The translations under genes and the position numbers were made by a program. This document shows, one piece after another, positions 1 through 64,000 of a DNA stretch of 64,000 nucleotides. Source of the DNA: an uncultured virus (IMG/VR IMGVR_UViG_3300002161_000007) (taxonomy: Duplodnaviria > Heunggongvirae > Uroviricota > Caudoviricetes); the IMG/VR virus record IMGVR_UViG_3300002161_000007, positions 1 to 64,000 of that record; one strand, given 5' to 3'. The stretch's first letter is position 1, and each line of letters starts with the position of its first letter. The notes under the pieces are model-generated. The model did no database searches, was not told the DNA's origin, and saw only the letters and a program-made list of their open reading frames with translations.

Positions 1-36
1 TGTTATGGGGCCTGTTGACGCAGGAACGGTTACCTG

Positions 37-267
37 ATGTATTACCAAATTCAAATTCGTAGAGGTACTGCTTCTGAGTGGACTGCAACTAACCCTATTC
101 TTGCGGCTGGTGAATTAGCCGTTGAATCTGACACAAATAAAATGAAAGTTGGAAATGGTTCTACGGCATGGGCTTCTTTGGCTTATGCCACTGCAACCCC
201 TACTGAAGTAAACAGTAAAGCATCTACAGGTAAAGCCATTGCTATGGCTATAGTTTTTGGAGGATAG
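37..267 (+). CDS. Small tail-fibre-associated protein (Mtd/hyaluronidase N-terminal-like domain)
   Basis: QIQIRRGTASEW..NPILAAGE..ESDT.KMKVGNG..AW..L.Y motif; paralog at 3164. Confidence 0.7.
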   Translation: MYYQIQIRRGTASEWTATNPILAAGELAVESDTNKMKVGNGSTAWASLAYATATPTEVNSKASTGKAIAMAIVFGG

Positions 268-270
268 TTT

Positions 271-624
271 ATGGCGGCACCTAATATTGTTAACGTAACA
301 ACCATCATTGGTAAGACCGCAGTACAACAGGTGACTACCTCTGCTACCGCTATTGTGACTAATTCTGCCGCTTCGGGCAAAGTGTTTAAAGTCAATGCTT
401 TGTATATAGCCAACGTTGATGGTGCGGCGGCGGCTGAAATTTCTGTTGCCCTTCATCGTTCTTCTGTTTCCTATGAGATTGCCCACACTGTCTCAGTCCC
501 AGCAGATGCAACACTTGATGTTATTAGTAAATCTATTTATTTAGAAGAAGGCGATGAACTGCGCCTTACCGCAAGTGCTAACTCTGACCTTGAAGCAGTA
601 TGTAGTTACGAGGAAATTAGTTAA
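271..624 (+). CDS. Small virion structural protein of fibre cassette
   Basis: 117 aa beta-rich ORF with GGAGG RBS, coupled to the Gly-rich gene; positional counterpart at 3430. Confidence 0.55.
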   Translation: MAAPNIVNVTTIIGKTAVQQVTTSATAIVTNSAASGKVFKVNALYIANVDGAAAAEISVALHRSSVSYEIAHTVSVPADATLDVISKSIYLEEGDELRLTASANSDLEAVCSYEEIS

Positions 625-1553
625 TGCGCTCTAATGGAAGCATTATTGGTCCAAAAGGAACAGTAAATCCCTCCTCTGCATCTGGTATTTGGGCTATCCG
701 TGATGCTCAACGTGAACGTGGGGCTATTAATTGGCCTAGTTTAACTACACCCACTGTTGAATATCTTGTTATTGCTGGTGGTGGTGGAGGAGCAGGAGCC
801 GAAGGTAATGGTGGAGCCGCAGGTGGCGGTGGTGGAGCGGGTGGATATAGAACTGCGTCTGGTTTTGCTGTTTCTGCTGGTGTCCCAATAACCGTTACTG
901 TTGGTGGTGGAGGTTCTGTTACTTCAAAAGGTAATGGTGGTGCTGGAGGAAACTCTGCTTTCAGCACCATAACAAGTACTGGTGGAGGAGGCGGTGCTTA
1001 CGGAAACAATAATACTGGTCAGGGTGGTTCAGGTGGCGGTGGCGGTGGTGGCGGTGCTTCTGTTGCTGGTACTGGAACGGCTGGTCAAGGAAATAACGGT
1101 GGTAGCGGTCAATACTACGCAATTGGACAAGGCAGATGGATTGGCGCAGGTGGCGGTGGCGCAGGTGCTGTAGGAGGTAATTCATCAAGTGGTGGAGCAG
1201 GTAGTGGCGGTGCAGGTGTTGCATCATCAATTACTGGAACTTCTGTAACTCGTGCTGGTGGTGGAGGAGGAAACGGAATTGAACCATTGGTTCAATGGTT
1301 TGGTTCTGGTGGAGGTTCTGGTGGAGGTGGAGCAGGTGGTGTTTCTGGCTCTGCTGGAACTGCTAATACTGGTGGTGGTGGAGGTGCATCTCAACCTGCT
1401 GGTGCTGCTGGCGGTTCAGGAGTAGTGATTATTGCTTACCCATCAACATTTTCAACCGCAACTGCTACAACAGGTTCACCAACATACAGTTCGGTGTCTC
1501 GTTCAGGCTATCATGTATACACGTTTACTGCGTCTGGCAGTATTACTTTCTAG
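624..1553 (+). CDS. Glycine-rich fibre/receptor-binding protein
   Basis: VEYLVIAGGGGG...GGSGVVIIAYP...YTFTASGSITF architecture. Confidence 0.75.
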   Translation: MRSNGSIIGPKGTVNPSSASGIWAIRDAQRERGAINWPSLTTPTVEYLVIAGGGGGAGAEGNGGAAGGGGGAGGYRTASGFAVSAGVPITVTVGGGGSVTSKGNGGAGGNSAFSTITSTGGGGGAYGNNNTGQGGSGGGGGGGGASVAGTGTAGQGNNGGSGQYYAIGQGRWIGAGGGGAGAVGGNSSSGGAGSGGAGVASSITGTSVTRAGGGGGNGIEPLVQWFGSGGGSGGGGAGGVSGSAGTANTGGGGGASQPAGAAGGSGVVIIAYPSTFSTATATTGSPTYSSVSRSGYHVYTFTASGSITF

Positions 1554-1564
1554 GAGAAACTTAA

Positions 1565-1930
1565 ATGGCACATTTTGCAGAACTTGGTGAAGACAACATC
1601 GTATTGCGAGTAATCGTAGTATCTAACGATGATTGTAAGGACTCAGAGGGCAACGAATCAGAAGCCGTAGGCGCTGAATTCTGTCGCAACCTTCTTGGTG
1701 GAACATGGAAGCAGACCTCATACAACGGCAACATGCGTGCTCGTTACGCAGGTATTGGTTACACCTACCGATCAGATTTGGATGCTTACATCGCCCCAAA
1801 GCCTTACCCATCATGGTCACTTAACGAAGAAACCACTGAATGGGAAGCACCAGTTGCTCGCCCAACAGAAGGTTTCTACACCTGGGATGAAGCAAACCAA
1901 GAATGGGATGAAGTAACACTTCCTGCGTAA
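1565..1930 (+). CDS. Fibre-associated small protein (MAHFA-type)
   Basis: MAHFAEL...WKQTSYN..R..YAGIGYTY...PKPYPSW.L.E.T.WEAPV; this type typically follows Gly-rich fibre genes; AGGAG RBS. Confidence 0.65.
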   Translation: MAHFAELGEDNIVLRVIVVSNDDCKDSEGNESEAVGAEFCRNLLGGTWKQTSYNGNMRARYAGIGYTYRSDLDAYIAPKPYPSWSLNEETTEWEAPVARPTEGFYTWDEANQEWDEVTLPA

Positions 1931-3141
1931 TGGACCCACTTGATTTTGAACTTCAATTCGCAGAAAACAAAACCAAGTACAACCTTGGTGCTGTAACTGA
2001 CGGTTCAATTACCACGGCAAAACTAGCCGATGGTGCGGTAACGTCTGCAAAGATTGCGGCTGGTGCTGGTGGTATTACTGTTTGCACTAGTACTACTCGC
2101 CCTGCAACCCCTAATACAGGGCAAAGTATTTACGAAACAGATACTAACCTACTGAGAATATACACGGGTACAAACTGGTCAAATGGCGTTATTTTTAATA
2201 ATTCTATTACTACTGAGTACTTCATTGCTGCTGGTGGCGGTGGTGCTGGAACGTCACTAACTGGTGGCGCTGGTGGCGGTGGTGCTATGTACGTAAGTTC
2301 TAGTTCACTAGTTTACGGAAACACTTACACAGTTACAGTTGGTGCTGGTGGTGCTGGAACAATAAGCAGTGGTCAAGGTACTGATACTGGTGGAAGTATT
2401 GGGGCTTCTTCTTCTTTTGCAGGTGCTACTTGTAAAGGTGGTGGAGCAGGTTGGAACAGAAGTGCATCATCTTATTTTAATAATGCTAATGCTACTGGTG
2501 GTGCTAACGGTGCAGGTGGTTCTTCAGACGGTGTAAGGACAGCAGGACAAACTGGAACGATAGACACAATCCCAGCAGGTGCCACAGGAACTGCCTACGG
2601 TGGAAGAACTGGTGGTAATGGTATTGGTGCCGATGGTCTTAACTATGCTGGTGGTGGAGGCGCTGGAGCAGGAGCAAACGGAGCCACAGTCGTGTCAGGG
2701 TCTACTCCAGGAAATGGTGGCGCTGGTGTTATTAACCCTATTGATGGTTTTTACTACGGTGGCGGTGGTGGTGGCTCTGGTTATACAGGAGCAATGCCTG
2801 GTGGTAACGGTGGTTTAGGCGGTGGCGGTGGCGGTGCAAAAGCAACTACAAGTCCTGGAGCAGGTGGTACTGGGGGACGTAACGTAGGTGCTGCTGGTAC
2901 TGGTGGTACAAACAGTGATACTAACTATCCTGGTGGCGCTGGTGGCGCAAACACTGGTGGAGGTGGTGGTGGTGGAGGCCACTCTACTGGTAACGGTGGA
3001 GCAGGTGGTTCAGGAGCAGTTGTGATTAGAACCTCATCAACATACCCAACTGCTTTAACTACAGGAAGTGGTGTAACAATGACTAACGCAAACGGTTATA
3101 AAACGTACGTCTTCTTGTCAACTGGTTCAATCACTTGGTAA
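1930..3141 (+). CDS. Glycine-rich fibre protein with N-terminal ITTAKLADGAVT repeats
   Basis: Same Gly-rich domain, ending GSITW; GSITTAKLADGAVTSAKIA fibre repeat. Confidence 0.75.
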   Translation: MDPLDFELQFAENKTKYNLGAVTDGSITTAKLADGAVTSAKIAAGAGGITVCTSTTRPATPNTGQSIYETDTNLLRIYTGTNWSNGVIFNNSITTEYFIAAGGGGAGTSLTGGAGGGGAMYVSSSSLVYGNTYTVTVGAGGAGTISSGQGTDTGGSIGASSSFAGATCKGGGAGWNRSASSYFNNANATGGANGAGGSSDGVRTAGQTGTIDTIPAGATGTAYGGRTGGNGIGADGLNYAGGGGAGAGANGATVVSGSTPGNGGAGVINPIDGFYYGGGGGGSGYTGAMPGGNGGLGGGGGGAKATTSPGAGGTGGRNVGAAGTGGTNSDTNYPGGAGGANTGGGGGGGGHSTGNGGAGGSGAVVIRTSSTYPTALTTGSGVTMTNANGYKTYVFLSTGSITW

Positions 3142-3163
3142 CTCTAAGGTAAACTAGTACCCT

Positions 3164-3421
3164 ATGGCTGTACAGATTCAATTTCGCCGTGGTACTGCAT
3201 CCGCATGGACTAGTGCCAACCCAACACTTGCTGAAGGTGAAATGGGTATTGAAACAGATACCGACCAGTTTAAGATCGGTGATGGTCTAACCGCATGGAC
3301 TAGTCTTGCTTATGGCGGTATTGCTGGGGCGGCTGGTGCTAACGGAACCAACGGTACTAACGGTACCAATGCGGTCTATGATACTGACCAAGCGGTCATC
3401 AGTTCTCAAGTTTTTAGTTAG
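3164..3421 (+). CDS. Small Mtd-N-like fibre protein with short collagen-like GxN repeats
   Basis: QIQFRRGTASAW..NPTLAEGE.GIETDT; GANGTNGTNGTN. Confidence 0.7.
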   Translation: MAVQIQFRRGTASAWTSANPTLAEGEMGIETDTDQFKIGDGLTAWTSLAYGGIAGAAGANGTNGTNGTNAVYDTDQAVISSQVFS

Positions 3422-3429
3422 GAGCAATA

Positions 3430-3801
3430 ATGGCAACATTTACTAAGTTAGCGCTACAACCAGCAGGTACAACGGGAACTGGTTTGGGCATCCTTGTAGC
3501 CGCAACCGCAACTGCTGGTACAGCAATACACACAGCGTCGTCAACTGCTACCACGATTGATGAGATCTGGTTGTACGCAGTTAATACTCACACATCGGAC
3601 ATTAAGTTGACGATTGAGTGGGGCGAAGCAACTGAACCAAACGGAAACATTGAATACACGGTTAAGGCTGAGAACGGTCTTTACCTAATTGTTCCAGGTC
3701 TTTTGTTGCAGGGTAACGCAACCGCTAAGGTCGTTCGTGCTTTTGCTGGAACAGCAAACGAAATTGTGATTCACGGGTACGTTAACCGCATCACAGCGTA
3801 A
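3430..3801 (+). CDS. Small virion structural protein of fibre cassette
   Basis: 123 aa, AGGAG RBS, same cassette position as 271..624. Confidence 0.55.
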   Translation: MATFTKLALQPAGTTGTGLGILVAATATAGTAIHTASSTATTIDEIWLYAVNTHTSDIKLTIEWGEATEPNGNIEYTVKAENGLYLIVPGLLLQGNATAKVVRAFAGTANEIVIHGYVNRITA

Positions 3802-3810
3802 GGGGTCTTT

Positions 3811-4740
3811 GTGCCTTCTATTTTAAAAAGCACATCTGGTGGTAAAGCCATTAGTGGTGGGTCATTGGCTCCACGTAGTAGCCGTGGTAACACGGCTCAG
3901 GTTGCTGCTTACTGGTCTGGTGGTGGTCCAAATCCTCCATCTAGCGTTGAATACCTTGTTGTTGGCGGTGGCGGTGGAGGCGGCGGCACAGACGGTGGTG
4001 GTGGAGGTGGTGCGGGCGGTTATCGCACTTCAGCATCTTTTGCTGTTTCTGCTGGTGTTGCACTAACTGTCACTGTTGGCGGTGGCGGCGGTGGTTCTTC
4101 AGGCTCACTTGGAAACGGTGGAAGTGGAACTGCGTCTGTATTTTCATCTATTTCATCTGCTGGTGGCGGTGGCGGTGGAACTATTGCTGGTGGTTCAGGT
4201 GGAGGTGGTCATGGTAATGGTTCAAACGGTGGTGCAGGTAACACACCATCAGTAAGTCCGTCACAAGGTAACAATGGTGGTTCTGGAGCGGGTGTAATCA
4301 ATGGGCGTTCACGGGCTGGCGGTGGCGGTGGCGGTGCTGGAGCAGTTGGTCAAAACAACCAAGGTGAAAACGGTGGTGCTGGTGGTAATGGTAGTTCGTC
4401 ATCCATAGACGGAACCGCTACATTCCGAGGCGGCGGAGGCGGAGCAGGAAACTTCTTAGAGTTTGGTAGTGGCGGTGCTGGAGGCGCAGGTGGCGGTGGT
4501 TCAGGAGCATGGACACCAACAGCAGGTTCGTCAAACACGGGCGGTGGCGGTGGCGGTGGCTCCCGATATTTGCATTTGACAACAAATGGTCAATCGGGCG
4601 GAAGTGGTGTGGTCATTGTTGCCTATCCATTAGATTTTGATGCTGCTGTTGCAACTACTGGTTCTCCAACAATCAATACAACATCTCGTTCTGGATATCG
4701 TGTTTATACTTGGACTGGTTCGGGGAGTATTACTTTTTAA
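3811..4740 (+). CDS. Glycine-rich fibre/receptor-binding protein
   Basis: Clear paralog of 624..1553 (both 309 aa); GTG start. Confidence 0.75.
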   Translation: MPSILKSTSGGKAISGGSLAPRSSRGNTAQVAAYWSGGGPNPPSSVEYLVVGGGGGGGGTDGGGGGGAGGYRTSASFAVSAGVALTVTVGGGGGGSSGSLGNGGSGTASVFSSISSAGGGGGGTIAGGSGGGGHGNGSNGGAGNTPSVSPSQGNNGGSGAGVINGRSRAGGGGGGAGAVGQNNQGENGGAGGNGSSSSIDGTATFRGGGGGAGNFLEFGSGGAGGAGGGGSGAWTPTAGSSNTGGGGGGGSRYLHLTTNGQSGGSGVVIVAYPLDFDAAVATTGSPTINTTSRSGYRVYTWTGSGSITF

Positions 4741-5309
4741 TGGCACATTTTGCACAAATTACTGATGGTGTTGTAACTAATAACCCACTATTCATAAACA
4801 ATTTACTCGGTGATACCCATTTCAAAGTTGTTAAAGACATTGTTCTAGGCAATAACTTTGATTGGTATTTTCATGATTCAGGTCATTTAGAAAATGAACC
4901 AAACAAAAAGTATCCAATAGAGTTACATGGTTTTACTCATATTGCCTATTCAATAGATAGTCAATCAAACTATTTATCTTTGTTTCAGCCAATTGTTTAT
5001 GGAATGGTTGACGCACTTGGTTTAACCAGTTATCAACTAATTAGATTAAAACTTAATTTAACTTTGAATGTAGGCAAACAGGTTGAACCGCAAATACATA
5101 CAGATATGAATAATGGTTTTACTGGTCTTTATTATTTTAACGACTCTGACGGTGATACATTATTCTACGAAAACAAAAACATCATCCATAGGCAAACACC
5201 AAAAGAAAACTGTTTAGTTGTTTTTAATTCGGATGTCCCCCATTCTGCCCAATTGCCTTTAATTTCTACAAAACGCTGTGTATTGAATATAAATATTACT
5301 GGCATATAA
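4740..5309 (+). CDS. 2OG-Fe(II) oxygenase-like protein with MAHFA-type N-terminus
   Basis: HTD...YYFNDSDGDT.FY...PKEN..VVF....HSA......R.VLNIN motif set; ATG at 4740 overlaps the upstream TAA; visibly AT-rich. Confidence 0.75.
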   Translation: MAHFAQITDGVVTNNPLFINNLLGDTHFKVVKDIVLGNNFDWYFHDSGHLENEPNKKYPIELHGFTHIAYSIDSQSNYLSLFQPIVYGMVDALGLTSYQLIRLKLNLTLNVGKQVEPQIHTDMNNGFTGLYYFNDSDGDTLFYENKNIIHRQTPKENCLVVFNSDVPHSAQLPLISTKRCVLNINITGI

Positions 5310-5362
5310 AAGGCGTTACAGTCGCTGGGTAACCTTTGTGCCAGTAGCAATACTGGCATTAT
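5309..5362 (+). terminator. Tandem hairpins after the oxygenase gene, possible terminator
   Basis: AAAGG-C-GTTAC/GTAAC-CTTT stem, then TGCCAGTA-GCAA-TACTGGCA (5339-5358, GNRA loop) and TTAT. Confidence 0.5.
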
Positions 5363-5405
5363 GGTGTAAAATGGTGCCAAGACAACGCTGTATTTAACAG
5401 GAAAG

Positions 5406-6188
5406 ATGGTGGAAATCATGGGCAAACTTGCATGGGATTACATTGTTCCAGTAGTTCTTCCAAAAGACCTTAAAGGTATTGAGCCAGGAAAACTCCCTGC
5501 CAACCTTCTCAAAGCAGTTCCTGGTGGCGGAAAGATGCATTGGATCGCCGCATGCGCATGGACAGCAATGGTTGAAAAAGCCAAGGCTGAAGGCGTTGAA
5601 TTAAAACCGACTTCCAGCGGCGACACATACAGAGATTACGAAAGCCAAAAAAAGGGATTTCTTACTCGCTACACACTTGACAAAGTGGATGGAACCAGCA
5701 CCAAAACCTTTGAAGGTAAGACTTGGTATCTCAAGAAGGGTATGGCGATGTTGGCTACACCTGGTAAATCACAGCATAACCTCGGCTTGGCGGTTGACGT
5801 TCATTCAGCATCAGAGCCAAAGCGTCTCAACTGGCTTATTGCAAACGTTAAAGAGTTTGGTTTTTCATGGGAAGTTGTTCCAAGCGAACCATGGCACTTG
5901 CGTTATGTCTGCGGAGACAATATCCCTGCATCGGTTAAAGCATGGATGGACGCTAACGGCGTAGTTGCCCCAGTAGGTAATGCCCCAGCCGCCGCTCCTG
6001 CCGCAGGCGGAGACGACATCAAGAAACTACAAGAAGCGCTCAAGGCAAAAGGTTTCTACAATGGTGAAATTAACGGTCAAAAAGACTCAGCAACCGACGA
6101 GGCAATCAAGGCTTTTAAAATTGCCAATGGTCTAAAGCCTGACTTCTTCCCTGGTCCAAAAGTAAAAGAACTTTTAGGACTAAAATAA
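5406..6188 (+). CDS. Endolysin: M15 (VanY-like) Zn peptidase plus C-terminal peptidoglycan-binding domain
   Basis: SQHNLGLAVD and EPWH motifs; IKKLQEAL..GFY.G.I.G..D.AT..AIKAF PG_binding_1-like tail; alternative start 5418. Confidence 0.88.
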   Translation: MVEIMGKLAWDYIVPVVLPKDLKGIEPGKLPANLLKAVPGGGKMHWIAACAWTAMVEKAKAEGVELKPTSSGDTYRDYESQKKGFLTRYTLDKVDGTSTKTFEGKTWYLKKGMAMLATPGKSQHNLGLAVDVHSASEPKRLNWLIANVKEFGFSWEVVPSEPWHLRYVCGDNIPASVKAWMDANGVVAPVGNAPAAAPAAGGDDIKKLQEALKAKGFYNGEINGQKDSATDEAIKAFKIANGLKPDFFPGPKVKELLGLK

Positions 6189-6192
6189 ATAA

Positions 6193-6690
6193 ATGGCACC
6201 ACGCCCCAGAGGTTTAAGCGGATCAGGTAGGCAGCGAATTAACGCTGCACTGACTCTGTACTCAGGTACTGCCAACATTGAAAACGAACGCAAGCGCATG
6301 CGTGAGGACAACTTGGCTCGCTCTGAAGCCAATCAGATGGTGGAGATTCCATGGGTTCCTGGAAACAACCACGCCACTAACGAAAGCAGTCGTGTTAGCG
6401 GATACAAGTTTGTAACCTACAACACAGAAGATCTGTCAGACGAAGATCGCAGAACCACAGGTGCTGGATCCATTATGGCTGGTCAGCGTTACGGTACCTT
6501 ATTTGTACGCTTCTGGAAGTACAAAGACAGTGGTGGAACACCATGGAAGTACATGAACGTTCCACAGCAGGTTTATGAATCATTTGCGGCGTCTCCATCA
6601 AAAGGGCAGTATATTAATTCCGTTCTCAACAAGTTTCCATACAGCAGGGCTACAAGTGATGAAATTTCCACGTATTTTACGGATATTTAG
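6193..6690 (+). CDS. KTSC-domain protein
   Basis: L.VRF......W.Y.NVP..VY..F...PSKG.YIN motif. Confidence 0.7.
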   Translation: MAPRPRGLSGSGRQRINAALTLYSGTANIENERKRMREDNLARSEANQMVEIPWVPGNNHATNESSRVSGYKFVTYNTEDLSDEDRRTTGAGSIMAGQRYGTLFVRFWKYKDSGGTPWKYMNVPQQVYESFAASPSKGQYINSVLNKFPYSRATSDEISTYFTDI

Positions 6691-6958
6691 TTTAAACAAA
6701 GTCCACAGTTTCTTCTCTATTTACTGGATCACTAGAGACTTTGTAGATTCAAGAACCCCTCGTATTTGCACAGGGTTTATGCATGAGACTGACCCTCCTT
6801 GGCGACACGGTAAAGGGATACAGATCCGTACTAAAAAACACACTGTACAAATAGGACGTTGTAAAAAGGTCAAGGTTTCTGATGAAACTGCGGGTATCTT
6901 AAAAGCAGTTGGTGGACGTGAGATGAATACCCCTGCTAGTGAGATTGGATTGTGGTGA
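6659..6958 (+). CDS. Hypothetical protein
   Basis: Open frame filling the gap, stop overlaps the next ATG; start uncertain. Confidence 0.55.
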   Translation: MKFPRILRIFSLNKVHSFFSIYWITRDFVDSRTPRICTGFMHETDPPWRHGKGIQIRTKKHTVQIGRCKKVKVSDETAGILKAVGGREMNTPASEIGLW

Positions 6959-7191
6959 TGGCATTCTTTAAGAAAGAAGAAAAGAAAGAAGAAACAATCA
7001 TTCCAAAACGGATCAAGAATCTTGACCGTTCTTCTTTACTTCAATGGTTTGATACCAGCATCATGAACCTTGGCGCATCATTTGATCGTTGGCGCTTTCA
7101 TGGCGGACCAGAAGCAGAAGTGACTGAGGCAATAGAAGCACTTTCTGCAATTTGGGCAGAGTTACAACAAAGGGTTGACGATCAGCGTTAG
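6958..7191 (+). CDS. Hypothetical protein
   Basis: Coupled ORF (TGATG). Confidence 0.6.
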   Translation: MAFFKKEEKKEETIIPKRIKNLDRSSLLQWFDTSIMNLGASFDRWRFHGGPEAEVTEAIEALSAIWAELQQRVDDQR

Positions 7192-7203
7192 TACTGATAC
7201 CAT
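7175..7203 (+). promoter_or_regulatory. SigA-like promoter giving a probable leaderless mRNA for the 7211 gene
   Basis: TTGACG-N17-TACCAT with TG extension; ATG 7 nt after the -10 box. Confidence 0.6.
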
Positions 7204-7210
7204 CGGATTT

Positions 7211-7501
7211 ATGTCAAACAACACAACAACCAAAGCACTAATCACCAACCTTGAAAACAGCGATAAGCGTCGCCTAACTAACGCCGTCCACGACCTGTTT
7301 CTTGTAACCGAGGGGTACTCCCCTAAGGTCTTTATCCCTTCTCCAAATGTGGACGTAGAAGAAGGAACCCTTGTGGACATCAAAACCCTCATCATGATTA
7401 TTGAAGATGCCGCCGCATTGATCTCAGAACTGCGCCCATCACGTGCATTTGCCCACAACGACAACCAACTTCAACTGAAGTTTGACAACACCGACTACTA
7501 A
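7211..7501 (+). CDS. Hypothetical protein
   Basis: ORF; start chosen from promoter geometry. Confidence 0.6.
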   Translation: MSNNTTTKALITNLENSDKRRLTNAVHDLFLVTEGYSPKVFIPSPNVDVEEGTLVDIKTLIMIIEDAAALISELRPSRAFAHNDNQLQLKFDNTDY

Positions 7502-7519
7502 TTAGTCTATGATTGGTCT

Positions 7520-9082
7520 GTGCTCACAGACGACGAACTAGACGAAAACCTCTTAGCGGAGGACATAGCCGAGGAACTGGACGAAACGTCCGCCGAATTC
7601 ATAGACGAATTGGTTAAACGCATTATTGTGTTTACCGAGGAGTTCTGTAATGTGGAATTGTTCCCGTATCAGATTCCTATTGCCTATCGCTTAATTGAAT
7701 CTGTCATCCTTGGTGACGGTGAAGAAATGACGGTAGTTGCCACACGCCAGTCAGGTAAATCGGAAGTGTTGTCTAACGTCATGGCATCACTTATGGTTAT
7801 CTTGCCTAAATTGGCAAGGGTATATCCAACATGGCTAGAAAAGTTTGAAAAGGGATTCTGGTGTGGTGTGTTCGCCCCAGTTGAAGACCAAGCAGATACT
7901 GTATTCAGTCGTATCGTTAGCAAACTAACAAGTGACCACGCAATTGAATTCCTCCTTGATCCAGAGATTGGTGACAAAGCAACATCAGGTGGTTCTCGTG
8001 GTAAGGGTCGCATTATCACCTTGAAGCATTCTGGTTCACTTTGCCGTATGCAGACCTGTAACCCAAAAGCAAAGATTGAATCAAAGACTTATCACTTCGT
8101 GCTCATTGACGAGGCTCAGGAAGCCGACGAGTACATGATTGCCAAATCAATTAAGCCGATGTTGGCGTTTAACAACGGAAGCATTTGCCTAACAGGAACG
8201 GCTACCCGTAACAAGTCTTATTTCTACAAGATGATCCAATACAACAAGCGACGCACCGTCAATGGTGGTCGTAAGTTCCGCCCATGTCACTTTGAGTATG
8301 ACTGGCGAGTCGCCGCCAAGTACAACCCTAACTATGCCAAGTTCATCGCTAAAGAGAAACTGCGTATTGGTGAAGATTCTGACGAGTTCAGAATGTCATA
8401 TGAAAACCACTGGGTGCTGGACAAAGGTATGTTTGTCACCGAAGAGCGCTTAGAGAGGCTCTACGACCCCTCTATGGCCCTTGTAAAGCAATGGTGGAGA
8501 ACACCCGTTGTGGTCGGTATTGACGTTGCCCGCTCTAATGACTCCACCGTAGTGACTGTTTGTTGGGTGGACTGGGATCACCCAGATCCATTCGGCTTCC
8601 ATGAGCACCGTGTCCTCAACTGGTTGGAAATCAACAACGAGGAATGGGAACAGCAGTACTTCCAGATTATTGACTTCTTGCGTAACTATGACCCTCTGAG
8701 AATTGGTATTGACTCTCAGGGTGTTGGTGGCGCTGTAGCCGAGCGTATGCAAATCCTTTTGCCCGATATTGAAGTTATTGCCGTGTCCTCAGACTCTAAG
8801 ACCCAACACGAAAGATGGGTACATCTTACCGAGTTGATTCAGAGAGAACAATTAATAATTCCAGGGCACTCAAAGGCTCGCCGTACTCGTGGATGGAAAC
8901 GCTTTAATCAGCAGATGAATGACCTTGAAAAGATCTACCGTGGTCCATATATGCTGGCGGCTGCTCCTGAGGAAAAAGGCGCTTTTGATGACTATCCAGA
9001 CTCTCTGGCTATTGCTTGCTCTATGACACTACACGATACTTTGCCTCAAATACAGGTGGCAGAAAATCCATTCTTTAAATGA
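7520..9082 (+). CDS. terL: Terminase large subunit
   Basis: LFPYQ Q-motif, Walker A ATRQSGKS, Walker B VLIDEAQ, RNase H-like VGIDVA and DDYPDSLA. Confidence 0.93.
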   Translation: MLTDDELDENLLAEDIAEELDETSAEFIDELVKRIIVFTEEFCNVELFPYQIPIAYRLIESVILGDGEEMTVVATRQSGKSEVLSNVMASLMVILPKLARVYPTWLEKFEKGFWCGVFAPVEDQADTVFSRIVSKLTSDHAIEFLLDPEIGDKATSGGSRGKGRIITLKHSGSLCRMQTCNPKAKIESKTYHFVLIDEAQEADEYMIAKSIKPMLAFNNGSICLTGTATRNKSYFYKMIQYNKRRTVNGGRKFRPCHFEYDWRVAAKYNPNYAKFIAKEKLRIGEDSDEFRMSYENHWVLDKGMFVTEERLERLYDPSMALVKQWWRTPVVVGIDVARSNDSTVVTVCWVDWDHPDPFGFHEHRVLNWLEINNEEWEQQYFQIIDFLRNYDPLRIGIDSQGVGGAVAERMQILLPDIEVIAVSSDSKTQHERWVHLTELIQREQLIIPGHSKARRTRGWKRFNQQMNDLEKIYRGPYMLAAAPEEKGAFDDYPDSLAIACSMTLHDTLPQIQVAENPFFK

Positions 9083-9127
9083 TGCTAATCTAGTAACAAG
9101 AATAAAACCCCTATTACGGAGGCTTAC

Positions 9128-9529
9128 GTGAACGTAGCACCAGCACCACAATTCCCAGAGCGCTCACCGAACGTTTTTGAGCGTTCAATGGCGCCAAGCA
9201 TTCCAGGTAACCGTGGACCGCTTCGCTTTGAAGAAGGTGTCGCTACTGACACCGACGTGCCAAACGACTTTGCTCGTGGCGCATACTTTGATCCGACATC
9301 GGCTCCAGGTCGTCAGAACCACAACAACCCTGAAATGTTTTACAAGTACCCAGAAGAGACAATGCGTGAGCGTGCTCACGTAGGTTCGGCTTCATGGATT
9401 GAAGCCCCAACGGTTTTGAGCGAATTCGTTCAAGGCTCAATGGCTGGCGATGGAATGCCATCGTTTGAATACGAGTACAACAGCGGCGGTCATATGAACC
9501 GCATGAACCCAACAGTCGTTAACGACTAG
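9128..9529 (+). CDS. Hypothetical protein
   Basis: GGAGG RBS, GTG start. Confidence 0.65.
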   Translation: MNVAPAPQFPERSPNVFERSMAPSIPGNRGPLRFEEGVATDTDVPNDFARGAYFDPTSAPGRQNHNNPEMFYKYPEETMRERAHVGSASWIEAPTVLSEFVQGSMAGDGMPSFEYEYNSGGHMNRMNPTVVND

Positions 9530-9531
9530 TT

Positions 9532-9990
9532 ATGGAAGGCGGCGCCGATGCAGGCGCCAGCACAACTGACAATGCTGTTGATGGTGGGGGGAGTCTAGGG
9601 ACTCCCCCTACTAATACCAGTTCAGGGATCGGCATTGGACAGGTTTATGCTGGTGCTGGATTCTTTACGGGAGCAATGAAATCCCGTAAGCAACACTTCC
9701 ACGAATCACAGCAACAGTACCGTCGTCCTGATTACGGGACGGGCGACCGAAACCCAATGGTTGGTCCTACACCTGGTCCTAAGGGTGGGATTGATATGCG
9801 TCGCAATATGTCAGGTCTTGGCGTAGGTTACGCCGATGCACTTGACTTGTTTAAGCCAATGCGATCTAACTTAAACAAAACTTCTACAGGTGTTCGTATG
9901 AACCACCGCCCACAAGACCCTATGCGTCGTCGTGCCCAAGGAACCCGTGCTTACGTAGAGTCCAATCCACAGAATGAGGATGGTATCTAA
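9532..9990 (+). CDS. Hypothetical disordered protein
   Basis: Gly/Pro/Arg-rich coupled ORF. Confidence 0.55.
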   Translation: MEGGADAGASTTDNAVDGGGSLGTPPTNTSSGIGIGQVYAGAGFFTGAMKSRKQHFHESQQQYRRPDYGTGDRNPMVGPTPGPKGGIDMRRNMSGLGVGYADALDLFKPMRSNLNKTSTGVRMNHRPQDPMRRRAQGTRAYVESNPQNEDGI

Positions 9991-10748
9991 TGGCTAAAGA
10001 TGGCGGAGAACTATACGTACCAGAAAACGCTGGTGAATTAACTCTTCCAACTGGTCGTGCTTTTGACCCTGTTGCCCATGGCTATAAGCGAGTACTTCCA
10101 AAAAAAGGAAGTAAAAACATTGGGGCTTGGGATCCAAATAATGACTTGGGTTCCCGTATGGATAAATTACACCCAAATCAATTTAGTCGCATGGTTCACA
10201 ACGTTACACATGCAGTAAAAACCGCTAGTCCAGAAGACGTTAAGTCTGGTATGGATTGGTACAAGCGTGCTCACGACTTTGCAACTGAAATTGGCAATGG
10301 CGATGTGCGCCGTGGGGCTGGCGCTATTGCAATATTGAGTGCACAAGTTGGTTGGAATGACAACCAACGGATGGCACGTCAATTAAGGGATACAGGAACT
10401 GCTAGTGGTGGTTTTGTAACGGGAAGACAGGTACGTCAGGCTCGTGAGGTTCTTGAAGGTTCTGTAGACCCAGAACAACACTTACCAATGGATAGAAAAA
10501 CTGGTAATTTCTTTAGAAACATTGTTAACCCAGATGACGCTAGAGGCGTAACAATTGATCGCCACGCCCATGACATCACGGTAGGTCGTGTGCTCGGTAG
10601 TGAAGATCGTGGTTTACAAACACCTACTAGATACAACACATTTGTTCAAGCACACCTTAATGCCGCTGGTCACCTTGGCATACTCCCGCATCAAGCACAA
10701 GCCATCGGCTGGGTAAACTGGCGCCGCCAGAGAGGAATCGTTGATTAA
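9990..10748 (+). CDS. Helical DNA-glycosylase-like (DUF7178-type) protein
   Basis: G..WY..AH, A.LS.Q..W..N, KT..F..NI, VTIDRHA, QAI.W motifs. Confidence 0.5.
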   Translation: MAKDGGELYVPENAGELTLPTGRAFDPVAHGYKRVLPKKGSKNIGAWDPNNDLGSRMDKLHPNQFSRMVHNVTHAVKTASPEDVKSGMDWYKRAHDFATEIGNGDVRRGAGAIAILSAQVGWNDNQRMARQLRDTGTASGGFVTGRQVRQAREVLEGSVDPEQHLPMDRKTGNFFRNIVNPDDARGVTIDRHAHDITVGRVLGSEDRGLQTPTRYNTFVQAHLNAAGHLGILPHQAQAIGWVNWRRQRGIVD

Positions 10749-10750
10749 TC

Positions 10751-10987
10751 ATGACAGATGCATGGGCACTCATCATTGCCACTCTCATTACCACCCTTGC
10801 TGGAGCCATTGGAGCAGGGATTAAACAACTAAAAGAACTTCGTAAAGAAAACCGCAATGACCACGGAATGGTCATGCTTCATTTAAAAACTGTAAGACGT
10901 AGTGTTGAGAACGTGGGCGACAAAGTCCAATCTGTTTCTGAGCGTCTTGACAATCACATTGATTGGCACCTAGACGCCAAGAAGTGA
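10751..10987 (+). CDS. Single-TM membrane protein with coiled-coil tail (lysis-accessory-like)
   Basis: N-terminal hydrophobic helix; ..RLD.HIDWH C-terminus of a type common in actinophages. Confidence 0.55.
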   Translation: MTDAWALIIATLITTLAGAIGAGIKQLKELRKENRNDHGMVMLHLKTVRRSVENVGDKVQSVSERLDNHIDWHLDAKK

Positions 10988-11061
10988 TGCTAGGCACACC
11001 CGTGAATAGGGTGATAGGATGTTCCTGACCGTAATCCTGAATTATAAAAGGTTAGGAACTT

Positions 11062-11361
11062 GTGAAACAAGAAGACCAGAAATCAAGTTTACTGGCGGAC
11101 CTACTCAGCCCGAGGGATAACACTTCGTCTGATACATGTAAGTTCACCCGTACTAAAATGAAAATGACTCCTGAAGAACAGGACGCCATAGACCAAGCCA
11201 TTGGACTCATTCGTGAGGATAACGGTTTAGGAAAAAGCAAAACCTACAGTGCATCATGGCTTACTAAGGTCATGCGTCAACATGGTTACAACGTGAGTAT
11301 TAGTACAATCCAGCGCCACGTCAACAAAGAGTGTTGCTGTTACCAAGGAGGCGCACAATGA
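11062..11361 (+). CDS. Small putative HTH/Zn-binding protein
   Basis: SASWL..VMR..GYNVSISTIQRH..KECCC. Confidence 0.5.
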   Translation: MKQEDQKSSLLADLLSPRDNTSSDTCKFTRTKMKMTPEEQDAIDQAIGLIREDNGLGKSKTYSASWLTKVMRQHGYNVSISTIQRHVNKECCCYQGGAQ

Positions 11362-12512
11362 GTGAATTAGCAAAAGCATTAACAACAACACCACAAGATA
11401 AGACTAAGTTGCTTGGCAAGTTAGTTGAAATGCTTGAGAGCAAGAACATTGACATCAACGAAATTGGTGACATCAAACGTGTCAAGTTGTACCAAGCAAT
11501 GTCAAAAGACTCAGACGGTGAAGCACATATTCATGATCTCGCCGCAATTCAGTTTTCACCTAAGTGGGAAACTGGTCCAGAGTGGCCTGTTGTACAACAA
11601 GGTCCTGCAATTAAAATGCCAGTACCTAAAGCAAAAGTAAAAAAAGCATCTGAGTTTAAAATATGTGTTGTTGTTCCTGACATTCAGATTGGTTACTACC
11701 GTGGTCGTGATGGCACATTAGAACCAACTCATGATGAGAAGGCACTTGATGTTGCACTCAAGATCATTGAAGAGATGAACCCTGACACAGTCATTTGTGT
11801 TGGTGACAACCTTGACTTCCCTGAGATGGGTAAGTACTTGACATACCCTGCGTATGCACAGACAACGCAAGCATCAATTGATCGTGCAACAGTGTTCTGT
11901 GCACAAATGCGTGCGGCGGCTCCTGATGCAGAAATCGTATGGCTTGCTGGTAACCACGAAGAGCGTATGCCTAAATATCTTTTAGTTAACGCATCAGCCG
12001 CTTATGGTTTGCGTAAGGGAAACACCCCAGAATCATGGCCTGTTTTGAGTGTTCCATACCTCTGTCGTATGGATGACTTCAATGTAATTTACAAGCCAGG
12101 TTATCCAGCATCAGATTATTGGGTCAATGAGAAACTGCGAATCATCCACGGCGATCGTGTTAAGTCCTCAGGATCAACGGCGCACATCTATCTCAACAAT
12201 GAAAAGACAAGCGTTATCTATGGGCATATTCATCGCATTGAAACAGCATTTAAAACACGTGAAGACTTTGATGGTCCACGCACCATCATGGCTGCTTCAC
12301 CTGGTTGTCTTGCTCGGATTGACGGCGCCATACCCAGCACAAAAGGTGGGGTAGATCTTGACGGACGTCCGCTTACTCGCCATGAAAATTGGCAACAAGG
12401 CTTGGGTATTGTTCGTTATGAAGACGATAATCAGCATCGTTTCTCTTACGATGTAATTCCAATTTACAACGGTTGGGGCATGTACCAAGGTAAAGAATAC
12501 CAAGCAGACTAA
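11358..12512 (+). CDS. Calcineurin-like metallophosphoesterase
   Basis: PDIQ, GDNLD, GNHE, IHG, GHIH motifs; AAGGAGG RBS. Confidence 0.88.
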   Translation: MSELAKALTTTPQDKTKLLGKLVEMLESKNIDINEIGDIKRVKLYQAMSKDSDGEAHIHDLAAIQFSPKWETGPEWPVVQQGPAIKMPVPKAKVKKASEFKICVVVPDIQIGYYRGRDGTLEPTHDEKALDVALKIIEEMNPDTVICVGDNLDFPEMGKYLTYPAYAQTTQASIDRATVFCAQMRAAAPDAEIVWLAGNHEERMPKYLLVNASAAYGLRKGNTPESWPVLSVPYLCRMDDFNVIYKPGYPASDYWVNEKLRIIHGDRVKSSGSTAHIYLNNEKTSVIYGHIHRIETAFKTREDFDGPRTIMAASPGCLARIDGAIPSTKGGVDLDGRPLTRHENWQQGLGIVRYEDDNQHRFSYDVIPIYNGWGMYQGKEYQAD

Positions 12513-13144
12513 TGACAACGATTGTTGGAATTCAAGGTGACGGCTTTGCTGTGGTATGTGTTGACTCACGTATCTCCACCGTGTTCTCCGATGGTCTTGC
12601 TCAAACTGGAACACTTCGTGAAGGCTCCAGCAAAGTTGCCACTAACGGAAAGTACTTGTTAGGTGCGGCTGGGGATGTGCGTGCAATCAATATCTTGCAT
12701 CATGTCTTTCAGCCCCCAGCAGTTCCACCAAACTTAAAAGGTAAAAAACTAGATCAGTTCTTTACTGCCAAGTTCATTCCTGCGTTACGTGAATGTTTTG
12801 ACGCTCAGGGTTACTCAATACCTGACCTCAACGAAAACAAAGAGCATATTGCCGAGCAGGGATCCAACATTCTTGTTGTGGTCAATGGTGTTATCTATAT
12901 GGTTGATGGAGACTATGCGTGGTCATCTGAAGCCAGTGGTATCTACGCTATTGGATCTGGTGCCCACTATGCCCTAGGTGCTTTACAAGTCATGATGAAT
13001 AAAAAGAAATGGACAGCCCAGCAGGCTAAGACCAGCGCCCTCAAGGCTCTCAATATTGCGGCTCGGTTTGACCCCTACACGGGTCCCCCATACCAAACCT
13101 ACGTACAAGGTCAAGAAAGCATTAGAACCCGTAAAACGGTATAA
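12512..13144 (+). CDS. Proteasome-beta/HslV-like Ntn-hydrolase
   Basis: M-TTIVG N-terminal Thr, DSR, K, GAAGD, AIGSG, D..TG motifs. Confidence 0.85.
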   Translation: MTTIVGIQGDGFAVVCVDSRISTVFSDGLAQTGTLREGSSKVATNGKYLLGAAGDVRAINILHHVFQPPAVPPNLKGKKLDQFFTAKFIPALRECFDAQGYSIPDLNENKEHIAEQGSNILVVVNGVIYMVDGDYAWSSEASGIYAIGSGAHYALGALQVMMNKKKWTAQQAKTSALKALNIAARFDPYTGPPYQTYVQGQESIRTRKTV

Positions 13145-13168
13145 TCTCTTTGAACCTAATCAAGGAGA
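13140..13168 (+). promoter_or_regulatory. -10 box overlapping an RBS-occluding hairpin
   Basis: TATAAT at 13140-13145; TCTCTTTGA/TCAAGGAGA stem 13145-13168 covers AAGGAG. Confidence 0.55.
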
Positions 13169-13171
13169 CTT

Positions 13172-13453
13172 ATGAGTCAATTAAAGACCGCCCATGCAGA
13201 TGCCGCTATTAAAGGTGCCGCCCTCGGTATCCTAACGTTTGCCGCCGCAAAGTACAGCATCTCAACTGAATTGGTTGCATTGCTGTTGCCTTTTGTTGCT
13301 ACTGGTATTTCGCTGGTATCAACCAAAATTGGTCCTGCAAACACCACATTGCTTCTCAAGGTTGCTGAACAAGCAATTGCCGCCGCCCCTGCTAAAGCAG
13401 AACCAGCACCTGTTAAATCCGCAGCAAAGAAAGCCGCTCCAAAAAAGAAGTAA
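13172..13453 (+). CDS. Holin-like two-TM membrane protein with basic Ala/Lys/Pro tail
   Basis: Two hydrophobic segments; C-terminus KSAAKKAAPKKK. Confidence 0.5.
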   Translation: MSQLKTAHADAAIKGAALGILTFAAAKYSISTELVALLLPFVATGISLVSTKIGPANTTLLLKVAEQAIAAAPAKAEPAPVKSAAKKAAPKKK

Positions 13454-13492
13454 GATATTCATATCCTCCTTTTTTGTGGAAAGATATAACTA

Positions 13493-15190
13493 ATGGCTAT
13501 TGATTTTTGGTCACCCTCGTATCGTGCATCTTCAAGTGACCTCACAGTTGCTATCTCTCCGCTTGGATTGGTTGAACTTGCAGACGAAGAGTTTGAAGTT
13601 CATGGACCACGTCTAAACCGTTATTCTGCGGCTTGGGCGTGGTACCTAGGTCACCACTGGTCATACCGCCGTGAGATGGGCGAGTCACAGTTCTACATGA
13701 ACTATGTCCGTACCATGTCGGACTACATCACCAACTTCTGTTTTGGTAAGGGCGTTCAGTTTAAAGTACCTGAGCAAAACGGTGCTATCACCCCACACTT
13801 GCTCCATAAAGTTTGGGATCAAGATAACAACAAACATTATGTGCTTTGGGAAATGGGTCAACTTGCTTCGGTAACTGGTGATGTGTTCGTTAAAGTTGCT
13901 TACGAAGAACCATTTGTTGACAGCGTAGGTATTCCACATGAAGGTCGTGTGCGTGTTATTCCTTTAAACCCAGCACACTGTTTCCCTGAGTACCACCCGC
14001 ATGACCGTGACCGTTTGATTCGTTTTAAACTTAAGTATCGCTTCTGGGGGACATCACCAGAAGGAACTCGTCAAGTTTATACATTTACTGAGATCCTTAC
14101 TGACGACACTGTCCAGCAATTTATTAACGACGAATTAGTTGACCAATACGAAAACGTTCTTGGAACTATCCCTGTTGTACATATTCCAAACACATCAATC
14201 TCTTCGTCACCTTGGGGTCAGTCGGACATTTGGGACATCATCCCTCTCAACCGTGAACTCAACGAGAAGATGGTTGAAGTCTCAGACATCATTAACTATC
14301 ACGCCGCTCCTGTAACCATTATTACTGGCGCTAAGGCTTCACAACTAGAGCGTGGTCCTAAAAAGGTTTGGGCTGGTCTTCCTAAGGACGCAAACGTGTT
14401 CAACCTTGAATCACGTGGTGAGATGGCTGGCGCTTTGGAATACATCACTTTCTTGAAGCGCACCATGCACGAAATCACTGGTGTGCCTGAGACTGCTCTT
14501 GGTCAATTCCAGCCAGTATCTAACACTTCAGGTGTTGCTTTGGCTATCCAATATCAGCCAATGATGAACCGTTTTATGATGAAAAAGATTCACTTTACAA
14601 AGGGTCTTGAGCGTATTAACGAAATCATCATTCGCACGGTTGCTATTTTCCAGCCTGAGTATTTGTCGTATAACCCATTGCTTGCGGCTGAACCAGAGCC
14701 AGATCAACTCCCACAGTTGGATCCTGCTGACCCTGTCACTTACAAAACAACGGTGCACTGGCCTGAACCACTGCCTGTTGACCAACTCATCAAACTCAAT
14801 GAAGTTCAAGCCAAGATGGCTTTGGGTCTTGAGTCCAAGCGTGGCGCCCTTGCCTTGTTGGGCGAAGAGTTCCCGAACGAAAAGATGCTTGAAATCTTTG
14901 AAGAGTTGCAAAATGACGCCTTGGACCAAGGTGCTCTTGACATGATGAACGCACAGATTCAGCAAGCCATCATGCTTGCTACAGGAATGATTGCAGGACC
15001 AGAGGGTGCGTCTCCCGCACCTGCTCCTTCTGGAAGTGGTAATGTAACATCATCTAGTGATGGTAACTCTCCATTACCAGGTGTTGGTGGAGGTATTCCA
15101 CCAATTGAAGAAGAGATAGTAAACAAATTAGTTTCACGGGCATACGGAGCAAGGTTCGCCCAGCGCCGTAACCCAGACGAAGACAATTAA
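13493..15190 (+). CDS. Portal protein
   Basis: 565 aa; G.IPVVHIPN...WGQSD, SGVAL.I...P motifs of SPP1 gp6-like portals; position before scaffold and MCP. Confidence 0.88.
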   Translation: MAIDFWSPSYRASSSDLTVAISPLGLVELADEEFEVHGPRLNRYSAAWAWYLGHHWSYRREMGESQFYMNYVRTMSDYITNFCFGKGVQFKVPEQNGAITPHLLHKVWDQDNNKHYVLWEMGQLASVTGDVFVKVAYEEPFVDSVGIPHEGRVRVIPLNPAHCFPEYHPHDRDRLIRFKLKYRFWGTSPEGTRQVYTFTEILTDDTVQQFINDELVDQYENVLGTIPVVHIPNTSISSSPWGQSDIWDIIPLNRELNEKMVEVSDIINYHAAPVTIITGAKASQLERGPKKVWAGLPKDANVFNLESRGEMAGALEYITFLKRTMHEITGVPETALGQFQPVSNTSGVALAIQYQPMMNRFMMKKIHFTKGLERINEIIIRTVAIFQPEYLSYNPLLAAEPEPDQLPQLDPADPVTYKTTVHWPEPLPVDQLIKLNEVQAKMALGLESKRGALALLGEEFPNEKMLEIFEELQNDALDQGALDMMNAQIQQAIMLATGMIAGPEGASPAPAPSGSGNVTSSSDGNSPLPGVGGGIPPIEEEIVNKLVSRAYGARFAQRRNPDEDN

Positions 15191-15241
15191 GGTTTAGAAA
15201 AACAGTTATTAACCGCCAAACAACCTATAAGGATAAGACAT

Positions 15242-16039
15242 ATGGCAAAGAACGTAGGTCCCGAAGGGGACATCATTACCGTTCCTGTAGACGCTCCAGC
15301 AGTGGAGAAGTTTGTAGAGAACGCTACTAAGAACAGCAAGATCTTCACGGAAGATGACGTGGAACAGATCCGCAAGCAGGAGAAAGACAAACTCTACAAG
15401 CGGATTGAAGAAGCCGACACCCGTGTAAGGACTATGGAAGAGCAGATGAGCCAGATCGCCGCAGAGCGTGAAGCCGCCCGCAAAGAAGCAGAGGAGCGTG
15501 CTAGTAAAGAAGCCGACATCCTGCGTCAACGGGAGATTGAAGAACTCAGCGCCAAGGACCTCCTTGCCAAGCGTGAAGAGGAATTCAACCAGAAACTGCA
15601 AGAGATTGACGGAGACTACAAGCGCCGCTTTGACGAGATTGAAGCACAGCGTCAAGCACAAGAGGCGATCATTGAAAAAGAGCGCCGTCTTCAAGAACTT
15701 GGGTCCTACCGCAACCGTAGGTTGGCAGAGGAACAAGAAGCGATCATTCCAGAATTAATAGACCTAGTGTCTGGTAATTCGGAAGACGAGATTGAAACAT
15801 CCATTAGTGTACTTCGTGACCGAAGTGCTGCTATTATTGAATCAATCCAACAAGCGACGGCGCAACAGCAAAGTCGTTTGAGAGGGGTGCCAGTAACGGC
15901 TCCCTCTGTAGGGCCAATGGAAACTCAGACGGAATACCAACAGTTGAATGCGGATGACATCCGTAACATGACAATGGATCAGTATGCGAAAATGCGTGAT
16001 CGGCTACTTAATGCCCGCCCCAATAGGGGTAGGTTCTAA
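15242..16039 (+). CDS. Capsid scaffolding protein
   Basis: Highly charged coiled coil, FTEDDVEQIRKQEKDKLY, C-terminal IRNMTMDQYAKMR; lies between portal and MCP. Confidence 0.8.
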   Translation: MAKNVGPEGDIITVPVDAPAVEKFVENATKNSKIFTEDDVEQIRKQEKDKLYKRIEEADTRVRTMEEQMSQIAAEREAARKEAEERASKEADILRQREIEELSAKDLLAKREEEFNQKLQEIDGDYKRRFDEIEAQRQAQEAIIEKERRLQELGSYRNRRLAEEQEAIIPELIDLVSGNSEDEIETSISVLRDRSAAIIESIQQATAQQQSRLRGVPVTAPSVGPMETQTEYQQLNADDIRNMTMDQYAKMRDRLLNARPNRGRF

Positions 16040-16077
16040 AACCTATAACAACCATTAATCCTTAGGAGGATTAGAAC

Positions 16078-17166
16078 ATGGCTTTTCCAGCCCCAACAGG
16101 TGGTGCGGTTACAGGAGCAAACCTAGGGTCAATTACGACCACTGGTTACTCAAGTGACTCAACACTTTCACCCGCAATTCAGCAAATCTGGTCCAAGGAA
16201 ATCTTGTTCCAAGCAATGCCAGTACTCCGTTTTGAACAGTTCGCAGTGAAGAAGACCGAACTCGGCGTGATGCCAGGTCTCACTGTTAACTTCATGCGTT
16301 ACAACAACCTTTCGGTTGATGCTAACGGTTCAGAATTGGTTGAAGGCGTCCGCATGGAACCATCGGCTCTCTCGGCTTCCCAGATCCAAATCACCGTTAA
16401 AGAACAAGGTAAGTCGGTTGCAGTAACCGAACTTCTCTTGAACGCTTCGTTTGATGACGTTATGGCATCGTCCAGCCGCTTGCTCGGTCGTCACATGGCA
16501 CAGTCCATGGACGTTCAGGCACGCAACACGCTGTACAGCACTGGCGTTCCATTCGGTGGCGGTGCCGCAGTTGCTCCAAACGTAGTCTTTGGTCGCAAGA
16601 CCAACGGTTCAACCCGTGGATCAATTGCTCCTTACGAGTACTCGGCAGCAGGTTCGGCTTCGGCTCCTGGCTACCTCTCACCAGCAACCATTAAGGACGC
16701 TGTTGAAGTACTTGCAGGTCAAAACATCCCACGTCTTGGCGACACTTATGTTTGCTTCGTACACCCAGCACAGGCACGTTCACTCCGTGACTGGCCTGAG
16801 TTCATTGAAGTAACGAAGTATGCCGCTCCAGGAAACTTCATGCTCGGTGAAATCGGTCGTATTTACGACGTAGTGTTCATTGAAACCACCCAAGTACTCA
16901 AGGGCGGTACGGACATTGTTGACTTGGCTCCAGGAACCGCTGGTTACCAGGATCCAACTGAAACTTCGTACAGCGCAATGATGATCGGTGACAACGCATT
17001 CGGTCAGGCAATTGCCCTGCCAGTTGAACTCCGTGACGGTGGCGTAATTGACTTCGGTCGTGAGCATGGTCTCGCTTGGTACGCAATCTGGGGCTTCGGT
17101 GTTCTTACACACGAATCCCGAGTATTGATCAACACCAAGGGTGGAGCAATCAACGACTCCTTCTAA
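16078..17166 (+). CDS. Major capsid protein (N4-gp56-like, HK97 fold)
   Basis: PVLRFEQFA, YVCFVHP.Q...L, GEIGRI..V.FIET, DFGR..GLAWY; AGGAGG RBS; strongly biased codon use. Confidence 0.92.
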   Translation: MAFPAPTGGAVTGANLGSITTTGYSSDSTLSPAIQQIWSKEILFQAMPVLRFEQFAVKKTELGVMPGLTVNFMRYNNLSVDANGSELVEGVRMEPSALSASQIQITVKEQGKSVAVTELLLNASFDDVMASSSRLLGRHMAQSMDVQARNTLYSTGVPFGGGAAVAPNVVFGRKTNGSTRGSIAPYEYSAAGSASAPGYLSPATIKDAVEVLAGQNIPRLGDTYVCFVHPAQARSLRDWPEFIEVTKYAAPGNFMLGEIGRIYDVVFIETTQVLKGGTDIVDLAPGTAGYQDPTETSYSAMMIGDNAFGQAIALPVELRDGGVIDFGREHGLAWYAIWGFGVLTHESRVLINTKGGAINDSF

Positions 17167-17195
17167 TTTCTTAGAAGAAAAATGAAGTAGAGTGT

Positions 17196-17222
17196 AAGGG
17201 CGGGGGAAACCCCGCCCTTTAT
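17196..17222 (+). terminator. Intrinsic terminator after MCP
   Basis: AAGGGCGGGG-GAAA-CCCCGCCCTT followed by TAT. Confidence 0.8.
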
Positions 17223-17255
17223 CTCATAATTAACTCAAACAACTAGGAGAATGTA

Positions 17256-17492
17256 ATGGCAATAAAAAAAGCCAATATCTTTGCTGAACCTGTGGAAGCA
17301 GACGAAGCACCTGCTGTAGAAGTACAGCCAACTGTTGTTAACAGTGACACGATCAGTGCCCGTGTGAAGGGTACATGGACGATGTTCTGGGGACAGCATT
17401 CATTTAATTTTGAGGATGGTTCACGCTACACACTTCCACGTGACCTCTACAATTATTTGCGCAAAAGCGGAAATATCTACGACACTCTCTGA
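17256..17492 (+). CDS. Small head-associated hypothetical protein
   Basis: AGGAG RBS; immediately after MCP. Confidence 0.6.
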   Translation: MAIKKANIFAEPVEADEAPAVEVQPTVVNSDTISARVKGTWTMFWGQHSFNFEDGSRYTLPRDLYNYLRKSGNIYDTL

Positions 17493-17500
17493 GGTAAATA

Positions 17501-18673
17501 ATGGCTGGTTTTACAGTCCCCAATGCAACCGACTATGCAGTTGGTGGGATCATTGCATCGCTGGATCAAGCAGAACCAGACTCACTTGACTTCTCGTCAT
17601 TATCTGACCGCCGTGATGCGGTACTTAGTGGTGGTGGCTATACCTCTGTTACAACGGCGTCAGGTAACCCTACGCCCGCTTATCTCAACGTAGTACTTGC
17701 TGCTTCAGAGGTTCGCATTGATGGAGTGTATAGCACTATCGCTAGTGGCACAGTTATCGTCCCCCTTGCTGAGGTTAACAGCGATGCTCGCTTTGATTTA
17801 ATTGTTGCTTATAACAACGGTGGTACCTTTCAATACGCCGTAGTATCAGGTACTGCAAGTAGTACAAACCCAGTATTCCCAACGCTTCCAGACACTCAAA
17901 TCCCGCTGTATGCGGTGTATGTAAAGAACACTTTTAACACCACCTACACCACTGAACTCCTTGTAGATAAGCGCATTTTTGATCTTACTTCTCTAACCCG
18001 TTCTGCAAGCGGTGCACCAGCAGGCAGTCTTGGAAATGTTGGAGATGTTTATTTAAACACGACTAGCCCGTCAAATAATGGTCAATCACAGATCTACGTA
18101 AAGACTGGTGCTTCATCATGGGTAAACCTCGCTACATACGTAGCAATGGCTTCAGCCAATACGGCTAATGCTTTAGTACAACGTGATGGTAGCGGTAACT
18201 TTACAGCAGGAACTATTACGGCAACTACCTTCTCAGGATCAGGCGCATCTCTTACAAACATCCCAGGGTCTGCATTAGACAACACATCTGTGGCGACTGG
18301 AAAGATTGCTGATGGTGCCATCACTGTTGCCAAACTTGCTACTGGAGCGCCACGTGCAGGTTTTAACTCTACTCGTTCAACAACTACTGGAAACTACACA
18401 GTGTCTACTTCTGATGTAGGTAAGTTGGTGGAGTTAAGTGCAACTAGTGCAGACATTACCGTAACCGTTCCAGGAACTGGTTTTGCTGACGGTGATCATA
18501 TTGACCTTCTTCAAACCTCCTCTAACACCTACCGTGTCACTATTCAAGGTGACACAGGTGTTACTGTGAGTGCAGAAGGTAACAAAAGAACACTAAAAGC
18601 GCAATGGGCTGGGGCCACTTTGATTAATCGTGGTACCAACACGTGGGTTCTTATCGGCAACTTGACTGCGTAG
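17501..18673 (+). CDS. Fibre/structural protein
   Basis: RFDLIVAY N-domain, ANALVQRDGSGNF.AGTITA and KIADGAITVAKLA fibre motifs, C-terminal ..TNTWVLIGNL. Confidence 0.65.
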   Translation: MAGFTVPNATDYAVGGIIASLDQAEPDSLDFSSLSDRRDAVLSGGGYTSVTTASGNPTPAYLNVVLAASEVRIDGVYSTIASGTVIVPLAEVNSDARFDLIVAYNNGGTFQYAVVSGTASSTNPVFPTLPDTQIPLYAVYVKNTFNTTYTTELLVDKRIFDLTSLTRSASGAPAGSLGNVGDVYLNTTSPSNNGQSQIYVKTGASSWVNLATYVAMASANTANALVQRDGSGNFTAGTITATTFSGSGASLTNIPGSALDNTSVATGKIADGAITVAKLATGAPRAGFNSTRSTTTGNYTVSTSDVGKLVELSATSADITVTVPGTGFADGDHIDLLQTSSNTYRVTIQGDTGVTVSAEGNKRTLKAQWAGATLINRGTNTWVLIGNLTA

Positions 18674-18679
18674 CCTCTG

Positions 18680-19693
18680 ATGATTCCAGGAATCGTTGAA
18701 TCGTCTAGGTCAGTAAACCCTTTCTTAGAAACATTTAACCGTGCTAACACGTCTAGCCTTAGCACTACAGATGTTGAATGGACTGAGATTACGGGTGATT
18801 GGGTAATTGATACCAACACTGCCTACACCGCTACCTCTGCTTCTTTATACCCAATAGCAACTTTTGACTCTCAAAAATACAATGTGTCTTTACGGGCAAC
18901 TAACGGAGATAACAAGGCTGGGTTTGGTGTTGCCTTCTGGGTGCAAGACACCAATAACTGGTGGGCATTAGTTAGTGACAGCACTACGACTACTGGTTCT
19001 TATTCTTACTACACATGCCCTCAAGGTGGTTACCTTTCAGGAACTACCTGCTACAACACAGTAACTGAACAATACATTCGTTTTTACACAAACGGAGATG
19101 GTTGTGTAAACAACCATGCCTATGACTACACCATTGACGCCGCTAGTGGTGACTGTACCTGTAACGACAACTGCCAGCCATGTGATGGTTACCTTGCGTC
19201 TGATGGGAATTGTTATCTAGACGTAGTTCCTGGTGTTGGTAACTGTCTTGGTTCAGGGGGGTCTTATAAAGACGGAGACCTTTGTTATTATTATCCAGTG
19301 TTTTGGTGCCCTCCGTACACGTACCAAGCCCCAGGTTGCGGTCCTGTTTATGGAACCCTTACAACTGATTACACGTACGCTGCAACTCTTGCTACTGCCA
19401 ACACCACTACGTATACGTACACAATGAAATTGATCAAAAAGGTTGCGGGAACCGTGTCTGTTGTTGCTACACAAGAGCATGGTACTGACTTAACTGACGG
19501 TACTTACATTAATACTTTGTCTGTTGTAACTAACGAAAACCAGTTGACACTTAGTGGTGTTCGTAACGGTTTAAATGTTTCGTTTAGCCACACAGCGGTT
19601 AGCCCACTTGTAGCGGATAACCACGGTATTATATTGGCACCTGCTTCACGTAATCAGGGTTCACGAATTGATGACTTCTACTACTTTGGATAA
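18680..19693 (+). CDS. Putative receptor-binding protein: beta-sandwich with Cys-rich insert
   Basis: ETFNRAN...W....GDW lectin-like frame; 12 Cys in the central insert. Confidence 0.55.
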   Translation: MIPGIVESSRSVNPFLETFNRANTSSLSTTDVEWTEITGDWVIDTNTAYTATSASLYPIATFDSQKYNVSLRATNGDNKAGFGVAFWVQDTNNWWALVSDSTTTTGSYSYYTCPQGGYLSGTTCYNTVTEQYIRFYTNGDGCVNNHAYDYTIDAASGDCTCNDNCQPCDGYLASDGNCYLDVVPGVGNCLGSGGSYKDGDLCYYYPVFWCPPYTYQAPGCGPVYGTLTTDYTYAATLATANTTTYTYTMKLIKKVAGTVSVVATQEHGTDLTDGTYINTLSVVTNENQLTLSGVRNGLNVSFSHTAVSPLVADNHGIILAPASRNQGSRIDDFYYFG

Positions 19694-19695
19694 AA

Positions 19696-19848
19696 ATGGA
19701 AACACAACTAACAGCAGAAGAACGTTTGGACATCTGTAAAGAATGCCCAAGGTTATTCAAACCCACCTTTACTTGTAAAGAATGTGGTTGCTTCATGAAA
19801 GTAAAAGCACAACTCAAAGGGTCAAAGTGCCCAATAGGAAAATGGTAA
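19696..19848 (+). CDS. Small Cys-rich protein (50 aa)
   Basis: Own translation: METQLTAEERLDICKECPRLFKPTFTCKECGCFMKVKAQLKGSKCPIGKW; below the ORF-track cutoff. Confidence 0.75.
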   Translation: METQLTAEERLDICKECPRLFKPTFTCKECGCFMKVKAQLKGSKCPIGKW

Positions 19849-19850
19849 AT

Positions 19851-20156
19851 ATGGATTACGAGATTATTGAAACAACGGTTGGTCCAATTACTAAGTGGAA
19901 AGACCAGTTAGTAACCCTTCAGGATATTCCTGTGCTTTTAGATATTGCCTACGCTAATCCTAACTTTTTAAATGATTTATATAAGGCTATTCAACAAGGG
20001 ATGGCGTCTGCTTTTAAAGATCAACTTGATGCCTTTGAGATGAAAATGAACTTTCATTCTCCAAAAATCAATGCCTACATATCTTCAGCAACCCAATACA
20101 TTTCTTTTATATCTGGTCCTTGGCCCCAATACAGACAGGTGATGGAGAATAAATGA
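19851..20156 (+). CDS. Hypothetical protein
   Basis: ATG 2 nt after the previous stop; MDYEIIET... Confidence 0.6.
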   Translation: MDYEIIETTVGPITKWKDQLVTLQDIPVLLDIAYANPNFLNDLYKAIQQGMASAFKDQLDAFEMKMNFHSPKINAYISSATQYISFISGPWPQYRQVMENK

Positions 20157-20308
20157 CAACTGAACGTCCTATCCCTAAACCAACGGGCACCGTTGCCGAC
20201 ATCACCAGAGTGTTGGGCGTTATGTCCCATCGCCACAGAGAACAACAACCAGAGGTAAATCAGCCCTACAGAGACACTGTCCCTGGCGCAGGCTCAGGCG
20301 ATCAGTAA
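20153..20308 (+). CDS. Small hypothetical protein (51 aa)
   Basis: Own translation MTTERPIPKPTG...GAGSGDQ; ATGA overlap, GGAG RBS. Confidence 0.55.
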   Translation: MTTERPIPKPTGTVADITRVLGVMSHRHREQQPEVNQPYRDTVPGAGSGDQ

Positions 20309-20327
20309 TTTGAAGTAAACTGTAAGC

Positions 20328-21140
20328 ATGGCTATCTACTCACAGCAGATCATGGATGAGGTTACCACGGTAGCCAGAAACTACTTGCGGGACTTTCCAA
20401 AGTTCTTTCAGGTCTCTTTTGACGCTGTTGGGCGTACCTACGAGTTAGGTCAGCCTAACATTGACACCAGCACCATGTGGATTGCCACAAACGTTGGTGC
20501 TTCTGTAACTGAACTAACATCGTCTCAGTATTCACTAGACAGCCGTAACGGCATTCTCCGCCTTGCTTCTACCCCTGCATCAGGAGCAAAGATTATGGTT
20601 GAGGGGTACCACTACGAATGGGTGTCCCCACAAGACCTTGAGTTCTATGCCAAGCAGGCTATTTCTCAGCACACTTTCAGTCTTGAAATACCTCTTGAGA
20701 ACATGTCTGCGCTTATCATTGAAACGATTGGTATTGGCACCATCGTAGAAGCCCTAGGTGCTTTGATGTCTGAGTTCAGCCGTGACATTGACGTTATGAC
20801 CTCTGAGTCCATTCATATCCCAGCCAGCCAGCGTTTCCGCATGGTACAAAGCCTCCTTGCCTATTGGACTGGTCAGTATCAGTCACAGGCTCGTGCGCTT
20901 AACATTGGTGTTGACAGAATTGAAATATTTAATCTACGCCGTGTATCCCGCACAACTAACCGTTATGTACCAATCTTTAAGGCTAAAGAACTTGGTGAGT
21001 ACGGTCCAATTGAGCGCATCTTCCCAAATCAAGACAAAGAAGTTATTCAACTTGAGGAAGACCCACTGGATAAGTTGCGTGAAGATGTATACATTGACAT
21101 GGATCCCCCAACGGGCTACACGAATAACACATACATCTAA
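20328..21140 (+). CDS. Head-tail adaptor/neck protein
   Basis: Position between head and sheath; Ig-like insert; IPASQRFR motif. Confidence 0.55.
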   Translation: MAIYSQQIMDEVTTVARNYLRDFPKFFQVSFDAVGRTYELGQPNIDTSTMWIATNVGASVTELTSSQYSLDSRNGILRLASTPASGAKIMVEGYHYEWVSPQDLEFYAKQAISQHTFSLEIPLENMSALIIETIGIGTIVEALGALMSEFSRDIDVMTSESIHIPASQRFRMVQSLLAYWTGQYQSQARALNIGVDRIEIFNLRRVSRTTNRYVPIFKAKELGEYGPIERIFPNQDKEVIQLEEDPLDKLREDVYIDMDPPTGYTNNTYI

Positions 21141-21676
21141 TGGATCTTCGGCGTGAACTAAATAGTATTCGCCGCCATTACCGTGAATACACCAGAAACT
21201 ATGGTGAGACGGTGGTCTGGTTTGAATACCTAACAGCCACTACTCCAGCCAGCGCTGGGTCACTATACGATGACGTATACGACGAAGGCATAGCAGGACC
21301 TAACGGACGCAAGTACAAGTCGGGTGTGACTATTCCCGTATTGATGATTACGGAAACTGAAGACCAGAAACGAGCCATTCCTGAAGGTCGTCAGCCTGTG
21401 GAACTCACTAACTTTGTGGCATCCATTGAGGACTTTAGAACCGCTGGGGTGACCGATCCTTTTGAATACCAGAAGCATCTAAACGATATGTTCTTGTATG
21501 ACGGTCGTTATTTTAGTCTTGCTACATACCGTGTTCGTGGACGCTTACGTGATGACGTCCTTGTAGTCGTTGAAGGTATTGAGGTTTACATCAACCAAGA
21601 AATGCCTTTTGACCCAGGTCCAACCGCAATGGGTGTGCAAAACCTTCCTTGGCCTACAGCGTTGCCTAGTATTTGA
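21140..21676 (+). CDS. Head closure/stopper protein
   Basis: YDDVYDEG and D.F.YDGR.F motifs; synteny. Confidence 0.55.
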   Translation: MDLRRELNSIRRHYREYTRNYGETVVWFEYLTATTPASAGSLYDDVYDEGIAGPNGRKYKSGVTIPVLMITETEDQKRAIPEGRQPVELTNFVASIEDFRTAGVTDPFEYQKHLNDMFLYDGRYFSLATYRVRGRLRDDVLVVVEGIEVYINQEMPFDPGPTAMGVQNLPWPTALPSI

Positions 21677-21739
21677 TAAACTTAAAGCAATCTTGGTGAG
21701 CGCCAAGAGGTCCAACGCCTAGAACTTAAGGAGAAGCCA

Positions 21740-22120
21740 ATGCCTGGCTTTGATGCCCCTATACCCTCAAGTTCTAGTGACTTTATATCTGGAGAACCTT
21801 GGGTTCTTAAGAACATGATGTCTACTACGCTCAACTTTCCCAAACTCGTAGCATCGGCTTTATATGCCGCCGCTCAAGAAGAGGAAGACAGGTTACGACG
21901 TACCTATGCAGATCAAGGTATTTCTGCTGATGTGTCAGTCACGTACAACGTTAACAATAATAGGTTTGAAGTTACGGCATCAGGGGCTGAGGTCGTTGAA
22001 GCAGAGTACGGCGGACCTACCTCTACAGCACGGGCACTCTTGCGCAAATCTGTGGTTCGTGACGCTGACGCTATGACAAAGACCATTGAAAAGGTAATCA
22101 GTAAAGGCTTAAAAGTATGA
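21740..22120 (+). CDS. Neck/tail-completion protein
   Basis: EAEYGG....R.LLR motif; AAGGAG RBS; synteny. Confidence 0.5.
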   Translation: MPGFDAPIPSSSSDFISGEPWVLKNMMSTTLNFPKLVASALYAAAQEEEDRLRRTYADQGISADVSVTYNVNNNRFEVTASGAEVVEAEYGGPTSTARALLRKSVVRDADAMTKTIEKVISKGLKV

Positions 22121-22752
22121 AGACTGGGTTCCTCTTTGCCGAAGACGAGGCAATCAAAAAGTTGTTTACAGGTCTTACCGTCAGTGACGACCGTGATGCC
22201 TCACGCCCAGTTCAAGTGTTCTTCCGATACCCAGAAGGTGAAACAGAACGCTACTACCCTTTCATCACAATTGAACTAATTGACATTGTGCATGCAAAGA
22301 ACCGTCAGCATTCTGAGAACTTCTTAGATACTCACCGTACGGGGCATCCCAACAATATTGACTATTGGCCTAGCACCTCTTCCGCTAGTTCCCCAAATAT
22401 TGAAGGATTTGACTCATACAAAACTACTGAGTTTACCCCAATAGATCTTTTATATCAAGTTTCTACGTTTACAAGAAGCGCCATACATGACCGACAAATA
22501 GCCACCCAGATGTTAACTACAGTTATCCCCTTTAGGTACAGTTCAATCAACATTGAGGCAGACGGAACCTCTCGTCGTTTGGACCTACTAGATTGGTCTA
22601 CAGCAGACCTTCTTGACCCTGAAGCGGGCTACAGAAAGCGTATCTTCCGTAAGGTATACACACTACAAATGACGTCGGAACTACCAACGTCTGCACTAAT
22701 CGGCCTCAAGAAAGTAACGTCTGTATCAACTACACTTGAACAGACGAATTAA
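22117..22752 (+). CDS. Tail terminator-like protein
   Basis: YPFITI, PIDL.YQV, RIFRKVYT; directly before the sheath gene. Confidence 0.6.
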   Translation: MKTGFLFAEDEAIKKLFTGLTVSDDRDASRPVQVFFRYPEGETERYYPFITIELIDIVHAKNRQHSENFLDTHRTGHPNNIDYWPSTSSASSPNIEGFDSYKTTEFTPIDLLYQVSTFTRSAIHDRQIATQMLTTVIPFRYSSINIEADGTSRRLDLLDWSTADLLDPEAGYRKRIFRKVYTLQMTSELPTSALIGLKKVTSVSTTLEQTN

Positions 22753-22789
22753 TTATTGAAACCCTGTCACCTTTGATTTAGGAGTAAAA

Positions 22790-24367
22790 ATGGCATACGA
22801 ACGCCCAGGAGTCTACGTACGTGAGACTCCATTTACAAGCAACATCAGCCCACGCACCGCTACAACGGCTGCCGCATTTGTCGGTACCGCAGAGCGTGGT
22901 CCTGCTGTTCCAACCCTCATTACCTCGTGGAATGACTACAAGGCAAAGTTTGGTGAATTGGCACAAGGTTACGACCTTGGTTATGCTGTTTACCATTACT
23001 TTGCAAACGGTGGTCGTGACGCTTATGTTTCACGTGTAATTGACACCACCGCCGTTGCATCTACAGTTGCGTACACAGGTACAGTAACTGGTGCTTCTGG
23101 ATCATCAACTTTGTTTACTTTGCAAGCATCTTCAAAAGGTGCTTGGGGTGACGACGTTTCAGTTACTTTGAGTTTTGATACAAACACTTTGGTTGATGCA
23201 TCAAGCGCACCAAAAGTACAGGCATCAACGTTGTTCTCAATGATTGTTTCGCAAGAACGAAACGGTTCTACAATTGAAGTAGAGCGTTGGCAAGAACTTT
23301 CGTTTGATCCTTCAGCAAGCCGTTATTTCAAGCAAGTTCTTGAACTTTATTCGTCGTACGTAAATGTACAGGGAACCCCAGCAACAATTGGTACAAACAC
23401 CACTATTGCTGTTTCTGGTATTACCGCAGGTACATACTCAACAACACTTACATTGGCTAATGGTTCAGACGCTACTAACGCTTCGTCAGTAAGTGCTGAC
23501 ACTGAATGGGCTACCTCAGTATCAAATCTTGATGCAGTAAGTGGTCCTTTGTTGATTAACCTTGTTGGTCAGACATCAAGCACCCGTGTTAACCAAGCGT
23601 TGTCATATGCAGCAAACCGTGCTGACGCTTTTGTCATCATTGATTGCCCAATTGACGCTGCAACTAAGGCTGACGTGCAGACCGCAATCTCGTCATACAG
23701 CACCAGCAATGGTGGCTTTGGCGCTGTGTACTTCCCAGCATTGAAGATGTATGACCCATCAAAGAGTGGTCCAACCGCTATCCGCAACACCTACCCAGGT
23801 GGAGCAATTGCTGGAGCGTACGTACGTTCGGAGAACCTCCGTGGTGTTGCTAAAGCACCTGCTGGTTACTTCTTGGACTTGCAGAACGTATTCGGCTTGG
23901 TAGCAACTGTGTCAGATGCTGATCAAGGTACTTTGTATAACACTAACCATGTTAACTGCATCCGCACGATTGCTGGTGGTGGAACAATCATCAACGGTGC
24001 TCGCACCTTGGCTAAGAACCGTCCAGACAAGTACATCACGATCCGCCGTACCCTTTCGTACCTACGCACGGTTCTTGATGCACAAACTCAGTTTGCTGTT
24101 TTTGAACCTAACGACGAACGTTTGTGGGATCGCATCAAAGTCTCATTGTCCAGCACTCTTACTGATTTCTGGGCTAAGGGGAACTTGAAGGGTGCTAACT
24201 CAACAAGTGCTTTCTACATCATCTGTGACTCAACAAACAACACTCAGGCAAGTATTGAAGATGGATACGTAAATATTGAGGTTGGTGTCGCATTGCAGTA
24301 CCCAGCCGAGTTTGTCGTAATTAACCTCACACAGTGGGCTGGCAACGGCTCTGCTGGAAACCTCTAA
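22790..24367 (+). CDS. Tail sheath protein
   Basis: YERPGVYVRE, FVG.AERGP, YFANGG, KAPAG, FAVFEPND..LW, GVA...PAEFVVI. Confidence 0.95.
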   Translation: MAYERPGVYVRETPFTSNISPRTATTAAAFVGTAERGPAVPTLITSWNDYKAKFGELAQGYDLGYAVYHYFANGGRDAYVSRVIDTTAVASTVAYTGTVTGASGSSTLFTLQASSKGAWGDDVSVTLSFDTNTLVDASSAPKVQASTLFSMIVSQERNGSTIEVERWQELSFDPSASRYFKQVLELYSSYVNVQGTPATIGTNTTIAVSGITAGTYSTTLTLANGSDATNASSVSADTEWATSVSNLDAVSGPLLINLVGQTSSTRVNQALSYAANRADAFVIIDCPIDAATKADVQTAISSYSTSNGGFGAVYFPALKMYDPSKSGPTAIRNTYPGGAIAGAYVRSENLRGVAKAPAGYFLDLQNVFGLVATVSDADQGTLYNTNHVNCIRTIAGGGTIINGARTLAKNRPDKYITIRRTLSYLRTVLDAQTQFAVFEPNDERLWDRIKVSLSSTLTDFWAKGNLKGANSTSAFYIICDSTNNTQASIEDGYVNIEVGVALQYPAEFVVINLTQWAGNGSAGNL

Positions 24368-24387
24368 TCCAAGGAGTTATTTAAAAA

Positions 24388-25041
24388 ATGGTAACAGCAA
24401 AAACAATGCGAACTGATCCGCTACGTAACTTTAAGTTCCGTGTGCAGATTATTCCTAAGTCATCCTCAGGTCCTATTGCTCAAAAGTTAAGCCAAGTTAG
24501 TGAACTTGGTTTTGCTCAGGTAAGCGGTATCTCCGTAACCAACGAAATCATCACCTATCGTGAAGGTGGAATGAACACCCACCCACACAAGATGGTGGCA
24601 CAGTCAGACTTTGCCCCTGTCTCATTTGCTCGTGGTGCCTTCAGTGGTCAAGATCAGTTGTTCCAGTGGCAGAAGTTCCTCCATGCTTGGTTGGGACAAG
24701 GCGTTGGTGGAGAACCTGGATTGTCAAATGGCGACTCAGAATACCGTTGCGACATTCTCGTAAAAGTATACGACCACCCACACACCGCAAGTGAAGTAGA
24801 TGCTCAGAGTGGAAACTCTTTGTTCTACCAGTATGACGGTGGACAACAGGGAACTTCTAACAAGCCAGTTGTACCTGGAAACGTTAAGTTTCAATTTAAA
24901 CTGTTTAATGCATGGCCTGGCGCTTATGCTTTGACCGACCTTAATGCTGGAGACAACGGTATCTTGATTCAATCAATGACCGTTCACCACGAAGGTTTCT
25001 ACATTGACTGGAACGGTACTCAAGACCTCGCAACCATGTAG
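24388..25041 (+). CDS. Tail tube protein (T4 gp19-like)
   Basis: RTDPLRNFKFRV, GF..VSG, YREGG, F.L.NAWP, HEG. Confidence 0.9.
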   Translation: MVTAKTMRTDPLRNFKFRVQIIPKSSSGPIAQKLSQVSELGFAQVSGISVTNEIITYREGGMNTHPHKMVAQSDFAPVSFARGAFSGQDQLFQWQKFLHAWLGQGVGGEPGLSNGDSEYRCDILVKVYDHPHTASEVDAQSGNSLFYQYDGGQQGTSNKPVVPGNVKFQFKLFNAWPGAYALTDLNAGDNGILIQSMTVHHEGFYIDWNGTQDLATM

Positions 25042-25076
25042 TATAACCAGTACCACTATTTAAGGAGTATAAGAAG

Positions 25077-25859
25077 ATGGATGATAAACAACAAGCCGAT
25101 GCGCTTAATGCCGCCCTTGCAGAAGAGATTCCTGAAGTTAAAGCACCACCCTCAACCTCTATAGAGTTGTTGCGTGGTGTCTTTAACTCGGAAACTAACT
25201 CATGGGAAAACACCGCATACGTTCGGGAATTAAACGGTTTTGACGAAGAAGCACTGGCTGCTTTAGATAATCAAAACATAGTTTATTCTGAGTACATGTC
25301 CGTACTGTTAAAGCGGGCTGTAGTTTCAGTCGGGTCCTTCTCTGTTAAAGATAACCCAACTGTCATTGATAATTTAATTATTGGTGATCGTGATTTGTTG
25401 TTTCTGAAGATCGTTGAAGCAACCTACGGTGTAAACCGTGAGTACCAAGTGACCTGTGGTTCATGCAAGGCTATGAACGACATTGTTGTTCCAATGAATG
25501 AGTTTGAGAACCGCAAGGTAGACCATGACCCTCAAACACCTTTAGAAGCAACCTTATCTGACGGCACTAAGATTCGGATGCGTCTTCCTAACGGTATGGA
25601 CAGCCAGATCGTTGCTAAAAAAGCAAAGTCAACCGCAGAACAAAATACGTTAATGCTGGCTCGTTGTGTTGAATCCCCAGCCATGTCTAACCCACAGCAA
25701 TGGGCTAAAGGACTTGGTATGAAGGACCGCAATGAGTTGGTTCGGGTACTAATGGACAGCCAACCTGGCCCTGAAGTAGGGGAGGTGAATGCCCAATGCG
25801 CTACGTGTGGCTCAGATCTGAACATCGTGCTTGATTGGGCATCCCTTTTATTCGGTTAA
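25077..25859 (+). CDS. Tail/baseplate hub assembly chaperone (T4 gp26-like) with two CxxC pairs
   Basis: VRELNG.DEE, L.IGDRD.L...I...TYG, CGSC, RLP.G.D, CATC. Confidence 0.75.
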   Translation: MDDKQQADALNAALAEEIPEVKAPPSTSIELLRGVFNSETNSWENTAYVRELNGFDEEALAALDNQNIVYSEYMSVLLKRAVVSVGSFSVKDNPTVIDNLIIGDRDLLFLKIVEATYGVNREYQVTCGSCKAMNDIVVPMNEFENRKVDHDPQTPLEATLSDGTKIRMRLPNGMDSQIVAKKAKSTAEQNTLMLARCVESPAMSNPQQWAKGLGMKDRNELVRVLMDSQPGPEVGEVNAQCATCGSDLNIVLDWASLLFG

Positions 25860-25998
25860 TCTAACTCATATATACTGGGAATACGATTTGATAGCCACGG
25901 TTTACAAGGGCTTTACGCTCAACGACATACAAAATATGGCAGTACGCCAACGGGAGTACTGGTCCGCAATGGGTAAATGGCGTAACTCTGGAGACTGA
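25849..25998 (+). CDS. +1-frame C-terminal extension of the chaperone (gp51/GT-like), probably reached by frameshift
   Basis: Open +1 frame YSVNLTHIYWEYDLIATVYKGFTLNDIQNMAVRQREYWSAMGKWRNSGD fills the gap to the tape measure gene; no RBS-linked start. Confidence 0.6.
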   Translation, partial: YSVNLTHIYWEYDLIATVYKGFTLNDIQNMAVRQREYWSAMGKWRNSGD

Positions 25999-26004
25999 TG
26001 AAAC

Positions 26005-28713
26005 ATGCCTGAAGAACGTGGCGTAGGTGATGGTGCTTTTGGCGGTAGTCCACGCACTGGAAACAATGTTTCCAATGTAAACGCTAACGTTGGCATGCGC
26101 CTTGATAGGTCTATTGCCCGTTTATGGATGACAACGTACGATGATCTTACTAGAAGAGTAAGAACGTTACGTAATGAAATTAGGCAACTAAACACCGAAG
26201 CAAGCCGTACCACTGGGGCAATCACTGGTTCAGGTGGCGGTGCGCCATCTTCAGCATCAACTACTACAGCCGCCGCAACTTCTAATGCTACTGCTACAAC
26301 TGCACGCCTAGTAGCAGGTACAGGTGGTGGTAGCGGTGGTGGGCTTGGTGGCGGACTCGGAAACCTTGGAGGAGGTGGAGGCGGTGGTGGTCTTAGTGGC
26401 GCCGCTATGGCTAGTGGGAACCCTTATGCAATGGCGGCGTCATTAGCGGCTAAATCAATCACTAAGAATTTGGACAAAGTCCAAGAACAACTGCAAAAGT
26501 TAGATGCCCGCATTGATCGTGGTTATGGTCCATCTTTAGAAGCAGACCGTCAGAGCGTGATGTTCCAACAAATGTATGGAATATCTCAACAACAGAATTA
26601 CAACCAATTTAGAAAGCCAATTAACAATTACCGACTTGGTCCTGGTGGTATTAACCAGATGCTTAGTCTTCAAGCAACTACTGGTCTTAACGCTCAAATA
26701 ATGGCTCCAGGTGTGGAAGCAATCCGCACCATGACTGGTTTTGGTTTAAGCACTGGCGATGTAAGCAACATGCTTTCTACGTTGGCTTCTCCAGAAGTAA
26801 ACAATCGTTTAACAATGACGTTGGGTACGGGTCTGTATGGACCTGGTGGTAAGCAACGCTCTCCAGTAGAAGTCATTCAGGCAATTGTTCGTGGTGCTGG
26901 TTTGACTAATGAAAACGTAGTTCGTGGTGCGCTACAACCTGGATCTATGACCCGTGCTCGTTTGAGCGCTATGGGTGTACCTCCAGAAATGCAAGATGTT
27001 GTTATTCAATACGCAATGCAAAACATTCAATACCAGAAAAAGACTGGCGGAAAGAAGGGGATGTACAACCCTGCTGACCGTAAGCAGTTGGGTGTCATGG
27101 GTATTGATAAGAACTTTGCTACTGAACGAGAAGTAACAGATGTTCGTAGAACACAACGTGATGAGTCGTTCTATAACAAACAAAAAGACAACTACGCATC
27201 TTTAGAGCGCAATACCCAGAAGATGGAAGACCTCACACGTAAGGTTGAGGAGTTAACTGCCGCCATTATTGGTGCTCGTATTAGTACCCGAAATAACCCG
27301 TTAACCAATGCTCTTGGTAAAGGTTTTGGTGCGGCTTTTGGTCCAATTAAAGATGCGTTAGGTTTAATTGGTGGAGATGCTTTAGAAGATGGAACAGGAT
27401 CTAAAGCAACTAATGGTGCTAGGGGTGGCAGAGGATCGGTAAATGTACCAAGTAGTTTAAATAAAACGTTTGGTGATCGTTTGCGTCAAATGATGTCAGA
27501 GCGCCCAAGCATCACAATTGGAACTGGTTTCCGTTCCTCAGCGGATCAGCGAACAATGTTCTTGTCCCGCTATTCAAAGACCTCTGAAAAGACAGGTGTG
27601 TACTGGGACGGTTCATACTGGAAGAAGCATGCTGGTGTTCCAGATGCGGCTCCCCCAGGAATGTCAATGCACGAACTTGGTTTGGCAGTTGACCTTAACT
27701 ATCCAACAAAGGCTGACGAAGAATGGTTCATGCGAAACGCTTCACGCTTTGGTTTGAAGACTATCTCAAGCATTGCTGAACCTTGGCACGTACAACCAGC
27801 AGAACTTGCAAATAGCAGAAGGCAATATGAAAAAGATGGAGCGCCGTGGGGACGTGGTCCTGCGGGAACTATTGCTTACCCATTTGACGCTACCTTTGAA
27901 GGAACTCCAGAAGATTCATATGGCGCTAGTGGTGGTATCACTGTTAATTCTCAAATGAGTATTGCTGATTCCATTACTTATTCTCGTGCTAGTAATGTGC
28001 TGAAAATTGGAGGAGGTGGCATTGGTGGTCGTGTAGTTACATTACGTACAGGAGCGCCAAAAACTGGGGAAAATAAAGGTAAAGGTTCTGCACCAGGGTT
28101 TAAACCAGGAACCATCCCTGCGGGATTCATGTACCGAACAACTCCAAACTACCAAGGTTGGGGTTATTTTGTTCCACAATCATTTACCGACGCTGATCTA
28201 GAAGCCTTACACCTACACGAGCAAAAGGATTGGACTAGAACTGTAAAGAATCGTGACGGCACGCTTATGGGCGGATTTGCCATGAATCAATATAACTGGA
28301 ACCGAGGTGGTGGTTTAAAGTATGCAAAGAATCCTGCACTAGCAACTCCTGAAGATCAAAAGAAAGTAGCCAAAGTTCTATTAGAACAACTTTGGGCGCA
28401 CGATGGCTTTGAATCTATTGTACGAGGCAACATAACATGGCCTGGTGCAGGAAAACTTAAATCAATTGATCTTCCTCCTGGAACCCCTATTAGTACTACA
28501 AAGGGTTCTTCAGGTGACCCTATTAGCGCACCTTCTCGTGGTGGCGGTGGTAACACTGTGATCGTAGAGGGCAATGGAGGTGGTATTACAATTGCTCCAA
28601 ACATTTACATTCAATCAGCAGGTAACAATGTGGCAGACGCAAACCGTGCCGCTCAAGAGATTGCAGATATCATTTCTCGTAAAGTTAAAACAACTGCTCT
28701 AAGGGGTATGTAA
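26005..28713 (+). CDS. Tape measure protein with M15 peptidase and Rpf-like transglycosylase domains
   Basis: Long helical Ala/Gly-rich protein after the chaperone; SMHELGLAVD..EPWH; GGFAM...W...GG..YA..PALATPEDQ..VA. Confidence 0.82.
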   Translation: MPEERGVGDGAFGGSPRTGNNVSNVNANVGMRLDRSIARLWMTTYDDLTRRVRTLRNEIRQLNTEASRTTGAITGSGGGAPSSASTTTAAATSNATATTARLVAGTGGGSGGGLGGGLGNLGGGGGGGGLSGAAMASGNPYAMAASLAAKSITKNLDKVQEQLQKLDARIDRGYGPSLEADRQSVMFQQMYGISQQQNYNQFRKPINNYRLGPGGINQMLSLQATTGLNAQIMAPGVEAIRTMTGFGLSTGDVSNMLSTLASPEVNNRLTMTLGTGLYGPGGKQRSPVEVIQAIVRGAGLTNENVVRGALQPGSMTRARLSAMGVPPEMQDVVIQYAMQNIQYQKKTGGKKGMYNPADRKQLGVMGIDKNFATEREVTDVRRTQRDESFYNKQKDNYASLERNTQKMEDLTRKVEELTAAIIGARISTRNNPLTNALGKGFGAAFGPIKDALGLIGGDALEDGTGSKATNGARGGRGSVNVPSSLNKTFGDRLRQMMSERPSITIGTGFRSSADQRTMFLSRYSKTSEKTGVYWDGSYWKKHAGVPDAAPPGMSMHELGLAVDLNYPTKADEEWFMRNASRFGLKTISSIAEPWHVQPAELANSRRQYEKDGAPWGRGPAGTIAYPFDATFEGTPEDSYGASGGITVNSQMSIADSITYSRASNVLKIGGGGIGGRVVTLRTGAPKTGENKGKGSAPGFKPGTIPAGFMYRTTPNYQGWGYFVPQSFTDADLEALHLHEQKDWTRTVKNRDGTLMGGFAMNQYNWNRGGGLKYAKNPALATPEDQKKVAKVLLEQLWAHDGFESIVRGNITWPGAGKLKSIDLPPGTPISTTKGSSGDPISAPSRGGGGNTVIVEGNGGGITIAPNIYIQSAGNNVADANRAAQEIADIISRKVKTTALRGM

Positions 28714-30365
28714 TGGCTAATAAATTCCCAGCACGTTATCAAAATGACCAGTTTTATAACTTTACTAAATATGAAGGTGGCATCAAACCAGGTAGCGAAA
28801 AGGCTATTGGAGATAAAGACAACCCTGGTTTTTTATGGCCTGCCAGTAATTATAAGAATGCTGTTACAGGAACAAACATCAAACTACAGCGTGGGTATAT
28901 GCGTATGATTGCGGAAGCATATGGGACAGATGCAGCAAGTCAAAACTTGTCTAAACGACGTTTTAACTTTCAATTTAACCCTGACGTTCTTGTACGTTCC
29001 GTAACTGCTCGTAATGATGTTCAGTTTTGGATGAACCAAGACCCTAGTCAGTTTGTTAATCCAATCCCAGGACAATCTAACTTTGCTTTTAGTTTCATAT
29101 TAAACCGTGAGGCAGAGGTAGCGTCAGGAACTTACCGTAATAATTCAAACGTTATTACTACTAATAATCGTCCTACAACAATACCTGGAGAAGTACGAGA
29201 TGTTTATGCGGCTTCACCTGGCGGTGGGGGTGGCAAAGTTGGCACTACTGTTGGTGAATATAACCCATCGTCAGTAACTGATATCGGTGTTCTAGCAGAC
29301 CTTATGGTATTTGACCAAGTTATTGGTCAGGGATTAAATCAAGATTTAGCAAACAAACTGTTAGGAAAGATTACTGACTACACAAAAGAATACAACATTA
29401 ATAACCCTACAAATGCATCCGCAGGAACAGCAGATGCTCAAGACCAACAACCACTTGTAATGCCATCAGACTTAGGCGAGTATCTGTCTGGGAATATTGG
29501 TAACTCTGCGTTTCTCATCGCTCAACCAGTACGAATAGTGTTTTCTTCTTTGTACATGGTTGAAGGGTTTATAAGCAGTTCAACTGTTACGTTTAACAAA
29601 TTTAACCTAGCCATGGTGCCAACACAATGCACTGTAGAAATTCAAATGGAAGCAATGTACATTGGATTTGCAACTAGGGATACGTTTCTTACACGTAGTC
29701 TTAAAGTTGCGCTAGAAGACACTCAACCAGGTCAGGGCAGTAGTGATGTAGAGCAAGAAGCCATAAAGTTACAGCCGCTTGCTGATGACCTTGTTAATAG
29801 AGTTGTGCGCTCTAAGAGTTCTATACCATCAAAAATAAACCCATTTAGTAATGACAGCAACAGAAAAGAACTTAAAATATCAGACATTTTAAGTAAGGGT
29901 GACAGTACGTTTTTTGAAGTATCTATGGTCCCTACTAATACTTACGATGTTAATAAAGATTTTATTGCTAAAACAGATGCCACTATGACTATTAGAATAA
30001 CGTACAAAGGTCGTCAAGGTGTTCCTCAAGACCCTGACTTTACAGGTAGTATTGGTAAAATTATCTACGAAACGTCTGCTCAATCAGAAGTTACTTGGGA
30101 CTCTGCTATTCCATTAGTTAACGCAAGGCCAACTACTTTTGAAATAACAAAATTAAACCCAAGTATTGCAAATAAATATGACACGTCATCGGCTGCTAAA
30201 TACCTTATTGAAGTCAATATTGGTTATGTTGTTTCTGGTACTCAAGGTGGTCAAGCAACTTCAAAACAATACGCTCAAGCACTTACAGAAGTGTTATATG
30301 ATAATTGGATAGACGGTGATTCATTCAATGTTAAAACTATACAGTCTTCAACAAAGTTAAATTAA
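28713..30365 (+). CDS. Tail tube initiator/baseplate hub protein
   Basis: F.FQFNP, PVRIVF....VEGFI......F...MVP motifs. Confidence 0.6.
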   Translation: MANKFPARYQNDQFYNFTKYEGGIKPGSEKAIGDKDNPGFLWPASNYKNAVTGTNIKLQRGYMRMIAEAYGTDAASQNLSKRRFNFQFNPDVLVRSVTARNDVQFWMNQDPSQFVNPIPGQSNFAFSFILNREAEVASGTYRNNSNVITTNNRPTTIPGEVRDVYAASPGGGGGKVGTTVGEYNPSSVTDIGVLADLMVFDQVIGQGLNQDLANKLLGKITDYTKEYNINNPTNASAGTADAQDQQPLVMPSDLGEYLSGNIGNSAFLIAQPVRIVFSSLYMVEGFISSSTVTFNKFNLAMVPTQCTVEIQMEAMYIGFATRDTFLTRSLKVALEDTQPGQGSSDVEQEAIKLQPLADDLVNRVVRSKSSIPSKINPFSNDSNRKELKISDILSKGDSTFFEVSMVPTNTYDVNKDFIAKTDATMTIRITYKGRQGVPQDPDFTGSIGKIIYETSAQSEVTWDSAIPLVNARPTTFEITKLNPSIANKYDTSSAAKYLIEVNIGYVVSGTQGGQATSKQYAQALTEVLYDNWIDGDSFNVKTIQSSTKLN

Positions 30366-30367
30366 TT

Positions 30368-30619
30368 ATGGCTATTAATACATCCTCACGGTACACAACA
30401 GTCATTGATACTTCCTCTACTAATATTATTGCTGTTCGTAGAGACACTACTTCAGTACGTTACACAAACTATGTAACACGTTCAGAAGAATCATTTGAAA
30501 GTCTTGCTAATCGTATATTTCGTGATGGTACTCAATATTGGCGAATTGCTGATATGAACCCACATGTTAAATTCCCCGATGTAATACCTACAGGAACGAT
30601 CATTCGGCTGCCTGCATGA
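30368..30619 (+). CDS. LysM/tail X-like baseplate protein
   Basis: SRY...E.F..LA........YWRIADMNP....P..IP.GT.IRLP. Confidence 0.8.
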   Translation: MAINTSSRYTTVIDTSSTNIIAVRRDTTSVRYTNYVTRSEESFESLANRIFRDGTQYWRIADMNPHVKFPDVIPTGTIIRLPA

Positions 30620-31785
30620 TTTTTAAAAGTAATCATCCTAACTCTCCTGATGTATCAGTTATCTTAAGTGATGTTTCAGTAGATTACGCAACAATACAAT
30701 CTGTAAGTATTGACGTGCATGAAAACATGCATGATATGGCAACTATTACTTTTAGCGGTTTTCTGACTAAAGGTATTACTGATTATGTGGGTGTTCCTGT
30801 TTATATTTCTATTGGGGTTAATGAAAGCCGAGTAATTGAGTTTTACGGTTATGTCTCGTTTGTTGAACCTGTTATGGAAACAAGAAAGGGTTTAATAAAC
30901 AACAGCCCTGTTCAAACTGCTGTGCTGACCTGTATGGGTGCATCCTATGATATGAGCAACAATAAGTACAGAGTGTGGGAAAACGTTACCCTTGCAAATA
31001 TTGTTGAAAAGATAGCAACTACTTATGGGTATTCGCTTGCAGTTCCAGATGATCGTTTTGTATGGAAACGACTATTACAAAACCAAAAGTCTGATTGGCA
31101 GTTTTTAAAAGACGCTTGTAATTCAATTGGGTATTACATGACTACGTCAGGAACCCACATACACATCTATGACCCGTACAAAGCAATTGCACGGCAACTT
31201 CCTTATGTAGAGTTACTCACTGTGCGTGGGGCATTTGGAGACTTAGAATATGCGCCTGGTCGGATTATGGAGTTTAGAGGATTATTTGGAGATATTACTT
31301 TAGACGGGGCTGTTTCTAAATATAACTATGTTGGTATTGATTCATCTGGCACTGTTGTACAAGCCTCTACTTCTGATGATGACTTTACCAAACTTGGTGA
31401 ACTTGTTGAACGGCGATATACCAACGAAGTAGCCACAAACGTTACGTCTGTTGAAATGTTAAATAAACTTGCTAAAGCGTCTACTAAACAAAATTACCCG
31501 TACAACGCCACCGCATTGGTTACTGGAGTTCCAGATCCTGTCCCAGGGTCTGTAGTTAAAATTGATAACTACGACTCCTACTTTGATGGATATTGGATTG
31601 TTAGGGGTGCCAAACATATGGTAACAAGGTCAAACTATCTAACAGAATTGACGCTATCTACTGACTCTACCAATGGTGTAATTCCAGTTAATCAACCAGG
31701 GGCTGCTTTTCAAGCGCCTCCACTACCTATTTTAGTTGACGGCAAATGGTCTGCTTCTTTAGAATTTAGTGATGTATATGTTTAG
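30616..31785 (+). CDS. Baseplate hub (late control D/gp27-like)
   Basis: Q...SDWQFL, G.P...PG.VV.I, DGYWIV...H. Confidence 0.8.
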   Translation: MIFKSNHPNSPDVSVILSDVSVDYATIQSVSIDVHENMHDMATITFSGFLTKGITDYVGVPVYISIGVNESRVIEFYGYVSFVEPVMETRKGLINNSPVQTAVLTCMGASYDMSNNKYRVWENVTLANIVEKIATTYGYSLAVPDDRFVWKRLLQNQKSDWQFLKDACNSIGYYMTTSGTHIHIYDPYKAIARQLPYVELLTVRGAFGDLEYAPGRIMEFRGLFGDITLDGAVSKYNYVGIDSSGTVVQASTSDDDFTKLGELVERRYTNEVATNVTSVEMLNKLAKASTKQNYPYNATALVTGVPDPVPGSVVKIDNYDSYFDGYWIVRGAKHMVTRSNYLTELTLSTDSTNGVIPVNQPGAAFQAPPLPILVDGKWSASLEFSDVYV

Positions 31786-32140
31786 TAGCCCTGTATACAG
31801 AGCCATTGTCACCTACTCAAATAGCGTTAATGGGGAGATAAAAGTCCGAATCCCTGCACTATCTGGGGTACTGGACGTTGTAGCGCTATCTACGGTGGGC
31901 AGATCAGCGTACAATGGTAGTTGGGTAGTACCAGCAATCGGGGAACAAATAGTCGTCACGGCTGATGACGTTAACCTTACCAACCTATTTTGGGTTCAAA
32001 CAAACCCAGTAACCCCTGTGTCTACTGCCTCTATTGAAGCAGACGTAGTAGGGCTTACTACGGATGTAAATGGGTTAACCACCCGTATTAATGAACTAGA
32101 ATCGTATAGGGACGCATTTCTATTAGGAGTCTTTAATTAA
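31778..32140 (+). CDS. Baseplate spike OB-fold protein (gpV-like, short)
   Basis: YRAIV......G.IKVRIP, VP.IGEQ.VV. Confidence 0.7.
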   Translation: MFSSPVYRAIVTYSNSVNGEIKVRIPALSGVLDVVALSTVGRSAYNGSWVVPAIGEQIVVTADDVNLTNLFWVQTNPVTPVSTASIEADVVGLTTDVNGLTTRINELESYRDAFLLGVFN

Positions 32141-32142
32141 CC

Positions 32143-32556
32143 ATGGCAACGATCAAAACCCCATTTGCTATTGCACCATCAGGGCGAGTTGAGCGTGTCA
32201 TGGACCAGAACGCTATAGCCCGTCAACAGATCATTGATGTTCTTACAACATCTAAGTTTGAGCGAACCATGCGCCCTGGGTATGGTGCGGGCGCTAATGA
32301 TTTGCTTTACGAGCCAGTAGATGATCTTATCTATGGTGAATTTAAAGCCGACGCTCTATTAGAACTTAACAAAAGAATAAACATTGCAAGTATTATTGAC
32401 GTCCGTGTAGGTGCTTCTAGTACCCCTTACTTTGCAGATGATCTTAGTAATACAATTGAGATTTCGGTTTACTACCGAACTGCTTCTCCAGGCGTTCAAT
32501 CTTTTTCATTTAACATCGCCACCCCTGGCGCTCTCACTGAGGAATCGGTAATATGA
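32143..32556 (+). CDS. Baseplate wedge gp25/GPW-like
   Basis: VLTT..FER.MRP.YG.....LLYEP. Confidence 0.85.
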   Translation: MATIKTPFAIAPSGRVERVMDQNAIARQQIIDVLTTSKFERTMRPGYGAGANDLLYEPVDDLIYGEFKADALLELNKRINIASIIDVRVGASSTPYFADDLSNTIEISVYYRTASPGVQSFSFNIATPGALTEESVI

Positions 32557-34124
32557 CAACCTTTGACTATACCAGCAGGGACTATACGTCCATTCAAAAC
32601 GACTTATTTGCTCGTGCGCAGACGCAAATTCCTGAATGGACATCTCGTGATAGTGGTGACTTTGGAGTGCTCATGGTTGACCTGTGGGCGTATATGGGAG
32701 ACATCCTTCATTACTATGTGGACCGTGCCGCTGGCGAATCTTTCCTTAATACTGCAACACAACGTGAAAGTGTTCTTGCAATTGCAAACCTATTGGATTA
32801 CTTGCCGTCTGGTCGTAGGTCAGCAAAAGTAAACATTCAACTGGACGCCAATCTTACAACGGCTACTGATACAAACCCTGTATTCATCCCTAAGTACACC
32901 CGATTTAAAGCAACTCCATTAGTGGACACTGCTTCCCCTGTTATATTCCTGTTAGACACTCCAATTGCTTTTGTAGGAACAAGTAACGGTGCCAGTACAA
33001 GCGTGGTTTCTGACGGTGTTACGTATGCAACCTATCCAAAAACACAAGTAATTTCAGTGGCTCTTACCGAAGGAGAACGCTTTACTGAAACGTATACCTC
33101 TACTGGTTTGGTTGGGCAACGAATTACCTTGCGACAAACAGGCGTTGTTACGGACAGTATTACGGTTACAACAAACGAGGGTGGCGCTGGGTCCACAGTG
33201 ACCTACGCATATGTTGAACGAATCATCAATGGAACAAACAATGACAAAATCTATGCCGTAGATATCACGGCAGATAACTATAGTGTTATTGCATTTGGAA
33301 ACAACGTTAACGGATCTGTACCAGCCGTTAACTCCGCTATTACCATTACTTACCGTAAAAGTCGTGGTAGTGCAGGTAACGTTGTTATAGGCGCTGTCAA
33401 AGAAATAGAAAGCACTACAGTACCTAACAAGCCATCATTAGATGGTTTAGTAGTTGTTCCAAACTCCTTGAAAGCCTCAGGTGGTGTTGACATTGAATCA
33501 ATGGCTTCACTTAAACAGAACATCCCAGCATCTTTTAGGTCTCAAGACCGTGCTGTGTCTTTGCAAGACTATCGTGACCTTGTACTGCGTGTTCCAGGGA
33601 TCGTACGAGCAACGTCGTATGTTAGTGGTAGTACCGTATACATTAAAGCAACCACTCAGCCCTCTGACTATGGATCATCAAACACATTGGTATTAACTAG
33701 TGAAAAAGTTACAGATATTGTTAATTACTTAGCGCCACGTGAAATTGCTTTTGTTACATCTTCAGTAGGAGCATCTGTAAGTTTAACGCCTGTCAACTTT
33801 GCAGGAACTGTTCAAATTAAAGATGGCTATATTCAAGAAGTTGTGTACAACAAAGTTGTAGATGCTATCTATTCATTGTTTGACTTTGATAACTTAGATT
33901 TTGGTACAACTGTATCGCTTGGTAGTGTTTATCGGGCTATTCTTGACGTAGATGGTGTTGATTACACCAACATTACTAAATTTACAATTACTGGGTCAAA
34001 CGTTATTGACAGCAGTGGTTCCTTTATAGGTGTTACTCCTAACGCACAATCATTGTTAGTACTTGGCTCTACATCATCCTTTACACTTACACCTAGCGGT
34101 GGCATTACCGCATCTGGCGGGTAA
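32553..34124 (+). CDS. Baseplate J/gp6-like wedge protein
   Basis: DYTSRDY, GDILHYY.DR...E.F..TA, FGNNVNG.VP, RAVSL.DY. Confidence 0.88.
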   Translation: MTTFDYTSRDYTSIQNDLFARAQTQIPEWTSRDSGDFGVLMVDLWAYMGDILHYYVDRAAGESFLNTATQRESVLAIANLLDYLPSGRRSAKVNIQLDANLTTATDTNPVFIPKYTRFKATPLVDTASPVIFLLDTPIAFVGTSNGASTSVVSDGVTYATYPKTQVISVALTEGERFTETYTSTGLVGQRITLRQTGVVTDSITVTTNEGGAGSTVTYAYVERIINGTNNDKIYAVDITADNYSVIAFGNNVNGSVPAVNSAITITYRKSRGSAGNVVIGAVKEIESTTVPNKPSLDGLVVVPNSLKASGGVDIESMASLKQNIPASFRSQDRAVSLQDYRDLVLRVPGIVRATSYVSGSTVYIKATTQPSDYGSSNTLVLTSEKVTDIVNYLAPREIAFVTSSVGASVSLTPVNFAGTVQIKDGYIQEVVYNKVVDAIYSLFDFDNLDFGTTVSLGSVYRAILDVDGVDYTNITKFTITGSNVIDSSGSFIGVTPNAQSLLVLGSTSSFTLTPSGGITASGG

Positions 34125-34126
34125 TC

Positions 34127-35776
34127 ATGGCAAGAAAGTCTTTTAGGCTTAGGCGTGTTTCTGGAGTCGGTGACGCCGTAGGGGTCGGTTCATTTGTACG
34201 AGGTCTTCCTAGTACACAGCGCCTTCTTGGTGTATCAGCCGCTGATCAAGACGCCGCACTTCGTTCAACTGGCATTATTACAATATCTGAAACCGCAGAT
34301 GCTTCTGTATTTTCAGCAATACCAATTGAATACAACGCTGTAGAACTAGCATGGCTTCTCACAAGCCCATTTGTAGCGGTAGAAGATATTACAGAAGGTG
34401 ATTCTGGGCTAATAGGGGTTGCCATTGTATATTCAACCACTGGTTATCCAGAAACAGTGGCTGACGGTAAGTTATTGGTTAACAGTGACGTTCTTAGTTA
34501 TATACACCAAGAGCAAATTCCCATCATTACAGATACAGGTACCGTAATTAAGTCAGAACCAGAACCTGGTAAATGGGCTTATTACACACTGTTTGGTTAT
34601 TACAACACCGATGGTGTTGACGGTTCTTATTTCTATGAGCGTCTTGCTTCTTTAGAGGTACTGCTTCCCTTTGATTATGGTTCACGTAGTGCTTTGTGGA
34701 AACGAGTACCGCAGTACTACCGAGAGATGGACTCTGTTAATGCATCGTTAGACCCTAATCAACTTAATCGTGGTCAACTTGAACGTTTTATTGACGTGTT
34801 TGGTTTTGAGATAGATAGAACAAGAACTCTGATTGATTCATTGATGGTTCAATACGACCCACTACTTGCTGAGGCAGATGCTGTAGAAGAATTAGCAAAC
34901 ATGCTTGGTCTTGAACTAAATGTGACTGACATTGGTGTATCACGTACTCGTGCGCTACTCCATGACATCGGATATATCCGACGACAAAAAGGTACAGAAA
35001 ACGCCACAGTGGCATACCTAACAGCCGTAAGTGGTGGAGACGTATCTGTTTTTACTGGAGCAAGCGCTCCGTACTATACGTTTGCGGTTCATTCTCAAAA
35101 AGCAAACTTAGTTGCTAATCCACAATTTGTAGGGTCTTCTTCATGGTCGGTTGCTTCAGAGTATTCAGTAACAACTACCAGTGCGTCTAGCGGAATCACA
35201 ATTACTGCTGGCGCTACAGCAACAAAGGTAGCCGTACGTTCAACTGTGGCTGTACCAGTTTCTTCAGAACATACATATTATATGTCTGGTGAATTCAGTG
35301 GTGCGTCTGCTCCCGTTGTTTATGGCAGTCTGTGGCACACCGCTAATAACTGGTCTGCATGGGGTTCAACAACCACTCAAGTTGATGAGATCCCTGCTGG
35401 TATTACTGGTAGGCGTATCTACGAAATGGATACCGCAGGGTCCAGTGCTTCCTTATATCCAGTATTAGTTTTGTATCTAGGGGCTAACCAATCCATTACT
35501 CTTAAAAAATGGATGGTAGAACCCAATAGTTATGGAGACTTCTTTGATGGAGACTCAGTGTTTGGTGGTTACCTATACCAAGGTTTCTCGCCCGACTTTA
35601 GATGGACAGGGACGGCCTACGCCTCGTATTCCATCTATACGGCTAACAGAAAAAAGACCCAAGACTCTATTGAGCGCTTGCTTCCAAAGATCCTTCCAGT
35701 TACACTTCTAGGTACCGACAGTGGGCAACCTAAGTATGAAGTGTTGTTTGATTGGATTCCTGGAAGAACATTATGA
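34127..35776 (+). CDS. Baseplate wedge/tail protein I-like with C-terminal CBM-like domain
   Basis: L...VP.YY, LERFIDVFG, RQKGT, NLV.NP.F, FFDGD. Confidence 0.7.
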   Translation: MARKSFRLRRVSGVGDAVGVGSFVRGLPSTQRLLGVSAADQDAALRSTGIITISETADASVFSAIPIEYNAVELAWLLTSPFVAVEDITEGDSGLIGVAIVYSTTGYPETVADGKLLVNSDVLSYIHQEQIPIITDTGTVIKSEPEPGKWAYYTLFGYYNTDGVDGSYFYERLASLEVLLPFDYGSRSALWKRVPQYYREMDSVNASLDPNQLNRGQLERFIDVFGFEIDRTRTLIDSLMVQYDPLLAEADAVEELANMLGLELNVTDIGVSRTRALLHDIGYIRRQKGTENATVAYLTAVSGGDVSVFTGASAPYYTFAVHSQKANLVANPQFVGSSSWSVASEYSVTTTSASSGITITAGATATKVAVRSTVAVPVSSEHTYYMSGEFSGASAPVVYGSLWHTANNWSAWGSTTTQVDEIPAGITGRRIYEMDTAGSSASLYPVLVLYLGANQSITLKKWMVEPNSYGDFFDGDSVFGGYLYQGFSPDFRWTGTAYASYSIYTANRKKTQDSIERLLPKILPVTLLGTDSGQPKYEVLFDWIPGRTL

Positions 35777-36039
35777 CCTATATCATTGCAGGTTTAGCCG
35801 TATATAAAATAATCCAATTGGCTGATGCCCTTTCACCAAGAGAAGCCATGCCATGGGTCAAGATCCTACTGACCGTATTGGTATCTGTGGGTGCTGCTTT
35901 TGTTATAGACCTAGATGGAAATCCCGCAGAACAAGTTGTGGCAGGTCTTGGCATCGCTACACTGGCGGGAGCCACCCACTCCTTGCTACGGTTGCTGACC
36001 TTAACAGGGGACATGGCGCACAAAAAATCACTTAAATAA
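35773..36039 (+). CDS. Small multi-TM membrane protein
   Basis: Three hydrophobic segments; ATGA overlap. Confidence 0.6.
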   Translation: MTYIIAGLAVYKIIQLADALSPREAMPWVKILLTVLVSVGAAFVIDLDGNPAEQVVAGLGIATLAGATHSLLRLLTLTGDMAHKKSLK

Positions 36040-36053
36040 AAGGATCAAAAACG

Positions 36054-36875
36054 ATGCTCAAGAAGTATGGAATTCTCGGTAGTGGCATAACAAGCAAGAA
36101 TGTAATTGAAGATGCCCTCAATGAACTAGGTGTGGACAATGACTTCATTGTTACCTGTGGTGCCAAGCCATCTGAATCCGAGGCACGAGTAATCAACTGG
36201 TTGATTGACATGGAAGTCAATTACGAAATCATTCATGCAGGTAAGGCTCCAACAAAGTTTATTGAGAGTGCCTCGGTTGAACAATTAGAGGTAAACCCAG
36301 CACGGGAAATGATTCGCCAACTTGCTAAGAAAAAAGGAACTCTTTTACTTCTTTGGGATGACACAGTAGTACCTGAGATGGAAGAAATCTGTTTTGATGC
36401 GGCTGATGCTGGTGTCACTATCCTTGATTTGACTAATGGTCTTGTACCAATTGTTGTGGACATTACTACTGAAGAAAAGACAGCACCAGTTCAAACTGAA
36501 GAAGTTGAGATTGAAGCCTTTACTCGTGATGAGATGCTGTCAATGTCCATTGGTGTTCTTCGCCGTACAGCAAAGTCCCAAGGGATCCAGGTAGGTACAT
36601 CTATGTCTAAGGAACAGATCGTGGATGCAATCCTTAATGACGTACCAATGCCAGACCCAATCATTGAAGATACCGAGGTAGAGGAAGTGGACATCCTTCC
36701 ACCAATTGATCTAGGTACTTTTCATGTTGTAAGTAGCGCTCAGAACGACCGAGCAATCACTAGTTCTTACAACACCTGCATGCTTACGGCAACATTCCCT
36801 AGTGGAGTGATTATGAGCCGTCCTGCAAATGTGGAAGAAGTCAAACAGTTGTTTGGCTTTGGTTCAACTGTTTAG
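36054..36875 (+). CDS. Hypothetical protein: SLOG/YspA-like N-domain plus Rho-N-like helical domain
   Basis: GILGS, LLLLWDD, A.DAGV.I.DL; L.SMSI..LR..AK..GI.....MSKEQIVDAIL. Confidence 0.45.
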   Translation: MLKKYGILGSGITSKNVIEDALNELGVDNDFIVTCGAKPSESEARVINWLIDMEVNYEIIHAGKAPTKFIESASVEQLEVNPAREMIRQLAKKKGTLLLLWDDTVVPEMEEICFDAADAGVTILDLTNGLVPIVVDITTEEKTAPVQTEEVEIEAFTRDEMLSMSIGVLRRTAKSQGIQVGTSMSKEQIVDAILNDVPMPDPIIEDTEVEEVDILPPIDLGTFHVVSSAQNDRAITSSYNTCMLTATFPSGVIMSRPANVEEVKQLFGFGSTV

Positions 36876-37145
36876 TTACCACTTAACCTTGTCAGCCCAA
36901 TAAGCGGCAGACATCTTGCCTTTAGAGATGTTCTTAGCGTGACGTGCTTTAAATGAAGCGTTACGTGCAGAACCATCAGGTGAACCTTTAACGCCCTGTT
37001 GACCAAAGCGAATCGTCTTAACTTGATCGCCTTCTTTAGCAACAACAACATGTGACTTGGTTGGGTGATCAGGTGTTGCTTTTGGTTTATTAAAACCAGA
37101 TACACCTGCACGTGTAAGTCGTGGGTCTTTCTTACTCTCAGCCAT
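36876..37145 (-). CDS. Small basic conserved phage protein
   Basis: NKPK.TP.HP.KSHVV, K.IRFGQ.G, R.SF.ARH, SAAYWA.KVKW. Confidence 0.7.
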   Translation of the reverse strand: MAESKKDPRLTRAGVSGFNKPKATPDHPTKSHVVVAKEGDQVKTIRFGQQGVKGSPDGSARNASFKARHAKNISKGKMSAAYWADKVKW

Positions 37146-37309
37146 TACTTCTTACCTTTCTTGGAGACAGCCATGTTGTCAACAAGGTTTGGATACGGAC
37201 GACCAGCGGCTTTAGCACGAGCCTTTGCTTCTGACTTCTGGTCAGGTGTCAACTTAGTTGACTTCTTCTTTGGATTGGGTTTGTCCCATACTTCTTTTTT
37301 AGATGCCAT
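37145..37309 (-). CDS. Small basic protein (54 aa)
   Basis: Own translation MASKKEVWDKPNPKKKSTKLTPDQKSEAKARAKAAGRPYPNLVDNMAVSKKGKK; stop overlaps the next start; TAAACT 6 nt upstream. Confidence 0.7.
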   Translation of the reverse strand: MASKKEVWDKPNPKKKSTKLTPDQKSEAKARAKAAGRPYPNLVDNMAVSKKGKK

Positions 37310-37324
37310 GGGAATAGTTTAGCG

Positions 37325-37413
37325 GTTGGGAGGAGAGCCATTTAACACGGGCAGGGGAGAAAGGAGGTAAAGCCCCTGCTCTGTCGTCCTGAGGAGGTCG
37401 CTCTCCTCCCAAC
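37325..37413. ncRNA. Candidate structured RNA displaying an SD/anti-SD sequence
   Basis: 14-bp perfect stem 37325-37338/37400-37413; inner GCAGGGG/CCCCTGC stem with loop AGAAAGGAGGTAAAG. Confidence 0.5.
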
Positions 37414-37510
37414 ACTCTTATTACTTTAACACCCGATCAGGAAGTGTTAAAGCAACGCCGAGAGTGTAACATGGGCGCCCCGAGAAATGACAACCTGAGG
37501 AGCACAAGAA

Positions 37511-37996
37511 ATGGCAAAGAACAACCGACTGAGTGGCCCCTTTTTACCAGTCCCAAGATGGGTGTTGCCATACATTGCAACTGACTATGTATCCCATGCA
37601 GTACTGAACCACTTCCTTCAGTACCTCCACCCTGATACCCAGGAACTGACGACGTCCTACCAGCACATTGCTGACCAAATGGGTTGTGATCGCCGTACGG
37701 TTATGCGCTCAATAAAACGACTTGAGGAAATTGGTTTGATCGTCAAACAGCACCGTGTCACTAGGTCAAATAAGAACCTGACGAATAGTTACTATGTCAA
37801 TTTTAACAATCCACTAGTGTCACACGAGTCACCCCTAGTGGTGACACTGGAGACACTAGGTAGTGTCACCACAGACACCACTAGTAGTGTCTCCCGTGAC
37901 ACCCAATCAAGAGTATCTATCAAGAGTAAGAAAATCAAGAAGAGGGAAATTTTAACAAAAGTGGATCAGAGGTTGGTGGATGAAGAAACAATTTGA
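37511..37996 (+). CDS. Replication initiator-like winged-HTH protein
   Basis: S...IA..MGC.RRTV.R.I..LEE.GLI......N..N.Y; internal iterons; GAGGAG RBS. Confidence 0.8.
   Translation: MAKNNRLSGPFLPVPRWVLPYIATDYVSHAVLNHFLQYLHPDTQELTTSYQHIADQMGCDRRTVMRSIKRLEEIGLIVKQHRVTRSNKNLTNSYYVNFNNPLVSHESPLVVTLETLGSVTTDTTSSVSRDTQSRVSIKSKKIKKREILTKVDQRLVDEETI
37816..37960. repeat. Four 18-bp quasi-palindromic iterons plus A-rich tract (probable replication origin)
   Basis: AGTGTCACACGAGTCACC (37816), GGTGACACTGGAGACACT (37840), AGTGTCACCACAGACACC (37862), AGTGTCTCCCGTGACACC (37886); then TCAAGA repeats in A-rich DNA. Confidence 0.72.
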
Positions 37997-38381
37997 CGAC
38001 TGGGGAACTGGTTTAGGCGAAGACCCCGATAGAAAAGAACCAGCCCCAAAACAGATGCGCCAAGATTCCCGAGGCTCTCTAGTTCATTTCTTTCGTGACA
38101 GTTTGCCAACCGAGAACCTGATGAGAATCACCGCCCCTGTAAATGGTCCCGCCATGATGAAAGGGTTTAAGAAACTTACAGACAAAGGCTTTACAAACGA
38201 ACAGATTCGTGAGATGATCTTGGACTTCGTTAAGGAGATCACACGCCGACCATTGCCAATAGAAGTGGCACCATGGAGAGCGTTCCTTGCGAATTTAGAT
38301 AAATACGCAAAACAGCAAAGGATGACTAACGATGTTGAACCAACAACAACCTCCATTGACCCCCGTCTCATCGGAGAATAA
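37980..38381 (+). CDS. Hypothetical replication protein (initiator C-terminal-like)
   Basis: Lies between the HTH initiator and the loader; helical. Confidence 0.55.
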   Translation: MKKQFDDWGTGLGEDPDRKEPAPKQMRQDSRGSLVHFFRDSLPTENLMRITAPVNGPAMMKGFKKLTDKGFTNEQIREMILDFVKEITRRPLPIEVAPWRAFLANLDKYAKQQRMTNDVEPTTTSIDPRLIGE

Positions 38382-38505
38382 AAAACTATTAGCAGTTCGT
38401 TGCCTTGGTTGTGGGGTTCTTTTTATGCGACCAGAAGATTATGCGATGCATTTCTCAAGCATTGGCTGTAACATGCAAACCCCCGTGTATAAGAAACGAG
38501 CATAA
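38332..38505 (+). CDS. Small C2HC zinc-finger-like protein (57 aa)
   Basis: Own translation containing CLGCGVLFMRPEDYAMHFSSIGC; AAGGA upstream; fills the gap before dnaC. Confidence 0.5.
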   Translation: MLNQQQPPLTPVSSENKKLLAVRCLGCGVLFMRPEDYAMHFSSIGCNMQTPVYKKRA

Positions 38506-38512
38506 GTACACC

Positions 38513-39145
38513 ATGACTGACTGGAAGAGTAATAAGTACTGGCGCAACCGTCCAGTAGAAGAGCGAGTGCGCAACCTACGTGTTCCACCTCGCTATAAGA
38601 CTTGCACGTTTGAGAACTATGACGAAGAGGAAGGTTCTCCAGCATTCAAAAGTGCTGTAGAGAAATGGTCTACAAGCATTGACAAGCGCATGGAAGATGG
38701 AATGGGTTTGTACATTTACGGTAAGACTGGTCTTGGTAAAACTCACATGGCAGTTTCTGCACTTAACCAGATCATCTCAACAAAGCAATTAAGTGGACTG
38801 TTCTTGTCTTATGACATATTCACTGAGATGGTTCATGACTCTCGCAACAATGACGGTGAACTGCCAGAGATGTACGGCGATCCAAATCTACTTAAGTACA
38901 TGCGACGTGTTTATGACATCGTTGTAATTGACAACTTGAACGCCGACCGCTTAACTGAGTACATGGCAAAGACGGTGTCAAACATGATTGAGTCTCGCTA
39001 CGAGATGCAATTGCCAACAATCTTTACAACTGAGATTATTCCTGACAAACTTCCAGCGATCTACAGTCCACGAGTTCACTCCATCATTAAGCAGTCATGC
39101 TTCATGGTTGGTGTAACTGGTGAAGACTACAGAACGAGGGATTAA
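38513..39145 (+). CDS. DnaC/IstB-like helicase loader ATPase
   Basis: VP.RY...TFENY, GLYIYGKTGLGKTH, VVIDNL, RY...LPTI.TT, G.DYR. Confidence 0.9.
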   Translation: MTDWKSNKYWRNRPVEERVRNLRVPPRYKTCTFENYDEEEGSPAFKSAVEKWSTSIDKRMEDGMGLYIYGKTGLGKTHMAVSALNQIISTKQLSGLFLSYDIFTEMVHDSRNNDGELPEMYGDPNLLKYMRRVYDIVVIDNLNADRLTEYMAKTVSNMIESRYEMQLPTIFTTEIIPDKLPAIYSPRVHSIIKQSCFMVGVTGEDYRTRD

Positions 39146-39585
39146 TGCTCGGTAACGATATTCAGTCTTACGACTACATCGGATTCGGAGTGGTGTTTGA
39201 AGACCTTCTTGCTACACCACCTGTAAAATTAAAAGCACTAGGTGCATCGTTGTATCAGGCACGCAACAATTGGAACCGTGTCATTGAACAATGGAAGCCA
39301 AACGACATGCCATTGAAAGCGCTGTACGACACAACCAATCGGTTGGGCATAGGAGCAGAAGTATTTACTTTCTTACATCCTGATGCTGTGCCTGCAATTG
39401 AACAATTCTTATTTCGCAAAGATATTTCTGTTCCCGTTCTTTACTACAAAGCGGTAGAAGATTTGGAATATGACTTGCGTTTCAAGCGAGCAATTCGTAC
39501 AATCTTCGTTCCGCACAAAGAACAAGCCTCAGTGCTTGGGATGCGTGCAACAGTCACACCTCCTACTAGCGCTTGGGTTCTCTAA
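39145..39585 (+). CDS. Hypothetical protein (possible degenerate HAD fold)
   Basis: Coupled ORF between loader and helicase. Confidence 0.6.
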   Translation: MLGNDIQSYDYIGFGVVFEDLLATPPVKLKALGASLYQARNNWNRVIEQWKPNDMPLKALYDTTNRLGIGAEVFTFLHPDAVPAIEQFLFRKDISVPVLYYKAVEDLEYDLRFKRAIRTIFVPHKEQASVLGMRATVTPPTSAWVL

Positions 39586-40841
39586 TGGCATCAACTGAAC
39601 ATCTCTTAATCAGTAAGGTAATCCAAACCTCAGACCTCAGCGAAGTCATTGATGCAGGTATTCGCCCCGAGCACTTCAGCGGTGAGTGGTCTGACATCTG
39701 GCTATGGGTTCTTAACTACTGGCGTGAATACAGCACTATTCCAACGGCTCGTGCGTTTAAACAAGAGTACGCAGATGTTCGTTTGCTCAACGCAGAGAAT
39801 GAACCATTCCAGGCGCTCATTGATGAGATCTACATTGCCTACAAACAACAGCACTTGGTGCAAGCAATTACATCTGCACTACCAGCACTGAACAACAACG
39901 AGACAGAAGAAGCATTCAACAAACTGTCAGAAGGTTTACAAAAAGCATCAGTAGAGGTTGCACGACTACGAGACGTTGACCTCACGCAATCGTGGGAAGG
40001 ACGGTTAGCAAAATATGAAGAAATGCGTAACACCCCGAACGGTCTACGTGGCATTCCGACAGGCTTCTTGGGTCTTGATCGGATCACTGCTGGTCTTCGG
40101 CCTCAGCAGTTGGTTACGTTCGTTGGTGAAGCAAAAAAAGGTAAATCATTAATGACCTTGATCATGGCTGATGCGGCTCACAACCACGGCATCACGCCAA
40201 TGTATGTTTCATTTGAAATGAGTATTGAAGAACAAGCGGCTCGTTATGACGCCATCATCTCAGGTATTCCTCATACACGGATCATCCGAGGTGATTTGAC
40301 TGCAAGTGACATGGAGAAATTAAGCAAGGCACTTAGTATCCGTAAGAACATGCAACCATTCATCATGACAGAAGATGCGCACTCATTAACTACAGTAAGC
40401 GCACTTGCTGGAAAAGTACAACAGCACCGACCACGCTTGCTCATCGTTGACGGTGTGTATTTGATGGACGATGAAAACGGAGAACCAAAAGGTTCACCTC
40501 AAGCACTGACAAATATCACACGAGCATTAAAGAGGTTGGCACAGCGCTTTGATATCCCTATCATCGGAACTACGCAGGTGCTGTCGTGGAAACTTGGTAA
40601 CAAGAAGTCACGTCAAATTACTGCGGAAGCAATCGGATATACCTCATCATTTGCACAAGACTCAGACCTTGTGTTGGGCGTTGAGTCAGACCCCGATGTA
40701 GACAACCAAGCAATCATCAGAGTAATTTTGTCCCGCTCATCCCCAAAGGGAGAAGTAAGAATCAAATGGGATTGGGACACAATGAATTTCACGGAGGTAG
40801 ACGAAAATGACACAGGCGATCATGACAACTGGTACTACTGA
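39585..40841 (+). CDS. dnaB: Replicative DNA helicase (DnaB-like)
   Basis: GIPTGF..LD..T.GL, GEAKKGKS, SFEMS, IVDGVYLM, LK.LA....IPII...Q, QDSD. Confidence 0.92.
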   Translation: MASTEHLLISKVIQTSDLSEVIDAGIRPEHFSGEWSDIWLWVLNYWREYSTIPTARAFKQEYADVRLLNAENEPFQALIDEIYIAYKQQHLVQAITSALPALNNNETEEAFNKLSEGLQKASVEVARLRDVDLTQSWEGRLAKYEEMRNTPNGLRGIPTGFLGLDRITAGLRPQQLVTFVGEAKKGKSLMTLIMADAAHNHGITPMYVSFEMSIEEQAARYDAIISGIPHTRIIRGDLTASDMEKLSKALSIRKNMQPFIMTEDAHSLTTVSALAGKVQQHRPRLLIVDGVYLMDDENGEPKGSPQALTNITRALKRLAQRFDIPIIGTTQVLSWKLGNKKSRQITAEAIGYTSSFAQDSDLVLGVESDPDVDNQAIIRVILSRSSPKGEVRIKWDWDTMNFTEVDENDTGDHDNWYY

Positions 40842-41730
40842 TCTCTACAGCGTTCTTTTAGAACTTGGCGTAGATGTACGCCGAACAAATGGACGAGAGA
40901 TTTCAGGATGCTGTCCAGTACACGAGAAGCGCACGGGTCGTGCAGATGGTTCTCCATCATGGTCAATGAACTCAGAAACAGGTCTATGGATCTGTCATTC
41001 ATGCGGTGGTAAAGGAACCCTTGCCTCGCTCGTATCTGAACTCACAGGTAACCCTGACAGCGTCTCTGCTGTTAATCAGTTGCTGATTGAGACAGGCATC
41101 AACCGTCTCACCGCCCCAGAACGTGTTGAGTACAAGCCAGAGGTTGACTGGGTGTCATACAGTCGCTATGAGAACCCACCATTACATGAGATCGTTAAGC
41201 GCAACCTAGATCCTGATGTCGCACTAGCGCACGGAGTTAAGTGGAACGTGCGTAAACATGCATGGGTCATTCCTATTGTTTCCCCACTCGGAGAACTTAT
41301 GGGCTGGCAGGAAAAAGGTCCTGATTATTTCAACAATGAACCTGCGGGTGTTAAGAAGAGCAACACTCTTTTTGGCATTGAGCGTTTTCAGTCACGCACT
41401 GCTGTCCTTGTTGAATCACCGCTGGACGTGGTGAGGTTTGCATCTGCATTCGGGGGCATGCAAGCACTCGCCACGTTTGGCGCTCATGTAAGCAAAGAAC
41501 AAATCAACATATTGGTGAGTGTTGCAGATCGTGTGATAATCGCAATGGATCACGATAAAGCAGGAACTGAATCAGCAAAGACTTTGTTCAAGACACTCCC
41601 ACGCTTCCGCAGTGGTATCTTTTGGTTAGATTATTCACGGACAGATGCAAAAGATATTGGCGATATGACAGACGATGAAGTAAGTTATGCAATAGGTAAT
41701 GCGTCTGTGTTGCCATGGTGGATGACGTGA
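40807..41730 (+). CDS. DNA primase (Zn finger plus TOPRIM)
   Basis: CPVH...CHSC, LVES.LD, MDHDKAG, KDIGD. Confidence 0.9.
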   Translation: MTQAIMTTGTTDLYSVLLELGVDVRRTNGREISGCCPVHEKRTGRADGSPSWSMNSETGLWICHSCGGKGTLASLVSELTGNPDSVSAVNQLLIETGINRLTAPERVEYKPEVDWVSYSRYENPPLHEIVKRNLDPDVALAHGVKWNVRKHAWVIPIVSPLGELMGWQEKGPDYFNNEPAGVKKSNTLFGIERFQSRTAVLVESPLDVVRFASAFGGMQALATFGAHVSKEQINILVSVADRVIIAMDHDKAGTESAKTLFKTLPRFRSGIFWLDYSRTDAKDIGDMTDDEVSYAIGNASVLPWWMT

Positions 41731-43274
41731 CCTTTAAGGGCGAACTGTACCCGTTCCAACAAGAAGCCATGGAGCGCATGAGCGACCGTGGTCAGATGTT
41801 GCTTGCCATGGTGATGGGTGCTGGAAAGACACCAACCACTCTTTCAACGCTAGAGCACTTGTTTGATAACAAAGAGATTGATCGTGTTGCCATTGTCGTA
41901 CCATCATCATTGAAGTTCCAGTGGCTTCGTGAAATCAAGAAGTTCACAGACTCTAAAGCAATTGTTATTGATGGCTCTAAAGCGGCTCGTGCAAACCTTT
42001 GGCGCATGGCACGTATGTGCAAGTACGTCATTGTCAACCCTGAGATGTTGGTTAATGATGAGAAAGAGTTCTTGGCGCTGAAGTGCAACGCCATGGTGAT
42101 TGACGAAGCAACCATCATTAAGTCACCAAAAGCAAAACGTTCCAAGTTACTTAAGCGCCTTGGTTCCAAGTGCCACTATCGCTTTGCATTAACAGGTCAG
42201 CCAATTGAAAACAAGCCAGAAGAACTGTTTTCTATTATGGAGTTTGTTGACAAGACAGTGCTTGGTCGCTTTGACATCTTTGACCGCACCTTCATCCAGC
42301 GTGACCACTTTGGTAAGCCAGTTCGCTATCGCAACCTAAAGAGCCTGCAAGAAAGCCTGACCGAGGTAATGGTACGCAAGACCCGTGCCGACATCGCTGA
42401 CCAACTTCCTAAAGTTGTGCACCAACTCATCCCAGTTGTATTTGATACTGCTGGTGCTAATGCATACCGTGCAATTACTAAAGACCTTGTAAAGGAGATA
42501 CAAAACGCCATTAGTCAACACGGACGTGGTTTTGATCTGTGGTCTCATTACAACGGGGGAGACAAGGGTGGTGAGGCACAAGGGCAGATTATGTCCCGCC
42601 TCACCATTCTTCGTATGCTCTGTGACAACCCAGCGCTTGTGTATGAATCTGCCCAAAACTACCGAACCACTGGTGGCTCCACAGGAAGTCTCTATGCAGA
42701 CAACATCATCAAACTAGGTTGGTTGAGTGAGACAGCAAAGTCACCAAAGTTAGAGTCGGTTATGGAATACATCAAGAACATCCTTGACAGTGATACGACC
42801 AGCAAGGTTGTTCTCTTTTCATTCTTTAAACGAAACCTTAAACTCATACAAGAGGCTATGGCGTCAACCACCAACAGCGTGCTGTTCATGGGCGGTATGA
42901 CCGCCGAAGAGCGAGACGCCGCCAAACAACAGTTTGCTACTGACCCGCATACCCGCCTGTTCCTATCGTCAGACGCTGGTGGCTACGGCGTGGACTTGCC
43001 CAACGCCAACTACCTCATCTCTTATGACCTGCCATGGAGCGCTGGAAAACTGGATCAGCGGGAAGCCCGAATCATTAGGTTGTCTTCAGTACACCCCCAT
43101 GTTACAGTTGCATCCTTCGTTATGAAGGGATCAATTGAGGAACGTCAATACGAAATGCTTCAACAGAAGCGGGGTATTAACGAAGCCTTTATTGATGGCA
43201 ACTACGACAGTCAGGGAAAGTACGAATTAACGATTGGTACCTTGTCTGACTTTTTATCAAACTCGGAGGTATAA
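41727..43274 (+). CDS. SNF2-family helicase
   Basis: LYPFQ, MGAGKT, IDEA, LTG.PIEN, G.G.DL..A...I.YDLPW, QR.ARI.R. Confidence 0.92.
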   Translation: MTFKGELYPFQQEAMERMSDRGQMLLAMVMGAGKTPTTLSTLEHLFDNKEIDRVAIVVPSSLKFQWLREIKKFTDSKAIVIDGSKAARANLWRMARMCKYVIVNPEMLVNDEKEFLALKCNAMVIDEATIIKSPKAKRSKLLKRLGSKCHYRFALTGQPIENKPEELFSIMEFVDKTVLGRFDIFDRTFIQRDHFGKPVRYRNLKSLQESLTEVMVRKTRADIADQLPKVVHQLIPVVFDTAGANAYRAITKDLVKEIQNAISQHGRGFDLWSHYNGGDKGGEAQGQIMSRLTILRMLCDNPALVYESAQNYRTTGGSTGSLYADNIIKLGWLSETAKSPKLESVMEYIKNILDSDTTSKVVLFSFFKRNLKLIQEAMASTTNSVLFMGGMTAEERDAAKQQFATDPHTRLFLSSDAGGYGVDLPNANYLISYDLPWSAGKLDQREARIIRLSSVHPHVTVASFVMKGSIEERQYEMLQQKRGINEAFIDGNYDSQGKYELTIGTLSDFLSNSEV

Positions 43275-43276
43275 AT

Positions 43277-43708
43277 ATGGCAACAGTAAAGAGAGAGAAA
43301 CCGCAAGACTCCATCATTGAGAACTTTGATGAGATGCACCTAGAGCGCCTTGCAGAAGAATTCAAGAAGTCCAAAGAGACTATTGAAATTCTGGAGAAGC
43401 GCCACAACGAAATGAAAAAGCAACTTACCGAGGCTGTGACAACCTTTGGTTACAGTGACGACAAAGGACACCAGTGGCTCAAAGTTGGTTCTTACGAACT
43501 AAAGCGTGAGCGCCGTGTTGCTCGTTCATTTGATCTTGCATCTGCTGAAGCATGGGCTAAAGCAAATGGTTTGTGGGATGAAGTCAAAGAAGTTGTAGAG
43601 GTAACCAGTGAAGCCAACTTGCTTCGCCTCGCATGGGAGAACAAGGATTACATGGACACTGTAAGTGCCTTCTACACTGAGAAAGAGACTTGGGCATTCA
43701 AAGCATGA
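43277..43708 (+). CDS. Hypothetical coiled-coil protein
   Basis: GGAGG RBS; within the replication module. Confidence 0.65.
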   Translation: MATVKREKPQDSIIENFDEMHLERLAEEFKKSKETIEILEKRHNEMKKQLTEAVTTFGYSDDKGHQWLKVGSYELKRERRVARSFDLASAEAWAKANGLWDEVKEVVEVTSEANLLRLAWENKDYMDTVSAFYTEKETWAFKA

Positions 43709-44142
43709 CCGATAAAGCCTTGGAGATGTTTGGTGACCTGCCTGACTTTCCAGGTAAGCGTGCGCCTAAAAACAGACCGACAACTAAGCGCACTAACGAT
43801 CTCGGTATCAACGACCGACTCAACGGTGCCAAAGGAAAGAGTTTTAAAGTCAATGGTGAAGACAAGTTGTTCTTTAGCATTGGTGAACTTGCTAAAGCGT
43901 TGGGACGCCGTCCTGTTACGCTTCGCATGTGGGAATCACGTGGTTGGATACCAAAAGCCACGTACCGTACGCCTAAACCAAAGGGTGTACAAATTCCTGA
44001 CAAAAGTGTCCAAGGACGTAGGTTATACAGCCTTGAACAGGTAGAGTTCCTGCTTGAAGCGTTGGAGCGATTTCGCCTCAACACGACAAGTCCTCAATGG
44101 GACTCATTTAGAAATCACGTAAGAAGCAATTATCCAAAATAA
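43705..44142 (+). CDS. MerR-like HTH DNA-binding protein
   Basis: FSIGELAKALGR...TLR.WE..G.IP...RRLYS.EQV. Confidence 0.82.
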   Translation: MTDKALEMFGDLPDFPGKRAPKNRPTTKRTNDLGINDRLNGAKGKSFKVNGEDKLFFSIGELAKALGRRPVTLRMWESRGWIPKATYRTPKPKGVQIPDKSVQGRRLYSLEQVEFLLEALERFRLNTTSPQWDSFRNHVRSNYPK

Positions 44143-44160
44143 ACACACGAAGGAAAAACG

Positions 44161-44889
44161 ATGCCATTCAATGAATTTGAAGATGACGAACAGGAATTCC
44201 AACCAGTCGTCCGCAAGAAGCCAGCACAAGCAACTGGCAATGTAGAAATCACACGCAATCCACGACCAGCGATCGTTCTTGAAGAAGACGGCGAAGCCTC
44301 ACCAAAAGCACGCCGTGTTGTTCGCAGTGGTTGGAGCGGTGTTGATTCCGTAAAGACTGGTAACAGTGACTACGCTGTCCGTCTTAAGTTGACCGAAGAC
44401 ACTCAGATCATTCGCTTTATCGGTGACGCCCCATACGCTTCGTATGGTCAGCACTGGCTTGAGCGTTCTGGTCAGAAGTCATTCGTTTGCATTGGTGAGG
44501 ACTGCCCACTTTGCAAAGCAGGCAACCGCCCATCCAAGCGCCACAACTTCAACGTTGCACTCCTTACCGAAGGTGAAGAGCCAGCGCTCCGTTCGTTGGA
44601 GATTGGTCCACGAGTGATTGATCAGTTGAAGAACTTTCACAACTCAGACCGCACTGGTCCGTTGGACAAGCACTACTGGGCAATCTCACGCACAGGTAAG
44701 GGCGCAACCTCGTCCACCTTGCTTCAGATGGTTAAGGCATCAGATCTTGAGGAGTGGGGCTTGTCCGCACTTACCGCAGATCAACTTGCAGAGTTCTCAG
44801 AAACTGCGTACACAGAAGACATCATTCAGGTGCCTTCAAAGCGTGACTTGATGCAGATCGCATCAGAAGAACTCGGCTTTAACAACTAA
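44161..44889 (+). CDS. Single-stranded DNA-binding protein (gp32-like, Zn-binding)
   Basis: IRF, QHW, C.GEDCPLC, ISRTGKG; precedes the polymerase. Confidence 0.7.
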   Translation: MPFNEFEDDEQEFQPVVRKKPAQATGNVEITRNPRPAIVLEEDGEASPKARRVVRSGWSGVDSVKTGNSDYAVRLKLTEDTQIIRFIGDAPYASYGQHWLERSGQKSFVCIGEDCPLCKAGNRPSKRHNFNVALLTEGEEPALRSLEIGPRVIDQLKNFHNSDRTGPLDKHYWAISRTGKGATSSTLLQMVKASDLEEWGLSALTADQLAEFSETAYTEDIIQVPSKRDLMQIASEELGFNN

Positions 44890-44892
44890 GCC

Positions 44893-46974
44893 GTGACAAC
44901 TATTAAAGATAATGACATGGGGCGCCTAGCGCCCCATGTTGTGTCTACCACCGAGGAACTACATGAAATCGTCTCCATTATCCAAGGCACTGGTGCTTTT
45001 GCATTTGACCTTGAAACCCGTGGAGTACTTGATCGCCATCCCGACCTTCTTGAGCACATTGAAGCGGAATGGAAAGCGCACGTCTCAAAACTAAAGAGCG
45101 CTTCACCAGACATTGCTCGTAAAGCACGAGAGAAGATAGAAGGTGACTATCGCAAGATGCTGGCGCTTGACCCATTGCGCAATGAGGTGTTTTGGATTGG
45201 TATCGCTACCAAAGGACAGTCGTGGGCAATCCCTATGGGTCACAGCCATGGCACTATCTTGGTGCCTGAAGAGATTGGTGATGGCAGTACCGTACCACCT
45301 GAGGGTTACCGTAAGGTTCTCAAGAACGGTCAAGAGTCCACTGCTAAAGCCAAGTACCACATCCCAGCGCAGTATTCACCAGTGCCCGAGCAGTTGTCTC
45401 GCTCAGTTGTGTTGGAAGCGCTTCGCCCCTTGTTTTTTAGTGACCTCATTAAAGTAGGGCACAACGTAAAGTTTGACGCTCGCTCACTAAGCAAGTACTA
45501 CGGCACCGTACCCGATGGTCCATACCGAGACACCATGCTTTTGCAACACGCTATTAATGAGAACATGATGTCATACTCGTTAGAGAGTCTCATTCAACAA
45601 AATTACGACAAGCACAACGCATACTCCCGTGAAGGTAAGTTGGGCAAGATCATTGACGAGGTGCCATTTGACGTGGCGGCTCGCTATGTACATCTTGATG
45701 CTCGTTGGACTTGGATGCTTTATGAGCGCCTATCTAGTTACTTAAAGCATCACGCTGATCTACAGCGTGTTGTTGTACAGGACTCTGAAGTGCTTCGTGT
45801 GCTCATGCTCATGGAAAACGAAGGCATCCCTGTTGATCAGTACCGCCTCAAAAGCCTAGGTAAAGAACTAGATGGCAAGATGCGAGACATCTTGTTGGAA
45901 TTGTCTAAGTACGCACCTGTGGGCTTTAACCCTGATTCCACCAAGCACAAGCAAGTCTTTTTGTTTAATAAAAAGCGTGAGGGTGGACTGGGACTAAAAC
46001 CATTTAAAGAAACAAAAGGTGGCGCCCCATCCGTTGACGAAGAGTCACTAAAGCGTCTTGAGTCAAAGCACCCAGCCATTACTTTGCTATTGCAGTGGTC
46101 AGAAACGCAGAAACTTAAATCAACATATGTTGACGGCTTATTGCCTAAATTGTCCAAAGGGCGCCTGCATCCTTCATTCAATTTGCACCGAACTGCAACA
46201 GGGCGTCTGTCATCGTCTAACCCAAATCTACAGAACATCCCACGAGAGTCCAGTATCCGTAGTTTATTTACAGCCCCTGAGGGATACACCATGCTGGTGG
46301 CTGACTACGACCAGATTGAACTCCGAGTTATGGCGATGTTCTCCAAGGATCCTGAGTTAATTTACATTTTTAATAACAACATTGACATTCATGCTGGTGC
46401 GGCGGCTTTATTGTTTGGCAAGGACGTTACCGAGGTAACTGATGACGAACGCCAGATTGGTAAAGGTGTGAACTTCTTGACCGCTTACGGCGGTGGTTAT
46501 ATGAAACTGGCTCGCACCACAGGGATTCCTGAAGAGCGTGCCAAGTACATGATCAACCGCTATTACGAGCAGTTTGCAGGATTGACCCAGTGGAAGCGCC
46601 ATGTGGTGTCCCAAGCCCGTGCTAAAGGCTATGTAACGACTTTAACGGGGCGTAGGCGCCATTTGCCCGATATTAAGTCCACAGACGATGAGAAGCGCTC
46701 CAGAGCAGAGAGACAGGCTGTTAACGCCGTAGTCCAAGGTAGTGCGGCTGACATCTGCAAGATTGCCATGATTGACATTGAAAAAGCCCTACGAGGAACT
46801 GATACTAGGATGTTGGTCCAGGTTCATGACGAAATCGTGACCGCAGTACCAGAAGACTCATGGGAGGCAATCATGCCACGATTTATGGAAGCAATGGGTG
46901 ACGGCGTCATCCTCAAAGGCGTACCGCTACGGGTGTCATGCAATGTCGCTCATAACTGGGCAGACGCTAAGTGA
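44893..46974 (+). CDS. polA: Family A DNA polymerase with 3'-5' exonuclease
   Basis: FDLET, GHNVKFD, TGRLSSSNPNLQNIP, ADYDQIELR, R..GK.VNF...YG, QVHDE. Confidence 0.96.
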   Translation: MTTIKDNDMGRLAPHVVSTTEELHEIVSIIQGTGAFAFDLETRGVLDRHPDLLEHIEAEWKAHVSKLKSASPDIARKAREKIEGDYRKMLALDPLRNEVFWIGIATKGQSWAIPMGHSHGTILVPEEIGDGSTVPPEGYRKVLKNGQESTAKAKYHIPAQYSPVPEQLSRSVVLEALRPLFFSDLIKVGHNVKFDARSLSKYYGTVPDGPYRDTMLLQHAINENMMSYSLESLIQQNYDKHNAYSREGKLGKIIDEVPFDVAARYVHLDARWTWMLYERLSSYLKHHADLQRVVVQDSEVLRVLMLMENEGIPVDQYRLKSLGKELDGKMRDILLELSKYAPVGFNPDSTKHKQVFLFNKKREGGLGLKPFKETKGGAPSVDEESLKRLESKHPAITLLLQWSETQKLKSTYVDGLLPKLSKGRLHPSFNLHRTATGRLSSSNPNLQNIPRESSIRSLFTAPEGYTMLVADYDQIELRVMAMFSKDPELIYIFNNNIDIHAGAAALLFGKDVTEVTDDERQIGKGVNFLTAYGGGYMKLARTTGIPEERAKYMINRYYEQFAGLTQWKRHVVSQARAKGYVTTLTGRRRHLPDIKSTDDEKRSRAERQAVNAVVQGSAADICKIAMIDIEKALRGTDTRMLVQVHDEIVTAVPEDSWEAIMPRFMEAMGDGVILKGVPLRVSCNVAHNWADAK

Positions 46975-47327
46975 TGACCGACATAGATCGGCGTAACTTT
47001 TATTTAATGCTGTCAGTTCCTGATGGTCAGGGGTACGCCGAGACTATGGGGTTTTCACCACCATCTGAGGACGTGCGAGAAGTTGAATATGCAGACATCT
47101 TGTCACGTTGGGGAGTTTTCTTGGCAACCGAGATATACAACGAAATACTAGAAGGAGCAAATTGGTTTGCTGATTTCTTAGAAAAATCCGATAAACTAGT
47201 TTCCCCTAAAGATGAACTTACTGCGGTGCTGACTGTCTTTGGTATGGCTGTAGTAAATAAACTTGCTGAGGCTGAAAAAGTGTTAATTATGTTGGACGAT
47301 ATACTTTACGGAGAAGAGTATGAGTGA
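46971..47327 (+). CDS. Hypothetical protein
   Basis: Coupled ORF. Confidence 0.6.
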   Translation: MMTDIDRRNFYLMLSVPDGQGYAETMGFSPPSEDVREVEYADILSRWGVFLATEIYNEILEGANWFADFLEKSDKLVSPKDELTAVLTVFGMAVVNKLAEAEKVLIMLDDILYGEEYE

Positions 47328-47721
47328 TTGGTGGAGCAAAAAGATCGCAGGAGAGAAGCCAGCGCCTACACGGACAACAGCAACCCCACCTACTACTCCT
47401 CCTTTGCGTTTCCCTGCGCCACAACAACAGACTGCTCCGCAGGTGCATCAAACAGCGCATAATCAAAATGTTTTAGATCCAAACCGTGCACCCACAGAAC
47501 AAATCTCCATGGGTGAAGCATTGCGTTTATGGAAAGGTGGTGAAGCCGCTCGTAAAGAAGGTGACGCCACTTGTCCAGAGTGCGGAAGTATTTATGTATT
47601 TAGTCGTGTTGGGCGTGGTTCCAACAGTATGATCAACGGAGCACAGCCAGCCCCACGATGTTATTCGTGTGGTTGGAACGGAAGATATTCACAAGCAGAC
47701 CAATCCAACTGGGGAGTATAA
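47320..47721 (+). CDS. Zinc-ribbon protein
   Basis: CPECGS...RCYSCGW; GGAG RBS. Confidence 0.65.
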   Translation: MSDWWSKKIAGEKPAPTRTTATPPTTPPLRFPAPQQQTAPQVHQTAHNQNVLDPNRAPTEQISMGEALRLWKGGEAARKEGDATCPECGSIYVFSRVGRGSNSMINGAQPAPRCYSCGWNGRYSQADQSNWGV

Positions 47722-48738
47722 ATGTCAGACTACGAGTCGCTTAATTCAATCATCAATGCGATGAACAAGAAGTACGGCGATGGAGCCATCGTCAAAGGCA
47801 GTGAAGTGCGTGAACTCATGCCACGTATCACGACAGGCGTTCTTGCGTATGACCTCATGCTTGGTGGAGGGTGGCCTGCTAATCAATGGAGTGAAATTAT
47901 TGGTGAAGAGTCATCGGGTAAAACTGCTCTTGCGTACAAAACAATTGCGGCTAATCAAGCACTTGACCCAGATTTCACAGCACTTTGGGTTGCGGCTGAA
48001 GAATACGTACCTGACTATGCCAAGAGCATTGGCGTAGACCTTGAACGACTGTGGGTTGTTGAGTCCAACATCATGGAACAGGTATATGACCTTGTCATCA
48101 AGACACTTGATAACCGTGCTGTTGACATGATTGTTATTGATTCGTTGCCTGCACTTGTACCAAGTGATGAATCAGAAAAGATGATGGAAGAGTTCACTGT
48201 AGGTCTTGGTGCTCGTCTCACAGGTAAGTTCTTCCGTAAGTCTTCTAAGTCACAGAAACGCTCATTGATCCATGACGAGCGCCAGTGCACAGGCATCATG
48301 ATTAACCAGTGGCGTGAGAAGATTGGTGTTATGTGGGGAGACAACCGCACGACCCCAGGTGGTAAGGCTAAGAACTTCCACTACTTCTGCCGTGTTGAAG
48401 TAAAGCGTGACGAATGGATTAAAGCCAAAGACGAGACTGTTGGTCAAACCATCAAGGCTCGCACCATGAAGAACAAAACCTACAGACCACAACAAGTTGC
48501 TGTAGTTGATTATTACTTTGCAGATACCACAGGATTTAATCGTGGTGACTTTGATACAACCAAGGATGTTGTCAACATTGCTATTGCATACGAGTTGATT
48601 ACTCGTGCTGGCGCTTACTACTCGTACGGCGATCAGAAGTGGCAAGGCAAGGACGGTGTGCTCCAAGCAGTTCGTGAAGACGCAGACCTCCGAGACAAGA
48701 TCACTAAAGAAGTCTTCACTAAGTTTGGTCTTGAATGA
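47722..48738 (+). CDS. recA: RecA recombinase
   Basis: TG.L..D..LGGG.P, GEESSGKT, VIDS, INQ.REKIGVM.G...TTPGGKA, GAYYSY. Confidence 0.95.
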   Translation: MSDYESLNSIINAMNKKYGDGAIVKGSEVRELMPRITTGVLAYDLMLGGGWPANQWSEIIGEESSGKTALAYKTIAANQALDPDFTALWVAAEEYVPDYAKSIGVDLERLWVVESNIMEQVYDLVIKTLDNRAVDMIVIDSLPALVPSDESEKMMEEFTVGLGARLTGKFFRKSSKSQKRSLIHDERQCTGIMINQWREKIGVMWGDNRTTPGGKAKNFHYFCRVEVKRDEWIKAKDETVGQTIKARTMKNKTYRPQQVAVVDYYFADTTGFNRGDFDTTKDVVNIAIAYELITRAGAYYSYGDQKWQGKDGVLQAVREDADLRDKITKEVFTKFGLE

Positions 48739-49070
48739 TCCTTGGCGGAGATGACCGCAAAGCCATCAACAAGACTTCCAAGAAGCAGGAACAGCGAAGC
48801 GCTAAAACCTACAAAGGAAGTCGTAACGCTGGATCAGGCTCAGGTTGGCTACGGAAGAATGACGTCCGCACTAGCGAGATCTTGATTGAAAACAAGTTCA
48901 CCACAAATGCCAAGCAGATCACACTTAAGCACAAAGACTTGTCAGAACTGGTGGAGCGTGCCATATTAGAAGACCGCCTTCCAGTCTTACAATTTGATTT
49001 AAATAACAGACGGTATGTGGTTTTAACAGAAGACGATTTCATAGAGATGACAGGACTAAACGATGGCTGA
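48735..49070 (+). CDS. PD-(D/E)XK nuclease/Holliday-junction resolvase-like
   Basis: QE...AK...G.R..GSG.G...K.DV.....LIENK. Confidence 0.75.
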   Translation: MILGGDDRKAINKTSKKQEQRSAKTYKGSRNAGSGSGWLRKNDVRTSEILIENKFTTNAKQITLKHKDLSELVERAILEDRLPVLQFDLNNRRYVVLTEDDFIEMTGLNDG

Positions 49071-50088
49071 AACACCATGGCACTTACAGGAATATAAAAA
49101 GGCACTCACCAGTAAAGGCAAGGTGCTTCCTATTGTGCAGGCTCAGTTAATTAAAGAGCGCTTGTCATCTACACGAGACACCGCTCACTTGCACCCGAGC
49201 GAGATCGCTAAGAAGGATTGGTGTCCTCGTTCATCTTGGTACACCATCAAGGGTTATGAGAAAGAGGACGAGAAGTTTGCGTTCCAACGTTTAAACGTCT
49301 TTGCAGAAGGACATGCAATCCACGCCAAGTGGCAAGGATGGCTTCGTGACGCTGGCGTACTACATGGCACATGGCAATGCAAGAATGATATTTGTAGTCA
49401 CAAATGGGTGGATTTGAGTCCACAAAAATGTCCATCATGTGGCACTCCTAATCCCATCTACCGTGAGGTACCTGTAACCAACGAGCAGTTCCACATCCTT
49501 GGACATGCTGACGGCATTGTAAACAACGGTAAGGACAAGCCATTTCTTATTGAGATTAAAAGTGTTGGCGCTGGCACTATTCGCTTTGAGAGTTACGACA
49601 TATTTAAAGATTCTGAAGGTAATCCCGATGAGATGTGGAAGCGCATCCGACAGCCGTTCCAGTCCCATGTGCGTCAAGCCATGTTGTACATGTACTGCAC
49701 AGGTATTGACACCATGGTCTTTATCTATGAGTGGAAAGCCACCCAAGAAGTTAAAGAGTTCGTAGTCCAGTTCCAGCAGGAATTAGTTGACCCAATCTTA
49801 AGCGCTTGCGAAACTGTAGTTCGGGCGCTAGATTCTTCAGTCCCACCCATGCGCCCAGCGTGGGTAACGGACTCAGAACATAAAACATGCAAACAATGCC
49901 CATACAAAAACACATGCTGGAAGGAAAACGATGAGAACAATACTGCGCCCAGAACCGATGACATTGACAAAGCCACAGAACGACTCGTCAGTGAGGGAGA
50001 AGTTCAATCAGAAGTTCACGATGCCCCCACGACCAGCGGGGGAAATGCCACAGGTACCCCAGTATCTGGACGAGTTATCAGACGCTGA
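49063..50088 (+). CDS. Cas4-like exonuclease
   Basis: HPS.....CPR, G..IH, GHADG, IEIKS, Q..LY, C..CPY...C. Confidence 0.85.
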   Translation: MAETPWHLQEYKKALTSKGKVLPIVQAQLIKERLSSTRDTAHLHPSEIAKKDWCPRSSWYTIKGYEKEDEKFAFQRLNVFAEGHAIHAKWQGWLRDAGVLHGTWQCKNDICSHKWVDLSPQKCPSCGTPNPIYREVPVTNEQFHILGHADGIVNNGKDKPFLIEIKSVGAGTIRFESYDIFKDSEGNPDEMWKRIRQPFQSHVRQAMLYMYCTGIDTMVFIYEWKATQEVKEFVVQFQQELVDPILSACETVVRALDSSVPPMRPAWVTDSEHKTCKQCPYKNTCWKENDENNTAPRTDDIDKATERLVSEGEVQSEVHDAPTTSGGNATGTPVSGRVIRR

Positions 50089-50452
50089 GTTGATGTCTCT
50101 CTACGGAGAGTTCATGGCATGGGTTTCATACGCCAAAGCAGAATTGGTTGAAGCAGAAATCAACGAAGAGCGACAAGCAAACAACTGTCGGATCGTTGAA
50201 GCCAAGTGTTTAATCGGTCAGTGGAGTGACACCGCTAAAGGTGACACCGTAACGCTGGCTAAAGCCCGCCGAGACGTAGACCCTGAAGTAATTGAACAAC
50301 AAGAAGAGCACCTGAATTCTCGTGCTTATCGCAAGATGGTGGACGCTGTGTTTGAACGCTGTGAGCGTGGCGCACAAGTGTTGTCCCGAGAACTCAGTCG
50401 CCGTATCAGCATCGCTCCGCAGGAGCGCAGACAAGCACGATACAACCCATGA
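49931..50452 (+). CDS. UvsY-like recombination mediator
   Basis: Helical; K.DTV..AKA...DPEV......LSRE.SRR; near recA; AAGGA RBS. Confidence 0.55.
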   Translation: MRTILRPEPMTLTKPQNDSSVREKFNQKFTMPPRPAGEMPQVPQYLDELSDAELMSLYGEFMAWVSYAKAELVEAEINEERQANNCRIVEAKCLIGQWSDTAKGDTVTLAKARRDVDPEVIEQQEEHLNSRAYRKMVDAVFERCERGAQVLSRELSRRISIAPQERRQARYNP

Positions 50453-51234
50453 CCATCTTCTTGTTTAAAGACCTGCCGATTGGTCCTATTCCAGCAACTC
50501 CCATTACGCCACACATTGATGAAAATACGTGTCACGTTGCTCGTCACACTATGTTTCATTACGCAAAGAACTTTGGCATTCCAGTTGGTTACAAGCAAGA
50601 ACAAAACGGCAGGTTGATTCAGAACATCGTGCCTAACCCAAAGACCGAGTACTCGCAGATCTCATCGTCATCTAAAGTCAACCTTGACCTACATACAGAG
50701 ACAGCCTTTCACCCTTACAAGCCTGACTACATTATGTTGTTGTGTCTACGAGGTGATCCGCAAGCCTTTACAACTTATGCGCAGTTGCATGACATCTTGC
50801 CTGAGTTAGACGATGTTTGTATTGCTCTTTTATCAATGCCCTTATTTGAAACATCTGTTGATGAGAGTTTTAGAACTAACGGAGAGTCTGACACCATTGT
50901 CACTACGTCCATACTTGGCGTTAAAGACGGGCGTAGCACCATGTGCTACGACAAGTCTGTTATGCATGGCACAACGGCGGCGGCTCAAGATGCTTTAGAA
51001 GAATTTGGGCGTGTTGTAGAAAAACACACTCAAGAGGTAGCGCTGGCTACTGGGGATCTTTTTATTATTGATAACTCCAATACTGTTCATGGTCGCAAAC
51101 CATTTCAAGCCCGCTATGACGGTACCGATCGTTGGGTACAGCGCTTGCTTGTCCGTAGTTACACCAGCCCAATATCACCAGATTTAGAGATGTGCCCAAC
51201 TACTGGATACCCTGTTATCACTAAGTACAAGTAA
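50449..51234 (+). CDS. TauD/clavaminate-synthase-like 2OG-Fe(II) dioxygenase (AsnO/VioC-like)
   Basis: Y.QEQ.G.L.QNI.P, LHTE.AFHP..PDY..L.CLR, IDN...VHGR.PF.ARYDGTDRW.QR. Confidence 0.9.
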   Translation: MTIFLFKDLPIGPIPATPITPHIDENTCHVARHTMFHYAKNFGIPVGYKQEQNGRLIQNIVPNPKTEYSQISSSSKVNLDLHTETAFHPYKPDYIMLLCLRGDPQAFTTYAQLHDILPELDDVCIALLSMPLFETSVDESFRTNGESDTIVTTSILGVKDGRSTMCYDKSVMHGTTAAAQDALEEFGRVVEKHTQEVALATGDLFIIDNSNTVHGRKPFQARYDGTDRWVQRLLVRSYTSPISPDLEMCPTTGYPVITKYK

Positions 51235-51245
51235 AGGAGTACGCA

Positions 51246-51611
51246 GTGGGAAATAAACATAAAGCCAAAGGGACAGCCTTTGAGACTTTGGTCAAGGAGT
51301 ACTTGATCAGCGCAGGTTTCAAGAACGCTCGTAGAACAGCCCTTGCTGGAGCACAGGACACAGGTGACATCAATGGCATTGTGCGCCGTGTAACCGAACG
51401 TGAGGTTGCAATCCAGTGTAAGAACGATAAATCATTCAACATCAGTGGCTGGCTCAACGACACCGTAGAGCAGGCAGACCGTTTAGGTGACGGCGTTCCT
51501 GCGTTGGTTGTGAAGAGGAAAGGTAAAGGGGAAAAAGCGTTGGGTGACTCATACGCTGTGATGAGGCTAGATGACCTGATAGACCTCTTGAAAGAGGCAG
51601 AGTACTTCTAA
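51246..51611 (+). CDS. Holliday-junction resolvase-like nuclease
   Basis: K.KGT.FE..V..YL, G..D.GDI, IQCKN, VVKR. Confidence 0.8.
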   Translation: MGNKHKAKGTAFETLVKEYLISAGFKNARRTALAGAQDTGDINGIVRRVTEREVAIQCKNDKSFNISGWLNDTVEQADRLGDGVPALVVKRKGKGEKALGDSYAVMRLDDLIDLLKEAEYF

Positions 51612-51656
51612 ACTTTGGGAACAATTTAAACACTTTGTTCTATTAGGAGTACTACT

Positions 51657-51947
51657 ATGTCACAAGAACTTAATTCTGCAATTGAAGACGTCCTCAAAGT
51701 CTCAGGTTCCAGTAACCCTCAAAGCGTTGGATCTATTCTTGCTCGTGCAGTAAATGCAGGGCAAGCACCAAAGATGCGAGCCATTGGTGCAAGTGCAGTC
51801 AACCAAGCAGCAAAAGCCGCTGCAATTGCTAGAGGCTTTGTTGCCCCACGTGGTGTTGATCTTACTTACATTATTGGCTTTGATGATATTATTGGAGATA
51901 ACGGAGAAGCCATCTCGGCTATCTCATTTAAACCAGTAGTGAGGTAG
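51657..51947 (+). CDS. spoVS: SpoVS (Alba-fold) protein
   Basis: VLKVS..SNP.SV, AIGA.AVNQA.KA.AIARGFVAP.G.DL. Confidence 0.88.
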   Translation: MSQELNSAIEDVLKVSGSSNPQSVGSILARAVNAGQAPKMRAIGASAVNQAAKAAAIARGFVAPRGVDLTYIIGFDDIIGDNGEAISAISFKPVVR

Positions 51948-51949
51948 TC

Positions 51950-52552
51950 ATGGGCATTTTTAATAAACTTCGTGGTGGTACAAGTTACGGACGTGGAGAC
52001 GATCCACATGGTGTAACTTCTACCTCTCAAACTCCTTTTGGACCAGTCACAACTCGCTCAACAGGTCCTAATACTCGTTACAACATGACAGAAGATCGTA
52101 ATGAAGTTGGTCTTCGCCGTGAAGGTCCATCAAGTTACAAGTCATCGGTAACCAATAAGGTTTATATCAATTCCATGGACTCCGTAGACGGTGGTAAAGT
52201 ATGGATTGGTGATGACACCCCAGCAGGAAAAGCCCAAGTCAAATCGGATAAGCGTACCGCAAAGGCTTTGAAGAGTATTAACAAGCCTAAGGCAATGGCA
52301 AAGTCAGCAAAAGCAGGTCAGGCATATGATGCCGCCAAAGCCGCTGACAACCGTTTGAATGAGAACTGGACTAAGCCAGATACTCGCTACATCGGTAGCG
52401 AACAAGAAACCGCTGACAACGAAACCGTTAGAACCATGAAGACTGGTGGCATTAAAGCCATGCAGAAGAAAGTAAAGAAGAACCCAGAGATGGCAGTTGA
52501 TGCACAAGAAGTGCGTACTAAGCGAATCATGGACGAAAACAAAAAGCGTTAA
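51950..52552 (+). CDS. Hypothetical disordered protein
   Basis: GAGG RBS; polar and basic. Confidence 0.6.
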   Translation: MGIFNKLRGGTSYGRGDDPHGVTSTSQTPFGPVTTRSTGPNTRYNMTEDRNEVGLRREGPSSYKSSVTNKVYINSMDSVDGGKVWIGDDTPAGKAQVKSDKRTAKALKSINKPKAMAKSAKAGQAYDAAKAADNRLNENWTKPDTRYIGSEQETADNETVRTMKTGGIKAMQKKVKKNPEMAVDAQEVRTKRIMDENKKR

Positions 52553-53181
52553 TGGCTCGTAAAGACCACTTCGCATCTGGAGCGGGTTCAGAATCTCCAT
52601 TTAAGATTTGGGATCAACCTAACACCGCTAAATCTTCGGAAGAACCTCGTGAGATTGTTGTTCCTATGATCCACACGCCTGCTCGTGAAGCAGGCACACT
52701 GGGTCCAGATGATGCTGGGTTCCCAGTTAAATGGACTAACCGCATCAAAATTGAGCGTGGCACTACCACTAAGACAAGCAAGATTGGTGATGTAGGAAAC
52801 GTCCGCATTGCATTGCGTGATCCAAACACACGCACCGTTGAAAGCCTTGCAGGTCGTGGTATGACCACTACAGATCCAGAAGCACTAGAGCGTCAGCACC
52901 CACGCCAACTGGGTAAGGCGGTAGGTGCTCCTGCTACAGATGATGAGTACATGGCTGGCAGAGATAAGTACGTTGCAGACAAACTTGCATGGGCAGACCA
53001 ACAAAAAGCCGCCAAGAAAAAGCAAGGAAGCAAAGCAAAGCGTGAACGGCGTATGGCTTTGTTGCCTAATGAGAAGCCTAGGAAGCGCACTAAGCGCATT
53101 GAGGCACCTTCAGTAGCAACTAAAGATTACCCGCAAGCAACAATCCCAAACCCTAGGGCAAAAAAGCCTAACGAGATGTGA
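52552..53181 (+). CDS. Hypothetical disordered basic protein
   Basis: Coupled ORF. Confidence 0.6.
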   Translation: MARKDHFASGAGSESPFKIWDQPNTAKSSEEPREIVVPMIHTPAREAGTLGPDDAGFPVKWTNRIKIERGTTTKTSKIGDVGNVRIALRDPNTRTVESLAGRGMTTTDPEALERQHPRQLGKAVGAPATDDEYMAGRDKYVADKLAWADQQKAAKKKQGSKAKRERRMALLPNEKPRKRTKRIEAPSVATKDYPQATIPNPRAKKPNEM

Positions 53182-53183
53182 TT

Positions 53184-53351
53184 GTGGCTTCCAAGAAGAA
53201 GCCCCGCAAGACAAGAGGAACTCGTGTGCCTCCATCGTTGTCTAAAGAGCGTAATGGTGCACGATACTCACCTCGCCCAATCTCACCCCTAGGTGGAGGT
53301 ACAATGGGAGGACTACTTACACCAAGTGGACAAGGTCAAACAAACATATGA
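53184..53351 (+). CDS. Small basic protein (55 aa)
   Basis: Own translation MASKKKPRKTRG...GQGQTNI; fills the gap; ATGA overlap with the next gene. Confidence 0.5.
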   Translation: MASKKKPRKTRGTRVPPSLSKERNGARYSPRPISPLGGGTMGGLLTPSGQGQTNI

Positions 53352-53839
53352 GTAAAAACACTTTTACGTCTTGGCAGACACCATCGGCACCCCCAGGTGG
53401 TAACTCGCAGGCTGACTTTGGTCCACAGCCAGTATTCCGTAACGCCAAAGATCTAGCGCTCTCTGGTTACCAGCGTGGCGCTGACACACAGTATCCAGAC
53501 GGATACCTAGGAACCATGTCGGCTAACCGCCGTCAAGACAAGATCCTTGGCTCACTTAGCCGAATGAATGCTCGCCAGTACTCACGTGGTGTGCACAAAG
53601 GTGAACGCATTAATGCGGGCGATTATCTATGGCCCGATGAGTTCAACCTTTATACTGCCCTTCAGTATCAAGCACAAGGTTTGAAGTTTGCGCCACAGGG
53701 CGCAGAGCCTGTGCGTCTTACTAATGATGGCAAGGTTGGTCCTCGTGGTATTTCACGAGATCAAAAGCGTGATGAGGCTATGGAAATGAGCCTTGAACGC
53801 AAATCAAAACTTAAAGCACTAGCCCCTAACTGGAGATAA
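53348..53839 (+). CDS. Hypothetical protein
   Basis: QYPDGYLGT..RR.DK, YSRGVHKGERI look like conserved blocks. Confidence 0.65.
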   Translation: MSKNTFTSWQTPSAPPGGNSQADFGPQPVFRNAKDLALSGYQRGADTQYPDGYLGTMSANRRQDKILGSLSRMNARQYSRGVHKGERINAGDYLWPDEFNLYTALQYQAQGLKFAPQGAEPVRLTNDGKVGPRGISRDQKRDEAMEMSLERKSKLKALAPNWR

Positions 53840-53841
53840 CA

Positions 53842-54048
53842 ATGGCACGTGGAGAAGACACAGGACGGCACCCTAACCGTCAAGTGGGTCGTTCATTTTC
53901 TAAATGGCATGTTTTGCATGATGGTGAAACGTTTGGAATCCATGAAACCAAGCAAGATGCTATGGATGAATACGAAGCGTCAAAAAGGCGAATGGGTCCA
54001 GAAGAATCTAAGTATTTGTCAATTGAAGAAAGACGAGAAGACTACTAA
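53842..54048 (+). CDS. Hypothetical protein
   Basis: GGAG RBS; MARGEDTGRHPNRQVG. Confidence 0.6.
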   Translation: MARGEDTGRHPNRQVGRSFSKWHVLHDGETFGIHETKQDAMDEYEASKRRMGPEESKYLSIEERREDY

Positions 54049-54263
54049 TGGCAAATGGTACTGACGAATCACGCAACGAGGCACGCATCGTTGACATGAA
54101 GACATGGAAGATGCGTAATCACCCTGCCTCTGGTGGTGCTGGTGGTAAGCCACCAAAGAAGCCATACACCCAAACAGGTGGTAGTGGTAAAGAGCCATAT
54201 GGTGACGACCATGCAAATCCTTATGGCATACCACGCCCAAACACAGACTGGTTTCAGGATTAA
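54048..54263 (+). CDS. Hypothetical protein
   Basis: Coupled ORF. Confidence 0.55.
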   Translation: MANGTDESRNEARIVDMKTWKMRNHPASGGAGGKPPKKPYTQTGGSGKEPYGDDHANPYGIPRPNTDWFQD

Positions 54264-54266
54264 ATA

Positions 54267-54581
54267 ATGGCTCAACAGATGCCTACCGCACGCCCATGGC
54301 AGTCTCATTCTGAGATGCTCGTTGACATGGCGTTGCAGACGGCTATCTCTGATCCTGACACGATCCGCCAAATCCGCCCAGTACATCCACAACAATTGTT
54401 TACTGTTCGTGAAGGTTATGCCAAGCAAACAATGGGTATAATGGACGTACTAAACATTGATCGTTACACCGCATCTAACCGTTCGTGGGTCTCAGGGGCA
54501 CCTGTGATGTTCCGTGATGGTTTCATGGAAGATAACTTCTCTAGTTCTAGTCGCTACTCAATGCAAAGTTTGTGGGGCTGA
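54267..54581 (+). CDS. Hypothetical protein
   Basis: AGGA RBS. Confidence 0.6.
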   Translation: MAQQMPTARPWQSHSEMLVDMALQTAISDPDTIRQIRPVHPQQLFTVREGYAKQTMGIMDVLNIDRYTASNRSWVSGAPVMFRDGFMEDNFSSSSRYSMQSLWG

Positions 54582-54582
54582 T

Positions 54583-55131
54583 ATGGCAGAAAACGATTAC
54601 ATCGGAGAGATCCAAAACCAACGCCTCAACCAGCAGTGGTCAAACTCCATGCAATGGTCTACGCCATCATGGATGCAGGCTGGCTTTAAACAAGGTCCAC
54701 GTGTCAGTCAGGCACCTAGGTTTAGACCACCTAGCATTGGCATGCGTTTAAATTGGGGAGCCAACGAGCACATCATGGATCGTGGTTTTAATAAAGGCGG
54801 CGAAAAGTGGAGCGATCGTTACAAAGATAAATCTACTCCTGATTCCTCAACCACAGGAACACCACTACCATCTCCAACTGCTGGTACTGCGGTAACTGGT
54901 CCAACTGCCCCAGCAACACCTACAACGCCAACAGCGTCTGGTACCGTGCCAGCACCATCTAGTTCTCCAATGACAATGGCGTCTTCTGGAGGCGCCCGTC
55001 CGTTGATTAGCATGGCACAAAATGCTGTTCAACAAACTCCGTTTGGTCAGACCATGGGACAAGTTAGAAACCGTATTGGCGCAATTAGGAACACCCGTGC
55101 AAACCGCAGGTCTTCAGGAACGGTGATCTGA
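54583..55131 (+). CDS. Hypothetical Pro/Thr/Ser-rich protein
   Basis: ATG 1 nt after the previous stop. Confidence 0.55.
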   Translation: MAENDYIGEIQNQRLNQQWSNSMQWSTPSWMQAGFKQGPRVSQAPRFRPPSIGMRLNWGANEHIMDRGFNKGGEKWSDRYKDKSTPDSSTTGTPLPSPTAGTAVTGPTAPATPTTPTASGTVPAPSSSPMTMASSGGARPLISMAQNAVQQTPFGQTMGQVRNRIGAIRNTRANRRSSGTVI

Positions 55132-55133
55132 CC

Positions 55134-55820
55134 ATGGGTGGTATGAAAGACTTTGCAAAACTGGTTCTTCAGCAAACAGAGACAGCAAAAGCAATAAACG
55201 AAGTTAAAACAGGTATTGCTGACATTAAAAAAGCAAAAGAAGACGCTACAAAACCTGCTCCCCCACCACCACCTGTTGTTCCAGCACCAGTAGTTCCAGT
55301 GCTTCCTACATCTCCATTGGTTCCACCACCCCCTGGTGCTAGCCCAATGGGTAAGCCACGTCCAACTTTGCGCATATCCCCAACATTTACAAAGACACCA
55401 GTAGAGGACTTAACGCCACTACAACAACGGGCTGTTGCTGGCGTATCTGATCGCCCAATAATTGAAGTAACCCCTCCAGCGCCACGCCCAGCGCCAACAC
55501 CAATTGAACGTCCTCGGCTCAAAATCAACATGGAACGGGTTACTCCAGAACCACCTGCTCCTACCGTATTAACACCAATACAACAGCAGGCAGTTGCTGG
55601 GGTTTCTCAAAATAAAGCGGTACCTACGTCTACCACGCCTGCGGGTCAACCAGTTAACCCATTGCCCCCAATGCAACGCCCTCCAGCAGTAACGGCAACT
55701 AACAGACCACCTCGTGCCCCTTCTGCAACTGCTCCAGCCAAAACTCGTGCACAGCGCAGAGCAATGGGTGCTGACGCTATTGCTAGAATTCGTGAATCTT
55801 TAAATAATCAGAAACCGTGA
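55134..55820 (+). CDS. Proline-rich disordered protein with internal repeat
   Basis: RP.L.I.....P....LTP.QQ.AVAGVS occurs twice. Confidence 0.6.
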   Translation: MGGMKDFAKLVLQQTETAKAINEVKTGIADIKKAKEDATKPAPPPPPVVPAPVVPVLPTSPLVPPPPGASPMGKPRPTLRISPTFTKTPVEDLTPLQQRAVAGVSDRPIIEVTPPAPRPAPTPIERPRLKINMERVTPEPPAPTVLTPIQQQAVAGVSQNKAVPTSTTPAGQPVNPLPPMQRPPAVTATNRPPRAPSATAPAKTRAQRRAMGADAIARIRESLNNQKP

Positions 55821-55833
55821 TAGGATTAATACT

Positions 55834-56037
55834 ATGGCTGTAAACGAAACCCGCTCAATGAACAACGACCTTAGCCTTGGTGCCAAGGACGGCAAGTTCA
55901 AGTCACTCACACCAGATCGTGGTGGCAACGTTGACCCAACTGATGCCTCAGTCCGTGCTATGGAAGTACAGCCACAGTACGGTCTCGTAGAGCGAACCCC
56001 TTTGGCTAACGCCCCTGAAGCACATCTACACCGATAA
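55834..56037 (+). CDS. Hypothetical protein (probably leaderless)
   Basis: TAGGAT 7 nt before the ATG. Confidence 0.6.
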   Translation: MAVNETRSMNNDLSLGAKDGKFKSLTPDRGGNVDPTDASVRAMEVQPQYGLVERTPLANAPEAHLHR

Positions 56038-56046
56038 GGAATAACC

Positions 56047-56313
56047 ATGGCACACGACCATCGCATGAACCCAGTAGGTGAACCTCACCTCAACAAAGTA
56101 AACCGTATGAGAGCAGTAAATCTCTCTGACATCTACGGGTATGAAAATTATATCCGACCAGGTTATCCAGATTCACCTAACAACGAACAATCGTTTGCTA
56201 ATGACTCAACCCGTAAGCCTGTTAAAACGGTTATGCACGATGACGGTATCCACGGATACGAGGAATACGAAGACGGAAGCATCGTAGACCTTCCAAGAAG
56301 TATGCGTTCATAA
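56047..56313 (+). CDS. Hypothetical protein
   Basis: AAGGA RBS. Confidence 0.6.
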   Translation: MAHDHRMNPVGEPHLNKVNRMRAVNLSDIYGYENYIRPGYPDSPNNEQSFANDSTRKPVKTVMHDDGIHGYEEYEDGSIVDLPRSMRS

Positions 56314-56360
56314 GTAAAACTTGTAGTAGGCTTCGGCTAGACCGAAGTTAGGAGCACAAC

Positions 56361-56825
56361 ATGGCTAATGAACAAGCACACCGTCTTTTGGTATGCAAAA
56401 CGCACGGTGTTATGTGGAAGATGCGTCCATACGATGGACCACCAGAACACGACCAAGAGTTGCGTGAACTCTGTGACCGCCACAACGCACAGGTGCCAGA
56501 CCCACAGAATTGCAGTGCACTCATTTATCGCACAGATGAAGAGACCGCAAAGAAACTGGACTCAGAAACAGCAGTTAAAAGCGAACTAGCAAAGAACGAT
56601 GTCTACATCAAAGACACTCGTGACGAACTCAAAGTAGATGCACTTAAGTGCTTTAACCGCCACAATCGCCCTAAGCAAGGTTGTATTGACTGGTGCACAG
56701 ACGCTAAGACGATTGGTCGTAAAGTTGGTGTGCCACCAGAAAAGCGTCAGTATCTTTGCATGTACTGTCCAGCCGCCGAGTACTACACGCATCGTCAGCG
56801 TGTTGAAATGGGCATGTACGACTGA
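56361..56825 (+). CDS. Cys/His-rich putative metal-binding protein
   Basis: CKTH, CDRH, CFNRH, CIDWC, CMYC; AGGAG RBS. Confidence 0.65.
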   Translation: MANEQAHRLLVCKTHGVMWKMRPYDGPPEHDQELRELCDRHNAQVPDPQNCSALIYRTDEETAKKLDSETAVKSELAKNDVYIKDTRDELKVDALKCFNRHNRPKQGCIDWCTDAKTIGRKVGVPPEKRQYLCMYCPAAEYYTHRQRVEMGMYD

Positions 56826-57307
56826 TGATCCTGATATCGCTAGACGTTCTTTCTATACCAAGCAATGTCAGTGATGAAGTAGGAGCCAGACAACCAAGCC
56901 CAGAGGGACGTAGGTTGTGGAACACTTTCTTCCCTGCATTTAATGGTCGCATGGCAGTGTTTGCTTCAGGCGTTACCAATGAACAAGGCTGTCTTGAATG
57001 GTTAAAGCGAGAAGGCTTCAAAGCGTCAACAGTTGATTTTATTGCTGAAAGTACGGTTGAGGCTCGTGTAGAAAGAATTCAGAATTTGCATGCTGTTTAT
57101 GGACGCATCAACTGGTATATTGACATTGATCCTCGGGTAATAGCAAAGGTTTCTCACAATGGAATCCCTACACTGTTGATGACGGTGCCACACATCGTCA
57201 GACCTGAATGGTCAGAAGCACGCACTAAAAAAGCGTGGGACACAATCGTAGAAGAAGTAGATGCACAGGCTCTTGCGAGAGCAGAAAGGAATTGGGGCAA
57301 TGTCTGA
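56825..57307 (+). CDS. Hypothetical protein (degenerate HAD-like)
   Basis: ILISLDVL N-strand, WL..EG, YID.DP, GIPTL. Confidence 0.55.
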   Translation: MILISLDVLSIPSNVSDEVGARQPSPEGRRLWNTFFPAFNGRMAVFASGVTNEQGCLEWLKREGFKASTVDFIAESTVEARVERIQNLHAVYGRINWYIDIDPRVIAKVSHNGIPTLLMTVPHIVRPEWSEARTKKAWDTIVEEVDAQALARAERNWGNV

Positions 57308-57554
57308 AATGGATTTTGACTCGTGGCTTAAAATAGGTTTAGAGAATAAATGGGTTGGTCCCCCAGTGTGCTCAACACATGATGGGCTACCTTCAACCGA
57401 GGACGAAGACTCGGCATGGGACGAGGGCGAAGATCCTTGCATTCACATTTTGCGTCTTTATGTAGATGACCTTGAAGCACTGCTCGTAGAGCAGAACCAC
57501 AGCCCGTCAGTATGGCGTAAGGCTGGCTGGGAAGACTTACCAAAAGACGAATGA
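57300..57554 (+). CDS. Small conserved-looking phage protein
   Basis: WL..G....W..PPVC.THDGLP....E.....G.DPCIH..RLY. Confidence 0.65.
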   Translation: MSEMDFDSWLKIGLENKWVGPPVCSTHDGLPSTEDEDSAWDEGEDPCIHILRLYVDDLEALLVEQNHSPSVWRKAGWEDLPKDE

Positions 57555-58987
57555 AAGTATTCTTTGGCGGAGCGGAAAAGGGGACGTATCGCAAGATGCT
57601 GTTGACGGCTGGCGTAACTCGCCATGCCCTCAACTTGACTCACTTCCCGATCCCTAAGAAGAAAGAACTAGACCTCAGTGCCTTGTTTAATGAGGGCGAG
57701 ATCATTGTGTACACATCAGAAAACGATGAGGACATAAACCGCTTTGACCAGTTCGTACGAGATCACGCAGATAATTTACACATTGTAATTGGTCGCCCTG
57801 ATTATGATGGCTCGTGGCTAGGTGAGAAGTACTACCCGCTGTGGAATGATGAGCAAGATCTGGAGCGCCTGACATGGTTGTGCCAGAAGTATGGTCGGGC
57901 GGCGGTCAGTGACAAGGCGGTCACAGGACGCAACATGGGGCGCATAGCGTCTATCGCACAGCGTTGGAACGCCAAATTGATTGGCATCACCTCAAAGCCT
58001 GACTTGATTGAGCGTGTGCCATGGGAAAGTGTCATCGTAGGCTCATGGACTAGCGCCATCCGCTACGGCGAGACACAAGTGTGGGACGGTCACGGGCTAC
58101 GCAGATACCCAGCACAGCAGAAAGAGTCCTCACGCAGGAAGCATCGTGCCGACATTGTTCGTCTCAATATTGATTTTGATGCTGTAATGGATGACAACGT
58201 ATCCGCAATCGGTAACCTTGCAATTGCTTCATGGCAACAATGGGAGACCCATACTTTTGGGGGCTATGACCCTATGAATGACGATGATGAGCAAGAGATC
58301 CTAACCCCAAATGATGGGCAGATAGTTGCTATACCCCCTGTAACGCATACCCCCACTTCTGTGGTTTCTGGGGGGTCAACTATTGCTATCAACACCCCAA
58401 CGAAGAGGCATGAGAGTGAGCGTGTATTGCTACCAGTAATGGGTGTAGAAACCATCACCTCCTTTGGCTCGCAAACCGTTGATACAGAAGGGGATTCTAT
58501 AGAAATTGATCCTGAAAAGATCAACGTAATTCGTTACAATGCGAACCCTTTACGCCAGTGCGATAGTTGCTATCTGAGCAATAGATGTCCTAGTTTCAAG
58601 GAACATTCAGAATGTGCATTTAAACTACCGATTGAGATCCGTACAAAGGATCAGTTACAGGCGGCGATGCGTGCACTTTTGGAGATGCAAGTAGGTCGTG
58701 TGATGTTCGCTCGCTTTGCAGAAGAACTGGAAGGTCAAGGTCTTGACCCAGCCTTGTCACATGAAATGGATCGCTTGTTTAACTTGATTGATCGCTTCAA
58801 GAACATCTCTGATACCCGTGACACCATCCGACTAGAGATGGAAGCCCGAGGATCTAGCGGTGTGCTATCTCGTTTGTTCGGTGCCAAGGCTGGGGAAACT
58901 AACCGCATGCTGGAAGGTGGCGGAATGGGACCAAATGCCACCAACGCTTTGTACTCAGATGTATTGGATCTCTCAGAAGATAATTGA
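57551..58987 (+). CDS. Fusion protein: degenerate TGT/DpdA-like domain, Cys4 cluster and helical C-domain
   Basis: PWESV..GSW.S..RYG; RQCDSC.....CP.......C.F; helical tail. Confidence 0.45.
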   Translation: MKVFFGGAEKGTYRKMLLTAGVTRHALNLTHFPIPKKKELDLSALFNEGEIIVYTSENDEDINRFDQFVRDHADNLHIVIGRPDYDGSWLGEKYYPLWNDEQDLERLTWLCQKYGRAAVSDKAVTGRNMGRIASIAQRWNAKLIGITSKPDLIERVPWESVIVGSWTSAIRYGETQVWDGHGLRRYPAQQKESSRRKHRADIVRLNIDFDAVMDDNVSAIGNLAIASWQQWETHTFGGYDPMNDDDEQEILTPNDGQIVAIPPVTHTPTSVVSGGSTIAINTPTKRHESERVLLPVMGVETITSFGSQTVDTEGDSIEIDPEKINVIRYNANPLRQCDSCYLSNRCPSFKEHSECAFKLPIEIRTKDQLQAAMRALLEMQVGRVMFARFAEELEGQGLDPALSHEMDRLFNLIDRFKNISDTRDTIRLEMEARGSSGVLSRLFGAKAGETNRMLEGGGMGPNATNALYSDVLDLSEDN

Positions 58988-59013
58988 CAAACACATAGTT
59001 CACCCTGTAATAT
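58984..59013 (+). promoter_or_regulatory. SigA-like promoter
   Basis: TTGACA-N18-TAATAT. Confidence 0.6.
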
Positions 59014-59041
59014 TCGCTATCTTTATGTAGTACGGGGGCTT

Positions 59042-59635
59042 ATGAACCGAGTAACGGATGTTGTCATTGATCTTGACGGCGTTGTCTACCCCTTTGCTGA
59101 CGCTTTCAAACAGTACTGCGTCCGAGAACTGCACATGAACCCCAAGCAATTGCCGTACCCTACCCGCTGGGAGTTCTACGAGGACTGGGGGATGACCCGT
59201 GAAGAGTTTGACGCTCACCTACTTCAAGCAACCATTAAGCACGATCTGTACGCCACCATGCCTCCCGAGTACAACGCCGACTACGCATGGAGTGTCATCA
59301 GAGAACTCAAACTAACGATTCATGTCGTAACTTTTAGACCACAAGAAGCCCACGAACAAACACGTAAGTGGCTAGACGCTCACAACCTTGCCCCTGACTA
59401 CCTGTGGTTCCCATCAACCACTAAGGGACAAGTCATTAAAGAGATCGGTAGACCAACCATTGCAATTGACGACAACGTGGAGTACTACCTAGACATGGAT
59501 AATGCTGGAGCGATGTCCATACTTCGCACACAACCATGGAACACTTACCAAGTTGATGCTGTGCGTGTTCCCAACCTTCGCAGTTTTGCTCAGATCATTA
59601 ACCTTCTCAATCCAAACAACGAGGTATACCTATGA
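59042..59635 (+). CDS. HAD-family 5'(3')-deoxyribonucleotidase-like
   Basis: IDLDGV, VT.R, T..WL, K, IDDN, PWN. Confidence 0.82.
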   Translation: MNRVTDVVIDLDGVVYPFADAFKQYCVRELHMNPKQLPYPTRWEFYEDWGMTREEFDAHLLQATIKHDLYATMPPEYNADYAWSVIRELKLTIHVVTFRPQEAHEQTRKWLDAHNLAPDYLWFPSTTKGQVIKEIGRPTIAIDDNVEYYLDMDNAGAMSILRTQPWNTYQVDAVRVPNLRSFAQIINLLNPNNEVYL

Positions 59636-59958
59636 GACCACCAACATTCAATAATCGCACAGACATTCTGACGGAGGCAGAGTTGCTCGTCAACGGTGAT
59701 CGCAATGACACATACGGTGATCCAATTGATGACTTTGCCACTACGGCAGAAATGTGGTCAACATACCTTCGCCGTGTTGTAGATAAGCGAGAGTCAACAC
59801 AACTCAAGCCACATGATGTCGCTGTCATGATGACCCTTCTCAAGATCTCTCGCATCTCATGGTCACCTGAGAAGCGTGACCACTGGGCAGACAGCGCTGG
59901 CTATATTGCTTGTGGTTGGGACTGCGTAGTTCGTGAAGAGGGGTACCACAATGCCTAA
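59632..59958 (+). CDS. DUF6378-like protein (dNTP diphosphatase-related helical fold)
   Basis: L.EA..LV.GDR...YG.P...F...A..W..YL, DVA.MM.LLKISR, D.W.D.AGY. Confidence 0.75.
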   Translation: MRPPTFNNRTDILTEAELLVNGDRNDTYGDPIDDFATTAEMWSTYLRRVVDKRESTQLKPHDVAVMMTLLKISRISWSPEKRDHWADSAGYIACGWDCVVREEGYHNA

Positions 59959-60382
59959 TGGTCACATGTACTTCAATGAGTGGAACGAACAAAACCCACA
60001 CAGTGAAAAGAAACCAAAGAAAGAACCAAACCACTGGACAATGGCACAAGAACTAGAGAACGAGCGTAGACGCTTGTCTAAAGCCCTTGGCATGATTCCA
60101 CAACTTGTTCAACAACAAACTGCGTCAACGCTGGCGGAGTTCTCGGCTCAAACGGAATTGTCTATGGCAGAGATCTTGCTAGACAATTGGGACATCATCC
60201 TTCAACTGGCTGTAGAGAACAAGCGTTTGTCAGGTGAAGTTGTGACCCTTCTCGGACAAATTGAAAAGATGAATGAGCAAGTAGAGCGCATGAGTACAGC
60301 GATCTACACGGCAATTGAAGCAACCATCAGACCGATTCGTGATAAACGCATTCACGATGAAATTCCAACGGAAGAGTTTTAG
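59951..60382 (+). CDS. Hypothetical coiled-coil protein
   Basis: GAGG RBS. Confidence 0.6.
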   Translation: MPNGHMYFNEWNEQNPHSEKKPKKEPNHWTMAQELENERRRLSKALGMIPQLVQQQTASTLAEFSAQTELSMAEILLDNWDIILQLAVENKRLSGEVVTLLGQIEKMNEQVERMSTAIYTAIEATIRPIRDKRIHDEIPTEEF

Positions 60383-60799
60383 TTGCCTCAGTTCGCAGAG
60401 GATTGGCGTAAGCAAGCACTCTGTAAAGACCGACACATTGATCTTTGGTACCCACCATTAGACACAGACGTACCAGAGAATTACTACACGATCTCTAGAG
60501 CCGTATGCAGACAATGTCCTGTATGGAAAGACTGCTTAGATGATGGCGTAGAAGAGAAATGGGGGTTGTGGGGCGGACTCACACCGCAAGAGCGAACAGC
60601 GCTTACTGTTGAACATCCGAAAGCAAGTGTACTTCGTGCACATGGTACATGGATGCGTTACAGACAAGGCTGTAGATGCACAGAGTGTGCAGACGCTGAG
60701 TCAAAAGAGATTAATGAAATAAACATTCTAGAGATTCCTAAGATGGGTACGGAACTGAATAATTTAGAGATGCTTAAGTTTCGGTTGATTCAGCCTTAA
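60383..60799 (+). CDS. whiB: WhiB-family regulator with an extra C-terminal HGT..Y..GCRC..C domain
   Basis: W...ALC, C..CPV...C, GLWGGLT..ER; TTG start. Confidence 0.85.
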   Translation: MPQFAEDWRKQALCKDRHIDLWYPPLDTDVPENYYTISRAVCRQCPVWKDCLDDGVEEKWGLWGGLTPQERTALTVEHPKASVLRAHGTWMRYRQGCRCTECADAESKEINEINILEIPKMGTELNNLEMLKFRLIQP

Positions 60800-60819
60800 T
60801 ACCTGTAAACTAGAAGGGT

Positions 60820-60864
60820 AACGCCCATAGAGTTCTTCATAGAATCCTGTGGGCGTTTTGCTTT
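60820..60864 (+). terminator. Long hairpin with U-tract
   Basis: AACGCCCATAG...CTGTGGGCGTT followed by TTGCTTT. Confidence 0.65.
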
Positions 60865-60888
60865 ATCCGCCTATCAAGGAGAAGAATA

Positions 60889-61386
60889 TTGTTAGATCGC
60901 TCGTTAGTTATCGTTGGACTCGTGTTCACATCAATCACATCGTTGTTGGTGGGGCTGGCTCCAAATAATCAACAGTCCGAAGTAGCAACAATTCAACTAA
61001 CACCACTAGTCCAATCGGTAGCACTAGAGGTAGTAAATGCAAAGGAATTGGCACCTGAACAAATGCCAACACCGAAAGGAATCCCGAAAGATAAGACAAA
61101 GCGTTGCCCACAATGGGAAGCCAAGTTCCGTGAATACGGCTTGCCTGTCGTTGCTTTTTCGTATATCAGTTGGCGTGAGTCCCGCTGTAATGAACTCGCA
61201 CACAACCGCACTTTAAACCGTGATAAATCACACGACCTCGGTCTGGTGCAGGTCAACTCCAGTTGGCGAACGGTCACGAGGAACATATGTGGCACCGACA
61301 TCACAGGATTATTCAATGTGGACTGCAANTTATCGGTAGCCAAATACCTGTACGACAATGGTGGTCTAGGTCACTGGAGACTGTAG
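60889..61386 (+). CDS. Membrane-anchored or secreted lytic transglycosylase (SLT/Rpf-like)
   Basis: N-terminal TM/signal, WRESRC catalytic ES, D.GL.Q.N..W, A..LY..GG..HW; AAGGAG RBS; one N at 61329. Confidence 0.8.
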   Translation: MLDRSLVIVGLVFTSITSLLVGLAPNNQQSEVATIQLTPLVQSVALEVVNAKELAPEQMPTPKGIPKDKTKRCPQWEAKFREYGLPVVAFSYISWRESRCNELAHNRTLNRDKSHDLGLVQVNSSWRTVTRNICGTDITGLFNVDCXLSVAKYLYDNGGLGHWRL

Positions 61387-61412
61387 ACATAACGTACACA
61401 AACAAGTAGGAT
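61384..61412 (+). promoter_or_regulatory. SigA-like promoter for the leaderless HTH gene
   Basis: TAGACA-N17-TAGGAT; ATG 6 nt downstream. Confidence 0.6.
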
Positions 61413-61418
61413 GTACAC

Positions 61419-61628
61419 ATGACAAATCAACTACAACCCGAACACTTGGCAGGCACTAGTGAGATCGCTGTAATACTTGGCGTAACCAAACAGCGCATCC
61501 ACGCCTTGCGTAAGCAGAAGAAGTTCCCACAACCGATCGCAAACTTGGCATCCACACCAATTTGGGATAAGCGTGACATTCAAGCATTCCTTGCTGAGTG
61601 GCGTCCATGGAAGGTCACACCACAATGA
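61419..61628 (+). CDS. AlpA/excisionase-like HTH protein
   Basis: L.G..EIA..LGV.KQRI.......FP.P...L...PIW....I. Confidence 0.8.
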   Translation: MTNQLQPEHLAGTSEIAVILGVTKQRIHALRKQKKFPQPIANLASTPIWDKRDIQAFLAEWRPWKVTPQ

Positions 61629-61762
61629 GCGACAAACGCCATTACGAATGCCCGCAATGCGGGAAGGTCATCACCGTATTTGTGAAGCCCTCGGTGCCAC
61701 CAACATGCACCAACCCTGACAGACATACCAGCGTCACTGTTGAAATGGTGGAGAAGAAGTGA
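61625..61762 (+). CDS. Small zinc-ribbon protein (45 aa)
   Basis: Own translation MSDKRHYECPQCGKVITVFVKPSVPPTCTNPDRHTSVTVEMVEKK; overlaps both neighbours by 4 nt. Confidence 0.65.
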   Translation: MSDKRHYECPQCGKVITVFVKPSVPPTCTNPDRHTSVTVEMVEKK

Positions 61763-62832
61763 GAATTGGCTTTGCCAGTGGTGACTACGTTCCAGTACAA
61801 CGCTCCACAGATGGTAAACAGCATTGGGGTGGCTCGGGCTGGGCACGCATTGGTCAGTATGTGGAGTGGTTGGAGCATTTTGAAAAAGATGTAATTGTAG
61901 GAGTGCTCACATGGAACAAGAACTACTTCTGCATCCGAGGTGCTAACGATGAGTTGATCCCCGTTGACATCATTGTGATGCAACGACTCATGCACGACTC
62001 ACTAGCCGATCACATTCACAAGGCTCGTGCTGTTGGACAAATTGTAATTAATGATTTAGACGACTGGTACTGGGGACTTGATCCAGCCAACGATGCATTC
62101 ATGTCATCGCACCCAAAGACCAACCCAAAAGAGAACCGAGATCATTACAAGAAGGTGCTCGCATCCAGCACGCTGGTCACCGTGTCAACTCCGTATCTTG
62201 CCGATCGCATCAAGTCGTTTGTGCATTGCCCAATCATCACATTGGAGAACACGGTAGACATCTCACGGTTTACTCCACATGTGCACACCGATAGTTCTGT
62301 TCCTGTAGTTGGGTGGGTGGGAGCCACGAGCCATCGCTCCAGTGACTTAGAGATCATGAAGGGGATCATCAACCCTTTAATCGCTAACAACGAGATTAAG
62401 TTCCATCACAGCGGTCACTACTCGCATGCACCATCAGTTGCCAGCAAGTTAGGACTGCACGAAGATCAGGTGACTGTTGCGAATGCAGTGGACGCCAAAG
62501 AATACCCATCGCTGTTGACCATGGACGTGGGTATCGCACCACTGCGTGATACGCCATTCAACCATGCCAAGAGCGACATCAAGTTGTTGGAGTACTCCTC
62601 CTCGGGGATTCCATGGGTTGGTTCATCTCTTTCAGCGTATGAGGCTTTGCGTGATAGTTGGGGAGTTGGTCGTACTGCGAGTAAACCATCGCAGTGGCTC
62701 AAGCATCTGAGGGATCTTCGGGATCCAGTCAGGCGAGCAGACGAGGGAGAGGCTTTGAGAGAAGCGGTGCGCTCACGAGACATCAGCCTCGGAGCACACC
62801 GCCTCAACTTACTTATTGAAGATCTTTCCTAG
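61759..62832 (+). CDS. GT-B glycosyltransferase
   Basis: IVMQR, DLDD, VTVSTPYL, N.VD, GWVG...H..DL, D.GIAPL...FN.AKS.IK.LEY...GIP. Confidence 0.85.
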   Translation: MRIGFASGDYVPVQRSTDGKQHWGGSGWARIGQYVEWLEHFEKDVIVGVLTWNKNYFCIRGANDELIPVDIIVMQRLMHDSLADHIHKARAVGQIVINDLDDWYWGLDPANDAFMSSHPKTNPKENRDHYKKVLASSTLVTVSTPYLADRIKSFVHCPIITLENTVDISRFTPHVHTDSSVPVVGWVGATSHRSSDLEIMKGIINPLIANNEIKFHHSGHYSHAPSVASKLGLHEDQVTVANAVDAKEYPSLLTMDVGIAPLRDTPFNHAKSDIKLLEYSSSGIPWVGSSLSAYEALRDSWGVGRTASKPSQWLKHLRDLRDPVRRADEGEALREAVRSRDISLGAHRLNLLIEDLS

Positions 62833-63174
62833 ATTCAGGCGATCAACCTTTTCAAGAGACTGCATATCTCTGCCACCCCATACGCCCCAGCGGATGTCGT
62901 TCTTGACGGCATAGCGTAGGCATTGGAATGAAACAGGACAGCCTTGGCATATCTCAATGGCTTGCTTTCTTTTTAATCGTATTTCTTTGTTATGCCCTAC
63001 TAATCCAGTAGCAAAGAAAGTAGTTGTGTCTTCATGTCGGCATGACGCATATTTGCGCCATGTACCTACTTCGGGGAACGGTAAAGGATCCATGATCTCT
63101 TTGTTAATGATTGTAGGTACATGAAGCGGGGGATTTGACTCCCCCGCATCGTTGTAGTAATCCCAGCGGTTCAT
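62809..63174 (-). CDS. whiB: WhiB-family regulator
   Basis: W...ASC......FF, A..IC.GCPV..QCL.YA......GVWGG. Confidence 0.88.
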   Translation of the reverse strand: MNRWDYYNDAGESNPPLHVPTIINKEIMDPLPFPEVGTWRKYASCRHEDTTTFFATGLVGHNKEIRLKRKQAIEICQGCPVSFQCLRYAVKNDIRWGVWGGRDMQSLEKVDRLNLGKIFNK

Positions 63175-64000
63175 ACGAGGACTACATCCTCCAAGATCCG
63201 AATGACCTGACGGTCAAACTCATCGGTCTTGCCGTTGAGTGCATTCATTGCGTTGCGCTCAACACGGCTGTCGTCCTTGCCACTCATGTGGTGTTGGTAG
63301 GTGTTGAATGCTTGCAACACTCCGAGACCAGTTCCCATCCATGGAGCGACTCGTGGGTCGTTCTTGTAGAGGTGACGGATCGCTTCCTGCTTGTTCTGTG
63401 AGCGACTGATCGCTTGTGGGCGAGCCTCACCTTCGGTACCAACAGGCACGAGACGATCCACGATGGCGTCCCACTCGGACTGGGTCACAGTGATTGACGA
63501 GAGGCGCTCAATCTCAAGCGACACCTCATCAGCCATGCTGTGAATGATTCCGAGAGCGTCACGGATGTCTTGAATGCGTCCGTTGCTGTACTTGCTGTGA
63601 CGAGTCTTGAACTCTGATCCCTGCTCACCGAGCGCTCCAGCGAGCGTGTTGTCGCAGACCACGGCGGTGACGACTCGCTTGAATGTTGTGGCAAGCGTGC
63701 CGTTGTGGCTCGTAGTTGCGAGCAAGTGTGGACGGAACTCAAAGCCCGCCTTGGTGCTGATTGTCTCAGGCATCTCAATGCTGACCCATGCGACACCGCC
63801 ACTGCGAAGCAAGCCCGCAGAACCGATCTGCAAGTTGCTGTCATCAATCACGTTTGCCACGGTGCCGAGCAACCACTCCTCGTACTGGTGGATCTGATAC
63901 GAATCCTTGAAGAGACCAAGCGTCTCGTAGTTGTCGTCACGAACGATTGCCTTGCGGTCATCCTGTGGGATGTACTTGAAGGTGCCATTGTTAGGCACTT
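63171..64000 (-). CDS. DUF932-family phage/plasmid protein, 5' end outside the window
   Basis: AIVR.D....LG.....Y..HQ, SAG.L..G, LL..TSH.G, VVCDNTL, RH; frame open to the window edge. Confidence 0.85.
   Translation of the reverse strand, partial: VPNNGTFKYIPQDDRKAIVRDDNYETLGLFKDSYQIHQYEEWLLGTVANVIDDSNLQIGSAGLLRSGGVAWVSIEMPETISTKAGFEFRPHLLATTSHNGTLATTFKRVVTAVVCDNTLAGALGEQGSEFKTRHSKYSNGRIQDIRDALGIIHSMADEVSLEIERLSSITVTQSEWDAIVDRLVPVGTEGEARPQAISRSQNKQEAIRHLYKNDPRVAPWMGTGLGVLQAFNTYQHHMSGKDDSRVERNAMNALNGKTDEFDRQVIRILEDVVLV

Follow-up and report, generated by a model that had tools for sequence, protein, structure and literature searches.

A predicted leader RNA of a freshwater-type actinophage bears the antisense of a repeated ribosome-site tag

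Why should a phage keep a long and perfectly paired inverted repeat, with Shine-Dalgarno (SD)-like motifs between its arms, in a gap where neither motif is followed by a start codon? The repeat lies in a window of 64,000 nucleotides, the whole stretch of DNA that was analysed, which is positions 1 to 64,000 of IMG/VR record IMGVR_UViG_3300002161_000007. The record is 75 kb long and is estimated to be 78% complete, and the window covers most of it. The GC content of the window ranges from 39 to 52%, and the plus strand carries nearly all of the genes. A WhiB gene at 62809-63174 implies that this is a phage of actinobacteria; it is a freshwater-type actinophage.

The element sits within a 201-nt gap that separates two small leftward genes from the first gene of a rightward replication operon (Table 1), in which a DnaC-like ATPase and then a DnaB helicase lie downstream of the O-like HTH initiator. 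Genes of marine roseophages, a SAR116 phage and a cyanophage share 67-81% DNA identity with the 89-aa gene. A blastn search against 50,697 phage records left the element unmatched; the 25 records that did match all aligned over the 89-aa gene only.

Table 1. Positions of the element, its parts and the neighbouring features in the window
Feature	Position	Strand	Basis
Second leftward gene, 89 aa	36876..37145	-	phrog_7595, E 1.6e-36
First leftward gene, 54-aa lysine-rich protein	37145..37309	-	phrog_34011, E 1.4e-26
Structured RNA domain, ~96 nt	37321..37416	-	RNAalifold, covariation, covariance model
Outer helix 3' arm, GCUCUCCUCCCAAC in RNA	37325..37338	-	sequence reading, inverted-repeat search
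Apical hairpin, 7-bp stem and 15-nt loop CUUUACCUCCUUUCU (37358-37372)	37351..37379	-	sequence, relatives
Anti-tag motif GACCUCCUCAGG, internal loop	37388..37399	-	antisense of ribosome-site tag CCUGAGGAGGUC
Outer helix 5' arm, GUUGGGAGGAGAGC in RNA	37400..37413	-	sequence reading, inverted-repeat search
Second inverted repeat, arms 37421-37432/37444-37455, candidate operator	37421..37455		inverted-repeat search
Predicted leftward promoter P_L	37423..37450	-	promoter scan, kept in relatives
Initiator-gene RBS CCUGAGGAG, 9-nt partial tag copy	37494..37502	+	read from sequence
Replication initiator (HTH_36, O-like), heads rightward replication operon	37511..37996	+	Pfam and PHROGs matches

Structure, conservation and strand

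The stems and motifs reported in the preliminary description of this DNA are all present. In plus-strand letters they are the 14-bp arms GTTGGGAGGAGAGC (37325-37338) and their perfect complement GCTCTCCTCCCAAC (37400-37413), the apical stem GCAGGGG/CCCCTGC (37351-37357 and 37373-37379), and two AGGAGG-type motifs, AGAAAGGAGGT at 37358-37368, within the 15-nt apical loop, and TGAGGAGGT at 37390-37398. As that description also stated, no ATG, GTG or TTG follows either motif at RBS spacing on the plus strand. The RNA domain consists of a 17-pair outer helix (made up of the 14-bp arms and AGUG/CGCU, with one bulged base), an internal loop and the apical hairpin. Of the 19 inverted repeats found in the 64-kb window with arms at most 150 nt apart, only this one has arms that are 100% complementary. 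Both strands fold better than 200 of 200 dinucleotide shuffles, the plus strand at -54.7 kcal/mol (z -4.2) and the minus strand at -47.8 kcal/mol (z -3.15). The sequence AAAGGAGGT occurs twice in the window, compared with 0.44 expected, a count that 6 of 100 shuffles reach. Kinship with the 6C and cuckoo RNAs had been raised, but an Rfam 15 cmscan of positions 36500-38500 on both strands, at E<=10, left the element unmatched and gave only two unrelated weak matches elsewhere.

Relatives were collected through the initiator protein, giving 27 viral loci and 17 metagenome loci, one of the latter matching the window exactly. A search of viral contigs by pattern gave 28 loci, 7 of them on new contigs, among which L057 is the only true member; the other six were rejected as chance matches inside coding sequence. 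The covariance model R1 finds 32 copies in 44 sources, which reduce to 19 distinct sequences: 18 full-length variants and L003, a natural deletion of the 3' arm of the outer helix. Three mid-element pairs of R1 are wrong, and the model was used only for finding and aligning copies. In the genome of this phage, G000, and in each of the complete relatives G001 and G002 it locates a single copy; the complete relative G003 has no match.

The relatives bear out the covariation that the preliminary description proposed to look for, with stems that covary and two loops that do not vary. For the minus strand of 14 sequences (12 distinct), RNAalifold gives 31 pairs, with 372 of 372 cells paired and compensatory changes in 10 of the 31. 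None of 500 shuffles reaches the observed pairing, and when the partners are slid by 1-3 columns only 39-56% of cells remain paired. Counts over the 18 full-length variants, taken from the outer and apical helices only (17 and 7 pairs, 24 in all), give 393 Watson-Crick cells, 39 G.U cells and no mismatches among 432. The 39 cells that are G.U on the minus strand are distributed across 9 of the 24 pairs; each would be an A.C mismatch if read from the plus strand, and the reverse pattern is found in no cell. The outer arms are entirely purine on one side and entirely pyrimidine on the other, a composition in which transitions can give G.U on either the minus or the plus strand, and only the minus-strand kind is seen. 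The selected molecule is therefore the minus-strand RNA, and this one-strand wobble pattern excludes a purely DNA-level element as well as plus-strand readings. We conclude from these comparisons that a conserved, structured minus-strand leader RNA very probably exists. The result upholds one proposal of the preliminary description, a minus-strand structured RNA exposing an anti-SD-like sequence able to pair with ribosome-binding sites (RBSs), and contradicts its counterpart, a plus-strand RNA acting as a 30S decoy.

Within these drifting stems the unpaired motifs are fixed. The apical loop CCUCCUUUC is unchanged in the 18 variants although the apical stem has at least six versions, and ACCUCCUCAGG is invariant in all 19 distinct variants, the truncated L003 included, the base preceding it being G or A. 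Opening the apical loop is predicted to cost 0.1 kcal/mol, and opening the internal-loop motif 3.0 kcal/mol. By its sequence the apical loop matches an ideal SD, and the 11-mer AGAAAGGAGGT is probably the complement of the actinobacterial 16S tail outside the CCUCCU core as well. The 5' arm of the outer helix is purine-only in all relatives and retains a GGAGG or GGGAG core.

More distant relatives depart from this design. L023, L024, L070 and L071, which are relatives of G003, have a plain long hairpin at the same place, without a CCUCC loop. Two further lineages, L069 and L072, form long hairpins from entirely different stems and share a UCCUCA loop and a flanking CUCCUC motif, which suggests that the anti-SD theme may extend more widely.

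Two coding explanations were rejected. A 38-aa minus-strand ORF runs across the element, and relatives differ in it by 1- and 2-nt indels. On the plus strand neither motif is followed by a canonical start and the CTG/TTG frame is not conserved; a TTG is present at the equivalent spot in most relatives, and its frame stops after 5 codons. No conserved small ORF makes use of the AGGAGG motif; a translated one is what the preliminary description had named as refuting its proposal.

Promoter and transcript

A promoter scan found, and the relatives conserve, the extended -10 that had been described on the minus strand and that would start RNA a few bases before the stem. The predicted promoter, P_L, has the -35 sequence TTAACA (37450-37445), 16-nt spacing and the extended -10 sequence TG-n-TAAAGT (37431-37423). 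Since the region contains four promoter-like sites, compared with 2.8 expected, by itself the site says little, and conservation in the relatives is what gives it weight. In 16 of 17 distinct upstream variants GGTG-n(1-3)-TAnnnT lies 6-8 nt ahead of the helix-foot AGUG/AGCG, the remaining variant having TAGGGT about 9 nt ahead of the helix, and most of the 17 have a TTnnCA-like -35 a further 16-17 nt upstream. The RNA is thus predicted to start at the foot of the helix, at about 37415-37417. The second inverted repeat overlies both the -35 and the -10 of P_L, and L013-type relatives have a different inverted repeat at its position. The plus-strand TAGTTT (37315-37320), which had been put forward as a promoter element at the other end, is present in the sequence, but the scan reports no plus-strand promoter there or ahead of the element.

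Where does this transcript end? A scan found no intrinsic terminator at the element on either strand, with no U-run past the GC-rich hairpin, and the plus-strand tail after the hairpin is CACUCUUAUUAC, the minus-strand tail CGCUAAACUAUU. For the minus strand, both the scan and the sequence give no terminator or U-run after the helix. The element therefore reads as the 5' leader of a small leftward operon and not, as the preliminary description had it, as a free-standing small RNA. The predicted minus-strand RNA continues into the 54-aa gene, whose AUG, without an SD, lies 15 nt past the 3' arm of the outer helix. The first downstream gene varies: here it encodes 54 aa, in L002 it encodes 74 aa, and in L013 it is a small Cys-rich ORF. 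This implies that the leader is not tied to any one gene. A free small RNA, if there is one, would require processing, as the terminator is absent.

On the rightward side, the initiator gene has a conserved -10-like TAACAT (37468-37473), downstream of the element on the plus strand. GTGTAnCATG upstream of the same gene is also conserved; as a repeated promoter motif it was rejected, with 18 matches at up to one mismatch compared with 20 expected.

A ribosome-site tag and its antisense

The internal loop of the element has its complement in a set of genes that lies outside the window. In G000, CCTGAGGAGGT with at most one mismatch has 14 minus-strand copies and a single plus-strand copy, which lies in the element, and a reversed-pattern control gave no matches. 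Thirteen of the 14 minus-strand tags are located at 66.7-74.9 kb of the same record, each 4-10 nt ahead of the ATG of a leftward gene, and the 14th is a stray match at 18227. G001 has 8 cluster tags, and its one exact inverted copy is that of the element. G002 has 11 cluster tags and a same-strand match at 55275, together with the element's exact inverted copy and a stray one-mismatch match (at 90122) on the element's strand. The complete relative G003 has 15 copies of the tag with no inverted copy and no element, implying that the tag is independent of the element and has a role of its own.

As RNA the tag is CCUGAGGAGG(U), present on 13 genes of the small-gene cluster. The five bases on either side of its GAGG core pair and covary, in the versions GACCT/AGGTC, TACCT/AGGTA, TGCCT/AGGCA and AATCT/AGGTT and with U.G in two copies, so that the tag is a mini-hairpin ribosome site. 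No Pfam family is found for 10 of the 13 tagged proteins; the others are of the SNF2-type helicase and DUF6011 kinds. The content of the cluster, which is the sole basis for the term, suggests that it is an 'early' block.

The internal loop is the exact antisense of this tag over 10-12 nt and matches 9 nt at the initiator RBS, a complementarity that arises because one motif is repeated. An antisense in the element and 13 tagged genes together point to a specific regulon, and not to bulk translation. The preliminary description had proposed a global shift towards leaderless mRNAs, with the caveat that many phage genes carry SDs. It is the caveat that holds: by a crude gene caller, which is biased towards starts with SD matches, the SD match is strong for 54 of 90 genes and moderate for another 23, and the operons are long and tightly packed. 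A general SD blocker would harm the phage, since most of its genes are SD-led and lie in long operons, and a tag-specific repressor fits the data better than a global SD blocker.

Predicted energies follow the same division. When the cost of opening is added to the duplex energy, the 13 tagged sites have a predicted net pairing of -11.2 to -16.4 kcal/mol (mean -13.6), and the initiator RBS, paired with the internal loop, has -12.1 kcal/mol; the mean for another 56 gene starts is -5.1 kcal/mol, the starts again being those of the crude caller. The apical loop is predicted to bind the three best untagged sites, which are RBSs of the GGAGGUAGA type. Other calculations gave no such preference. RNAcofold, in which closed-loop pairing is forbidden, did not favour the tagged sites when the leader was set against 69 RBS segments (mean -2.1 kcal/mol for tagged, compared with -2.9), and an unrestricted duplex scan of the whole plus strand gave only noise and self-antisense. 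Seed and tag are both invariant in the relatives, and no covariation between seed and target is seen there.

The neighbouring initiator site shares part of the motif. CCTGAGGAG occurs only twice in the 64-kb window, in the element and in the initiator RBS, and the 9-mer of this RBS is retained in every relative that bears the element. When the element is aligned locally with the region of the initiator RBS, the exact 9-mer is all that results, a score that 15-29 of 500 mononucleotide shuffles reach. The same alignment is stronger in the L070/L071 lineage (2-3 of 500 shuffles) and weak in L069 and L072 (67-99 of 500).

The reading that we tentatively favour, from the modelled pairing, is that the leader is a trans-acting anti-RBS RNA that represses the tagged regulon. 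We infer that it would be made, would meet its targets and would repress them as follows. When the leftward promoter fires, a short leftward transcript would be produced with the structured element as its 5' leader, presenting two single-stranded CCUCC motifs at fixed positions. The internal loop would then pair in trans with the tagged ribosome sites and, in part, with the neighbouring initiator site, and an RNA pairing of 10-12 bp could outcompete the roughly 7 bp made by the ribosome. Translation of the tagged genes would thus be shut off after the leftward promoter fires, in what would be an RNA counterpart to the protein-based shut-off of early mRNAs in phage T4.

Alternative readings and known systems

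Could the leader instead act purely in cis? Its 5' helix might guard the leftward mRNA from 5'-end-dependent decay, or govern the SD-less first gene, with the CCUCC motifs making an intramolecular contact or binding a protein. We consider this unlikely, while giving it real weight. The predicted start at the helix foot is the classic position for a stabilising hairpin, a stable helix at the very 5' end of a transcript; the lack of a terminator and the short distance from the helix to an AUG without an SD suit such a leader equally, as do the plain hairpins without a CCUCC loop that L023, L024, L070 and L071 have in the same place. In addition, the RBS of the second gene, AGAAAGG, may pair over 7 nt with the apical loop. 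A stabiliser, however, has no need of two invariant unpaired motifs amid drifting stems, nor of an antisense to the tag, and the first downstream gene differs between relatives. A cis role also leaves unaccounted for the perfect complementarity of the internal loop to a tag that is used 13 times elsewhere.

An improbable alternative is that the tag acts as DNA and is recognised by a DNA-binding protein, much like the asymmetric 'stoperators' that Cluster A mycobacteriophages carry and that PMC3203893 mentions as a contrast; the inverted copy would then be one further site in a divergent promoter region. Together with its flanks the tag comes close to a palindrome (GACCT GAGG AGGTC), and the element lies between two divergent promoters and beside the second inverted repeat. 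Against this, the constant location of the tag, 4-10 nt from start codons, fits translation, and the T.G in the stem of two tags can pair only as RNA, on the mRNA strand. The stems of the element likewise follow RNA rules on one strand only (39 G.U cells compared with none).

It is very improbable that the element mimics the 3' tail of 16S rRNA, whether as a decoy that lures away a host factor able to recognise or cut the anti-SD, or by soaking up strong host SDs in general. The invariance of CCUCCUUUC within a loop predicted to be fully open would suit a mimic. Actinobacterial toxins that remove the anti-SD are also described, namely MazF-mt11, which cuts at CACCU (PMC12274833, where CCUCCU is named as the core of the 16S tail), and RelE1 (PMC12620021). 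Neither CCUCC motif is preceded by CA, however, and the published CACCU site is therefore absent; one RNA per genome would hardly titrate bulk mRNA, and most phage genes need SDs as well.

Polypurine, SD-like 5' stabilisers of bacterial mRNAs have been described (PMC2358910, PMC4113751), and the plus strand does offer three SD-like motifs without a start codon and a slightly better fold than the minus strand, but an SD-rich plus-strand leader or decoy that loads 30S subunits, as a STAB-SD-like stabiliser or '30S decoy', is scarcely credible, since it requires the strand that the wobble pattern contradicts (39 cells become A.C and none the other way), the conserved TAACAT of the initiator gene lies downstream of the element, the scan gives no plus-strand promoter before it, and there is no conserved ORF, the TTG frame stopping after 5 codons in most relatives.

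For a trans-acting anti-RBS RNA, the functionally nearest RNA would be the 6C sRNA. PMC6486639 describes it as an RNA of actinobacteria that uses C-rich loops for direct pairing with G-rich sites on mRNAs, with several targets that include a replication gene and no need of a chaperone. The element differs in having CCUCC-type loops and not runs of C, in giving no Rfam match, and in being phage-encoded and located inside an mRNA leader, with one seed that exactly matches a repeated tag. The nearest phage logic would be that of RegB and RegA of T4 (PMC1702504 and PMC3014915), by which a phage function ends the translation of the phage's own early messages at the SD region. There the agents are proteins, a GGAG-cutting nuclease and a repressor, whereas here a base-pairing RNA is proposed.

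The tag itself resembles the start-associated sequences (SAS) of Cluster K mycobacteriophages, GGGATAGGAGCCC, which according to Pope et al. 2011 (PMC3203893) stand 3-7 bp before the starts of non-structural genes. That paper asked in 2011 whether a phage or host RNA or protein reads the SAS, and its role is still undefined in the accessible parts of two later papers of 2024-2025 (PMC11373665 and PMC12699233); in those parts, 'antisense' has no occurrence in PMC12699233, nor have 'small RNA', 'noncoding' and 'non-coding' in PMC11373665. Like the SAS/ESAS, the present tag is a private extended RBS tag placed near the start codons of at least a dozen non-structural genes. In both cases conservation exceeds what pairing with 16S rRNA explains, and hairpin-forming sequences lie just upstream of several tags; the 13 tags here are on one strand, 4-10 nt before an ATG, and their proteins are mostly without a family. 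The two differ in sequence, the 13-bp consensus GGGATAGGAGCCC and CCTGAGGAGGT having the AGGAG core alone in common, and in the flanks of the present tag, which covary as a mini-hairpin.

The likeness extends to the inverted copy. G000, G001 and G002 each have a single exact inverted copy away from gene starts, and G003 has none; Anaya, in the stretch searched, has 16 forward SAS copies and one reversed, the latter already noted in 2011 and located within a 385-nt gap between gp96 and gp97. On the transcribed strand of Anaya, CCUCCUAUCC forms the 10-nt apical loop of a nested hairpin in the predicted fold (z -4.3). In 150 Mycobacterium phage records the region of the reversed SAS is conserved in this same location. 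Among 13 sampled phages, however, the anti-SAS loop is exact in six, degenerate in three and missing in four, so that unlike the loops of the element it is not retained in all Cluster K subgroups. A fold of nine Cluster K sequences, some with ends cut by the ranges used, has 14 pairs, of which three show compensatory change. Covariation of seed and tag was not found in Cluster K: Amohnition retains GGGATAGGAGCCC while its loop has drifted. The parallel with Anaya and Cluster K is real but incomplete.

It is possible, though rather doubtful, that unrelated actinophage lineages run the same two-part switch, a private tag and an antisense hairpin, with the apical loop here, as an exact copy of the 16S tail, also acting on strong host SDs or on host factors that target the anti-SD, and the reversed SAS being the seed of the same kind of RNA. 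The SAS has been catalogued in actinophages since 2011, and the element is a concrete candidate for an RNA that reads such a tag, being conserved and having a known strand, a predicted start and a defined seed. Anaya has a similar layout and is a cultivable phage of a laboratory host, which makes the idea testable by standard phage genetics. If it is true, a phage would time the translation of a whole block of genes by RNA only, and the reversed SAS of Cluster K would be the seed of the same kind of RNA, explaining a function that has been open since 2011.

Variants and counterparts of the leader

The minus-strand structured leader, which lies between the leftward operon and the initiator gene, is shortened in one relative, L003, whose contig otherwise resembles that of L002. 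Here 27 nt between short direct repeats are missing and one arm of the outer helix is lost; the apical hairpin is retained, as is the anti-tag motif, the antisense of the private ribosome-site motif (tag) found before 13 genes of this phage. L003 may be a variant that is viable, or the hairpin may have caused an artefact of assembly.

The lineages of two other relatives, L069 and L072, with initiators 56-74% identical, carry perfect 14-18-bp hairpins in their upstream regions. The stems of these hairpins are unrelated; the loop, TTGAGGA(C/T)T, is common to both, and in each case it is followed by GAGCAACCAACC-(N)-GAGGAG, similar to the RBS region of the lineage's own initiator. The first of two hairpins in the Cluster K phage Anaya shows clear covariation among 13 Cluster K phages, and the second displays a loop with a reversed start-associated sequence (anti-SAS). 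Annotation of this stretch varies by record, with a hypothetical protein in some and nothing in others.

Short GC-rich palindromes, such as GGAGCGAACGCTCC or GAGCAACCGCTC, also stand upstream of several tagged genes (L082, positions 62701-75020 of the phage record G000), followed by GTGAATA or CACTACAA words, a layout that recalls the extended SAS of Cluster K.

The leftward cassette

Downstream of the leader, the leftward operon is a variable cassette encoding small lysine-rich proteins of 54, 74, 86 and 89 aa; that of L013 has an extra 148-aa protein, putatively Dps/ferritin-like. The DNA of the 89-aa gene is 67-81% identical to genes of the marine roseophages CRP-5 and SIO1, SAR116 phage HMO-2011 and cyanophage KBS-S-2A, a conservation that is unusually high for phages whose hosts are unrelated. 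Its product also resembles an internal piece of the family annotated 'minor head protein and DNA pilot' (phrog_220).

Putative operator and origin

Relatives of the L013 type carry, at the place equivalent to the second inverted repeat of the window, a different one, CACTATACAGCACC ... GGTGCCGTATAGTG. The repeat in the window is likely to be an operator, with altered specificity among the relatives.

The initiator gene contains, in its 3' half, dense direct and inverted repeats of CACTAGTG/GTGACAC-type words, with arms 42 nt long and 79% complementary. The arrangement looks like that of lambda O, in which an iteron-bearing origin is embedded in the initiator's coding sequence.

Coordinates of the features discussed
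Feature	Location	Context
Second inverted repeat	window 37421-37455	spans -35 and -10 of predicted leftward promoter
Different inverted repeat	L013 about 2400-2450	
Shortened element	L003 about 2330-2389	
Two adjoining hairpins	L083 34806-34900 = Anaya 59805-59899	downstream of gp96 terminator
89-aa gene	window 36876-37145	leftward operon
Variable cassette	L013 1074-2473; L002 1643-2300	
Repeats	window 37790-37905	initiator gene
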